From Eledone cirrhosa (taxonomy: Eukaryota), in contig OZ024755.1 in the NCBI GenBank assembly GCA_964016885.1, positions 37,262,001 to 37,326,000 on the forward strand: DNA of 64,000 nt, given 5' to 3'. The stretch's first letter is position 1. Each line of letters starts with the position of its first letter. The position numbers were made by a program, and so were the translations under genes. Positions 1-64,000 of the stretch are shown piece by piece. The notes under the pieces were generated by a model that searched no databases, was not told the origin of the DNA, and saw only the letters and a program-made list of their open reading frames with translations.

Positions 1-340
<340 letters not shown>

Positions 341-580
341 CAGGCTCTATAAATATCTCTATATATGACAGTTTACATCTCCTTATAGAATTCTGTCTTG
401 GTTTCCTTTTTAATCAAGCCCTCCATAATTAATAGTCCGGCAGGAGAAGGAGGTACAGAACATTTACTGAATCTTAACCATTCATCAAACATAAGTTAAA
501 CCATTTTATGTGTTGTTTTATTCACTTTCATAATCTGTAATTTAAGCCACCTTATATTTTTCATTTAATTTATACTTTCA

Positions 581-608
581 CTGGCTGAGGTACCCGGCTT
601 CACCCGGG
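581..608 (-). mobile_element. Probable Helitron 3' terminus (hairpin plus CTAG-like end); 5' end not located
   Basis: CTGGCTGAGGTACCCGGCTTCACCCGGG: a CCCGG/CCGGG hairpin about 12 nt from a CCAG|T end on the minus strand, the same layout as the Helitron ends at 25591 and 56609. Confidence 0.45.
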
Positions 609-663
609 AAAACAGAGAAAACGACTGTATTGGATGTATTGTCTGTAATTGGTGTGTGACTGT

Positions 664-759
<96 letters not shown>

Positions 760-1559
760 CATAAAAAGCAATCATAAAACTTCCTTATTAGGCTGGGGGA
801 GTAAACTGCCGATTAAATGGTAGCATTGGCCTTGGATTTTAAATGTGAAATAACCCTACTCAGTATGATTTTTTTCAGCTCCAAACGACGCCATTTGAGA
901 CTCAGCAAAATACTGCATAACATTGCTTCTGAAGTGTTGCTTCGTTATTACGGACTGTAAGTAGTATATGGATAAAACCTGGAGGGTAGATTAATTTCAA
1001 ATAGTATCAATTTTTCTTTTTTCTGTAAAATCAAAGACTAAAACTACTTTATAAAAGCTAACGTAATATTGTTAAACCTTCCTATAGATCTATAGCAAAG
1101 ATGAACCATGTGCTTTAACGACATATTGCATTTGTAAAGTGATTTTTAACGTATGGTTGTTAATCATACGCACTTAAATATATTTATAAATCTAGCAAAA
1201 AAATCATTGTCGCAGAACTGTAGTCGCAGAGTCCAAAGCCTCGATGAATACACTGATACAGAAATTAAGGAAAATACTTCATTGCATTCACTGTATTTCT
1301 TTATTTAATCAATTTAAACGCTAGTATAGAGCTAGTAAGCCATAACAGACAAGGGGAAGTAACTCGTACATCTTACAGTTGAGAAACAAAGATATAGAGA
1401 GATAAGTGAATATAAAAATATATATTTTTTCAAAGTTAAACAGAATCAAAAATGTAAATATGGAATGACGGTTTAACCCTAAGTAACCGCAGGTATCTGG
1501 CAAAAACTTAACTTAATTACAATATTCGAGAAGAGAAAAGTGCGAAAGTGTTTCTATGG

Positions 1560-1720
1560 CATAACTGTTTCGGAAAAGGCTAAATGTATGATTAACATTG
1601 TCGTGTAACACGCATCCACAATCTGAGTGAGTTTCTTGGTCAGTGTCCAAGTCTCAAACCCGTACAGTAGCACAGACTCCACTGTAGCAACAAAGAGACG
1701 GATCTTCAGGTCTTTTCGAA
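1560..1720 (-). mobile_element. RTE-clade LINE RT fragment
   Basis: Translation KIRLFVATVESVLLYGFETWTLTKK matches the LLYGxETW post-RT motif of RTE elements. Confidence 0.8.
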
Positions 1721-1737
1721 TATATATATATATATAT

Positions 1738-2060
1738 ATAGGAAAAGGTATGACCCCGACGGCAGAGCTCAAGCCGTTTCAACGGCTATTTCTGGACTCG
1801 GTCCAGAAATAGCCGTCGAAACGGCTTGAGCGCTGCCGTCGGGGTCATACCTTTTCCTATTACCCACTCTACTGCCCTAAGTATTGAGTACTCTGGTGCG
1901 TTATGGCCCATCTGGTTCCCTACCACAATTCCTTCGTTATATATATATATATATATATAACGAAGGAAATGTGGTAAAGAACCAGGTGGACCATAACGCA
2001 CCAAAGTACTCAATACTTAGGGTAGTAGAGTGGGTAATAGGAACCACTACTGGTTCCTAT
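1738..2060. mobile_element. Serial fold-back of Penelope-like pLTR ends (three chained inverted repeats) carrying a hammerhead 3' half
   Basis: IR1 1738-1860 is near perfect; IR2 about 1855-2043 is centred on (TA)n; IR3 is 2037-2060. Contains GAAA-CGGC-loop-GCCG-TC (1818-1840), a hammerhead stem III plus cleavage triplet. Confidence 0.7.
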
Positions 2061-2063
2061 ATA

Positions 2064-2116
<53 letters not shown>

Positions 2117-2118
<2 letters not shown>

Positions 2119-2435
2119 TGTTTCCGTAGGAAAGGTAAAGGAAAAGAGAGTGCTCTATGTAGACTACAGAGCTTTTTAGTTATGTAATAAACAACATAAG
2201 ATAATTATTTCATTTACCAAAGGTTTCACGAAGACAAACGAGCTTGACACAGAAATCGTTCATCAGAACGTGTCGACGCGATCTGTTGGGACCGCGCGGG
2301 AAGACGGAACGACGACAGCGACGAACGCTGAGCGCGTTTGTAACCCGACTCCCGGGTGCGACCTGCGATCGCGTTAGATGCCGTCAGCGCCGTTCGCAGT
2401 TCGCTGCGTGCCGGTTGCGCGGTGTCGCGCATCAA
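2117..2435 (-). mobile_element. Hammerhead-bearing Penelope-like/retrozyme end with GC-rich upstream part and (TA)n tail
   Basis: Contains the hammerhead at 2211-2270; its 3' tail (AAGTGTTTCCGTAGGAAAGG...) recurs at about 25312-25393; it ends in (TA)n. Confidence 0.6.
2211..2270 (-). ncRNA. Type-I hammerhead ribozyme motif
   Basis: Minus strand: CGTT-CTGATGA-ACGA[24 nt]TCGT-GAAA-CC TTT GG-TA-AATG. All core nucleotides are present and all three stems pair. Confidence 0.8.
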
Positions 2436-2787
2436 TTAAAACTTAAAAACTTAAAACCACAACTGAATACTAACCCATACAATCACTAATACTCTTTTAT
2501 TCCTAATTAAACCATTTTTCAACTGTGAACAATTTGTCAGCATTTTCTATTCCGTTTACCAATATATATATATGCAATCATGTATGTATATGGATGGTAA
2601 GAATCGATCTTATAACAACTGCTCTCTCAGATCTTCTTATATCATTGTTCTTAAATATTCGTTCAAACACGCATAATGTGGATACATTTGTCTTGACAAT
2701 ATCATACCATTGAATCATATATAACATCACTTTTTATATAAGGCATGGGACACATTGGTAGATAGATAGATGGATAGATAGATAGAT

Positions 2788-3027
2788 TTCTTTATTAGCC
2801 ACAAGGGCGCAACAAGAAAAGGGGACAATACAAAGACATGCCGGGGATTTTACATACAGTCGTGTAAAAAATATAAAAACAAACAATTTCAACAATCGAA
2901 ATCCCCAATAGGGGGAGGCGCCACAAATGGGTTGTTTAATACCCCGTCGATAGAACAACCCTCAACTCCAGGAGCGTGTTGTGCAAGTGCTCCTTTCGTC
3001 CTGTTGCTCTCTTCCTCAACCTACAGG
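2788..3027 (-). mobile_element. Tx1-like family B, 3'UTR-only copy inside (GATA)n
   Basis: Near identical to 45413-45651; GATA repeats on both sides; truncated just upstream of the ORF2 stop codon. Confidence 0.92.
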
Positions 3028-3147
3028 ATAGATAGATAGATGAATAAGTAAGTATAGAGTGACATTGTTTTATATGTGTGAGAATAACAAGAGTAGTATA
3101 GCTGCTATCACTCAGAAGGTTCAAACAAAAGTCGTCCTATAACTGAG

Positions 3148-3400
3148 ATGGAATGGCTCTTCCAGCGCATCTCCCTTACCATCCTCCGCAGAAACGCCTT
3201 CTCCATACTCTCCGCGGGGCTGTGTGTGTGTGTGTCGGGGGGGAGGGGCAAGCACGTGGGACCTCATTTGCGCTCACCATACAGAGAGATGAGAAGGGCG
3301 AGAGAGGTGGAGGCGATGACAGTGGGAGTTCGGCCCCTCCACGTTCGGACCATATCCTTGTTAGTCGTGACTTCTCCCTGTCACCACACTGCCACACTTT
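3148..3400 (+). mobile_element. CRE-like (restriction-like endonuclease) non-LTR element, 3' fragment
   Basis: EWLFQRISLTILRRNAFSIL resembles the QRxSxxxxRGNA C-terminal motif of RLE-type elements; homologous copy at 24355-24600. Confidence 0.65.
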
Positions 3401-3854
3401 ATAGAAGCGATTGTTGTTGTTGTTACTGAGTTATAAAGCCTACACAATGTTGCGAAGAAGGAACTTTTTTTTCTCATAATTTTCACATCAAATACATAGG
3501 GAATATATTCTTTATGTTATATACTTCTGCATTTCAATAAAAATCAATTATCAACACATGGTTCTTAAGTACAATCCTTGCAGCATAAATTCCTCTAGTA
3601 ATCCTTTAATTTTCTTTACGAAAGAAGTAAAACCGAAAAAAAAAACAAATAATAAATAAAATAAACTGTGGACATTAAATAAAAAATCGAAGTAAAGACG
3701 CGGTCAGATAGGGAGAATATAATATGAACAAGATATAATCGATAACTCTAATTAAAATAACGGCACCATTGGTAGAATGTTTGGGGGAAAAATCAAACAT
3801 TACACATTATATCTTAGAGTAACTGAAGATAAACAGCCCAAATAATCATTAGAT

Positions 3855-3936
3855 CAGACAGAGAGGCAGACCGACATACAGACAGACAGACAGATACATA
3901 CTCAGACAGAGAGGCAGACCGACAGACAGACAGACA
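3855..3936. repeat. Left part of GACA-rich minisatellite (target of Tx1 family A)
   Basis: Unit CAGACAGAGAGGCAGACC(GACA)nGATACATACT; continues at 9550. Confidence 0.92.
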
Positions 3937-4160
3937 AATTTCTGTTTATTTGCCACTAGGGCACAAAAGAAAGGGACATGTACATGGGTGGGGGGAGTTT
4001 ACATAAAAATCGAGTAAGAAAAATATAACAAACAAAATAATAACAAGAAGATCCTCAATAGGGAGGGATCGTTTTGGGGTCACACACACCCCCGAAAAAA
4101 AGTGTGCGACCCTTCTCCACGGGAGCACAAAGAGAGGGTGCTCCCTCCTTTCTGTTCCAC

Positions 4161-7100
4161 CTACAGGCTGAGGTAGAGAGAAGGCCCATTCACACGGGCC
4201 ATTCTCGCAACTTTCACCCACCTTTCATAAAACTGGCTGGAGTGGAGCACCTCTCTCTCCATCCTGATCCTTCTTCCGAAATGGTATCGGAAGAAAAGGA
4301 CCAGTTGTTGGCCGGAGAGAAAGGTGTCCGACCTCAGCCCTTTCAGACACGGCCACCATATAGCCTCTTTTACCATAGCTATTACACAGAGGAAGACCGC
4401 CTCTCCTTCATTTTTGAAGGGGGGAGGCGGCTTGATCGTTACAATGGACTCGGTGGTCAACCTAATTGGTCCCACCCGTGACAGCAGTTGTTCAACATAG
4501 CCCCACAGATCGGCAACGCCCGGGCAGTGCACCAATGCGTGCGCGACGGTTTCCTCGTCGCGCACGCATCTGGGACAGATCTTTTTCGAGGGGTCCCTAC
4601 CCGGGCGCCCGTGTCTGTAGAGCTTATCCCGAACGGGCAGAGCCCCTCGGTAGCACTGCCAGGCCAAGGACTTCTGGAAGTTGTCCATAGGTCCCGGGCC
4701 GAAAGTCCTACCGAATAGACTGGCCAGTTCGTCCTCCTCCATGCCTAGGGCTTCTCCGAGGGCGTCGTCGCACCCGCTAACCACCAGCCCTCTATAGAAT
4801 GACGAGGTGGAGTCTCCGTCGATAGCCGGGTCCGCCTGCCAGAGAGCCGTGAGCGCCTGGGCACACTCGGTGTGCCAGTCGCCCAGTTTTCTCGGTCTTT
4901 GCTTCACCCAGGACTGCAGCTCGGTGAGCGAGACGAGCCTCGGGAAGGCTCGCCTCACAAACGGGGCCCACACCGGTTGACCGGTGAGGAATACGTGGAG
5001 GTGCCTTAGCCTCAATGCGTGTTTACGCATTTTTAGCCACGGCATCCCCAGCCCTCCTTTCAAAGGGTGTTGACAGCAGATGGATCTCCTCACTAGAGGA
5101 GACCTCTTCTTCCAAAGGAAATAAAAGAGGGCGCGCTCCATTTTGGCGAGGATCTCACCCGGGCAAGGCACGACAGTCAAGCGGTAATAGATGACGGACG
5201 CTATGTAAGCATTCGCCACCTCCGCCCGACCTTTTAGGGATAGTTTGCACTCGGTCCACTTCTGGGTCAGTGCAAACACCCTATTCGTCACCTCACCCCA
5301 GTTTTTCTCCACCTGGAGGTCCGGTCCGAACCAGACCCCAAGCAACTTCACCGGGCCCTCCGTCCACCGTCCGACGATACCGTCGCACGACATCGCTTTG
5401 CCCCTCCACTCGCCGAGTTGCAAAGCGACTGACTTGTCCCGGTTCAGCTTAGCCCCTGTCAACCTTTCGTACTCCTCTAGTAAGGTGCCGATTGCCTCGA
5501 TTTCCGAGGCGGTCGACACCATTACTGTTACGTCATCGGCGTAGGCCGACACCGCTTTGCGCAATCCCGGTTCCAAAGGGATGCCCTGCAACAACTCCAA
5601 CTTCCGCAGTAATGGCTCGAGAGTCAATACATACAGAAGGGAGGAGAGAGGGCACCCCTGTCGGATGGAGCGGGTGATTTCGAACGGCTCCGAAAGGTAG
5701 CCGTTCACCTTGATTCTAGAGCAGATGCGGCTGCTGTGCATGGCAGTGATCCAGCCCCTGAAAACGGGTCCGAACCCAGCCGCCGCTAGCACCGCATCCA
5801 GGTAACCATGGTCCACCCTATCGAACGCTTTAGACTGATCTAAATTTATCAGGGCCCCACCAAAGCCGGGTTCGTTCCCAACCCTCTCTATGATGTATCG
5901 CATGAGGTGGAGGTTGTCGTGGATGGACCTGGACGGGATAGCGCATGTCTGCGCATCTCCCACCAGGCCCCCCACGACAAGCGCCAACCTCTTCGCTAAC
6001 ACCTTCGCCAAAATCTTTAACTCTGCATTTAGCAGAGTTATGGGCCTAAAATTACTAATGTCATCCCCCTTGTTCTCGTCCTTCCTCACTAGCGAGACTA
6101 CGCCCTTGGTCACAGAACAGGGAATTCTCCCGTTCTGTTGCCAGTTGCAGTAGACCGCCTCGAGGAGATCGGGGAACAAGTCCGGCATATTAATATATAG
6201 TTCGTAGGGCAGACCATCGAGTCCTGGAGATTTGCGTTTGCCGCATAGGCTCAGCACGTCCCCTATTTCAGCAGCTGAGATCGGCCCGTCGCAGGACCTC
6301 GCCTCCCTGTCCGAAAGACGCGGCAGGCCGTCGAGGTATGGACCGAAATCCACATCTCCAACCGGCTCCCCGCCCCTCCCGAACAATTGGGCAAAGTGCC
6401 TTTGAAAGGCCTCGCACATTTGCTTAGGTTCAAGGATCAGCCGTCCATCCTGGTCTCGCAAAGACCGGATAGTGCATTTAATCCCACTTTTCGCTTCTGT
6501 CACGCGGGCCCAGCTAACAGCTTTGGTCCCCTCGTTTCCCAGAGCACGTATTTTGCTTCGGACAACGCAGCCTTCGTGTTTCGCGTCGAAGAACTGGTTC
6601 AAGACCGTTCTCGACGCTTGCACTCTGGCCACGTTGCCGCTTCTCATTGCCTCTTCAACATTAACTACCAACTCCCTTTCCTTCCTATTTCTATCTGAGG
6701 CTAACTCCTTACTAACTCCTATTGAAACTACTCTAATCTCTCTTTTTAGAGAGCCCCACCACCTGTTGTTGACGATGGCGCCCGTCAACTGCTCCTTAAC
6801 TAAGGTTCTAATCCGGTCCCTGTAAGCTCTACTTGCCGGTAAGGACAAGTTGAGCTTCCAGTAACCGGGCCCCTGCCTATGCGTTCTATCAAGGTGGACT
6901 ACGCAGGTCACTAACTTGTGGTCTGAATAGCCCACCATGAGCATTTCTGGACAACTTAAAAAGTCCCTATCCTTAATTCTAACTAAGAACCTATCTAGGT
7001 ACGATATAGATTGACCACTGTTATTTGACCAGGTCCAGGTTGGTACAGTCGGAAAATCTAGTCGGTATCTATCGGCCAGGTCGAATCGGCCGATTAACCC

Positions 7101-7597
7101 CTTAAGGCTGTTACACCCCCCTCTATCGGGACATGCCCCTACATAGTCCCAACGTGCATCTAGGATACCATTCCAGTCCCCCACTAAAAGCAAGGAGCGG
7201 GACGTCCCTAGAAAAGTCTCCAGACGATGGAAGAAGTCCGACCGCATTGCCCCAAAAGGGGCGTATACGGCGACAAGCCTAAAAGCTTCGCCTTCGCCAT
7301 TGCCAAGGTCCAGAACCACGAGTCGACCCTCCGGGTCCAAGTGTACCGTCTGTGTAGCGAGACCCAGATGTTTTTGCAGCAGAACGTCAACCCCACCCCC
7401 ACCTCCAGGCTGACAGAGAGATGCGTGCATCTCAAAGTCATCAAAGGTGGGGTTAGCTGTCGCATGCTGCTGATCCGGGCCTCGCAAATAACCATCACAT
7501 TTACACATTGTGACCTGAGGTCACTTAGAAGTTTAGCTTGCTTCCAAGGTGAGCCCAGGCCACGCGCATTTAGACAACCTACTGTTAAGACAGCCAT
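4161..7597 (-). CDS. Tx1-like ORF2: AP endonuclease, reverse transcriptase and C-terminal zinc knuckle; one 1-nt frameshift near 7450
   Basis: True start at 7597 (MAVLTVGCLNARGL, APE motif I), joining the 1115-aa frame at TFDDFEM. Motifs: GDWN, YLDRFL, SDH, PGLDG, FRPITLLN, DQSKAFDRV, RQGCPLS, YADD, CPRC...ETVAHALVHC. Confidence 0.93.
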
Positions 7598-7620
7598 GTT
7601 GGTGGCAAAGAAAGAGGCAC

Positions 7621-9375
7621 TTACCTCTCTGCGTCCCGGGGTTCGGGTCGCTCAGTTTCCATGGGGCTGGTGGAGGGGTTGATGGGTGGGGTGGTGGTTT
7701 GTGGTGGTGTGGGGGTATTAGTGTGTGGAAGGGTTGGGATCTTTGGAGGTGTGTGGGTGTTTGAGGAGGGGAGGGGAAAACCTTTCAGGAGGACGCGGTT
7801 GAGTGGCCTGGTGCAGGGTGGGCCCACGTCCTCAGGGTACATGTCTTTTAAAGTTTTGAAAATGTCAAGTGGGATTTTCACCATTTTCAGGTTAGGGAGC
7901 CCCATTGCCGTTACGAAATTCGGCCCTTCGGTTTGTATCGAAGGGTTGGTTTCTATTTTTAAAGTTAGGTTTTCATTGTTTTTGTTTATGTATGTGTAGA
8001 GTTTTTGTGTTGTTGTGTTTGTTTTTGCTTGTTGTTGTTGAGTGAGTTTGCGTTTTATTGTCTGTGTTGTGTTGTCAGGTGGGGTTATTTTTGTTGTTGT
8101 GGTGTGTGTACGTTTTTTTCTTTTCACTTTTTGGAAGGGAGCCCCCTCGTCTTCCGACGATATGAGCTCCTCTTCCGTATTGGAGGGGAGGGGTATATCT
8201 CCGGGTTGTGTATGAACTGTTTTTGTATTTGTGTTCTGTGGGGTGGGGCTGGGTGGGACCGTGTTTTGGGTTGTTTTCTTGAGCTGTTGTTGATGTTGTT
8301 GTTGTGGTGGTGGTGGTGGTGGTGTTGTTGGTTTTTGTTGTTCTGGTGGAGATGGTAGTGTATTTTGTTGTTTTTGTGATGGTGGTGCTGGTTGTTTTTG
8401 TTGTTGTTGTGGTGTTTGTAGCAGTGTTTTTTTAGTTGTTAGTAGAGGGCAGGCCGTCCTCAGGTGACCTCTGCCAGCGCAGTGGTAACATGAGGGTCTC
8501 CTGCCTTCCACTGTGATATTTATGTAGGTTCGCCCATCCAGTAGCACTCGGTCGGGTATTCCGGAGATTCTCTCAGGTGTCATCTGTAAGAGAACCTCCA
8601 GACTTTTCCCCCCGAACAGTCCACTGGTGGACTCCCCTGCTGAAATTAGTATGTCCTTATCTAGGTCGGTAAATCCTGTTAGGACGGACCAGATGTTAAT
8701 TTCTGGCGTAGGGCTCCACATTCTTATCCTTTGTGTTCTTCTTCCTTTATATGTGGGGAAGAAGGTGTAATGTAGTGACACTATAGGTGCCACCGAATAT
8801 TTCTGAGCCAGCATTTCGTCCTTCATTCGGACCATAATGCTGGCATACAGCTTTCCTCTTTGAATAAAGAGTATGTCATTTTTAATTTCTTTCAGAACCA
8901 GCTCGATTTGACTTTCGGTCAATTGCGCTGGCTTTCTCGTTTCGTTGGTTATGGTTCTGTAGCTTACGGTATTCTTGTAAATCTGTTCACGCACTTCTTC
9001 TGGGGAGTTGATCGTAAAAGAACCATCCTCCCCAAAAGATACGTATTTTCTAGCCTCTAGCAAATTTTCCTTGGCGTTCGTGATGTCAATGGCTTTGTAT
9101 TCCGTGGCTCTCCTAAGTGTTTGGGCAAAAGAAATTTTGTCTTTGTTTGTTGTTGTAATGTTGTTGGTTTCCTTATTTGTGGTGCTATTTTTTTCTTGAA
9201 AATTAATTTTTTCATTTGAATTGAAATTCTTTTTTTCATTGGAGAGGAGGGGTTGTTCAACAGTTTGAACTGTTGTTCCCTCTTTCCCGCTTGTTTTTTT
9301 GGTCGGCGTGGCGTTCGCTTCCAATATGGCGATATCGTTTTCGACGATATCGTTATCAACGATATCGATAAACAT
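7621..9375 (-). CDS. Tx1-like ORF1 nucleic-acid-binding protein (584 aa)
   Basis: Open ORF with a CCHC knuckle (CYHCAGRGHLRTAC) followed by a P/Q/T-rich tail, directly upstream of ORF2. Confidence 0.9.
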   Translation of the reverse strand: MFIDIVDNDIVENDIAILEANATPTKKTSGKEGTTVQTVEQPLLSNEKKNFNSNEKINFQEKNSTTNKETNNITTTNKDKISFAQTLRRATEYKAIDITNAKENLLEARKYVSFGEDGSFTINSPEEVREQIYKNTVSYRTITNETRKPAQLTESQIELVLKEIKNDILFIQRGKLYASIMVRMKDEMLAQKYSVAPIVSLHYTFFPTYKGRRTQRIRMWSPTPEINIWSVLTGFTDLDKDILISAGESTSGLFGGKSLEVLLQMTPERISGIPDRVLLDGRTYINITVEGRRPSCYHCAGRGHLRTACPLLTTKKTLLQTPQQQQKQPAPPSQKQQNTLPSPPEQQKPTTPPPPPPQQQHQQQLKKTTQNTVPPSPTPQNTNTKTVHTQPGDIPLPSNTEEELISSEDEGAPFQKVKRKKRTHTTTTKITPPDNTTQTIKRKLTQQQQAKTNTTTQKLYTYINKNNENLTLKIETNPSIQTEGPNFVTAMGLPNLKMVKIPLDIFKTLKDMYPEDVGPPCTRPLNRVLLKGFPLPSSNTHTPPKIPTLPHTNTPTPPQTTTPPINPSTSPMETERPEPRDAER

Positions 9376-9549
9376 TTCTGAAATATTTATTTTTCACCCC
9401 AAAAGGGGTGAAAATATATTTACCCGACGTCTAGAGTCCCAGACTAGGGGTTACAGTTAATTATACAAAAGAATTCAAAAAAATCCACTCACAAAATTAG
9501 CAGGTAAAAATCCAAATCACAGAGCGATATGACACACGTCTACTATCCT

Positions 9550-10078
9550 CAGACAGACAGACAGACAGATACATACTCAGACAGAGAGGCAAACCGACAG
9601 ACAGACAGACAGACAAACAGATACATACTCAGACAGAGAGGCAGACCGACAGACAGACAGATACATACTCAGACAGAGAGGCAGACCGACAAACAGACAG
9701 ACAGACAGACAGATACATACTCAGACAGAGAGGCAGACCGACAGACAGACAGACAGACAGATACATACTCAGACAGAGAGGCAGACCGACAGACAGACAG
9801 ACAGACAGACAGATACATACTCAGACAGAGAGGCAAACCGACAGACAGACAGACAGACAAACAGATACATACTCAGACAGAGAGGCAGACCGACAGACAG
9901 ACAGACAGACAGACAGATACATACTCAGACAGAGAGGCAGACCGACAGACAGATACATACTCAGACAGAGAGGCAGACCGACAGACAGATACATACTCAG
10001 ACAGAGAGGCAAACCGACAGACAGACAGACAGACAGACAAACAGATACATACTCAGACAGAGAGGCAGACCAACAGAC
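9550..10078. repeat. Right part of GACA-rich minisatellite (about 11 units of variable length)
   Basis: Same unit as 3855-3936 with a variable GACA copy number. Confidence 0.95.
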
Positions 10079-10212
10079 GAAATGCGGCCACGGGAAAAAT
10101 TACTTTTTCTTATTGTCTCAACGTATTAAAAAAATTGATTATTGATAAGCAATATTTAACAGTAATATGTAGAATGACATAGGTATCTATGGTCAGTTAT
10201 TAGTATTCAACC

Positions 10213-11154
10213 AATCTTGCTATATGGAAGTGAAACATGGACGCTTTCATCCAAACAACAAAAGCATCTTGATGTCACCTACACTCCCCTGCTTCAACGT
10301 AGTCAGAACATCAGCTGGCGACATCTGACTTCGAGAGAGATATATGTCGGCCTCCCATGCATATCTGTCGTACGTAAAAGGAGAGTAAGATTTGCTGGCC
10401 ACTGCCATCGTACCACCTATGAGGCTGTGTCCCCATTAGTGCTTTGGAAACCACAAGCAGTTACTAATAACAGGGGGCACAAGCTTTCCTATCCTAATTT
10501 GCTGGCCACTGCCATCGTGCCACCTACGAGGCTGTGTCCCCATTAGTGCTCAAGAAACCACAAACAGTCACTAATAACAGGGGGCGCAAGCTTTCCTATC
10601 CTAATTTGCTGGCCACTGCCATCGTGCCACCTACGAGGCTGTGTCCCCATTAGTGCTTTCGAAACCACAAGCAGTTACTAATAACAGGGGGCACAAGCTT
10701 TCCTATCCTAATTTGCTGGCCAGTGCCATCGTGCAACCTATGAGGCTGTGTCCCTATTATTGCTCAAGAAACCACAAACAGTCACTAATAACAGGGGGCA
10801 CAAGCTTTCCTATCCTAATTTGCTGGCCACTGCCATCGTGTCACCTACGAGGCTGTGTCCCCATTAGTGCTTTGGAAACCACAAGCAGTTACTAATAACA
10901 GGGGGCACAAGCTTTCCTATCCTAATTTGCTGGCCACTGCCATCGTGCCACCTACGAGGCTGTGTCCCTATTAGTGCTCAAGAAACCACAAACAGTCACT
11001 AATAACAGGGGGCGCAAGCTCTCCTATCCCGATGTCATCTCCAGAGATTCTGGTATTGAAATCCAGGATTTGGCAACGGCAATGAATGACAGACCCACGT
11101 GGAGATCAATTGTTGAGTTGATTTCGGCTGTGGCCGCCGGATGATGGTGATGAT
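10213..11154 (+). mobile_element. RTE LINE 3' fragment with internal 107-bp x6 tandem expansion
   Basis: LLYGSETW...RRVRFAGHCHR...KLSYPDVISRD...AMNDRPTWR and a (GAT)n tail; units start at 10391, 10498, 10605, 10712, 10819 and 10926. Confidence 0.9.
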
Positions 11155-11639
11155 TAGTATATATATAGACCGTTACGTATGACCTCAATACCGATATAAT
11201 GCAATATTAAGCATTTGAAATGTTGTCATCAAATTATTTCTGTATTGTTCCTTTGGATGATATTACTAGTTTTACTAATGATGTTTCATTTTCTGCTAAT
11301 GAATTATGGTAGGACCTCCGCCGATGCATACGGTGAGTGTTCTAGTTGCTTAAAAACACAACAGCAAGTTCTTGAAATTAACGTGCAAGTGTCTATATAT
11401 TTCACAGATGCATTAACTATTAACCCTTTAGCATTTAAACCGGTCATAAATCTCTTACCTCTTTCTGTTGAAACTGGCCATAACTGTCCACTTATACCAA
11501 TATTAAGTTATTGTCTCAAAATAAATAACATCAAAATCTCATAGATTCAATATTATGTGAGATATTATGTAAGGTAAAGCCTTTACCATGAAAATACAAT
11601 AGTATATAGAGAGTAATGTAAATGGTAAAGGGTTAACGT

Positions 11640-12375
11640 AGTTCTCTAAGTTTCACAGTGACACATTGTGTCGTAAGGCATTGAATTACAGGTACACATT
11701 GAATTACAGGTACACATTGAATTACAGGTACAACTCATTTTTACAGCTGAGAAAACCGGAGAAACGGTTAAATAAAGTGTTGTTTTAAATTATGTCAGGT
11801 CACTCTCGAGTGCTACTGGTAGCATGGAACCCAGTATAACCTGTCGCATGGTCGGGTCGTCGGCGACTAAACGGGAAACCCCACCAAGTTTACTTGGTGA
11901 GGAGGGTGATTTGGGACACCCTGCAGGACAAAAAACAAAACCTGACAAAGGGCGGAAGAACTCATAAGAGTGAACGGCCATCTAAATAAAAAAAGAATCC
12001 TGCTAAATCAATGGGTGGCAGTGGTTCCAGCTGCACACATCGAAAGACTGGTGTAGTGGTTCTGAGAACAATATGGCTTTGCAGATGATCAATACAAATT
12101 GACAATGGAAAGGCGCTCCCGCTTGAGTTAGAAGAGAACTATTGACTCTTAGGAGAAGCAGCAACCCTGATTGTATTCAGCAACCGAAACAAATATGAAG
12201 TACACCAAATCCAATGCTCCTAGAGGCGGCCCTGGTTCTTCTTATTTGCGAGTGTAAACTCGGCCAGATTAGATTAGATTAGATTAGATTAGATTGAAGG
12301 ATACAACGAGCCACCAGGAATCGAACTCATGACCTTATGTTCATAAGCTGGTCACCCTAACCACTAAGCCTTGCG
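11640..12375 (-). mobile_element. tRNA-derived SINE (family 2), split by the 11790-12296 insertion
   Basis: Head (reverse complement of GGCTTAGTGGTTAG...GAGTTCGATTCC) at 12298-12372 and body at 11640-11788; homologous to 18737-18880. Confidence 0.7.
11790..12296 (+). mobile_element. Non-coding retroposon with (GATTA)n tail, longest copy
   Basis: Its 3' 300 bp recur at 18881-19162 and 31359-31642; all three end in GCCA(GATTA)n. Confidence 0.8.
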
Positions 12376-12709
12376 AATTACCTGGATTATGTAGATTTAT
12401 ACAGAGTTGGGTTCCCGCCGATACCCATTAATTAAGTGTCCCAAAAATTGATTTCCATTTTTATTTTTCAAGAACAACATGTTATCATTATCTAACATGA
12501 TTATCTCTTTTGTAAACAATATTCTCTAATGTCTCTCGATTGATTTATTGACCCCAGAACAAATCAATCAAAATGTATTAATATAAATATCTTTAAAATG
12601 TTCTCTCATGCAGTTACTGAAAGACATAACTTGCCAGCCTGATAATCAATCAAACCTCTCTAGTAAATGTTTAATACCTCTAAATCTATGGCCGGGTGCC
12701 CTATATTCA

Positions 12710-14555
12710 AGACTGTTATAGTTTGCTATTGTTACATCACCACATGTAGGAGACTGTTATAGTATGGTATTGTTACATCACCACATGTAGGAGACTGTTA
12801 TAGTATGGTATTGTTACATCATCTCACCACATGTTGGAGACTGTTATAGTATGGTATTGGTACATCACCACATGTAGGAGACTGTTATAGTATGGTATTG
12901 TTACATCATCTCACCACATGTTGGAGACTGTTATAGTATGGTATTGGTACATCAACACATGTAGGAGACTGTTACAGTATGGTATTGTTACATCACCACA
13001 TGTAGGAGACTGTTATATTATGGTATTGTTACATCACCACATGTAGGAGACTGTTATAGTATGGTATTGTTACATCATCTCACCACATGTAGGAGACTGT
13101 TATAGTATGGTATTGTTACATCATCTCACCACATGTAGGAGACTGTTATAGTATGGTATTGTTACATCACCACATGTAGGAGACTGTTATAGTTTGGTAT
13201 TGTTACATCACCACATGTAGGAGACTGTTATAGTATGGTATTGTTACATCATCTCACCACATGTAGGAGACTGTTATAGTATGGTATTGTTACATCATCT
13301 CACCACATGTAGGAGACTGTTATAGTATGGTATTGTTACATCATCTCACCACATGTAGGAGACTGTTATAGTATGGTATTGTTACATCATCTCACCACAT
13401 GTAGGAGACTGTTACAGTATGGTATTGTTACATCACCACATGTAGGAGACTGTTATAGTTTGGTATTGTTACATCACCACATGTAGGAGACTGTTATAGT
13501 ATGGTATTGTTACATCATCTCACCACATGTAGGAGACTGTTATAGTATGGTATTGTTACATCATCTCACCACATGTAGGAGACTGTTATAGTATGGTATT
13601 GTTACATCATCTCACCACATGTAGGAGACTGTTATAGTATGGTATTGTTACATCATCTCACCACATGTAGGAGACTGTTATAATATGGTATTGTTACATC
13701 ATCTCACCACATGTTGGAGACTGTTACAGTATGGTATTGTTACGTCATCTCACCACATGTTAGAGACTGTTATAGTACGGTATTATTATATCACCAGGGG
13801 CGGTGGATTGGCAGTATCGGTAGAAGGTCGGACGCCATGCTTTACAGCAAAGAGTTACGGCCCTTTATGATCCGAGTTCAAATCCCGCCGAGGTTAACTT
13901 TGCCTTTCATCCCTACGGGGTCGATAAAATAAAGTACCAGTAATGCACTGGGATAATTGCTGGCCTTGTGCTAAAAGTAGAAACAATTATATCACCACAT
14001 GTTGGAGACTGTTATAGTTTGGTGTACTTACATCACCACATGTTAGAGACTGTTACAGTATGGTATTGTTATATCACCACATGTTGGAGACTGTTATAGT
14101 ATGGTATACTTACATCACCACATGTTAGAGACTGTTACAGTATGGTATTGTTATATCACCACATGTTGGAGACTGTTATAGTATGGTATACTTACATCAC
14201 CACACGTTAGAGACTGATACAGTATGGTATACTTACATCACCACATGTTAGAGACTGTTATAGTATGGTATTGTTATATCACCACATGTTGGAGACTGTT
14301 ATAGTATGGTATACTTACATCACCACATGTTAGAGACTGTTATAGTATGGTATTGTTGCATCATCTCACCACATGTTAGAGACTGTTATGTATGGTATTC
14401 TTACATCATCTCATCACATGTTAGAGAGTGATATAGTGTGGTATACTTACATCATCTCATCACATGTTAGAGAGTGATATAGTGTGGTATACTTACATCA
14501 TCTCATCACATGTTAGAGAGTGATATAGTGTGGTATACTTACACCATCTCACCAA
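12710..14555. repeat. 40/45-bp minisatellite GGAGACTGTTATAGTATGGTATTGTTACATCA(TCTCA)CCACATGTA
   Basis: About 40 head-to-tail units with no unique spacers; interrupted by a SINE at 13797-13985. Confidence 0.97.
13797..13985 (+). mobile_element. tRNA-derived SINE (family 1) with 12-bp TSD
   Basis: A box TGGCAGTATCGG, B box GAGTTCAAATCC, central GCCTTTCATCC...GGGGTCGATAAAATAAAGTACCAG; TSD ATTATATCACCA at 13785-13796 and 13986-13997. Confidence 0.92.
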
Positions 14556-16984
14556 ATGTGCCTCTACTGTCAATATATTTTTAGATTTACGATCTTACCT
14601 GGAATAACTGTTACTAAACAGACAAGTTATTGTCTCATTTACCTCAGACTTAAAAGTAAAATAGCGACTACACCTCGTCCATGTGCTACAAAATGCCAAC
14701 AAAAATTATATAGGTTTCTTTTTAAAGAGCTGTGTAGGGCAAAAGGTTGTATTGGAGAAACCTGAATAAGTTCGAATCGGCGTCTCGACCTGCTGCAAAT
14801 AGTAGATTACCTGTAATTTACGTGTTAAAGATGTTCTCGAGTATTTGAGTTTGTATTAATATCCTAACAGTATTTACTTGACGAGAACAACATGCATGTT
14901 GTTGTAGTTAAGAAAATTAACCGAAAGAAATTGTTTCGTACTTTGCTTTCTGATATCTCTTCGTTTGTTTTTATTAAAGAATCGTTTATTATTTGCTTTT
15001 ATGTATTTACTTTGTTTTTGTAATATCATCCAATAAACTACAAAATGCAATTTCATCCTGAACTGAGAGATAAGATAAAAGATAAAAGAAGAAACAGGTA
15101 TATAAGTAGAGTATGATATTATCTGTTGTATGACGACATTCACCAGTAACTACATTAAACGTTCAACGATAAACGGAATGTTTCGAGAAAATACATTGAA
15201 GTGAAGCTATTTAGGGAATTGTTGCGTTAGTCAATTTCGGCGGATTAACTCAAAAAGTAAAAGGAAACATAGGTGTAATGCAAACACTGCAAGTATATCA
15301 GTAAATAAGGTAAGAGTATTTTTGAAATGTTCGTTATCATTTGATAACTTATGCATCTTATGCTTAACAGCAGCTTTGAGCAAGTTGTATGTTTTCAATT
15401 TGGTGTTCGGTTAAACTAGAATATTTAATAACACTGCAATAAAAGTTAACTTAGGCTTCCTTAGGCTAAGATTCGATGTCAATTTGTTTGAGTCTATAGA
15501 GTTTCATGTTGATATACAAGGAATGTTGATGCGATATTAGTTTTCAATTTTCCGGTAGTTACTTTTAATTGTATAATGTCTCAGAGTAAAGGACATAATA
15601 ATAGAAATCAAGTTATTAGGAATCTTTCATATCAGTATATTCCATGTCTTTTTTCGTAACAATCCAAATCTCTAGTTTTGCCAGCCTAATTATTCGCTAT
15701 TTCATGAAAGGAAGAATTTCTTACACTGGTTATCTCACCGGAAATATTGGTGACTAGTGAGCCAACAGCTATAAATACCCAACTGCATTCTCTAACATCG
15801 ATTTATATGCTATAAACGAGTAAATTGTTTTTATATCTGTTGTGAACTAATAAGATGTTAGGGCTTCACATTATACACATAATCAATTTGTTTTTATCTG
15901 ATGTCCAAGAAGATAAAACTTTCCACTGAAGACGTTGATATTTGGTTTCCAACAGTGAATGTTTCATAAGTAATTATTTCAGCCTTCAGAAAAGTAAATG
16001 AGAGAAGACCAAATATAATTGCTAAATGACTGACTAGAAACCCTTGAAAAGAAATACGTATATTGCATTATTTATCTTTATATCCCACAATATCCACAAA
16101 TACAAACTAAATGTTAAATAATCGACTAAATCTACAATACTACAAGTTTGTCTTTATTACGAAAAGTAAATATCTAGTATACAAATGTATCCCACTTTGT
16201 CTCTATGTGTGTGTATGTGATTATGAGTATACACATGAAATCGTCGGAACAATACAGATAACTACAGTAATAGCTGATAACTATAAAGAGAGGAGTCGAT
16301 CGACTTTCGTCAATTTAAGTATCAGCCGTACTAAGAATGAGAAATGAAATTTCATTTCATTGTTTTCCATTTCTCGTTTTCGGTACGCCAGGCCGACTAA
16401 CTCACTCGATATGCAAATTAGGCTGCTCGGCCGTTAATATGCATAAGGAAAGTATATACTTTCAAATGTTCAATCATCTGACAGGAAGGTATACGATGCT
16501 GACGATAGCTAATAAGCTTGAAACTAGTTCATCGTTCATTTGTCATTGTTGAACAAAAGGGCGTCGATGGTCACCGAACACTGTACGGCTTAATTCGGGC
16601 TGTTTGTTTACAAACAAACCGAACATTATAATAAATGTTCGGTAAACCCATACGTACATATATATATATGTGCATGTATGTATATATATATATATACTAC
16701 TGTACGTCTGTATACATATATGTATGTACGTATACATCCTTACACACATATAACCTGAGTTGAGTCAATCGATAATAACTTTCCTTACAAAAGTAACGGA
16801 AGGTTGCGGTGACTATGATTGTAGAATGCGTTGAAGCAGACGAGTGTAAGTGCCATCAATGAGCTTTTGTTGTTTGGGGTGAAAGCGTCCATGTTTCACT
16901 TCCATATAGCAAGATTGGTTAAATTGTTACTTGGAAGAGTCTGGTCTTGGTGTGGTTGGAAATATTTGCGCACCAAACACGTTC

Positions 16985-17380
16985 CTTTGAAAGAGATATA
17001 TGCCGGCGTCCCACGCATATCTGTCGTTGTACGTAACAGGAGAGTAAGATTTGCTGGCCACTGCCACTGTGCCATCTACGAGGCTGTGTCCCTATTAGCG
17101 CATTGGAAACCACAAGCAGTTACTAGTAAGAGGGTGCGCAAGCTCTCCTACCCCGATTTGCTGGCCACTGCCATCGTTCCAACTATGAGGTTGTGTCCTC
17201 ATTAGTGCTTTGGAAACCACAAGCAGTCACTAATAACAGGGGCACAAGCTCGCCTATCCCGATGTCATCTCCAGAGATTCTGGTATTGAAATCCAGGACT
17301 TGGCAACGACAATGAACGACAGACTTACGTGGAGATCAATTGTTGAGTCCATTTCAGGTGAGGCCGTCGGTTGATGATTG
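16985..17380 (+). mobile_element. RTE LINE 3' fragment (same family as 10213) with two of the ~107-bp units
   Basis: EIYAGVPRISVVVRNRRVRFAGHCH; same 3' end and GAT tail. Confidence 0.88.
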
Positions 17381-18625
17381 TAGAACAAAGATGGGAGACC
17401 AAATGTAAAGAAGGTCGAATTTCCTTTTTCCTGTTTGGAAGAGTTAGTCTATTTGTTTTGTTTCTTTTTTAATTGAAATTTGTTGTATTAAATTACTGTG
17501 TTGTTTATATATTCCCATGTTTATCCAATCTTTATTCACTTACATACAATTTTAATAGTAGGAATTACAACAAGAGACTGTCATTCATATCTCAGTCACA
17601 GCTAGGAATAGAAAATAACTTATCTCTGTATCATAAATCACAGACAAACATGGCTGATGTGTCGAATAGTATATCCCCTCGACTCTCATCATAATTGTGA
17701 AGAAATCAAACAGAAGCGATAAATTGTTAAATATTCAGATAACGATTTCAAAAACTATTTTCCTCAATTGAAAATGGTATTTAGTGACATTAAAATAAGC
17801 TCATGATTATATATGAAAATCTGCTTTGTTAATAAACAACACCTTCAAACTGCGATTAAGAGACATCCAACAATTTATCACGAAAAAGACATATCAAAAA
17901 TGAATATTATTTAAACATTTTCTGTTAGTATTTCTTTCCCTGTTCATATTATATTTATGTATTGCGTATGTATTTGCACATATGTTCTTATTTTGGTTAA
18001 AGTAAAAAATATACCGGGACCTGGTTTCTTCCCAGCAAGCGATATTATGAATTTCTTAAATAAATGTACACAGTGATAAGAAAATCCATGATCATTTATA
18101 GCCTTCACTATGCCGAAGGCAATTTTGCCGAGGGAAAATAACCGACAACTTAAAATAGATTTAATACCAATTCGTTTGCTTCCATAAAAGTTCAATATGG
18201 TTTTGTTGTATTTTGTTGTGAGGTGCTGGTTTATAACTGAGTTTTTTAAACAGATATTTAACATACTATTTTCTTCTTCAATGCCTATAGTTAACAACCT
18301 ATTCATTGTTATTTTTAATGTTGGATATCATTTTTGAAAATCTAAACAATATTTAAGATGAAAAAAGATATGTTATATAGTTTTTCCTAGAAATATATCG
18401 GAGAATAATTGATACTAAATGAAGAATATAGTTTTATAGAAATATTTCACAAGCCAAAAATAATGAATGTGAATGAAATGTAGTGTAACACCTATCCATT
18501 GTCAATCACAATATTCCTATAATTAAAGTAAAATCGAGAAATATGTCTTCCCTTATAACTGCCTACTTTGATGAAATTCTATTTTTCTCACTGACGATAT
18601 TATATATATATATATATATATATAT

Positions 18626-18691
<66 letters not shown>

Positions 18692-18736
18692 CACGCGCAC
18701 ACACACACATATATATTTATAGACATTTATGTGAAG

Positions 18737-18880
18737 GCGCATGGCTTAGTGGTTAGAACATTGGGCTTGTAATCGAAAGGTTGTGAGTTCGAATATCGGA
18801 CTGGTGGTGTGTTGTGTCCTTGAGCAAAACATTTTATTTCACATTGCTCCAGTTTACTCAGCTGTAGAAATAAGTTGCGA
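18737..18880 (+). mobile_element. tRNA-derived SINE (family 2, CORE-like body)
   Basis: TGGCTTAGTGGTTAG A box, GAGTTCGAAT B box, GTGTCCTTGAGCAAAACA body; another copy at about 53420-53550. Confidence 0.8.
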
Positions 18881-19162
18881 TCCTGCCAAATCAATGGGTG
18901 GCAGTAGTTCCAGCTGCACACATCAAAAGACTGGTGTAGTGGTTCTGAGAACAATGTGGCTTTGCAGATGATCAATGCAAATTGACAATGGAAAGGTGCT
19001 CCCGCTTGAGTTAGAAGAGAACTATTGACCTTCAGGAGAAGCAGTGACCCCTGATTGTATTCAGCAACCGAATCCAATATGAAGTACACCAAATCCAATG
19101 CTACTAGGGGCGGCCCTGGTTCTTCTTATTTGCGAGTGTAAACTCCGCCAGATTAGATTAGA
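18881..19162 (+). mobile_element. (GATTA)n-tailed retroposon copy
   Basis: Homologous to 11998-12296 and 31359-31642. Confidence 0.85.
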
Positions 19163-19240
19163 TATGTATGTGTGTGTGTGTGTGTGTATTCATACACAAT
19201 GTTTTATACACACACACACACACACACATTTTGTCGCATC

Positions 19241-19333
19241 ACCAGTCTGAGGAGCAAATAGATACTGGAGTCGGGTCCATAACCCCCTATTGGTCACCTT
19301 GAGTCAATCCTTTGCGAAACGCGCGTAAAAGGT
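19241..19333 (+). ncRNA. Hammerhead motif with extended stem II (stem I partly decayed)
   Basis: CTGAGGA-GCAAA[insert]TTTGC-GAAA-CGCGCG-TA, with the palindromic stem III typical of Penelope-type hammerheads. Confidence 0.65.
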
Positions 19334-19375
19334 CGAAACGCGATAAATATTTTTCATATGTAAATGAAACTTCCT

Positions 19376-19418
<43 letters not shown>

Positions 19419-19421
<3 letters not shown>

Positions 19422-19483
19422 ATGAAGGACTAGCGTCCGAAACGGTCCGAAACGTTAAAACCCTCTTCCTGTTATATTTAGCG

Positions 19484-19485
<2 letters not shown>
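19419..19485 (+). mobile_element. Degenerate copy of hammerhead family A between (TA)n tracts
   Basis: TGATGAAGGACTAGCGTCCGAAAC(GGTCCGAAAC)GTTA; matches 42834-42869 with a 10-nt duplication. Confidence 0.75.
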
Positions 19486-19502
<17 letters not shown>

Positions 19503-19517
<15 letters not shown>

Positions 19518-19685
19518 TTCTACAGGACTAGAACTGTTTCATTCTTGAGGAAACATCAGGAAGATTCCTGATGATTTCTCAAGAATGAAACAGTAGAATC
19601 TCATCTACATTAAAACTGTTATACTCTGCTATGTATTGAGTACCTTACTGTGGTTACCTCCGATTCAACCCGCCGGAATAGCTTA

Positions 19686-19688
<3 letters not shown>
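19503..19688. mobile_element. Penelope-like pLTR with inverted 5' duplication (hammerhead family B, head-to-head pair)
   Basis: Plus copy GATTC-CTGATGA-TTTCTCAAGAAT-GAAA-CAG[deleted]TA-GAATC from 19563; minus copy 19506-19562 keeps stem III; the tail is homologous to 28245-28325; TA tracts on both flanks. Confidence 0.8.
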
Positions 19689-19726
<38 letters not shown>

Positions 19727-19878
19727 CCAGGGGTGTAACTAGGAGTTACTGCAGGTTCACCCGGGAGATCACTCGATATTTAGGGTCACTTCTGTGATGA
19801 TGTGTAGAGCTATACAGAGTGTAATATATTGAAAGGATAACAAGGACGATTGATTACTCCTTCATTGCATTTATTGAT

Positions 19879-19965
19879 AGGTGACGCGCGTTTCGCCACT
19901 GATCAGCTCAAGGTTCGATCTGTATCAATCCTACCCGACTCAATAATCGGCGGCTCAACGGACCC
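19879..19965 (-). ncRNA. Hammerhead-like motif with variant core CCGTTGA and extended stem II
   Basis: Minus strand: GGGT-CCGTTGA-GCCGC[insert]GTGGC-GAAA-CGCGCG-TC-ACCT, then AATAAA; lies downstream of the GIY-YIG relic on the same strand. Confidence 0.6.
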
Positions 19966-21878
19966 TCTTAAAATGCTATAAGAAAATGAAATACATGCTA
20001 TGTGGTAAAGTCATAGTTTCAAGAGTTTGACAAAATGAGTTGTTTTGATTGGTGGGAAGGATGAAGGGGATGTACTGGCCTGTAGTGTATATGGGGGGTG
20101 GATGTGATGGTGAGATGTTGGTGATGGTCGGTGGATGAGATGGGCTGTGGTGTGGTGGTGGTGGGTTGGCCTTGGCCTGTAGAGTATGTGGGGGTGGATG
20201 TGATGATATGATGGTGGTAATGGTCGCTTACTGGGATGGGCTGTGGTATGAGGTTAGTGGGTTGTCAGTAGACGGGTTGGCGTGTGTGGGAGTGTGGTTG
20301 TGGTGTTGTTGTTTATGGTAGTGGCGTTTGTGGTGGTGTGGTGGATGTGTTGATGGTGTCGAGTCCTTACGGAGATACATAGCTAGACGCTCTTCGTCTG
20401 ACAAATACTTTGTATATATGTATACACACACACACATGTATATATGCGCACATATATTGATGTATAAACACACACAAAACACATACGCACACCCTCGCCC
20501 ACACATATCGACACACGCGCATACACAGACATATGTATATATACATACATGTATGTGCATGCGCGCATGCGGACACAAATATGGAGAGTGGGGGAGTATC
20601 GGTGGGGGTGGCGAAGGACAAAGATGGAGGGAAGGTGAGAGGCAATGGAGAAGGTGTTATACATATATACATACACATACATACACTCATACACACAGAC
20701 GGATATGGGCACAAGGTGAGAGGCAATGGAGGTGTTATACATATATACATACATACACTCATACACACATACGGATATGGGCACATACACGCGCACACAC
20801 GTATACACACACATATATATATACACACGTATACACACACATATATATATACACACACAGACACACACACACATACACATACATGCACATGTACGCGTGC
20901 ACATACACATACACACAGATTCACCTATATAGATATATATGTAGACATACATATATATATATATAAATATGCGTACACGCACGCATATTTATACGCACGT
21001 ATATGTAAAAAATACTTACACACAGACACACACACTTGCGTTGGTTCGGGAGTGGTGGTATGCGTTGGCGGTGTTGATGAAGTATGGAGTTGTGTTGTGT
21101 CTTGTGGTGGTGGTGGTGGAGTTGTGAGCGACAAAAATATACAGAATCGAATAGTGCGATGGGTTACAGGTTAAAAGGTGACAAAGGGAAACTCGGGAGA
21201 GAAGAGTTTCTGGACGTATGGCGATGTGTGTTGTGGTCATGGTGGTGGTGGTGGTGGTGCTGGGGTGATATGTTCGACAAGATGATTACATGATCAGAAG
21301 TTACGGTGTGTTACAGGGTAAGGCAGACGGAGGTGGGGGGGGGGGATATAATACAGTCGATCTGGGAGTGAGGGATGATATGTGTTGATGATGTTAATGA
21401 TGTTAATGATTGTTGAAGTATGTGGATGTATCTAGTGGTGGCGGTTGTTGTGTGTGCGCGCGACAGTACATTTACAGGGTCGAATTTAGCGTGGGGTTGT
21501 AGGTTAGGGTAGATAGAGGGAACATGGGGGGGGGGAATAAGGTTGCGGGTGTGTATGGTAGACATATGACGATATGTGGTGTGGTGGTGGTGGCAATGGT
21601 GTGATATGATCGACATTGTATTTACAAGATCCCGTGTTACTATGGATTGTAAGGTAAAACCTATCATAGGAGACCGATCGAACACAATGTTGCAAGGATG
21701 AGGGGTGTATGGTGATGTGATTTTTGGTGGGGGTGATGTATGCGGCATGATATACAAAATACGGGCTTACAGATGGTTACATGCAGTACAATAAAATAAG
21801 ATAAAGTAAAATAAAATTAATAATATTAATAAATTCGTTGAGATGGGCGATGGTGATACGGGGCAGAGGTGGTTATTA

Positions 21879-22313
21879 TTATGGTGGGTCATGGTTAGTG
21901 CATGGCCTTCCCCCGAATGTTTGTGCGGAAAAGGTGTTCAGCCTGGTGTGTCTGCAATTGACAATTATGTCCGACCTATAGTTTATGGAGGATTTTAATT
22001 TAATTATTTCCTCCGCCTCAGCCAGGCATAATCTGCAGTGGTTTCTGTCACTGGGGATTTGCGCCACGCGTCTTTTCACTGACCACGAAATCTGGGGCTC
22101 AATATTCCTGTCCTTGAGGTCCCAGATCAAGTCGGCCAGTCTGGTTTGGGGTGGTTTCAGTCTATGTTTGAATGAGCTTCTGTGGTTATACCAGCGCTCC
22201 TTAAACGTAATGGATGTCGCACCTATCTATGAGTACTCCTTATTGCCGGCTGTGACATCACACCGGTAAACAATATTCTTAACGAGGCACTCCCCGTTTA
22301 GTGGGCATTCGGC
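21879..22313 (-). pseudogene. Penelope-like element GIY-YIG endonuclease (C-terminal domain), 5'-truncated, one nonsense codon
   Basis: Manual translation AECPLNGECLVKNIVYRCDVTAGNKEYS*IGATSITFKERWYNHRSSF...LIWDLK...CRLCLAE...INYRSDIIVNCRH; TAG at 22229-22227 replaces the Y of YIG. Confidence 0.9.
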
Positions 22314-22330
22314 TCATATATATATATATA

Positions 22331-23000
22331 TATGAATAAATTTAGTCCTTCATCAGTGATCTTCCAACCTTCATCGGTATTTCATCGCTTTAAAGACGAT
22401 ATACCTCCGGTTGTTGCGAGCAACAGCTAAAGAAAGTCGTTGGGACACGTAAATAAGGGAACGAGCTAGACTGTAAACAATCAAAGATGGTAATACAACG
22501 AATAGTGAGGAAGAAGGAGTTAAGTCCCTGAAATCGATGAAAATAAGTTCTGTGAAATCGTGGACGAGAGAGAATAAAGACCATCAAATCTGGTCGAAAT
22601 GTGAACAAGGAAAGAATTTCGCACAGGTCAAACGGGAGGAAGAAGGAGTCAAGTCCCTGAAATCGGTGAACATAAGTTCTGTGAAATCGTAGACGAGAGA
22701 GAATAAAGAACAACCGACCTGGTCAAAGCGTGCGCGAGGAAAGAATTTCGCACAGGTCAAACGGGAGGAAGTAGGAGAGGGAGTAGCAGAGAGTGAGTGA
22801 GTAAAAGGCGAGGAAGGAGCTAACAGAGAGAGTAACTGTTAGAGGGGGTAAAGGGAAGTGAGAGATACAGAGAAAAGGGGAAGCAGTAAGAAAGAAACAG
22901 ACGGGTCGCAGCGGAGGAATATATATATGTGTGAATATGAAAACTAGCGTGCTGCGTGGTTGCATATGGGTTACATATGAATAAATTTAGTCCTTCATCA

Positions 23001-23005
<5 letters not shown>
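22331..23005. mobile_element. ~645-bp non-coding element with 30-bp terminal direct repeat, in (TA)n
   Basis: TATGAATAAATTTAGTCCTTCATCAGTGAT at 22331 and 22976; homologous copy at 51815-52457. Confidence 0.8.
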
Positions 23006-23051
<46 letters not shown>

Positions 23052-23052
<1 letters not shown>

Positions 23053-23320
23053 AGGTGAAATCGGAAATAGCACGGAAAATATATTTAAGGATCTGTTTTT
23101 CTTTTTCTTCCTTTCTTTGATTCGTCAAAGTGACATCATTGAAAAAATGAGGGGGACAATTCTTTTAAAAAAGAGTTTTATAATGTATGTAAAGTATATG
23201 AAGTATTACGGTTTTGATGTATTAGTAAAATCCATCTCATCAAATGTTGAGTATTACAATTAAAAAGAATGAAAAAAGAATTAAAAATTAAAGATTTAAA
23301 ATTAAGAGTTGAGGCAAGTT
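23052..23320. repeat. Unclassified interspersed repeat (inverted copy at about 43092-43360)
   Basis: GAATAGCACGGAAAATATATTT...GATTCGTCAAAGTGACAT... present in both places next to (TA)n(GA)n. Confidence 0.8.
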
Positions 23321-23396
23321 TGTTCATCTTTCTTGTTGAGAAGAAGACTGGACAAATGGAATCTTTTGTATATAGAGAGATGTAGTCATGGTAGCT

Positions 23397-23427
<31 letters not shown>

Positions 23428-23879
23428 TAGCAGAGCAGCAGCAGCAGCTGTAGTGGTGGTAGTTGTGTTTTTTCGCACAGAACAAAATTTATTTTAGGGA
23501 GAGGGAGATTTTCTGTAAATATTGGTGTGTATCTCAATTGTGTTAATGGACTGGTCAAGAGTTCAGATGTGGGTGGTGAAGAGGGGACATGTAAGCTAGA
23601 TATAAATTCTATGGGTGAGGGAGGTAATGGGATTGGCAAAAGGAGGGTTGCAAAAGAAATTCTATTTTTTGGAATATGGTTTCAGTGAACATATTGATAT
23701 ATTAATTACTCATCGCAGATTCATAAGAGTTACTATAATCTAACTACATATAATTCGCTTTCTCTTATAAAATATTTATACATTTATAGCTTAAAAGGTA
23801 TCAGCGTCTTCATAGCTATAATTCTTCGTACCTTGATATATGAGAACATGTGGTGAATAAATAAATATATTTTATATAT

Positions 23880-24060
23880 TGGCAGTATCGGTAGAGGGTC
23901 AGACGCCATGCTATGACGCATAGAGTTACAGCCCTTGCCATTCTGAGTTCAAATCCCGCCGAGGTTAGCTTTGCCTCTCATCCTTACGGGGTCGATAAAA
24001 TAAAGTACCAGTAATGCACTGGGTTTTTGCTGGCCTTGAGCCAAATTTAGAAACAATTAT
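23880..24060 (+). mobile_element. tRNA-derived SINE family 1
   Basis: Homologous to 13797-13985. Confidence 0.9.
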
Positions 24061-24354
24061 ATACGGATTCTGAAGATTTCTATAGAAAAGAATTATATGC
24101 TACATCCGTTGTAGTTGAATGAAACATATGTAAATTAGGTAGTAACATATGATTACGCCGTATTTGACTAAGTAGAATTAGTCTGTTAGTAGTAGTAGTA
24201 GTTGGCGAAGGAGAAGGAAAAGAAAAGGTAAAGCAAAAAAGAAGAAAAAGAAGGGGAAGAAGAAGAAAGTGATGGTGTAGGTGATGGTGTTAGTGGAGTT
24301 AGAGTTGTTATTAGTGGTTGTCCCTGTTGTTGACAATAAACAGGAAGAGGTGTA

Positions 24355-24600
24355 AATATGAAAGTACACTCTTGACAGGTGCAATGAGTCCGAACGTGGA
24401 AGAGCCGAACTTCCACTGTCATCGCCCCCATCTCTCTCGCCCTCCCCATCTCTCTGTATAGGGAGCAAATGAGGTCGAACATGCTGGCCGTCCCACAGCC
24501 CCGGGGGACAGAATGGAGAAGGCGTTTCCCCGAAGGATGGTAAGGGAGATGCGCTGAAAGAGCCATTCCTTCTCGCGAGGCTCACACCTGATGCTGGCCA
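24355..24600 (-). mobile_element. CRE-like non-LTR 3' fragment
   Basis: EPREKEWLFQRISLTILRGNAFSILS; 3'UTR shared with 3148-3400 and about 62281-62355. Confidence 0.68.
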
Positions 24601-24843
24601 GTTGGGGTTTTAAAAAACCCTCTGAATGGAAAAAAAAGGATAAGTATTGCTGTACATGGGACACGCATCCCAAATAACAGAGTAATTGTATTGAGTCAAA
24701 TACGGCTTAGGCACATGGTACTACCTAATTTTCAAATTCGCTAGCTGTTTCTAAACAAAGCCTGATCTGTGTCTCCCTACATTAGTAAAACTCAATTAAT
24801 CGATGCATTAATGTATTGAACCTCGGTGATTTTTTCATTCATA

Positions 24844-24904
<61 letters not shown>

Positions 24905-25096
24905 GTCTATCTATCTATCTATCTATCTATATATATATATGGAGGTAGTTATAGTTCACTTGAAGCATTGTGTAATGAGGGTATAAACGTTTTTATTTGT
25001 AAAGCCAAAACAATGCAGGTATGGATATAGAATATAAATGTAAATGCAAAAGATATTGTTGACAATTAGTCTTTTACCTTAAATTTATTTAAATAT

Positions 25097-25131
25097 CCTT
25101 AATTTTCGAGATAATATCTCCTCTTCGGAGG
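25097..25131 (-). ncRNA. Minimal hammerhead motif with CCGAAGA core
   Basis: Minus strand: CCT-CCGAAGA-G-GAGAT ATT ATCTC-GAAA-AT-TA-AGG. Confidence 0.55.
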
Positions 25132-25223
25132 GAAGTAAAGTTGTTAAACCAGCGTTCTAAATAGCTTGCCAAGCTGGTTATAGGAACAGGAAGGACCTTC
25201 CTGTTCCTATAACCATGCACATC

Positions 25224-25263
25224 CCGAGCTGAAGATCCGCTAAGGTGAAACAATTGTTCTCGG
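25224..25263 (+). ncRNA. Minimal type-I hammerhead ribozyme
   Basis: CCGAG-CTGAAGA-TCC GCTAA GGT-GAAA-CAATTG-TT-CTCGG: perfect 5-bp stem I, distal ACCAT/ATGGT pairing and palindromic stem III. Confidence 0.82.
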
Positions 25264-25391
25264 TATGGTGAACTAACTGTTGTGTAACCACTTATATATA
25301 TATATTATTTGAAGTGTTTCCGTAGGAAAGGTAAAGGAAAAGAGAGTGCTCTATGTAGGCTACAGACCTTGTTAGTTATGTAATAAACAAC

Positions 25392-25466
<75 letters not shown>

Positions 25467-25590
25467 TTAATATTGATTGTTTATATTAAAAGTCTGAAAA
25501 TATTTTTATACATCTTACAATAATATTTATAAGATCATTTATAAGATAATTATATAATCTAATTACATTACAACGATAATTTATTATCAA

Positions 25591-25736
25591 CTAGCAGAAT
25601 GGCCCGGCGCTGCTCGGGATTTGCTCTAGGGTTCTTATATATTTGATATATATTTATCCTTATCGAGCCTCGTGAAATAAATACGTTTGTTTATATTTTG
25701 TTATTGTGTATGCAAAAATATCTGTCCATGAATATA

Positions 25737-25774
<38 letters not shown>

Positions 25775-26465
25775 TAACAGACTAAAGTTTAAGCAAAGAA
25801 TCACTGCTTTCACACTTAACCGGATCTTCTGAAACTAAAAAAATCAATCTGTGAACGCAGAAAATGAATCGCTGCTTTCACTCTTAACGGGATATTCTAC
25901 CTAAAAGCAGTATGAAGTACATACACTGAGACTAATTGATGTAATCTTTGACCTTGTTTGTTTATATTTTGTTTTTGTGTATGCAAAAATATCTGTACAC
26001 GAATATCTATATTAAAATAACATATTAAGGTTTAAGCAAAGAATCGCTGCTTTCAACCTTAACGGGATCTTCTTAAATTAAAAAAATCAATCTGGAAAAC
26101 AGGAAGACGATACTTTGGTTCGTGAAGACGTTCCCTGGCATAAGAATTTATACACACACACACACTGATCGCGTCATAATCACCTAATGCAGACAGTCAG
26201 GCATACAGAGAGATATTATGAAGGCGCGACGTCATATCTATGTATCTATCTAAAAAGAGAAAGACTAAGAGAAAGAGAAAGAGATTGCTAAATCGCCTAA
26301 TGCGGTCCCTAGGGATTTGAAAATTTGAAATTATTTTGCTCAGAACACTCAATAGGACCATAAGTATTACATGTGTAAAGTTTGAAAAAAAAAAACGGGT
26401 GGGTACTTCTCGAGTTTTAGGGAACCAGACACACAGACAGACATCCTCTGTTTTATATATATAGA
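25591..26465 (-). mobile_element. Non-autonomous Helitron
   Basis: Minus strand starts A|TCTATATATATAAAA and ends with a CCCGAGCAGCGCCGGG hairpin plus CTAG|T; no TSD; carries an internal duplication. Confidence 0.8.
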
Positions 26466-26519
26466 TATATATCATGTTTAACTAGAGTTATTACAAGCCT
26501 TGCCTTAAAAAAATATTAA

Positions 26520-26966
26520 ACTAGACCTGAAAAATGCGTAAGCTCAAAAGAGCCACAGAATGTTATAATAAACCTTCAAAAGTGTGGGACTAGAGTTGTT
26601 GCTCAAAAATATTGTAATTATTATCTATCGTACACTCTGTGGCATCCTTTTATAAAAAAGAGACTCATAACGAACTCAAGACGACACGATAATTATTTAA
26701 GTGAATTTATAATATAGAATTCGGTTTAAATGGATTTCGTATTAATCATTGCTAAACATCTAATATGAGATATTGAACATTAGCTTAAATAATTATCGTG
26801 TCGTCTTGAGTTCGTTATGAGTCTCTTTTTTATAAAAGGATGCCACAGAGTGTACGATAGATAATGATTACAATATTTTTGAGCAACAACTCTAGTCCCA
26901 CACTTTTGAAGGTTTATTATAACATTCTGTGGCTCTTTTGAGCTTGAGCAATTTTTCAGGTCTAGT
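26520..26966. mobile_element. Fold-back/MITE with ~182-bp inverted arms
   Basis: 26520-26701 is the reverse complement of 26784-26966 with few mismatches; spacer about 82 bp. Confidence 0.85.
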
Positions 26967-27381
26967 ATATATATATATATTATCCTGAGTTGGTTTTCTC
27001 GTTGCTTTGGTCCTTGCAGCTGCTTACCGGTTGCAATCTTCAATTTGCCAAGCTGTCTATACGTAATGTTATTACTCTAAGGTAAAATACCTTACTGAGT
27101 GCTTAGCTGCACATTCCGATTGCATTCGTTAGCTTAGCTGCAGCCAGAGCTTCGATTATGCTGAACTTCCATTTGTATATATATACATACGGGATAACAA
27201 ATTATTGTTATAGGTAGTCCACTTAGATGTAGTCCAGTTAGGGTACTCCGAGTAGTGGATAGTATTAACGCTTGGCAACAAGACGTTTCCATAGTGATGC
27301 TGCGAGTACACGGTGATTTCTATGTAGTTTATACTTGGAGTAATAATATGGTTTGCTATATAATAAGGGCTTTATTCACAT

Positions 27382-27489
27382 TGCTGACAATTGTTTCTCT
27401 GAACTGGTAGGTCTAGAGATCGCTACCCGCCTGTTTTTGCGTCAATCGATCACCAATACTTTGTTATAACCAGTCAATTCATCAGAGCA
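27382..27489 (-). ncRNA. Type-I hammerhead with long stem-II insert
   Basis: Minus strand: TGCT-CTGATGA-ATTGACTGG[insert]CCAGTTCAGA-GAAA-CAATTG-TC-AGCA. Confidence 0.75.
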
Positions 27490-27894
27490 TGCGAGAATGA
27501 AGGAAATACACAGGCATGGCTTCTATATATATAGTAATGGCGTTAAATCAGAACAATAATAACAATACTCAAATAAATTTGCTAGACTGTAAATGATTAA
27601 AATAATCACAACATCAATCTAAGTAAGACATAGAGTATACTGATGACTTTAGCATGTAAAACGAGCTGATACGAAGCAGATGTATGAAATTGAGATGTAA
27701 AATCTGTCATGGGATATATTATATGTAGTGTAGAGATAACCTGGGGCTTGAAACAATGGACCATCTACTTTACTGTAGGTTTGCTGACCGTAAGATTTAT
27801 TTATTATCTGACAGATAAAATATTTTCATTGTAGTGAGGATAATAATTTTTATGTGGTGTAAAGCCATGCCTGTGTATTTCCTTCATTCTCGCA

Positions 27895-28001
27895 TGCTCT
27901 GATGAATTGACTGGTTATAACAAAGTATTGGTGATCGATTGACGTAAAAACAGGCGGGTAGCGATCTCTAGACCTACCAGTTCAGAGAAACAATGTCAGC
28001 A
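27895..28001 (+). ncRNA. Type-I hammerhead with long stem-II insert (second arm; 1-nt deletion in stem III)
   Basis: TGCT-CTGATGA...GAAA-CAATG-TC-AGCA. Confidence 0.68.
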
Positions 28002-28208
28002 ATGTGATTAAAGCCCTTATTGTATAGCAAACCATGTCACTCTTCTTTCTTGATTTATATATATATATTAATAAAAGATTGGAGGCCATATTCAGTTGAT
28101 TCAGATTTATTTAAAACCCCGTTATATATATTTCGCTGAGGACTATCAGACGGCAAAACCTGTAAATACATTGAAAGTTCCTCCTCCCCAAAAATGTGTG
28201 CATATATG

Positions 28209-28243
<35 letters not shown>

Positions 28244-28325
28244 TTATCCCGGGTTCAATCGGGGTTAACCACAGTAAGTAAGGAACTCAATACAAAGCAG
28301 AGTATAAATATTTAATATAGAAATA

Positions 28326-28374
28326 GCTTCTACAGGACTAGAACTGTTTCATTCTGGAGAAATCATCAGAAAGC
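28326..28374 (-). ncRNA. Type-I hammerhead ribozyme (family B, intact)
   Basis: Minus strand: GCTTT-CTGATGA-TTTCTCCAGAAT-GAAA-CAG TTCTAGTC CTG-TA-GAAGC; stem I covaries with the 19563 copy (GATTC/GAATC). Confidence 0.85.
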
Positions 28375-28378
28375 CTCT

Positions 28379-28464
<86 letters not shown>

Positions 28465-30796
28465 ATGCGCGCGCGCACGTGTATGTGTGCTATATAAATG
28501 TATATTTATATCTGTGTGTGTATATATATATTTACAAGCTCAGACACAATTATCAGATGATATTGTGTGTAAATATTGATTATGCTTTGTAAATATATAT
28601 TTTATATCTGTATATAAAGCAAACTTGGTCATTTCTTGCCGTTGTAGTTTATGTTGCATGAAAACTTAGTTTGAAGAGAAGTTTTTACGATATTATAGAC
28701 TGCATAGAAACTAACATTTCAGTGGAAGCATTAGGATTACTTCTTACTCTGGTAAACAACTACATAAGCAGCTTTTTACTATAAACCACTTACTGTTCTT
28801 CGGATGCAGAAATCAGAATAATCTTTAAAATAAGTGTGAAACTGTGTTAGAAACAACACTTCCCTGTCTTAACGAAACGTCACAAAAGTTGACACGAAAA
28901 TCGTGAATCATAGAATAATCAACGAAAGGAAAATTCCCAAAACCTAGGCGCCTTTGTAGTAAAACGGAAGAAGAGAGAAAAAGATGAAGAAACACTGAAA
29001 TGCATAAAGGAGTGGGAACGGGAGACTAAAGGAGCGAAGAGAATGTGACAAAAACTATAACGTTTTCTTTTTGTCATGCCTTTCTTCTTGGTGTATTTCT
29101 TCTTCAATTCTCTTTAAATGTTCCAATCCTTCTCTTTTTATATTTCCGTTTGTTTGGCCCTTTTTCGCTCTTTTTCCTATCTCTATCTATCTGGAAGGTC
29201 CAGGGTGAGCTAGTTTGATATTGAGGCCCTCTCTTCTGGTGGCTTTGCTTATGGAGTTTATGGATTCCTCGCTGAGATGTGGAATCTTGAAGAAGCAATT
29301 AAAACCTAGGATCAGCAATCGAATGGAAAGAAATGCTCCAGAATGGTTAATTTAAAAGCCCAGATTCCAACATCCTAACGGTCAGTTTCATTCTTTCTTT
29401 CAAATTAAATCTGTGTCCTCACTAGGCAAACACACTTAGACTCATACACACACACACACACATACATATATTGCACACATATTTTCCAGTTTTATTATAT
29501 ACATATTCGCACACATCTTTCACTACATAAACTTATATTCATGCACACGCATACAAACATTCACACACACATATACATTCACACACACACATACATATAT
29601 CATACATTTCACAACGTTCGAAATTTTAACGTCTTTTCATTTCATTTCACTTAAGTCTCCTTCCAAATAAACAAGTCTATCCGATCGATTTTTAAGTCTC
29701 TTATAGATTACACCCTTGATAATGGGTTTTGAACGCAGAACGTAAAGGGCCGTAATTAAATGCCGCAAAGCATTTATTTCTGATGTTCTAAGGTTTCTGC
29801 CAATTCGCCACTCTAATGATGAAAATGATAATGACGATAATGTTCGGAAGAAAGAGAGTGGCGACGATGATGGATTATGATTGTGAAAAAAAAGAGGAGG
29901 AGGATGATGGTGATCTTAGCGGTATTGATGAGGAGGGGGGTGATTATGATAGTGGAGGAGGTGGAAGACAATATGAGGGGGGAAGAGTGTATAAGAGCGA
30001 TGATTTAGTAAAGCTTTTAACTCATAATATAGGAGAAAACCTCATCGAATGTGATCATTATTTAAAATATCCATAGCTTGAAGGCAAATATTAAAAACAT
30101 GGAGAAACTGAATGAAAAACAAATGAAAAAGCCATAAATAATTAAACACAAACAGTATCAACAACAAGAAAGAAAGAATGGAAGAACTATCAATAAAACT
30201 ACACACTAGGGGGAGGCATGCATGTGGGAAGGTAGAGAAAAACAATAAGGAATGATAATGATAATCTAAAACTGTTTTTTAGATTATTTTCTGTTTTTTT
30301 TTTATTTTTTGACGTTCAGCTACAAAACCCAACAACCAAAAGAAGTTCCTCTCCTCTCCCCTTCCAGAAAAGCAAGCATACATACACACACAGATGTGAA
30401 GATGTAACTTCATTCTTTGCTTAAGTCTTCTATGGCCGAGATATCATTGTATGACATAATCGACGTGTCAGATACGTCGCAAGCCAATTATATCGATGGG
30501 GGAGAGAAAAAAACAATTGAAGGCTAAGGCTAAAAACGGGTCGCAGCCAGCTGAAAGTTTGAACGTACTACGGGTAGGCAGAGGGCCCGTCAAAAAACCA
30601 AACGCCTACACAAACTTTACCAATAAGAATACCACCATCAACGCAACAATAGCAACGATAACAAAAACATCCTCTCCCTTAAATACACTAATGACAAAAA
30701 ACAAGAAAATACACTCATAACAACAATAAATACTGTTAGACAATAAAGTATCAACAATAACAACAACAAAAGTAACACAATTTCGTTCATATAATA

Positions 30797-31028
30797 AGTG
30801 TTTCTACTTTTAGCACAAGGCCAGCAATTACCCCAGTGCATTACTGGTACTTTATTTTATCGACCCCCTTAAGCATAAAAGGCAAAGTTAACCTCAGCGT
30901 GATTTGAACTCAGATCATAAAGGGGCCGTAACTCTATGCTGCAAAGCATGGTGTCTGACGCTCTACTGACAGAACTTCTGCAAAGCATGACGTCAGACCT
31001 TCTACCGATACTGCTAATCCACCACCCT
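30797..31028 (-). mobile_element. tRNA-derived SINE family 1 (duplicated head segment)
   Basis: Reverse complement of the family 1 consensus. Confidence 0.85.
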
Positions 31029-31358
31029 TCATATAATTACGAATGTTCATTGGCTTCACTATTGTAAATAGAAACGATAATGCACAACACTTTAAAAACT
31101 GAAAACTTTGAGTAGCTCCGCATAAAACCTTTTTCAAGCAGATTATCGCTGAAGATATCAATAGTCATCTGTAAAGGGTTGAACGAAGAATTTCAAGAGT
31201 GGATAAGCTTTACGTGGAGGAGGGGCTCAGAGGAAAATCGTCCACCCTACACCGAAAACGTAGTACAACCTGGTTTCTTCAGAGGTTGATAGAATCATTC
31301 CGAAGAAAGTTCTGTATTTAGTGCTAATACGATAGTGAAATGATATTTTAAAATAAAA

Positions 31359-31642
31359 TCCTGCCAAATCAATGGGTGGCAGTAGTTCCAGCTGCACACA
31401 TCAAAAGACTGGTGTAGTGGTTCTGAGAACAATGCGGCTTTGCAGATGATCAATGTAAATTGACAATGGAAAGGTACTCCCGCTTGAGTTAGAAGATAAC
31501 TATTGACCTTCAGGAGAAGCAGTGACCCCTGGTTGTATTCAGCAACCGAAACAAATATGAAGTACACCAAATCCAATGCTATTAGGGGCGGCCCTGGTTC
31601 TTCTTATTTGCGAGTGTAAACTCGGCCAGATTAGATTAGATT
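31359..31642 (+). mobile_element. (GATTA)n-tailed retroposon copy
   Basis: Homologous to 18881-19162. Confidence 0.85.
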
Positions 31643-32344
31643 GTGTAGTTTTAGACGCTAGGAGATAATGTTACTGGAGAATGCACATAATTTCAAGCAT
31701 TCGCCGATACGGACCACAATTTTGGGGTCAGCAGGATCAACAGAGATAGGGATGTACAGGAAAGAGTACAAAATTCTCTCTTCCAGGCAGAATTTTGCAA
31801 ATTTATAGCAGCTCTTTGTTCAACGTTTCGCGGCAAGCAAGGTTGTTGCAACCGGTGTTGTTGCAACCAGCTCTAAACTTGTGAACTCCCAATTATATAT
31901 TAGTATCACTGTTGATGAATGATCTGATTAAGGGCCAAATTATCATTAATTTCAAGCCCATAACACTTCAGTGTGCTAAAGTAAATATTTTCAGCATTGT
32001 ATAAGCAAAGAGTCTCGTTCTTGGCGTTGGTAAGGTGGGCGGTAACATCAATCCACCATAACTTTAACTAAATGCGATACCTCATGGAGAAGGTCGATAG
32101 CAAAGCTGGTTTTGATTGACTCCTGATCAATTTGAATCAATCCAATTATATAGATATGATTGACCCATCGTTAAATGCGGCTCCCCTCGATGCAATAAAC
32201 TTCGATTCTGTTTTTAAAGCAGAGCTGTTTCAATACACAGAGACATCTGCTCAATGGAAAAACCAATCGGTCACCGTTCAGATGCCCTCTTATATCACGT
32301 CTGCAAAAACTGGAGGTGTTGAGTGGCACCCCATTCCAACTATA

Positions 32345-32545
32345 AGGCGGTGGATTTGCAGTATTTGTAGAACGTCGGACAACGTTATGGCCCTTTATGT
32401 TCTGTGCTCAAACCCCTATGAGGTTATCTTTGCCTTTCATCCTTACAGGGTTGATAAAATAAAGCACCAGTAATGCACTAGAGTCAATTCAATAAACTTA
32501 CCCCTTCCCTTCAAGTTTCTGGCTTATTGCCAACTGTAGAAACAT
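32345..32545 (+). mobile_element. Diverged SINE family 1 copy
   Basis: GGCGGTGGATTTGCAGTATTTGTAG...TGCCTTTCATCCTTACAGGGTTGATAAAATAAAG. Confidence 0.75.
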
Positions 32546-32664
32546 TTATACTTTACCAACTATTCAATGTAATGTATGTTTTCGGTAATAATGTTTAAAT
32601 TGTCCCTATAACGTTTTTCAGTTCATCCATCATTTTTCTATGACTAGTTTGCTCTACTCCCCAC

Positions 32665-33125
32665 ATCATCATCATTTTACGCCCGCTTTTCCCTGCTTGC
32701 AAGGGTAGGACAGGTCCTATTCAGCACATCATCTCTCCACTTGTCCCGGTCCTTCGTCATCTCCTACGTGAGCTTCAGCGATCGGAGGTCAGCTCTTACC
32801 ACCTCCGCTCATGTTTTTCGTCGTCTTCCTCTACTGCGTCTTCCTTCTACTGGGATTTCTTGGCACTTCTTTACCCAGCTGTCACCCTCCATGCGCATCA
32901 CATGTCTTCTTTGCCGCACACTACAGCCTATCCCTCTTATACACAGTTTCACTGAAAACTCATCCATCCTTGGTCGTTCACACACATTGACATTGCACAT
33001 CCATCAGAGTGTGCTTGCTTCATTTCTCTCCAGCCTTCGCATATCCTCCACAGTTGCTGCCCATGTCTCACTACCATGCAGCATCACGCATCTCAGACAG
33101 GCATCATATAAAACCCCTTTGAGGG
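32665..33125 (-). mobile_element. RTE LINE 3' fragment (second family), (ATG)n tail
   Basis: HVMRMEGDSWVKKCQEIPVEGRRSRGRRRKT; CATCATCATCAT at the left end. Confidence 0.85.
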
Positions 33126-34419
33126 CATTCTATGTATTCATGGTGTAGGTAGTTTTCCTTAATCAATAAAATAAATCATTACTATTGCTTCTTGAGTGTT
33201 TGAAATGTATTTCACCATTCCTTTGCTTTATAAAACACCTTGTTTATTACTTTATATTATTGTTTGATATTTTATTACGAAACTGATAACGTAATAGGGA
33301 CGTCAGCTGTTGTTTGTGTTACCTTTAAGAGGGTGTTATTTGTTTCTAATTACACATCAAACATATATATTGAAAAAAAAACAGGCAGCTACAGTTGTGG
33401 ATCTAAATAAAAAAAGAGTTGACACATATGGCAACTGGGAAAAGGGATGAATTGTGTAAAAAAATCGTCATGGGAAAACAAGCACGCAACGTTGATGAGA
33501 TCGTCACAAAACTCACAGATTCTCTAATAACATTACAGCTATCATCAGTACCACAATCAATTACACAGGCTATCATAGCACTTCACTGTTTCTACAACTG
33601 GCACTTGTATTAGGAAAAGACGCGGTAGCAGTAGCAACGAAGAGCATGGCACCTCCCCTATCGCTTTGTTCAGGGCGAGCAGTATGAAACAATTGTGGCC
33701 GTCATCACCAACATCAACGTTGAAAGCGATAGCAACGCTACATACACCAGCAACACAGCCACCATGTCTTCCCTCGCCTACATTAACAGCAGCAAATTCT
33801 ACACCACTCTTTCTACCAGAATACCTAAAATTTACATAAGTATTGCATCATCCGGTTGGTTTTGGTTTATTTAGTTTTGCCTCTGGTAAGGTTAACAATT
33901 TGACCCTTAAGAAGCAAACCCAAAACGGAACAATAAAATACAGGTGCATGAGTCGAAACGAGAAAATGATGGATAACCCACTTCCAGTGCAGAGCAAAAA
34001 CATCTACAGGCTTTAGTGACAGTACGCTCGTGGGGTAATCATAACGTCAGCAAGGTATACGTTTATGTCAAGTAATTATGGGTAATTCCCAAACTTTCTT
34101 GGCACGAGAGTGTGATCGGTTTTGGAAACACCTACAGGCGTGGCAGTGTGACCAACTTGATGTGTCAGGCATGCGTATATTGTGATGAAATTGTATAGCG
34201 TGCACACTTTCACTGACTGAATAAGAACTATAATCTTGTGACATGACAAATGATGACTATTTGCTAGCCTCTTAAGCCCTGAAATTATGTGTCGCAACAT
34301 CCTACCTTCAAATCCCGTCTGAATCGATTTTACATTTCATTTCACCACGATTATGAGTATAAATGTTATTGTAAGGTCGAAGTAATAGATTATATTCCTC
34401 CCCGACTTGCGCCGAATTG

Positions 34420-34890
34420 TGAAACAAACTCTTATCTATATTTTTTCACATCCTTACTGCTGAGGGTCGGCGACCATAGACAATAGTACCAATGCTAATC
34501 TATATGATGATTCGTTCTAGTCGCTAACTCCTCCATTTGCAGACTCCGCATCAACATAAGTCCAGTCATCGTTTTGGCTGCCGGCCTCTGCTTCTCTTAC
34601 CAGCCAACTTTCCATCTAGGCATAACCTACTCACACCACGAGTTGATCTTTTTATATGGCCGTATAGTTTAAGCACTGTTGAACTGACAATAGATGTAAT
34701 TAGTCTATGTCTGGTAATGTTGAGCAGCTCACTGATACAGATACGGTCGCTAAGCTCCTTGCCAGTCATAAGTCTCATGATGTGGTTCTGGAATATAGAG
34801 AGCTTCTGAAGTGACCTTGTCGTCCAATTAACACAGCCAAGACCATATAACACAAGTGGTAGGATCTAAGTATCAAAGATCTTAGCCTTT
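34420..34890 (-). mobile_element. RTE-like LINE 3' fragment (third family)
   Basis: LYGLGCVNW...LKLYGHIKR...DGKLAGKRSRGRQPKR; the 3' region recurs at about 39918-40510. Confidence 0.8.
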
Positions 34891-36306
34891 AAATGATTAA
34901 ATGATAGGAAACTGGTTTTGATGTTATATGATGATGTATGTCCATAATTCTCCACGGGAAAAAAGATGGTGTCGGTGGGTTCCAAATTCTCGTCCCATCA
35001 TTATTGGGGAGCTGGCTCCCGAGGCGAAGCACATCCGCCTTCAACACAAAGATGAAGTGATTGGACAATTGGAAGGTTGTCACCAAGTTGACTAACGAGT
35101 CACATGAAGCACTTTGAAATCAGTGATCAGCCAAGGCTAACCAGTTCTGGCTACACGTTTTCTTTTGTTGTTTTTACACACTATTGAATGACCGGTGATA
35201 CTCCTGAATGTTTCTCACTTCTACTGGATTTTGTTTTTCATCCTGCTACATGTCCATAAATCAAAGTTGGTGTAGCTGCCGGTTTAGTCGCCGACGGCTC
35301 ACCTCTTCTATTCGGTTTAATTTTAAGACATGAAAATTGAGAAAGTGTAATTGAGCTGACAAAGAAAGCTGTGCAGCAAATATTTGTTTGAGAACAAAAG
35401 ATAATGGTTAAAATATACAAAGGATGTTTGAGTTTCAAGCAATGATTTCATATATTTCAAATTATATTTTTTCAAACATCAAAATCTAACCTTTCTGACA
35501 TGTTTTAAAATTTTCTGTAAAAAGAAAATAAATACATCTTTTATATTTATTTTTTAAAGTCTGTGGAGAACTCTTTTATTTGCTTATTTGTTATATATTT
35601 CATTTAGAATTTGTTAGTGAAAATAAAAAAAATAAAATAAAACAGCACAATTACCGACTCGAACAAGTCGATAGAATGGAATCCCGATAGTGAAGAATCA
35701 CGTTTTTATGACAAATAACATTTATTTTTTATTTTTTAAAAATCCTCATCAATAGCGACATATTGATTATCGCGTTCTCAGAATACGGCATTGAATAAAA
35801 ACAAACTACATTTAACGGTGTTTTTGTGTATAGAAAGAGGGCTAGCAAATTTGTTTCTGTTTTCGAAGCATTGAAATTTCGAAGTTCAAAATAGAATATT
35901 TCTAAGACGAAAGTAGAATAGCGATGATTGCACGAAAGATAAATAGAGCAAGAATTTAGAATAAGGCAATATTTTGTTTTGGTATGTTTTCTGGATTTTG
36001 TTTTTTAGTGTAAGCGATACTATTTTGTTTTGTAATTTATGGGAAAAAAGTTCAGCAATATAATATGATCCCCAACGGTGGCTACATGCTCGGGATTCAA
36101 TATGAACGTCAGGATTCTTTTCAATATCGAATGTTAACAGGAAATCAATGCGCGTTGTGCTTGTTTTCACAACAATTGTCCTCAACGGACCTTTAAAATG
36201 CTAAAGAGTTAGTTTTTGCTGGCATTAATTCACAGCCTACGTCTGAAACAATTTTGCGAAAACTAAATTTATTTCGTGTGGAATATGATCAATAAAGCTT
36301 TTTTAT

Positions 36307-36380
<74 letters not shown>

Positions 36381-37221
36381 TATTGTTGTTAATCCCTTTC
36401 ATTAAATGGATCGAAATTATAACATTTTAGAATCTACGCAATGAGGAGTAACCCGGGATTTTCTGTTTAAAATCTGTGTTATTGATATGTTTATCCCTCA
36501 CAAAATTTGAACAAACTAAGTTCATAGTTTTCTGCTCCTGCTGAACTTTACATTTATGGTATTATATTCTATTATGAACGTTGTGTTCTAAATGATTCTT
36601 TAGTCATGGATTTTACTTATCGATTCTTGTCTTTCTAAAAACGATAGGTGGTGTAGGTGTCATGGAGAGTTAATGTGGTTCAAGTAATGATTAAACCAAA
36701 AGAAAATTTAACAAAGTTAATAGCAACCAGCCGAAAAAGCGGGGATTTCATAAATCACGGAGTGGTGTTTAAGGAATATCCGTTGAGGTTCTTTGTTCAA
36801 ATACCACTGTCGTTTGTTGTCCTTTCGGGATCGATAAAATATCAGCTATTAATGACCCGAAGTGATCTGCTACAATCCCCCGCCTCAAATTTATCCCTCT
36901 ACTAGTTTTAGGAATAAATATTAACCATCCTAGCTTTGATTAATTAACATTAACCCCAACAGAATGAATAACAAAGTTGGATTTAGCAATAAGCTAAAGT
37001 TTATAGGTTATACTTGACTAACTCGACAATACATTTTCAACTTATGTAATCTAGCCAAAACTTATGTTGTTATCGATGAGAGTTCAATTGGTCCGTCTTA
37101 CAGGGGGCCACTGAATGTTTCACAGTAAGGTCTTCAGACTTAAACAACATCGAGATGGTGCCGAATTGCCTGCTTTTTGCTATGGAATCTATGTCTTCAT
37201 GGATGCATTTCAACAATAGTT

Positions 37222-37432
37222 TCTTATATAGGCACAAGGCCAGCAATTTTGGGGGAGGGGAAAGTCGATTAAATCGACCCCAGTGCGTGACTGGTACTTT
37301 ATTTTATCGACCCCGTAAGGATGAAAGGCAAAGTTAACCTCGGCGGGATTTGAACTCAGATCATAAAGGGGCGTAACTCTATGCTGCAAAGCATGGCGTC
37401 CGACACCCTACCGATACTGCCAATCCACCACT
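37222..37432 (-). mobile_element. tRNA-derived SINE family 1
   Basis: Reverse complement of the consensus, including A and B boxes. Confidence 0.9.
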
Positions 37433-38087
37433 TAGTAATAACAGCAATAGGATTAATTTACGGCAAATTGGACATTATTTGGAAATCTTTTCTATACAAA
37501 AATATATTTTAAATACATAAGAGAAACTCCGACAAATATATACTTTCCTTTCTTGATAAAATATAAGAGAAGTGTTAGCGCAAGCGTAGTGCAGCGTGGT
37601 AAAACACATAACAACTGGATTATACAATCATAGCTATTTCTCACAAGAATGTTTTTTTAAGGCATTATTACATTACGAAATATGGTGTTATTTGAATTAG
37701 TTTTATGTTACACTCCCAGCATTAGCATTTTCGCAGCTCAGTTACATCTCACAGTACTATGATATGAGTTCTTTTAGTTTGTTTTAGGGTTTGAATCGTG
37801 GCTATGAATACATGTGAAGTGAGAGGACTGAACCTTGTCAACCACACACTAAACAGTTATTAATATATTACCATTCCTAATCTCTTTATCGACCTCCATC
37901 TCATATTTATTCTAAGCGAAAACGGACCTGGAGCTGAACAACAACAACAACAACAACAACACTACCACCACGAACGTCATCAATATTTCCAAAACCATCA
38001 ACAAAGCCAACATTATATCTAATCCAAACACCGCTTTTATCAATACCACTACACAACATCCCCCCCCCCCGCCAACAATACAAATAC

Positions 38088-38600
38088 TTGTTTCTACTTT
38101 AGGCACAAGGCCAGCAATTTTGAGGGAGGAGGGAAAATCGATTAAATCGACCCCAGTGCATTACTGGTGATTTATTTTATCGACCCCGGAAGGATGAAAG
38201 GCAAAGCTAATCTTGGCGGGATTTGGACTCAGAACGTAAAGGGACGTAACTATATGCCAATCCACCAACAATACCAATAATTGTTTCTGCTATAGGCACA
38301 AGGTCAGCAATTTTGAGGGAGGGGGGAAATTGATTAAATCAACCCCAGTGCATTACTGGTACTTTATTTCATCGACACCAGTGCATTACTGGTACTTTAT
38401 TTCATCGACACCAGTGCATTACTGGTACTTTATTTCATCGACCCCAGTGCATTACTGGTACTTTATTTCATCGACCCAGTGCATTACTGGTATTTTATTT
38501 CATCGACCCCAGTGCATTACTGGTATTTTATTTTATCGACTGTCGGCGGGATTCGTACTCAGAACTTAAAGGGCCGTAACTCGATGCCAATCCACCAACA
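38088..38600 (-). mobile_element. Two tandem SINE family 1 copies, the second with an internal 33-bp x6 expansion
   Basis: Unit ATCGACCCCAGTGCATTACTGGTACTTTATTTC repeated across 38338-38540. Confidence 0.85.
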
Positions 38601-38901
38601 ATACCAATAATATTATCATTGTGCCAATGATAAAGTGTTATATGGTCAGGTGAACTACTAAAGATGTCCTTAAAACCTCATCCAATTGTCTTTATAAATA
38701 TCACACCCTTTATGTGGTCCTGGGTGCAATATGTCTAACAAAGAGTTGGGATGGTCACACCTGGAATGTCTTCGACCGAAGTTATACTTTATCAGGGCTA
38801 ATGTATGACTATACATCAACAGAAATATCAGTAGCACCACTGCTCGGTAGAGCGTCAGACACCATGACATTATTTTTAGTTTTATTGGGTGAATAAAACG
38901 A

Positions 38902-39287
38902 ATTGGCAGTATCGGTAGAGGGTTGGACGCCATGCTTTGACGCATAGAGTTACGGCCCTTTTCATTTTGAGTTTAAATCCCGCCAGGGTTAACTTTGCAT
39001 TTCATCCTTACGGGGTCGATAAAATAAAGTACCAGTAATGCACTGGGGTATTTGCTGGCCTTGTGCCAAAAGTAGAAACAATTATTATAACATTTCCACA
39101 GCTTGGTAGAAGTTCCGTCGGTAGAGCGTCAGACACCATGCTTTGCAGCATAGAGTTACGGCCCTTTATGATCTGAGTTCAAATCCCGCCGTGGTTAACT
39201 TTGCTTTTCATCCTTACGAGGTCAGTAAAATAAAGTACCAGTAATGCACTGGGGTATTTGCTGGCCTTGTGCCTAAACTAGAAACAA
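38902..39287 (+). mobile_element. Two tandem SINE family 1 copies
   Basis: 38902-39085 and about 39105-39287 match the consensus. Confidence 0.88.
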
Positions 39288-39339
39288 AACACTATTAAAG
39301 GGAACAAAAATGGCAGAAAATAAAGGAAAGGAAATGAAA

Positions 39340-39342
39340 AGA

Positions 39343-39377
<35 letters not shown>

Positions 39378-39436
39378 GAGAGAGAGAGAAGGGGTAGAGA
39401 AGAAAGAGAGAGAAAGAGCTAACCACCGTTTGGTAG

Positions 39437-39492
<56 letters not shown>

Positions 39493-39494
39493 AA

Positions 39495-39528
<34 letters not shown>

Positions 39529-39720
39529 AGAGAGAAAGAGAGAAAGAGAGATAGAAAGAGAGAGAGAAAGAGCTAACCACCGTTCGCTAGAATGAGAGAG
39601 AGAGAGAGTGAGTGAGTGAGTGAGTGAGTGAGTGAGTGAGTGAGTGAGTGAGTAAGTGAGAGAGAGGGAGAGAGAGAGAGAGAGAGAGAGTTAACCAGCG
39701 TTCAGGAGGATGAGAAAGCT
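39340..39720. repeat. (GA)n/(GTGA)n compound repeat with recurring AACCACCGTT motif
   Basis: Direct inspection. Confidence 0.9.
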
Positions 39721-39981
39721 ATTGTGTAACATGCAGTAGAACGTCTTTGAAAACACATCAAAGGAAATGTTTAAAAACTATGAAAGTTTAAATGGCACGA
39801 CAGCAATGAAAATATATTTAACAATAGCAACAACGACTTCAATATCGACAGTAATAGTTTCTGGTTTAGGCACAAAGCCGACAATTTGGGGGAAAGGGAA
39901 AGTCGATTAAATATTTTAAGGTCGAAGTAATAGATTATATTCCTCCCCAAGAAGAATTGGACTTCTGCCTAATTGTGAAAC

Positions 39982-40296
39982 CTATCCTGGAAACGACATC
40001 CCACCTTGTCTAAAATCTATGGCAAACTCCCTCGAGCCTCTGCCCTTCTAAAATCCCGGAGAGCTCAATTTGCTGGCCACTGTCACCGTGCCAGCAATGA
40101 AATCATATCCGCTCTCTTGCTCTGGAACCCTGACTCCAGCCTGACTAGGTGTAGGAAGCTGTCATTCCCTGACGTTATCTCTAGGGATACGGGAATCAGT
40201 AGACAGGACCTGGGGGCAGCGATGGGGGACAGGGAAATTCTGGGGCACGAGAGTGAGATCCATCATCTCGACAGTAGTCGACGAATGATGATGATG
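39982..40296 (+). mobile_element. 5'-truncated RTE LINE with 11-bp TSD, nested in an older LINE end
   Basis: SWKRHPTLSKIYGKLP...RAQFAGHCHRA...KLSFPDVISRD; (ATG)n tail; TSD AATTGTGAAAC at 39971-39981 and 40297-40307; the empty site is visible in the paralog near 34415. Confidence 0.9.
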
Positions 40297-40534
40297 AATT
40301 GTGAAACAAACTCTGATCTACATGTTTTCACATCATCACTGCCGAGGCTCGGCGTCGATAGACAATAGCACCAATGCTAATCTATTTGATGATTCGTTCT
40401 AGACGCTAACTCCACTTGTTGTAGACTGTACATCAACATGTGATATCTCTCTCCACAAAGTTCGATCACCAACAGCAGAGTTCAAAGAGCAAAGGTCAAG
40501 TCCAGTCCATAAGTTGACATTGTCAAGCCATCGT

Positions 40535-41420
40535 TTTTCTCTCTCTCACACATACACACACACACTTTTGCTCTCATCACCATTTCTCTCGCTCTCTTCT
40601 CTCTCTCTCTCATTATCACTATTTCTCTCCCCCTCTCTCTGTCTCTCTCATTATCACCATTTCTCCCCCTCTCTTCTCTCTCTCTCTCATTATCACCATT
40701 TCTCTCCCCCCTCTCTCTCTCTCATTATCACCATTTCTCTCGCTCTATTCTCTCTCTCTCTCATTATCACAATTTCTCTCCTCTCTCCTCTCTCTCTCTC
40801 TCTCTCTCATTATCACCATTTCTCTCCCCCCCTCTCTCTCTCTCTCATTATCACCATTTCTCTCGCTCTCTTCTTTCTCTGTCTCTCTCATTATCACAAT
40901 TTCTCTCCCCCCTCTCTCTCTCTCATTATCACCATTTCTCTCGCTCTATTCTCTCTCTCTCTCATTATCCCCATTTCTCTCCTCTCTCCTCTCTCTCTCT
41001 CTCTCTCTCATTATCACCATTTCTCTCCCCCCCTCTCTCTCTCTCTCATTATCACCATTTCTCTCGCTCTATTCTCTCTCTCTCTCATTATCACCATTTC
41101 TCTCCCTCCTCTCCCTCTCTCATTATCAGAATTTCTCTCCCCCGTCTCTCTCTCTCTCTCATTATCACCATTCCCCCCTCTCTCAATATCACCATTTCTC
41201 TCCCCTCTCTCTCACTCTCATTATCACCATGTCTCTCCCCTCTCTCTCACTCTCTCATTATCACCATTTCTCTCGCTCTCTTCTCTCTCTCTCATTATCA
41301 CCATTTCTCTCCTCTCTCGCTCTCATTATCACAATTTCTCTCTCTGGCCCCTCTGCCCCTCCCCCCCTCTCTCTCTCATTATCATCGTTTCTCTTCTCTC
41401 TTTCTCCCGTTATCACTATT
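40535..41420. repeat. (CT)n-rich minisatellite with CATTATCACCATTT core
   Basis: Direct inspection; explains the 400-aa S/L-rich ORF. Confidence 0.93.
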
Positions 41421-41867
41421 CCTTCTTTTCCTATATCCGCCATTTTATTACATTAGTGTATCTACCATTCTTTCAGCATGTTTTTCTCAGGTTTTGTTTA
41501 CCATTCACCCTGCTTCAATATCTAATTCTCGTCCTACCAATCACATCTACTTTCTATTCTCTCCTTGTAATTTGTTATTCTTTTACACAAGCAATAAAAT
41601 ACAACTTTATTACTTCAATAGTTTTTTTTTTGTTCAAGATGAAGACTAGTTCGATAAATCTAACTCCAGCTTCCTTCTTCAACAAAAGATGTCTCAATCA
41701 GAGTATGAACAAGTAGAAAAGAGAATATTCGTTTTTGAAAGTAAAAATTAATATTATACTTCCTAGGAATCTGAGTCTTCACACATCAGAACACATTTCA
41801 AATCCTCCCTTTGTAACGAAGAATGGAACAGAAGGAAGATGATTAAAGAAAGTTTGACTATCTAGAA

Positions 41868-42157
41868 CAGTCATGGGCAACTTGCGGCCCGCGAAGCTTT
41901 CTGAATAACTCACCTAAGTCACCTGAGTGAAATCTTTCTGATTTTTTTACCCCAACTTTTCAGTCGTAATTTATCTTTCTATCATTTTAACGATCGAGGA
42001 AAACAACGTGTACGAATTCTGAAGAAAAAATCGAAACAACCTGAGTTACTGCCCCTTTTTTTAATGTGGGCACGAATGTAAATTAGCGCTTGCGGCCCGC
42101 CTGATGATGAGCCATATCTCATGCGGCCCGCTTCTCGGAAAAGGTTGCCAATGCCTG
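41868..42157. mobile_element. hAT (Charlie-like) MITE with 8-bp TSD
   Basis: TIRs CAGTCATGGGCAAC / GTTGCCAATGCCTG, subterminal GCGGCCCGC repeats, TSD ATCTAGAA on both sides. Confidence 0.92.
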
Positions 42158-42833
42158 ATCTAGAACATATTTAAGAAGAGTAATAATTTTCAATCATATT
42201 ATCCTGTATAATCTGCTCTAGACTTTCAAATATTTTCACAGGATCTCTGTAAAATATCCTTTGTAATCTACGAAGAACGGACACAGGAATGACAGGGTAA
42301 CGATTTGTGGTATCTCAGCATCTAATAAAATATTATGTATATATTTGAGTGTGTGTGGGTGGGGTGGGGGGATGTATGCCCCCCCCTCTCTCTCTCTCTG
42401 TTCACGCACGAGATAATGTATGCATAGAAAAGGGGGAATGCAATGATAGAGGCAGGAAACTGAATGTTAGATGCAGCATCGTCACAATACCATTCTTTGG
42501 CCAACACATTTAGGCAGATATAGATCGATTTAATCAATGCATGTATATCATATAACAGCTACGTATGGTATGTAGTGTTTGTAGGGAGTTATTGATAAGC
42601 TTTCCTTTACACAAATCATAACGAAAACAAGTTAAATGTAAATGAGAATAGTGTCTAACGTTATTTATAACTAAGTAGACTAAACCAAGAACTTATATTT
42701 ATATAGAGTGTTATTATATATATATATTTATATATGATGCAAGAGATGTCAACATGAATGGACCTGTTATCTAAAGACATTTTTTCCAATTCCATCCCGC
42801 CCGTCCCCTCAATCTATCTTATTTCTCATACTT

Positions 42834-42869
42834 TCTTCTGATGAAGGACTAGCGTCCGAAACGTTAAGA
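42834..42869 (+). ncRNA. Minimal type-I hammerhead ribozyme (family A)
   Basis: TCTT-CTGATGA-A-GGAC TAGC GTCC-GAAA-CG-TT-AAGA, inside a ~165-bp repeat (about 42795-42958) that ends in (TA)n. Confidence 0.85.
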
Positions 42870-42953
42870 CCCTCTTGCTGCTATATCAAGTGTTAACCTA
42901 ATATATCCTTTCCATATACTGTACCGATTGTGTTGTTATTTCTGTTTACCTTT

Positions 42954-43079
<126 letters not shown>

Positions 43080-43368
43080 CGTGTGTATATAAACCTTGCC
43101 TCTTAATTTTAAATCTTTAATTTTTAGTTTTTAATTCTTATTAATTCTTTTTAATTGTAATACTCAACATTTGATAAAATTAATTTTAATAATGCATCGA
43201 AACCGGTAATACTTTATATACTTTATATACTTTATATACTCCTTTTTAAAAGAATTGTCCCGCGCATTTTTTCAATAATGTCACTTTGACGAATCAAAGA
43301 AAGGGAAAAAAAGAAAAACAGACCCTAAAATATATTTTCCGTGCTATTCCCAACTTTTCTCTCTCTCT

Positions 43369-43870
<502 letters not shown>

Positions 43871-44020
43871 AGTAAAAAGCAAGTAAGCTAATGAGGAGGC
43901 GAGATAAGTGATTAGTTATGCAGGTTACTAGCCAGTAGAGAGAAGGTTAGAGTGCTCAATGCATACAGGTGGTTAGACTAGTGAGCTACTTAACACAACA
44001 TCATTATTAACGATATTGAA

Positions 44021-44126
44021 GGTGGTGGATTGGCAGTATCGGTAGAGGGTCGAACGTCATGCTTTGACGCATAGAGTTACGGCCCTTGCCATTATGAGTT
44101 CAAATCCCGCCGAGGTCAAATTTGCC
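44021..44126 (+). mobile_element. SINE family 1 head (3'-truncated)
   Basis: A and B boxes present; homology stops at TTTGCC. Confidence 0.85.
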
Positions 44127-44640
44127 ATCCCACCCGACGAGCCCATACCATGGCTGGCTGCATCTGTCCTTGTCGGAATCGAGGACAGGACAACGAAGCT
44201 GCAAGTGCAGAGCATGGGAGGGAGCACTGGTCAGGTATTGGAATGTAAAGGCTAATCCAAACTGACCAGCAGTGTATCGAGGCAATCCCGGACATCATAG
44301 ACCTCGAAGGAGTCTCACTGCCCATAAATGAGGTAAGAAGACTCCCAAAGTGTTATCTCTGTGGGTCGAAGGGTCAACTCAGTGTCTTTTGCCCGCAGAA
44401 GACAGCAAAGGAGAAGGCCAGGCCCCCTCCTTCCGACGCCTGATCCGTTGCTACCAGGAGCAGGACAGTCAACAGAGGTGTCAGAGATTTCGGCGGTAAG
44501 TAGGAGGGCACTCATACCAAGGCCACGGTCAACTAAAACAGCGGCAGCAGTGGCGGCAACACCAACAGTCGCTTTTCAGCATCATGGAGGAGCAAGCAAT
44601 GTGGCAACAGTCTGGCTCGTTCCTCTCTCAGTCAAAAACA
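44127..44640 (+). pseudogene. Decayed Tx1/L1-like ORF1 fragment
   Basis: IEAIPDIIDLEGVSLPINEVRRLPKCYLCGSKGQLSVFCP resembles family A ORF1 ISGIPDRVLLDG...EGRRPSCYHCAGRGHLRTACP; frameshifts and stops present. Confidence 0.65.
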
Positions 44641-44995
44641 TAAACACACATGTTTTCCTCTCTTTTTTTTCTGTGCTTTTCCTTAAAGCCTACCACCATT
44701 CCGTTGGTATACATCTATTATGCAATTTACACCTGAAGATGTCACCGGCTTCTTACGCAACCTGGTCACTGAAATGTACACAGTGTTTGCAGAAATAAAA
44801 AAATAAGGAAATTCAACATATTTGGCCTACTGTCATTTCAGTTTAAAATACATTTATTCCGTTCACGCACCACCAACAGGATTCAACATTGGAGATGGAT
44901 GAGTTGCATAACGTCGAGTGCTTTTCTTGCATTACGTCAAGATTAACATTGCAGAATGACCAATTCTATCCAGTGGTAAACCACCAAATTTAAAC

Positions 44996-45051
<56 letters not shown>

Positions 45052-45251
45052 CTAGAAATTGATCAACATACATATAAAAAAATATAAACATGAATAATCA
45101 CAGGAGATAATTTTTACAAGCGCGTAACCACGCATGGATAGTAGGTAAGAAATAAATAAAGTTAACTAGAACTTCAAAAATAGATACCTTTTAATGAGTG
45201 ACACCCACAATTTCGATTTAGATTGAATTCATTTATCTTAATTTTGGATAT

Positions 45252-45344
<93 letters not shown>

Positions 45345-45364
45345 AAGAGTTGTAGATGATAGAC

Positions 45365-45412
<48 letters not shown>

Positions 45413-47321
45413 TTCTTTATTAGCCACAAGGGCGCAACAAGAAAGGGGACAATACAAAGGCATGCCGGGGATTTTACATACAGTCGTGTAAAAAATATAA
45501 AAACAAACAATTTCAACAATCGAAATCCCCAATAGGGGGGAGGCGCCACAAATGGGTTGTTTAATACCCCGTCGATAGAACAACCCTCAACTCGAGGAGC
45601 GTGTTGTGCAAGTGCTCCTTTCTTCCTTTTGCTCTCTTCCTCAACCTACAGGCTTATAAACAGAGAAGGCCCAATCACTCGGGCCATTTTCGCTTCATTC
45701 ACCCACCTTTCAGTAAATTTACTGGGGTGCAGTGCCTCTCTCTCCACCCTGATTCTCCTTCTAAAGTGATACTTAAAGAAGGGAATCAATTGTTGTCCGG
45801 AGAGAAAGGCATCTGTCCTCAGTCCTCTCAACCTCGTCCACCATATAACTTCTTTCACCATAGCCACCGTACAGAGGAAAACCGCCTCTCTTTCGTTTTT
45901 GAAAGAGTCTGGCGGTTTGATCCTTACTATGGACTCGGCAGTCAACTGTATTTGTCCCATACGCGACAGCAGTTGTTCTGCATAGTTCCACAGGTCGCTT
46001 ACGCCCGGGCAGTGTACAATTGCGTGCAGAACTGTTTCAATGTCCTGCGCACATCTTGGACACGTCCTCTTGGAAGGATCCCTGCCAGGGCGTCCGTGCC
46101 TGTAGATCTTGTCACGAACCGGTAGAGATCCTCGGTAGCACTGCCAGGCCAGAGACCTCTGGAAGTTGTCCAAAGGTCCCGGGCGGAAAGTCCTACCAAA
46201 CATACTGGTGAGCTCATCGTCTTCGACGCCCAGAGTCTCTCCGAGCACGTCGTCGCCCTTGTAACGTACAATCCCTCTATAGAATGTCGAAGTGGAGTCT
46301 CCACTGATTGCTGCGCCCGCTTGCCAGAGGACTGTGAGCGCCTGAGCGCATTCAATGTGCCAGGCGCCCATCGTTTTCGGTCTTTTCTTCACCCAGGACT
46401 GCAGCTCCGTTAGCGAGACGAGCTGTGGGAAAGCCTGTCTCACAAACGGTGCCCACACCGGTTGGGGGTCGGTGAGGAATACCTGGAGATGCCGCAGCCT
46501 CAGCGCATGTTTGCGCATCATCAGCCACGGCATTCCCAGCCCTCCGTTGGAAGGGTGCTGACAGCAGACGGATCTCCTCACCAGCGGAGCCTGCTTCTTC
46601 CACAGAAACTGGAAGAGCATGCGTTCCATCTTGGCGAGGTGTTCACGGGGACAAGGCACGACAGTCAAGCGGTAGTAGATGACGGACGCTATGAAAGTGT
46701 TCGCCACCTCCGCTCGACCTTTCAAGGACAGTTTGCACTCTGCCCACTTCTGAGTGAGTGCAAACACCTTGGCCGTGACCTCGTTCCAGTTTTTCTCCAC
46801 CTGGAGGTCTGGACCGAACCAGACCCCGAGCAATTTCACCGGTCCGTCCGTCCAGCGTCCAACGACGCTGTCGGATGTCATCGGTTTGCCTCTCCACGTA
46901 CCGAGTTGCAAACCGACAGACTTGTCTGGGTTTAGTTTTGCTCCCGTCAGCGTTTCGTATTCTTTCAGTATGTTGCCGATCACCCCGATTTCCGAGGTGC
47001 TCGACACCATTACTGTCACGTCGTCGGCATAAGCCGACGCCGCTTTGCGCAGTCCCGGTTCTAGGGGGATGCCCTGCAACAGCTCCAATTTCCGCAGTAG
47101 TGGCTCTAGAGTCAATACATACAGAATGGAGGAGAGAGGGCATCCCTGTCGAATGGAACGCGTGATTGCGAACGGCTCCGATAGGTAGCCGTTCACCTTG
47201 ACCCTCGAGCAGATGCTGGTGTGCATCGCCTCGATCCATCCTCTGAACACGGGACCGAAACCGGCCGCCTTGAGAACCGCTTCCAAGTATCGATGGTCGA
47301 CCCTATCGAATGCCTTAGACT

Positions 47322-47324
<3 letters not shown>
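45413..47324 (-). mobile_element. Tx1-like family B, 5'-truncated (RT C-half to 3'UTR), inside (GATA)n
   Basis: Open 546-aa frame 45646-47286 highly similar to family A ORF2 (RQGCPLS, YADD, CPRC); long GATA arrays on both flanks; GAT microhomology at the 5' junction. Confidence 0.95.
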
Positions 47325-47405
<81 letters not shown>

Positions 47406-48097
47406 GATAAATAGATAGATAGATAGATAGATTGTACTATTCTCACATCGTATATTACATCATTCTTGTAGTAGCGTGTGTATTTTTCTTGTGCTGAGAG
47501 ACATAACCACTGTTCCGTTAGTTCAAGCATCAATTAGATAAGATATCAAAGCCGAAAGTTTTGTAAATATTGTAACGAAATTTTTGTTGACCTTTCTTGT
47601 TACGGTGGAGCTAGTGTTGTTACATTCGGTTGGTCTTTGACGGGAGAGTTTCATGTTTTCTTTCTGTGGATTAATCACGTTTCAACATTGTAATTCCCCA
47701 GATCTTATGACAGCATTTAGATACCAATTTGCTAATTTATGTGAAATAGTTACGCAGTGCAGAGTTAACATTACTTAGATCCATTATGTAATGCATGTTA
47801 TATTCGATCATTGATCTGTCAATATTGACAGGGTCAACACACTAGTCAACACACTAGTCTTTCAATTTCCATACATTTTGCTTTATGTCCTATCTTTCCC
47901 CTCTTTTCTTCATTCCTGAAAGACGGCTTTGAATATACCGTATAATATGCTTTCCTTTTGAACATGTATTTCGCACATACCGTATAATTTGTTTCCTTTG
48001 CTTCCGATATAATTGCTTTACTTAAGTATTTGCCATTAATAGGATATATCTCGTCAGTCCATCGCCATTCTGATCGGCGTTTCAGAACTTGTATAAA

Positions 48098-48283
48098 CGA
48101 GAGTCGGCTGAAAAGTCCATAGGCTGTCCAAAATACTCTCCAAATGAGTTGTATTTTTCAACATATTCCCCGGAAAGAATCAATGAAATTATTGATAACA
48201 AGATTTGAAATTAATGCATGCAAGATTTCACAGCTCTAGCATCACTCCTTCAGAGTCAGCCTATGAAAGTTTTCAGTCGCCCG
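48098..48283. mobile_element. Mariner-like MITE (degenerate ~29-bp TIRs)
   Basis: CGAGAGTCGGCTGAAAAGTCCATAGGCTG ... CAGCCTATGAAAGTTTTCAGTCGCCCG. Confidence 0.6.
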
Positions 48284-48329
48284 ATATAATTCGTATGGCT
48301 ATATAATTTAGCTTGGTGGTGTTTATAGT

Positions 48330-48537
48330 AATTTAGTAGAAATAGAAGCTTACGCCGTATTTTTTACTAAAGATATTTTAGCCTGATAGTGGAGATTAAA
48401 ACCCTCTAAACATGGAAAAGGATGAGTATTGACGTCAATGTTTATCTTTTTCTAATTTTAGAGGGTTTTAAACTCTACTATCAGGCTAAAATGTCTTCAG
48501 TCAAAAATACGGCGTAAGCTTCTATTTCTACTAAATT
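48330..48537. mobile_element. Palindromic MITE / 208-bp hairpin
   Basis: AATTTAGTAGAAATAGAAGCTTACGCCGTATTTTT...centre TTGACGTCAA...AAAAATACGGCGTAAGCTTCTATTTCTACTAAATT. Confidence 0.82.
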
Positions 48538-48586
48538 TCAAACTTCGTTCGCTGTTTCAAAACAAATACTTGTCAATCATAGTATA

Positions 48587-49152
48587 TCATCATCATCATC
48601 AGGCAGCCTCAGCTAAGATCGACTCAACAATTGATCTTCACGTGGGTCTGTCGTTCATTGCCGTTGCCAAGTCCTGGATTTCAATACCAGAATCTCTGGC
48701 GATGACATTGGGGTAGGAGAGCTTGTATCCCTTGTTATTAGTGACTGTTTGTGGTTTCCAAAGCACTAATGGGGACACAGCCTCATTGGTGGCATGATGG
48801 CAGTGGCCAGCAAATCAGGATAGGAGAGCCTGCGCCCCCTGTTATTAGTGACTGCTTGTGGTTTCCAAAGCACTAATGGGGACACAGCCTCATTGGTGGC
48901 ACGATGGCAGTGGCCAGCAAATCGGGATAGGAGAGCTTGTGTCTCCTGTTATCAGTGACTGCTTGTGGTTTCCAAAGCACTAATGGGGACACAGCCTCAT
49001 TGGTGGCACGATGGCAGTGGTCAGCAAATCTTACTCTCCTCTTACGTACATTTACAGATAAGCGTGGGCGGCCGACATATATCTCTCTCAAAGTCAGATG
49101 TCGCCATCTTATGTTCTGAATGCATTGAAGCAGACGAGTGTAAGTGCCATCA
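48587..49152 (-). mobile_element. RTE LINE 3' fragment (10213 family) with three ~107-bp units
   Basis: REIYVGRPRLSVNVRKRRVRFADHCHR; (CAT)n at the left end. Confidence 0.88.
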
Positions 49153-49269
49153 AGCTATAAAGTATATAGTAAATATGGCTGGTTGTGTAATATTTTCAAA
49201 TTAGATCTAAATTCTTTCTCACTACATTTTATTCTGTATAGTTGATGAACATTAATTAAACACGTGATC

Positions 49270-49556
49270 TAACATGTGGCGCTGTATGTTGCATTGATGT
49301 AACATGTGACTCTGTGTGTTGCACTAATGTAACATGTGTCTCTGTGTGTTGCACTGGTGTAACATGTGTCTCTGTGTGTTGCACTGGTGTAACATGTGTC
49401 TCTGTGTGTTGCACTGGTGTAACATGTCTCTGTGTGTTGCACTGGTGTAACATGTCTCTGTGTGTTGCACTGGTGTAACATGTGTCTGTGTGTGTTGCAC
49501 TGGTGTAACATGTGTCTGTGTGTTGCACTGGTGTAACATGTGTCTGTGTGTTGCAC
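49270..49556. repeat. 28/30-bp minisatellite TGTTGCACTGGTGTAACATGTGTCTCTGTG
   Basis: About 9 tandem units. Confidence 0.93.
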
Positions 49557-49642
49557 TACTGCTCACACTTGTTTTGCAGGACGATATTGACATTTTTCTG
49601 CAAACCCGTTGTTTTCTTATGTGTAATTGTAATAACCTCACC

Positions 49643-50053
49643 GATATGTTAAAGGATGCCCTGCTTGAGGATATGTTAAAGGAGGCCCTGCTTGAGGATA
49701 TGTTAAATGAAGGCCTGCTTGAGGATATGTTAAAGGATGCCCTGCTTGAGGATATGTTAAATGAGGGCCTGCTTGAGGATATGTTAAGGGAGGCCCTGCT
49801 TGAGGATATGTTAAATGAGGGCCTGCTTGAGGATATGTTTTTAGATGCCCTGCTTGAGGATACGTTAAAGGATGCCCTGCTTGAGGATATGTTAAATGAG
49901 GCCCTGCTTGAGGATATGTTAAAGGAGGCCCTGCTTGAGGATATGTTAAAGGCGGCCCTGCTTGTGGCTATGTTAAAGAAGCCCTGCTTGAGGATATTCT
50001 AAAGGAGTCTCTACTTGAGGATATATTAAAGGAGGCCCTGCTTGAGTATATGT
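49643..50053. repeat. 27-bp minisatellite GATATGTTAAAGGAGGCCCTGCTTGAG
   Basis: About 15 tandem units. Confidence 0.95.
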
Positions 50054-50335
50054 AAGATAATCTCCAGTTTATATACAACTTTTCTGTGCAAATAAAGAAC
50101 TATTTACTTAATGTACGGCCATTTATAAGATGCGAAACCCTAAACCTACTGTAAGTTCATACCAGACGCCCTTTTTTGCTGCTGAAAGTAAACATTAATG
50201 TGATTTTATGGATAGCGTTTTGCTTATGTCAGACGCCGTGACCCCGGATGGACCAACAGTACCGTTGTTAGGTTTCCAAACCGCCCAAGTCCATCTCAAC
50301 GGCTGATGACCATGGAATCCTGTGTCCTTCGTTTG

Positions 50336-50710
50336 TACATTACTGGTACTTTATTTTATCGATGCCGTAAGGAAGAAAGGCAAAGTAAATTTCGGCGGGA
50401 TTGGAACTGAAAGAGTATAAGGCCTTAATTCTATACCACAAATCATGTTGTCAGACGATCTACCAATCCCCCGCCTTATAGTTACTAATTATAATAATAT
50501 CGAAAAAAAATGTAAAATGTAAAAATAATTGTTTCTACTTTTGGCACAAGGCCAGCAATAACCCAGTAGATTACTGGTACTTTATTTTATCGACCCCATA
50601 AAGATGAAAGGCAAAGTTAACCTCGGCGGGATTTGAACGGCAAGGGCCGTAACTCTATGCGTCAAAGCATGGCGTCCAACCCTCTACCGATACTGCCAAT
50701 TCACCGCCCT
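50336..50710 (-). mobile_element. Two SINE family 1 copies
   Basis: About 50336-50476 (diverged) and 50528-50710. Confidence 0.82.
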
Positions 50711-51814
50711 TGTAAAATGTAAAAATAATGAACTACCTACACATAAGTGAGAAGCTGTTTCCTGGATTGATTAGGGTTTCCTTATAAATAACTCATGAAC
50801 TTATTTCCTAGAGAACTAGTTTCCGTTGATAAATTAAAGGGAAAATATTCTGACTTCAAATATTTGAAATGTTTGATATATAATACGATTCACAAATACG
50901 ACTTAAGAGTTACATAATACCACCAATATATTTTAATTTAGAAATCAATTGATTGAACACTTTATTTAAATTTTGACTTTAGTTTTATCACATTTCTTTT
51001 ATCACATTTCTTTCTTTTTTTTTTTGTAAATTTTTATTTAAAAAGATTTTAGCATGAAAGAAATCCACTGGTTTCATGAATTCTATCCTCCATATTCTAG
51101 TAAACTCTCGTTTATTTTCCTACCATCAAACACATGTGCTCGTCATAAAAAACCTGAGGAACAGAAAAACCAGAAACCAGCAGTGAAACATGAAGTGAGG
51201 CATTTCGAGATGTGTATTAGTAAACAATATAAAAATAAATATATATATATGTGTGTGTGTATATATATATGTTAGGGAGAGATGACCCCTTAGCCTTTGT
51301 CAAGGCAGAATTCTAGGAGAAGGAAAACTGTGATATAACACCTGCAACCCTGATGGTATCCAATGATGTTGACTTGTTCTTCTTTTTGGTAAATTTCATC
51401 TTGGTTAAGAGAGTGGGACTGGCTTTGTGCAGTGCCTTTGCTCACTATAAAAGCTTCACGGCACAGGCATTGCTTTATATCTGGAGATCTCTCTGCACTT
51501 GTCATCACATGGTACCATGGGCCCAGCACTATGTGTCAATAATTGTCACAGGTGTAGTGTTTGTACCAGAATTTTCAAGTCGCTGGCTGGACTAAAAAGT
51601 CACACCCGTTCAGCGCATCGGTAGGGGTTTTCCTACATGGATATAAAGTAGTGGCCGTACTCGAAAACGAGTTGGCAGCCACCATATATATATGTATGTA
51701 TATATGTATATGCATATACATATTTGTATATATATGTATGTATAAATATAGATACATATGTGTATATATATATTTATATATATATATCTATGTATATATA
51801 TGTATATATATATG

Positions 51815-52457
51815 TATGAAAAAAGTTTGTCCTTCATCAGTGATCTTCCAACTATCATAGGTATTTCATCGCTTTAAAGACCATATACCTCCGGTTGGTG
51901 CGAGCAACGGCTAAAAAAAGTCGTTGGGACACGTAAATAAAGGGGACACGAGGGTAAACAAACAAAATGGTGAGGCAACAGAAAGTGAGGAAGAAGGAGA
52001 CAAGTCCCAGATTTCTATGAATTTAAGTTCGGTGAAATCGTGAACGAGAGAATAAAGACCATCAAACCTGGTTGAAATGTGAGCAAGGAAGGAATTTCGC
52101 ACAGGTCTAACGGGAGGAAGAAGGGGTCTGGTCTGCGAATTCGGTAAACATAAGTTCTGTGAAAACGTAGACGAGAGAGAAAAAATTCTGACCAGCTTGG
52201 CCGAGAATGTGAGAGAAAAGAGTTACTCACAGGTGAAACGGGAAGAAAGAGGAGGAGGAGGAGAGGTAGTGACAGAGAATGAGTGAGTGAAGGGTGAGGT
52301 GAGGAAGAGGCTAACAGAGAGAGAGAGACTGCTAGAAAGGGTAAAGATACATAGAACGAAAAAGACGGCGTAGCAGCAGAGGAAAAAATATGTGTAAATA
52401 TGATAATAAGGGCGCTGCGGAGTTGCAAATGGGTTACATATGAAAAAAGTTTGTCCT
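51815..52457. mobile_element. Second copy of the ~630-bp terminal-direct-repeat element in (TA)n
   Basis: TATGAAAAAAGTTTGTCCT at 51815 and 52439; colinear with 22331-23005. Confidence 0.8.
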
Positions 52458-52840
52458 ATATATGTATATATATATATATGTATATATATTTATATATATA
52501 TGTTTATATATATGTATATATTATATATATATTTATATATATGTATATATTATATATATATATATATGTTTATATATATGTATATATGTATGTATATATG
52601 TATATATATATTATATATATGTATAAATTATATATATATATATTTATATATATATACGATATTAAACAAATGGAAACTATATTTATAAAACCATATTTAT
52701 TTCATTATACATATTTCAGGGATACCATATTAAAAATATGGCATGCCTTCGTATATCTACTCCAAAACTTGTCGAGTGCTTTATATCAGTTATAAAATAT
52801 TTACTTGTTGTAACCCAACAATTTTAAATAAAACTTTTGC

Positions 52841-52878
<38 letters not shown>

Positions 52879-52934
52879 TATGAAATACTGTTGGCTCGTG
52901 CTCACATTAATTTCTATATTTTCATTTATATATT

Positions 52935-53017
<83 letters not shown>

Positions 53018-53419
53018 CTTTGTAGATGCTTTTTTGTTTTACATAACAGTATACAGAACAGTTGAATTGACGTCGTGACAGAAATACTGTATAGAAAAAA
53101 AATAATGATCATTTTATCTGCTAGAAATAGGAGTCAAATATCCCAGCAATTACACTGTAATGTCTTCAACAAAAGAGTAAAAACGGTGGATTATGTTGTC
53201 CTAAATGAAACACACTAAAAGGAGACAATGGTTACGATGGAAACTCCTTAGATTTTATGTCTGCTTAATCAGGATTAAGTCGCAGCTAAATAGCAAAAAG
53301 GCTTTTTTGATTTAGGCACAATGTCAGCCATTTTGGGTGAGGAGAAAGTCGATTAAACCAACCATAATACCTTAGTGGCACTTTAGCTTATCGACCTCGT
53401 GAAAAAAAAAAAATGTGAA

Positions 53420-53552
53420 GTCGTGCGGCTGAGTGGTTAGAGAATTGGATTCACAATCTTGAGGTTGTGAGTTCGATTCCTGGACCGGGAAATGCGTTAT
53501 GTCCTTGAGCAAGACACTTTATTTTCACGTTGCTCCTTCTACCTGGAGTTGC
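53420..53552 (+). mobile_element. tRNA-derived SINE family 2
   Basis: GGCTGAGTGGTTAG...GAGTTCGATTCC...GTCCTTGAGCAAGACACTT. Confidence 0.78.
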
Positions 53553-53999
53553 GACCGATAGATAGTATTAGCAATTAGAAATACCGACGAAAACATTGTT
53601 TCCTCGGTCCGATTTGACGAAAGTCGGTCGTTCCTTTATTTAAGGAAAATATGGCAAAACTACCCTTGACAGGATTTGAATTGAAACGTTGTTAGTTATT
53701 TTATCGACAACAATCACAAATATTTAGTTCAAAGTCTTTAGCGCGATTTGAACTTAATAGATTCAGCAGAACAGCAAAAACCGATTTATGTCAGTCGTCT
53801 TACGAAGATACATGAGATTTTGTAATATACCATAATTAGTAGGTTGCAGTCACAGTGGAATTGAGCCATGCTCTTCAATGTCATTTTATTGACTCGCTAT
53901 TAAGAGAGTTTCAGGTCAACTTTACTTTTCATCCTCTATAAAAAATGTGTACCAGTCTACTACTGGTATCGATTCTTCCCCTGTCTCTATTTCTCAGCC

Positions 54000-54402
54000 C
54001 TCTCTCTCACTTTCTCGTGCTCTCTTTCTCTCTTACTTTCTCGTGCTCTCTCTCTCTCTCTTACTTTCTCGTGCTCTCTCTCTCGCTCACTTTCTCGTGC
54101 TCTCTCTCTCTCTCACTTTCTCGTGCTCTCTCTCTCTCACTTTCTCGTGCTCTCTCTCTCTCTCTCTCTCTCTCTCACTTTCTCGTGCTCTCTCACTCTC
54201 TCTCACTTTCGTGCTCTCTCTCTCTCTCACTTTCACGCGCTCTCTTTCTCGTGCTCTCTCTCTCTCTCTTTTACTTTCTCGTGCTCTCTCTCTCACTTTC
54301 TTGTGCTCTCCCTCTCTCTCTCTCCCACTTTCTCGTGCTCTCTCTCGCATCACTCTCTCTCTCACTTACTCTCTCGCGCTCTCTCACTTTCTTTCCTTCT
54401 CT
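54000..54402. repeat. (CT)n minisatellite with CACTTTCTCGTG core
   Basis: Direct inspection. Confidence 0.93.
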
Positions 54403-54599
54403 GGAAGAAATTTACCGTGTTCAGACTTGGAGAGGAGGAGGAGGGCTGCACCTGGCTTTAAATGGCCAAGAAGCGCGGTATGTCATTGCGTGGAACTTAT
54501 GACCTCACCAGAATTTACAGGATGAAGAAGAAGAATTAAGGCATTGAAACGCTGCCCTTGTCAGCGGCAGATGCTCCACGTCTCAACCCCTTATGTCAT

Positions 54600-55490
54600 A
54601 AGGGGTCGGCAATTTCTTGGCCTCCACGGGCCGGATCGAATATTAATGACGGATAGCGGGCAGGACGAAGGCCATAAAAGAATAATTATGGAAAATTACA
54701 CAAACTAAAATTTAATTACGAGTGTTAATTATACTTTACAATAATTTGTATCAACCCCAGATGAATGGAGTAATGGAGAAACATCAGTTATTCAATTGAA
54801 GACATCGTTGGAATCATTTGTTTAACAAATCTTTAAAATACATAACACAATTTTTAATTGTGTTTTTGCTGTCAAAGAGTTCACATCCGGTTGGTGGTGG
54901 ACATTAGGTGGTGGTGGACATTAGGTGGAGTGAATCAGTGGTGGTGGACATTAGGTGGAGTGAATCAGTGGTGGTGGACATTAGGTGGAGTGAATCAGTG
55001 GTGGTGGACATTAGGTGGAGTGAATCAGTGGTGGTGGACATTAGGTGGAGTGAATCAGTGGTGGTGGAGATTAGGTGGAGTGAATCAGTGGTGGTGGACA
55101 TTAGGTGGAGTGAATCAGTGGTGGTGGACATTAGGTGGAGTGAATCAGTGGTGGTATGGTGGACATTAGGTGGAGTGAATCAGTGGTGGTGTGGTGGACA
55201 TTAGGTGGAGTGAATCAGTGGTGGTGTGGTGGAGATTAGGTGGAGTGAATCAGTGATGGTGGACATTAGGTGGAGTGAATCAGTGGTGGTGGACATTAGG
55301 TGGAGTGAATCAGAAGATTTGTGGAAGAATGTAACAGCAGGCCCTTTACTGTATTCGAAAGTCTCGTCTCTCATATTACAATAAATTTTAATTTTAAATA
55401 AACAACTCATTGGGCATCAGTTCTCGCGGGCCGCTCAAAATCCCTTCGCGGACCAGATCCGGTCCGCAGGCCTAAGGTTGCCGATAGTAT
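54600..55490. mobile_element. Degenerate hAT-like non-autonomous element containing a minisatellite
   Basis: Left end AGGGGTCGGCAA...CGGGCCGGATC; right end GCGGGCCGC...GATCCGGTCCGC...GTTGCCGA; TSD not resolved. Confidence 0.55.
54893..55313. repeat. 30-bp minisatellite TGGTGGTGGACATTAGGTGGAGTGAATCAG
   Basis: About 13 tandem units. Confidence 0.96.
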
Positions 55491-56550
55491 ATAGTAGCAT
55501 GCCATAAGGCTTATGGGTTGCTACTACATACTATATGTTCCTATATACTGCACTCAAATTCTACGTCAGCTGCATGCTGTCACAGCAAACTCTCTTTGTC
55601 CTGGTGAAGATTGTGGCCACTTTGCTGACCTATCTGTTGATCTCATAGTCTAAGGAGAGTCAATCCATGAAGGTTAAGACAAAGAATGTAGATCTAGTTC
55701 ATAATTGTTGGTGATAATTAGAACAGAGCTCTATGCTTTGATCGAAAAGTTCCTCTTTAGAATGTGCTATCAGCTTTATGTCTTTTCCAAGATTATCGCT
55801 AAGTACCTTAGATTTTTCCTCCCAGCGGGAGAGTTAAAAAACTTCAGGTCAGATCTGTAGTGTTGAATTGGTACTTATACTAAAGCCGTACTTATACTAA
55901 AGCCGTACTTATACTAAATTCGTACTTATACTAAGGCCGTGGCTTTAGTATAAATACGAAGGAATTTCTGAACAGGATAACCAAACGTGTGGTTAATAAA
56001 GAAGAAATGCAGTAAGTAGGTTTGCTAATTTTTTCAATGTAGTACAAAATCTTTTTTCATAAGCTGTTATGTCATTCCAATATCAGATAATTTGGTATTG
56101 GAATAACATCCAAGCTGTATCACTATTCCGATAACGTTTACAAAATATGTCTACATCTTCCAATTTCCTATAAGCAATCAATACATATGCATGTTGTGTG
56201 TGATACAGTTATATATGTATACATTCAAAATAGATATAACTGAGACCTGGTAAATGTGTATAAAAATTTACATAATTTTAATATACAGACAAATAAACAT
56301 GTCAAATATATGTTTATCTGTAAAGAGAAAAATCGATAGATACATTTAACTGGTTGTCCACCCCTGTTGGACTTTCGTCAGAAGGTATGTACAACCACAA
56401 GGGAAGACATAAATGGCGGTGGTGGTGGTGGGGAGCTTATATAGCCTATCTCTTCAAGTAGTATCCTAAAATGGACGCACTAATTTGCATATCATTAGCG
56501 TTCATGTTGGTAGTTTTATATTAAATTGTCCGCTAAACAGGGTGTGTGTG

Positions 56551-56608
<58 letters not shown>

Positions 56609-56609
<1 letters not shown>

Positions 56610-57148
56610 TAGCCGAATTACCCGCGCCTTGCTGCGTTTCACACATTTTTTTTTTGTAAGAAAATGATGATTGATTTTAAATGTTAAAAAAGTAAAGGCA
56701 TTAACTAATAATTTTTGTTGTCAGAATTCTAGTGATGTTTTGCCATAGATAAAATTTCTAAATTAGCCAAATTTTACTATAAGAGAGGTTCTTTTTTGTT
56801 GATTTTCGTTTAAATAATAGACAAACCCCGTGATAATAGAGGTTCCAATACTCAAGTTATGGGCTTCCAAAATTATCACTATAGGGGGTTTAACCCCATT
56901 AGGGTGTCTTAATATTATTGAAATTTGTGAATAGGCATCATATCTATGGTTTAAATTTCATATAAAGCGAAGGGAAAACATTTTCAGCGGGGTTTGTGCC
57001 CCCTGGGAACCCTTTGATTAAAATGAAATATACTTATCCAAGTACCCTGGGCAATGTAGTTTCAGAATATATATGGTTATGGGGGGGGGGGGTCTATCTC
57101 CAAAACCATAGGAGGAGTTCGTGAACAAACAAACTTTATATACATAGA
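56609..57148 (-). mobile_element. Non-autonomous Helitron (second family)
   Basis: Minus strand A|TCTATGTATATAAAG ... CGCAGCAAGGCGCG hairpin ... CTAG|T. Confidence 0.72.
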
Positions 57149-57349
57149 TTACATTCAAAGTAAAGATGTCATGGGTGATAGAAAATCAAACATATGTCTT
57201 GTCTCAAAAAACAGCTCAAGATAGAATTCAGAGAATAAAATAGAGCCTTAATCATTATAAGAAAGTGAATGAAATATATTCATACACAGATAAGTGTGCA
57301 TTGAGATATATCAAAACTAGAGACAATCTGCTTCAGCTGTTAGATACGG

Positions 57350-58615
57350 CGGGTGAAAGAGGCTTGGTGTGGCACCGAATGACAGGAAGACTCTTTGGTT
57401 CAATCAACAGGTCAAGAATGCCATCCGAGCAAAGAAGGAGGCTTACAAAGCTTGGTTTGGAAACACGTCCTTCTTACACTTGCAGTACAAGCAGGCACGA
57501 AGAATCGCAGCAGAGACAGTAAAGGTATCCAAAGTTAAGACATGGCAGGACTTTGGCAGACCATCCACCGACTTCGTAATAAGAAGCCAACACACACCTA
57601 TCAAGAAAGTGTCTGGAGTTCTCCTCTCTTCAGAGAAGTGTATCGGTGGAGAGAATACTTTGTTGATCTCCTAAACCCGATCACAACAGCATCTTAAGGT
57701 GTACACGAGGTTCATCTAAGAGCCGTGACTAATCTCCCAGAGGCTGAGGTCGCAAGAGCAGTCAAATGTGGAAAAGGTTTTGGTGAAGATGAAATCCGCC
57801 CCGGGATGTTAAAAGCCTTAAATAGAGAAGGTATTCTCTGGCTGACTCATGTGTGCCAGGTGGCCTGGATCTCTGGAAGACCAGTTAAGCAATGACAATG
57901 GGGAGTGATAATCCCAATATTCAAAAAGAGAGACAAGAGAGATTGTTCTAATTACAGAGGGATCTCCTTGTTAAGCCTCCCTGGTAAAGTCTATGGTAAG
58001 AGATGCAGGGAGATGGTCAAGTGTAAGCTAGTTGGTGGACAGTGTTGTTTTTCACCCTGGACGCAGCACAGTCAACCAAATATTCACACTGCGGCAGGTA
58101 TTCCAGCAGTAGCTTCAGCATTCAGTAATCAGAATAAGGGAGGTAGGCATAACAGCCTAACTCTCTGTCTTTAATTCGGTTTTCGTGCCAATATTTATCT
58201 ATGATCATGTATCTTGGGTAATGACCAAAAGAATACGAGCAGCCGAAATGGGATTCCTCCGAAGGGTCTTTGGAGTAACGTTGCTCTCAAAGTACATAGC
58301 TCGGATATCAGGGAGTCACTCCAGGTAGAGCTGCTACTTTTCTGAATTGAGAGATCACAGCTCCGATACTACAGGCATGTGTTAAGAATGTCTCAGGAAA
58401 GAATGGCTAGACAGATTTTACGGGCAAAACCAACACGTAGGAGACCCTTGGGGTAGACCCAGAGCAACATGGTTGGGTAACATCCATGTGCTTGGCTGGT
58501 CACGTTTGAGGAACTAACCGGATCAGCTGGGGGATGGTTGCTTCTGACCTGATGGAAGGAGTGTTTAAGAACTCTGCCCCTCCCCCCGCCCCATCAGGAA
58601 TAAATCGGCGAAGAA
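57350..58615 (+). mobile_element. Decayed RTE LINE with internal deletions
   Basis: WFNQQVKNAIRAKKEAYKAW, GEDEIRPGMLK, IIPIFKKRDKRDCSNYRGISLLSLPGKVY, AAEMGFLRR; many stops and frameshifts. Confidence 0.88.
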
Positions 58616-59454
58616 GATATATATATGTGTATATATGTATGCATGATGATAGGAAACTCTCAGGGAAACTGGACACCAGCAGGTCTTCAGAGAATAACAC
58701 CCATCCCCTCATTCAAGTGTTTCCTCCCTTAACTTCATACACTGTAAGAGGGCGGGACCCCTTCCAGCCCATGACATTGAGTCATTCGGAAATCAGAGCC
58801 ATGTCGTGTATTTATAGGTATGGAGATTTTGTTGACAAGTTTTAGCTGGAATTCCCTATCGTTGTCTCTGCTTTCAAACTTATATTTAAACACTTTATTG
58901 AATTGAGAAAATAGCAATGGTAGTCATGGTAGCGGTCAGACGGTAACAGTAACGCCGGCGCAAACATTATAAACCACGACTGACTCAGAGTTACTTCCCT
59001 TAGAGTATGTTAAAATACAAATACATTGCCTCTCGTGTTGTATGGAGATCGTTTTTGTACCTCCTCGATCAAATCCAGCTGGAAATCCTTTCGCTGCGTC
59101 TGATACTGCCTTAAGGGCTTTGGTTCTTGTCTTCCCATAGAATTAAAGTTGTTTCATGTGATTGTAGGCAGATTTGCTCACAAATCCTTTGTCTCCAGCC
59201 TCTAGGGCGAGACCTTTGACTCGGAAGTCGGCTACCCTCAGGCTGTTGGCTAAATTGGCGCATTTTTCGGTCTAAACTTAAAATTGGAGGAAGAGAGTGT
59301 TCCCCATATAAGGTTATAATACTTGCTCTGGAAGTCAAGTTGACTGTCAGATATTCTTACGATCAATATATACATATGCAAATATAGATACATCTACGTG
59401 CACCAACACACACACACACATATATATATAATGATATATTACCTCCCCCACCAC

Positions 59455-60650
<1,196 letters not shown>

Positions 60651-61072
60651 ATACATAATGAGAGATAATGTCATGTAATCTCGGATATACCTGGAACGGT
60701 AGATTATCGTTTTATATCCCACTTCTGTGTAATTACATTTCTAAATTTACACGATGCAATTAATAATTAATTCGACTTTGTTAAATGACAAGAAATCGAT
60801 TTTTTAAAGGGTAGCAACGTTGTCAAATTGTTTGAACATCGGATAAAATGCGCTCAATTCATAACCATTTCAAGATTGATAAAGAAATCTACTAGACTAG
60901 AACTGAGCTTGATTCTTCTTCTTCTTTTCCTCCCCCTCTTCCTCCATCTTCCTCCATCTTCTTGGAGCATGGTGCGACGAGAGATCTCCATCCAGAGTGA
61001 TCGTAAATCCTGTCACTATCTTGCTCCTTGGTCAGGTCAACCCCGGCCATGGCTCCCCTCCTCTCTCTCGTT

Positions 61073-61333
61073 CTGCATATCTTGCTACGTGTACGTAAAA
61101 GGAGAGTAAGATTTGCAGGCCACTGTCATCGTGTCATCTACGAGGCCGTGTCACCATTAGTGCTCTAGAAACCACAAGCAGTCACTAATAACAGGGGACG
61201 CAAGCTCTCCTACTCCCATGTCATCTCCAGAGATTCTGGTATTCAAATCCAGGATTTGGCAACGTCAATAAACGACAGACCCACGTGGAGATCAATTGTT
61301 GAGTCTATTTCGGCTGAGGCCACCGGATAATGA
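61073..61333 (+). mobile_element. RTE LINE 3' fragment (10213 family) with a single, unduplicated unit
   Basis: GTACGTAAAAGGAGAGTAAGATTTGCAGGCCACTG...GTCATCTCCAGAGATTCTGG. Confidence 0.88.
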
Positions 61334-61464
61334 CAGCGCCTTGCAGACGCCAACAGGAGTTATCGGGACATACATACAATAACACGGTATGTGTGTATAC
61401 CGTGTTATGCTTCCTAACTCATAACCTCATGTAATGATTTAGCAGAAAATATCTAACTGTGGGC

Positions 61465-61850
61465 TTGCAGTATTGGTAGAGGGTCGGACGCCATGCTTTG
61501 ACGCATAGAGTTACGGCCCTTGCCATTCTGAGTTCAAATCCCGCCGAGGTTAACTTTGCCTTTCATCCTTACGGGGTCGATAAAATAAAGTACCAGTAAT
61601 GCACTGGATAATTGCTGGCCTTGTGCCAAATGTAGAAACAATTATATTTACTAGTTTGGAGCGGCGGATTAGCAGTATCCGTAGAGGGTCGGACGACATG
61701 TTCTACAGCATAGAGTTACGGACCTTTATGATCTGAGTTCAAATCCAGCCGAAGTTAACTCTACCTTTCATCTTTACGGGGTCGACAAAATTAAGTACCA
61801 GTAATACACTAGGTAATTGCTGGCCTTGTGCCAAAAGCAGAAACTATTAT
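61465..61850 (+). mobile_element. Two tandem SINE family 1 copies
   Basis: 61465-61645 and 61662-61850 match the consensus. Confidence 0.9.
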
Positions 61851-62463
61851 TTTTGCTCGTAACAGAGAATGTTGTGACAATTTGCAGTATTAGGGTAAAA
61901 AATTAATATTTAGTGTAACGTAATTCAAACATAGTGCTGTTTTTTTAGATTTCAAGAACTCATAACACAATACTGCTGTAAAATTCTCCTTTTTATGTAT
62001 AAAACTTCCTTATCTTCTATGCAACTAGGAACCGATCTAGAACCTCTTACTAAAAGACAAACCTCAGAACCAAATTTCTACCCGAGACTCAGACCTGATA
62101 TTCCTTAATCTCGATCCCATCTTTCCTTTTTCAGGTTACCCTCCAAAAGCTGAGAATGCTTCCTGCACATATGTAGGCCGCACTGCTCTCAATACTGGCT
62201 TTGATCAGTTCACTGAAATAACCCCTTCTATATTTATATGTTTCCCCTTCCACTCTTCGTCCATTCATATTGTTTGACTGGAGGGGCGAGAGAGAGAGTG
62301 AAGTTCGGCGCTTCCGAGTTCGGACACATGGCACCTGTCAAGAGTGTATTTTCATGATTAATATATATATATGTATGTAAAAGGTAAACAGAAATAACAA
62401 CACAATCGGTAGAGTATATGAAAGGTATATATTAGGTTCACGCTTGATATAGCAGGAAGAGGG

Positions 62464-62499
62464 TCTTAACGTTTCGGACGCTAGTCCTTCATCAGAAGA
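62464..62499 (-). ncRNA. Minimal type-I hammerhead ribozyme (family A)
   Basis: Exact reverse complement of 42834-42869, inside a repeat (about 62376-62531) flanked by TA tracts. Confidence 0.85.
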
Positions 62500-62527
62500 A
62501 AGAATGAGAAATAAGACAGATTGAGAG

Positions 62528-62579
<52 letters not shown>

Positions 62580-63127
62580 CAAGTATGTTTTGAAACACCT
62601 AATCAAGTTGTAGAAATACTAAATGAGGTTTAGAATAAAGCAGCATTGCAGTTCAGATTTGTATAAATGATTTCTTTACTTTTTATGTATAAATGGCACC
62701 ATTTCATACATGGTTAGACACTACACTTAGAAATGAACGTACACGTAGTTAATGGTAACACAGACACGTGCACCATAACATAGTTCTCAAGGTGATACAG
62801 AGTGATACAGTGTGTGATAAGGTCATTCCTTTGATTTAAATTACAACATACTTTTTCCAGTTGAGTGGACTAGAGAACCCTGAAATAAAGTTCCATGCTG
62901 AAGGACACTCAGCTGGAAAGAAATGCGTTGCACACATAATTCAAAGGGTCAACCTTCTCCCACATTGCGTCACGCTGAATATCCTCGAGAACTGCGTTAA
63001 GTATACACGTGTCTGTGAAATACTGTCATTTGCACGTTAATTTTATGAGCTAGAGTTCCGTTGTTCGAAAAACCTTAAACACTCGTCTTCGAAACCGACG
63101 GAGGTCCAACGAACACATATTCTAAAC

Positions 63128-63398
63128 CAGTCATGGGCAACCTGCAGCCCGCAAAGCTCTCTGGATGACTCACCTAAGTCACCTGAGTGAAATCTTTCTG
63201 ATTTTTTTACCCCAACTTTTCAGTTGTAATTTACTTTTCTATCATTTTTACGATCGAGGAAAACAACGTGTAGGAATTCTGAAGAAACAAATCAAAACAA
63301 CTTGAGTTACCGCCCTTTTTTTTAATGTGGGCACGAATGTAAATTAGCGCTTGCGGCCCGCCTGATGATAAGCCATATCTCATGCGGCCCGCTTCTCG
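63128..63398. mobile_element. hAT MITE copy lacking the right TIR
   Basis: Colinear with 41868-42138; flanks TTCTAAAC / ATCTAAAC. Confidence 0.85.
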
Positions 63399-63689
63399 AT
63401 CTAAACAAATAGGTTGAGTTGATACGTTTCTCTGAAATGTCTACCCTAAGAACAAGGAATTGTATATCACTTGAACACGTAATGTCACAGTTGGTTCCTT
63501 TCTTCTTATGGAATGGTATGGACACGTGACTCATTATAAAGTCGTAGGGACGCCATATTCACATATGGCGTTTCTAGGGCATTTTAAAACCTGGCGGAGC
63601 CCATCCCTCTCCAGGCCCGAATACAGTAGATTTCTTCCAGAGAAAGATAGAAAGTGAGAGAAATGAAGTAAGAAAGAGATATAGAGGAA

Positions 63690-64000
63690 GGATCGGCCCC
63701 AGTACTAGATCTCCCCAGATTCCGGGAGGGATGGACCCCAGTACTAGATCTCCCCAGATTCCGGGAGGGATCGACCCCAGTACTAGATCTCTCCAGATTC
63801 CGGGAGGGATGGACCCCAGTACTAGATCTCCCCAGATTCCGGGAGGGATCGACCCCAGTACTAGATCTCTCCAGATTCCGGGAGGGATGGACCCCAGTAC
63901 TAGATCTCCCCAGATTCCGGGAGGGATCGGCCCCAGTACTAGATCTCCCCAGATTCCGGGAGGGATGGACCCCAGTACTAGATCTCCCCAGATTCCGGGA
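63690..64000. repeat. 39-bp minisatellite CCCCAGTACTAGATCTCCCCAGATTCCGGGAGGGAT(G/C)GA, running off the window end
   Basis: About 8 units with alternating GATGG/GATCG variants. Confidence 0.96.

Follow-up and report, generated by a model that had tools for sequence, protein, structure and literature searches.

Why should two hammerhead-like domains on opposite strands, with different stem II sequences and different apical hairpins, carry the same internal RNA architecture? The question comes from a sequence-only reading of the window, i.e. the whole 64,000-nt stretch of DNA analysed here, in which a conserved RNA module was proposed to be grafted into stem II of two divergent elements. The two loci are made up of the following features.

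19229..19380 (+): locus 1, a fragment of about 150 nt delimited from the sequence, from a (CA)n tract to a (TA)n tract
19230..19246 (+): locus 1, 5' strand of stem I, with a distal helix predicted to form with 19340-19347 and a proximal helix
19247..19253 (+): locus 1, hammerhead 5' core CTGAGGA, matching the canonical CUGANGA
19254..19315 (+): locus 1, extended stem II domain of 62 nt, basal helix (stem IIa) GCAAA/TTTGC
19261..19309 (+): locus 1, module, with GAT at 19261-63, GAGTCGGGT at 19268-76, a variable hairpin at 19277-95, ACCTTGAG at 19296-303 and ATC at 19307-09
19316..19327 (+): locus 1, 3' core GAAA and a stem III that is palindromic (ACGCGCGT), with the putative cleavage site at 19327, following GUA
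19727..19990 (-): locus 2, a U-rich lead-in, a hammerhead-like domain and a 156-nt tail to (TA)n
19955..19961 (-): locus 2, variant 5' core CCGTTGA (U4C, A6U), proximal stem I GGGT/ACCT with 4 consecutive pairs
19895..19954 (-): locus 2, extended stem II domain of 60 nt, basal helix (stem IIa) GCCGC/GTGGC
19901..19948 (-): locus 2, module, with GAT at 19948-46, GAGTCGGGT at 19941-33, a variable hairpin, ACCTTGAG at 19914-07 and ATC at 19903-01
19883..19894 (-): locus 2, 3' core with a stem III that is again palindromic, and the putative cleavage site at 19883, following GUC

Judging from the sequences, we favour, with a probability of about 0.5, the reading that the two loci are 3' ends of subfamilies of one Penelope-like lineage with an extended hammerhead, and that an AGUC/UGAG internal loop in this stem would serve as a protein handle. 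Both loci end in a (TA)n tract, which lies 53 nt beyond the putative cleavage site in locus 1 and 156 nt beyond it in locus 2. Locus 1 is likely the 5'-truncated 3' end of a Penelope-like element (PLE). The 3' core reads GAAAC GCGC GU-A in locus 1 and ends in GU-C in locus 2, so that GAAA, A15.1-U16.1 and an H17 other than G are present in both. Stem II is closed by G10.1-C11.1 in both loci (5/5 pairs each), and ACGCGCGT is self-complementary in both, with a predicted duplex energy of -13.3 kcal/mol. A 9-nt duplicate of the 3' core is found just past stem I of locus 1, at 19328-19347 (+), where it contributes some of the pairing in distal stem I. No reading frame common to locus 1 and locus 2 runs across the module.

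That both loci are hammerheads holds in part. The 5' core of locus 1 is intact; that of locus 2 has two substitutions, and stem I of locus 1 has two mismatches after its first pair (from the core outward T-A, G.A, A.A, C-G, C-G, A-T). Rfam gave nothing at gathering score anywhere in the window. At E up to 10, the interval 19000-20200 has a Hammerhead_1 match at 19873-19912 (-), which is part of locus 2, with 16.6 bits (gathering 34); the only other ribozyme-type row there is a Plasmodium RNase P elsewhere in the interval. The short-stem hammerheads of the window are likewise below the Rfam gathering threshold. An alternative core CTGATCA within locus 2, taken from the partial Rfam match, was rejected as it is missing from locus 1. 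Non-LTR retrozymes are described as tandemly repeated units that all carry a type I hammerhead in the available part of the source (10.64898/2026.07.22.740005); this identity was also rejected, the loci being two solitary copies on opposite strands with no tandem repeats.

Next, the two stem II domains were compared. The common architecture seen by the sequence-only reading is confirmed as GAT-N4-GAGTCGGGT-(19 or 18 nt)-ACCTTGAG-N3-ATC-N-(stem IIa 3' strand)-GAAACGCGCGT; it spans 19261-19326 (+) and 19948-19884 (-), and the 3' spacing is the same in both. All 23 module bases are identical (23/23) between domains that agree at only 35 of 63 columns, and the two-arm pattern had 0 matches in 200 shuffles of the window. 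Segment by segment, identity is 3/3 for GAT, 1/4 for N4, 9/9 for GAGTCGGGT, 3/18 for the apical part, 8/8 for ACCTTGAG, 0/3 for N3 and 3/3 for ATC. In the flanks it is 2/5 and 3/5 for the two strands of stem IIa, 11/12 for the 3' core and 2/6 for each side of stem I. The difference in stem II sequences and apical hairpins is thus equally confirmed. Stem IIa keeps 5/5 pairs in both loci through two double-sided changes and one single-sided change.

Outward from GGGT/ACCT, the two arms oppose C.U, U.G, G.A and A.G and then a G-Y pair, i.e. a predicted symmetric AGUC/UGAG internal loop. The N3 bases differ at 3/3 positions yet are pairable in both loci, by inspection, if a 2-nt bulge is allowed in the 5' arm; a sheared tandem-GA register is less favoured for that reason. 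There is zero covariation among the 23 invariant bases, and their pairing is a prediction. For locus 2 the common fold is predicted, with pair probabilities of 0.97-0.99 in stem IIa and 0.59-0.94 in GGGT/ACCT, whereas in silico locus 1 disfavours it (0.00-0.01 and 0.09-0.17, respectively), and forcing stem IIa costs 2.6 kcal/mol. Folding z-scores are unremarkable for the 106-nt regions (+1.93 for locus 1 and -0.92 for locus 2) and reach -0.74 and -2.24, respectively, for the stem II domains. An alternative 5-bp helix can be drawn in both loci (19311-19329 (+) and 19881-19899 (-)), in which the 3' strand of stem IIa pairs with five bases over the cleavage site. It has two double-sided changes, with a post hoc chance estimate of 0.015 with wobble pairs and 0.0006 under strict pairing; folding assigns this helix a probability of 0.2-0.5 in locus 1 and of 0.0 in locus 2.

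A loop of this kind could also be a tertiary-contact module of the ribozyme, docking on the distal stem I loop or on a dimer partner and speeding cleavage as contacts between loop 2 and stem I do in full-length hammerheads. However, the sequences of the stem I partners are unconserved, the module is placed some 13 bp away from the core, past the usual contact position, and the two core substitutions make the activity of locus 2 doubtful. On the other side, a distal stem I extension with an internal loop is predicted in both loci, and according to the available part of PMC3088659, contacts between stem II and stem I activate hammerheads, and variant cores are thought to be compensated by contacts outside the core. 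We regard a tertiary contact as an unlikely explanation of the loop.

The module is better kept than its surroundings, as had been claimed. Identity within the stem II domains is blocky, the longest runs being 9 and 8 columns; by permutation, p is 0.0028 when the two runs are scored and 0.011 when the longest two are summed, and 21 of 10,308 neutral simulations matched for identity attain the observed blockiness, all these statistics being drawn from n = 2 copies and from blocks picked because they match. Uniform divergence of the two loci, which the sequence-only reading had set against its own proposal, is unlikely, by a modest margin (p 0.002-0.011). The two copies agree at 36 sites, among them four CpGs of the 3' core, which makes heavy decay unlikely; locus 2 differs at 2/6 core sites. 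The joint probability of 2/6 core changes and 0/36 elsewhere is at most 0.0014 for decay rates of 2-15%, a figure that overstates the case since the sites were chosen post hoc. The comparison suggests that the CCGTTGA core of locus 2 is a family trait.

Under a neutral explanation, the loci would be old copies of one family or template-switch mosaics, with identical blocks that are chance survivors or recently exchanged patches, and the module would be ordinary PLE debris. Common descent is likely anyway, each copy has apparent defects, and the p values come from two copies and matching blocks. However, on both arms the identical stretches are interspersed with positions that have changed completely and still pair, the apical hairpins have nothing in common, the four CpGs are intact in both copies, and few simulations reach the observed pattern. 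Neutrality is in our view improbable, and it is quite probable that the module was under selection while the element was active. The shared motif is real, and the accessory loop was probably selected, within an extended stem II of PLE-type hammerheads.

Were the module grafted into two elements independently? As an independent mobile RNA domain it would have entered two unrelated elements separately, and the 5' flanks of the two loci are indeed unlike (569/5000 shuffles), as are their stem I sequences. A further piece of the window, 36150-36205 (-), resembles the lead-in and variant core of locus 2 and has no module. It is the best non-self match to this part of locus 2, scoring 43 against 34 for the next unrelated tile (0/1000 shuffles). 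The 22 bases that match include the same CCGTTGA; next come a short hairpin and then AACGCGC. Either the piece is an older relative, or the core of locus 2 was borrowed at a truncation junction. Against a graft, the module has the same insertion register in both loci and was not detected in the other hammerhead families of the window. Core position, the base of stem IIa, the 13-nt 3' core with its palindrome, the 3' spacing and, weakly, the tail point to common descent of loci 1 and 2. The tails agree at 28 of 52 columns, a marginal likeness whose score is reached by 220 of 5000 shuffles. Grafting, as first proposed, is not supported, and a separate graft is quite improbable.

Several further PLE-type hammerheads occur in the window, which is microsatellite-rich animal DNA with many short repeats; short-stem ones lie between loci 1 and 2 (19419 and 19565). 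By its repeat features the DNA looks octopod, a placement for which relatives of its proteins gave no confirmation. A long stem II is not unique to loci 1 and 2; what is special to them is the invariant loop. Two near-identical type I hammerheads in divergent orientation are found at 27386-27485 (-) and 27899-27997 (+); their cores are canonical and their stem II measures about 80 nt. This second long-stem family has an inner GATCG/CGATC helix and a 5x5 loop. A hammerhead-like motif with a 32-nt stem II (2215-2266) is found at 2215-2430 (-); before it comes a GC-rich stretch of 160 nt in which several hairpins are predicted, and after it a short tail, then (TA)n. A minimal hammerhead family occurs at 19419-19486 (+), 42838-42895 (+) and 62440-62495 (-), the 19419 copy having a 10-nt duplication across the 3' core. 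Another hammerhead-like family is located at 19510-19690 (+) and 28200-28380 (-); its 19510 copy has a 62-nt inverted duplication at the 5' end, as in PLE 5' inversions. The tail of locus 2 shows no significant likeness to the tails of three other hammerhead families of the window.

Other repeats were recorded as well. A near-full LINE is present at 4164-9393 (-), with open frames of 590 and 1119 codons (RT, zf-RVT and a weak endonuclease match), and a second, truncated RT copy at 45649-47436 (-). A young dispersed repeat of 284 nt occurs at 18880-19163, 11997-12279 and 31358-31641, the copies being 94-97% identical; the copy at 18880-19163 directly follows a tRNA-like SINE fragment at 18730-18880. 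A long inverted duplication, with its centre near 26715 and short flanking TA tracts, covers 26450-26970. Two repeat copies, at 42040-42200 and 63300-63400, have a direct repeat of GCGGCCCGC around a CTGATGA motif.

Searches for further copies of the module were then made. A two-sequence HMM and a covariance model revealed no third copy in the window, the next best match having E 6.3. GAGTCGGGT also occurs at 2343-2351, in a different hairpin, which was taken as chance. Collecting homologues by pattern, as had been proposed, gave only chance matches in viral, metagenome and prokaryote collections. In viral contigs, the module patterns matched 52, 4 and 6 loci: 0/52 had the 3' core, and the 4 and the 6 were without the rest of the module. 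None of 55 loci in metagenome contigs had the full architecture, and 0/32 loci in prokaryote genomes had the 5' arm. The covariance model was applied to 98 of 150 outside loci (L001-L052 were scored by HMM only); among the 98, the best match (L070, 29 bits) lies inside an open bacterial-type reading frame. Protein-led scans of the viral contigs found no PLE locus. For an animal repeat, chance-only matches in these collections are expected and uninformative on its range.

That the motif is not a described one is borne out by the sources searched: no Rfam family matches it, and none of the Naiad, Chlamys and Hydra consensi of the available PMC8557442 supplement was seen to combine the two module arms; GAGTCGGGT has 0 occurrences there (line wraps may mask matches). 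No account of the module was found in the papers and supplements searched. The accessory loop is apparently undescribed.

The assignment to Penelope-like elements draws on a coding remnant upstream of locus 2, on the same strand.

21882..22313 (-): GIY-YIG endonuclease fragment from six-frame reading, 5'-truncated, 144 codons with one internal stop, beginning right after (TA)n
20050..21870 (-): two C/A-rich, G-poor tracts (21870-21040 and 20360-20050), G 6-9%
21040-20415 (-): microsatellite-rich block splitting the C/A-rich tracts

Pfam gave no match for the fragment itself (22313-21882 (-)) and, among 14 of its relatives, one weak GIY-YIG match below the cut-off. In a language-model atlas the fragment lies near GIY-YIG clusters (0.94 and 0.91). 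A word-based search with the fragment returned no relatives, whereas an exhaustive search found 3,623 at E<=0.001. Among the best 150 of these, CxxCxxE is present in 149, CxH near the end in 119 and a CxCx5C linker in 83. The six of these 150 with at least 600 aa have upstream DK[TS] and YRDD in 6/6 and RW[KRQ] in 4/6; long relatives of this kind code for an RT-endonuclease and have DK[TS], YRDD, a CxCx5-10C linker and CxxC / CxH. The window fragment carries CRLCLAE and CRH, while the CxCx5C linker, RWK and DKT fall outside its truncated extent and are seen in the relatives (83/150, 4/6 and 6/6, respectively). According to the available part of PMC8557442, such RT-endonuclease motifs and (TA)n insertion characterize the Hydra clade, which is recorded in Octopus bimaculoides. 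By these motifs, the fragment resembles this clade, and the lineage of the element is probably Hydra.

The region 20050..21870 (-), which separates the endonuclease fragment from locus 2, is likely 3' UTR. From the endonuclease stop to the core of locus 2 there are 1,921 nt, on the same strand and across the microsatellite block; two published Hydra consensi have roughly 150-180 nt at that distance, estimated by eye (PMC8557442, available part), about ten times less than here. We lean towards a link between the fragment and locus 2. Possible decayed hammerhead-like remnants at 20360-20410 (-) and 21250-21300 (-), within this presumed 3' UTR, could belong to other fragments. For locus 1, six-frame reading revealed no adjoining ORF remnant. 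A PLE origin of both loci is very probable.

The sequence-only reading had also named a recoding signal and a kink-turn-like module. A eukaryotic SECIS has a 5' RUGAN / 3' NGAN core, a helix of 11-12 bp and an apical AA, and a kink-turn or box C/D motif has a 3-nt bulge, tandem G.A and A.G pairs and a continuous C-helix. The loci do have GA dinucleotides on both strands and a 3'-UTR position, and SECIS elements are known in Naiad PLEs (PMC8557442, available part). However, neither locus has RUGA on the 5' strand (in locus 1 this strand is without any UGA), neither domain has an RTGA, and Rfam lists no SECIS row at E<=10. The cysteines of the endonuclease fragment are ordinary codons and its single stop is TAG, which further argues against UGA recoding. 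As for binding of the L7Ae family, no box C was found within one mismatch and no 3-nt bulge beside a continuous C-helix; in the tandem-GA register, locus 1 has 4 versus 4 unpaired bases and locus 2 no bulge. Both identities are very improbable. A sarcin-ricin identity of the module was rejected too, its consensus features being absent. Least probable is another ribozyme class such as the hairpin ribozyme, which is built from a loop A with a G11-Y pair plus a loop B: the 4x4 AGUC/UGAG loop with N-GUC could pass for loop A and the following GAAAC for the start of loop B, but measured against the consensus the closing pair is G-Y instead of Y-G11, the two loci have neither a helix 4 nor a 3' strand of loop B in common, and Rfam has no hairpin or twister row at E<=10.

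The subfamily reading, with a protein handle, can be put together as follows. One ancestral type I hammerhead with a stem II of 60-62 nt would have been inherited by two PLE subfamilies. Its 23 identical bases would form the predicted AGUC/UGAG loop between two short helices, and the loop may be a binding and folding handle for the RT-endonuclease protein of the element itself. Among the possible functions of the loop, binding by this protein is put forward tentatively, in agreement with the RT-binding site suggested by the sequence-only reading. The transcript would fold into a long rod, and the palindromic stem III would permit cleavage only as a dimer or with help of the protein; this palindrome fits the dimer-dependent cleavage described in the available part of PMC4209133. 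If cleavage is weak or dispensable, the 5' core and proximal stem I would be free to drift, and a protein-contacted loop and the palindrome would not.

A reconstituted PLE bears on this in two ways. According to the available part of PMC11167929, its hammerhead required the protein for cutting, and mutations that affect catalysis left insertion no lower; with such protein-dependent, dispensable cleavage in the Anolis element, a core may drift while the binding surface stays. The binding region proposed there is the first 172 nt of the ORF, which is not shown to be stem II, and this counts against the handle. A bolder version, rather unlikely, would have the hammerhead turned into a non-catalytic or conditionally catalytic scaffold with the AGUC/UGAG loop as RT-endonuclease recognition site. 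The alternative pairing over the cleavage site, as a second covarying helix, would then be a switch that prevents cutting of the RNA before protein binding. Ends of this type would escape current hammerhead descriptors, leaving a class of extended PLE hammerheads uncounted.

How do the two loci compare with known systems? The comparisons that follow use the available parts of the cited sources. The Hydra-clade hammerheads (PMC8557442, File S2) have, like these loci, a type I layout near the 3' end, a palindromic stem III and (TA)n ends, and locus 2 has an endonuclease fragment of Hydra type upstream of it. However, the 26 Hydra rows listed there have a stem II of 3-7 bp, a loop of 3-10 nt and canonical cores, in contrast to the 60-62 nt, the invariant loop and the variant core of locus 2 found here, and the hammerhead of Hydra-1_Obim is unlike these loci in sequence. 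A 10-mer of the locus 2 tail, AGCTCTACAC at 19800-19815 (-), also occurs in the published tail of Hydra-2_Amil (PMC8557442), which could be chance.

The minimal hammerheads in the pseudo-LTRs of metazoan PLEs, described by Cervera and de la Pena (2014; PMC4209133), are alike in their U-rich lead-in, short stem I, G10.1-C11.1, palindromic 15.2-16.2 with loop 3, solitary truncated copies and opposite-strand pairs 100-700 bp apart. Their extra nucleotide after A9 is missing from both loci. The Schistosoma families of that study are unlike these loci, with a helix II of 7-8 bp and no conserved accessory loop reported in the part available. Long hammerheads are also known from PLE-X1 elements of spike mosses (PMC8557442, File S2, marked as deviating), with a loop 2 of 35 and 29 nt; these plant elements are endonuclease-less and unrelated in sequence, and the available part reports no common internal motif. 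Naiads likewise have a structured GA-containing hairpin, the SECIS, in the PLE 3' UTR, but they have an N-terminal endonuclease and no canonical hammerheads (PMC8557442), and the SECIS features are absent from the loci studied here.

Published hammerhead descriptor searches admitted no more than 7-17 nt from one half core to the other (PMC8557442), which suggests that long-stem variants are missed; three kinds occur in this one window. In the annotation of Octopus vulgaris, 190 PLE families make up 6.83% of the genome, and the available main text is silent on ribozymes (PMC13282606). In PLEs, cleavage by the hammerhead is weak in vitro (PMC4209133) and was dispensable for insertion in one reconstituted system (PMC11167929). 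That system, Poseidon of Anolis (PAc; Frangieh et al. 2024), is a precedent for a protein-assisted hammerhead whose catalysis is unneeded for insertion in vitro. It belongs to another clade, its hammerhead overlaps the ORF start, and no extended stem II module is described in the available part of the report. Set beside it, a family that preserves an accessory loop more strictly than its catalytic core is a natural case for asking whether protein recognition, rather than cutting, keeps the fold in place.
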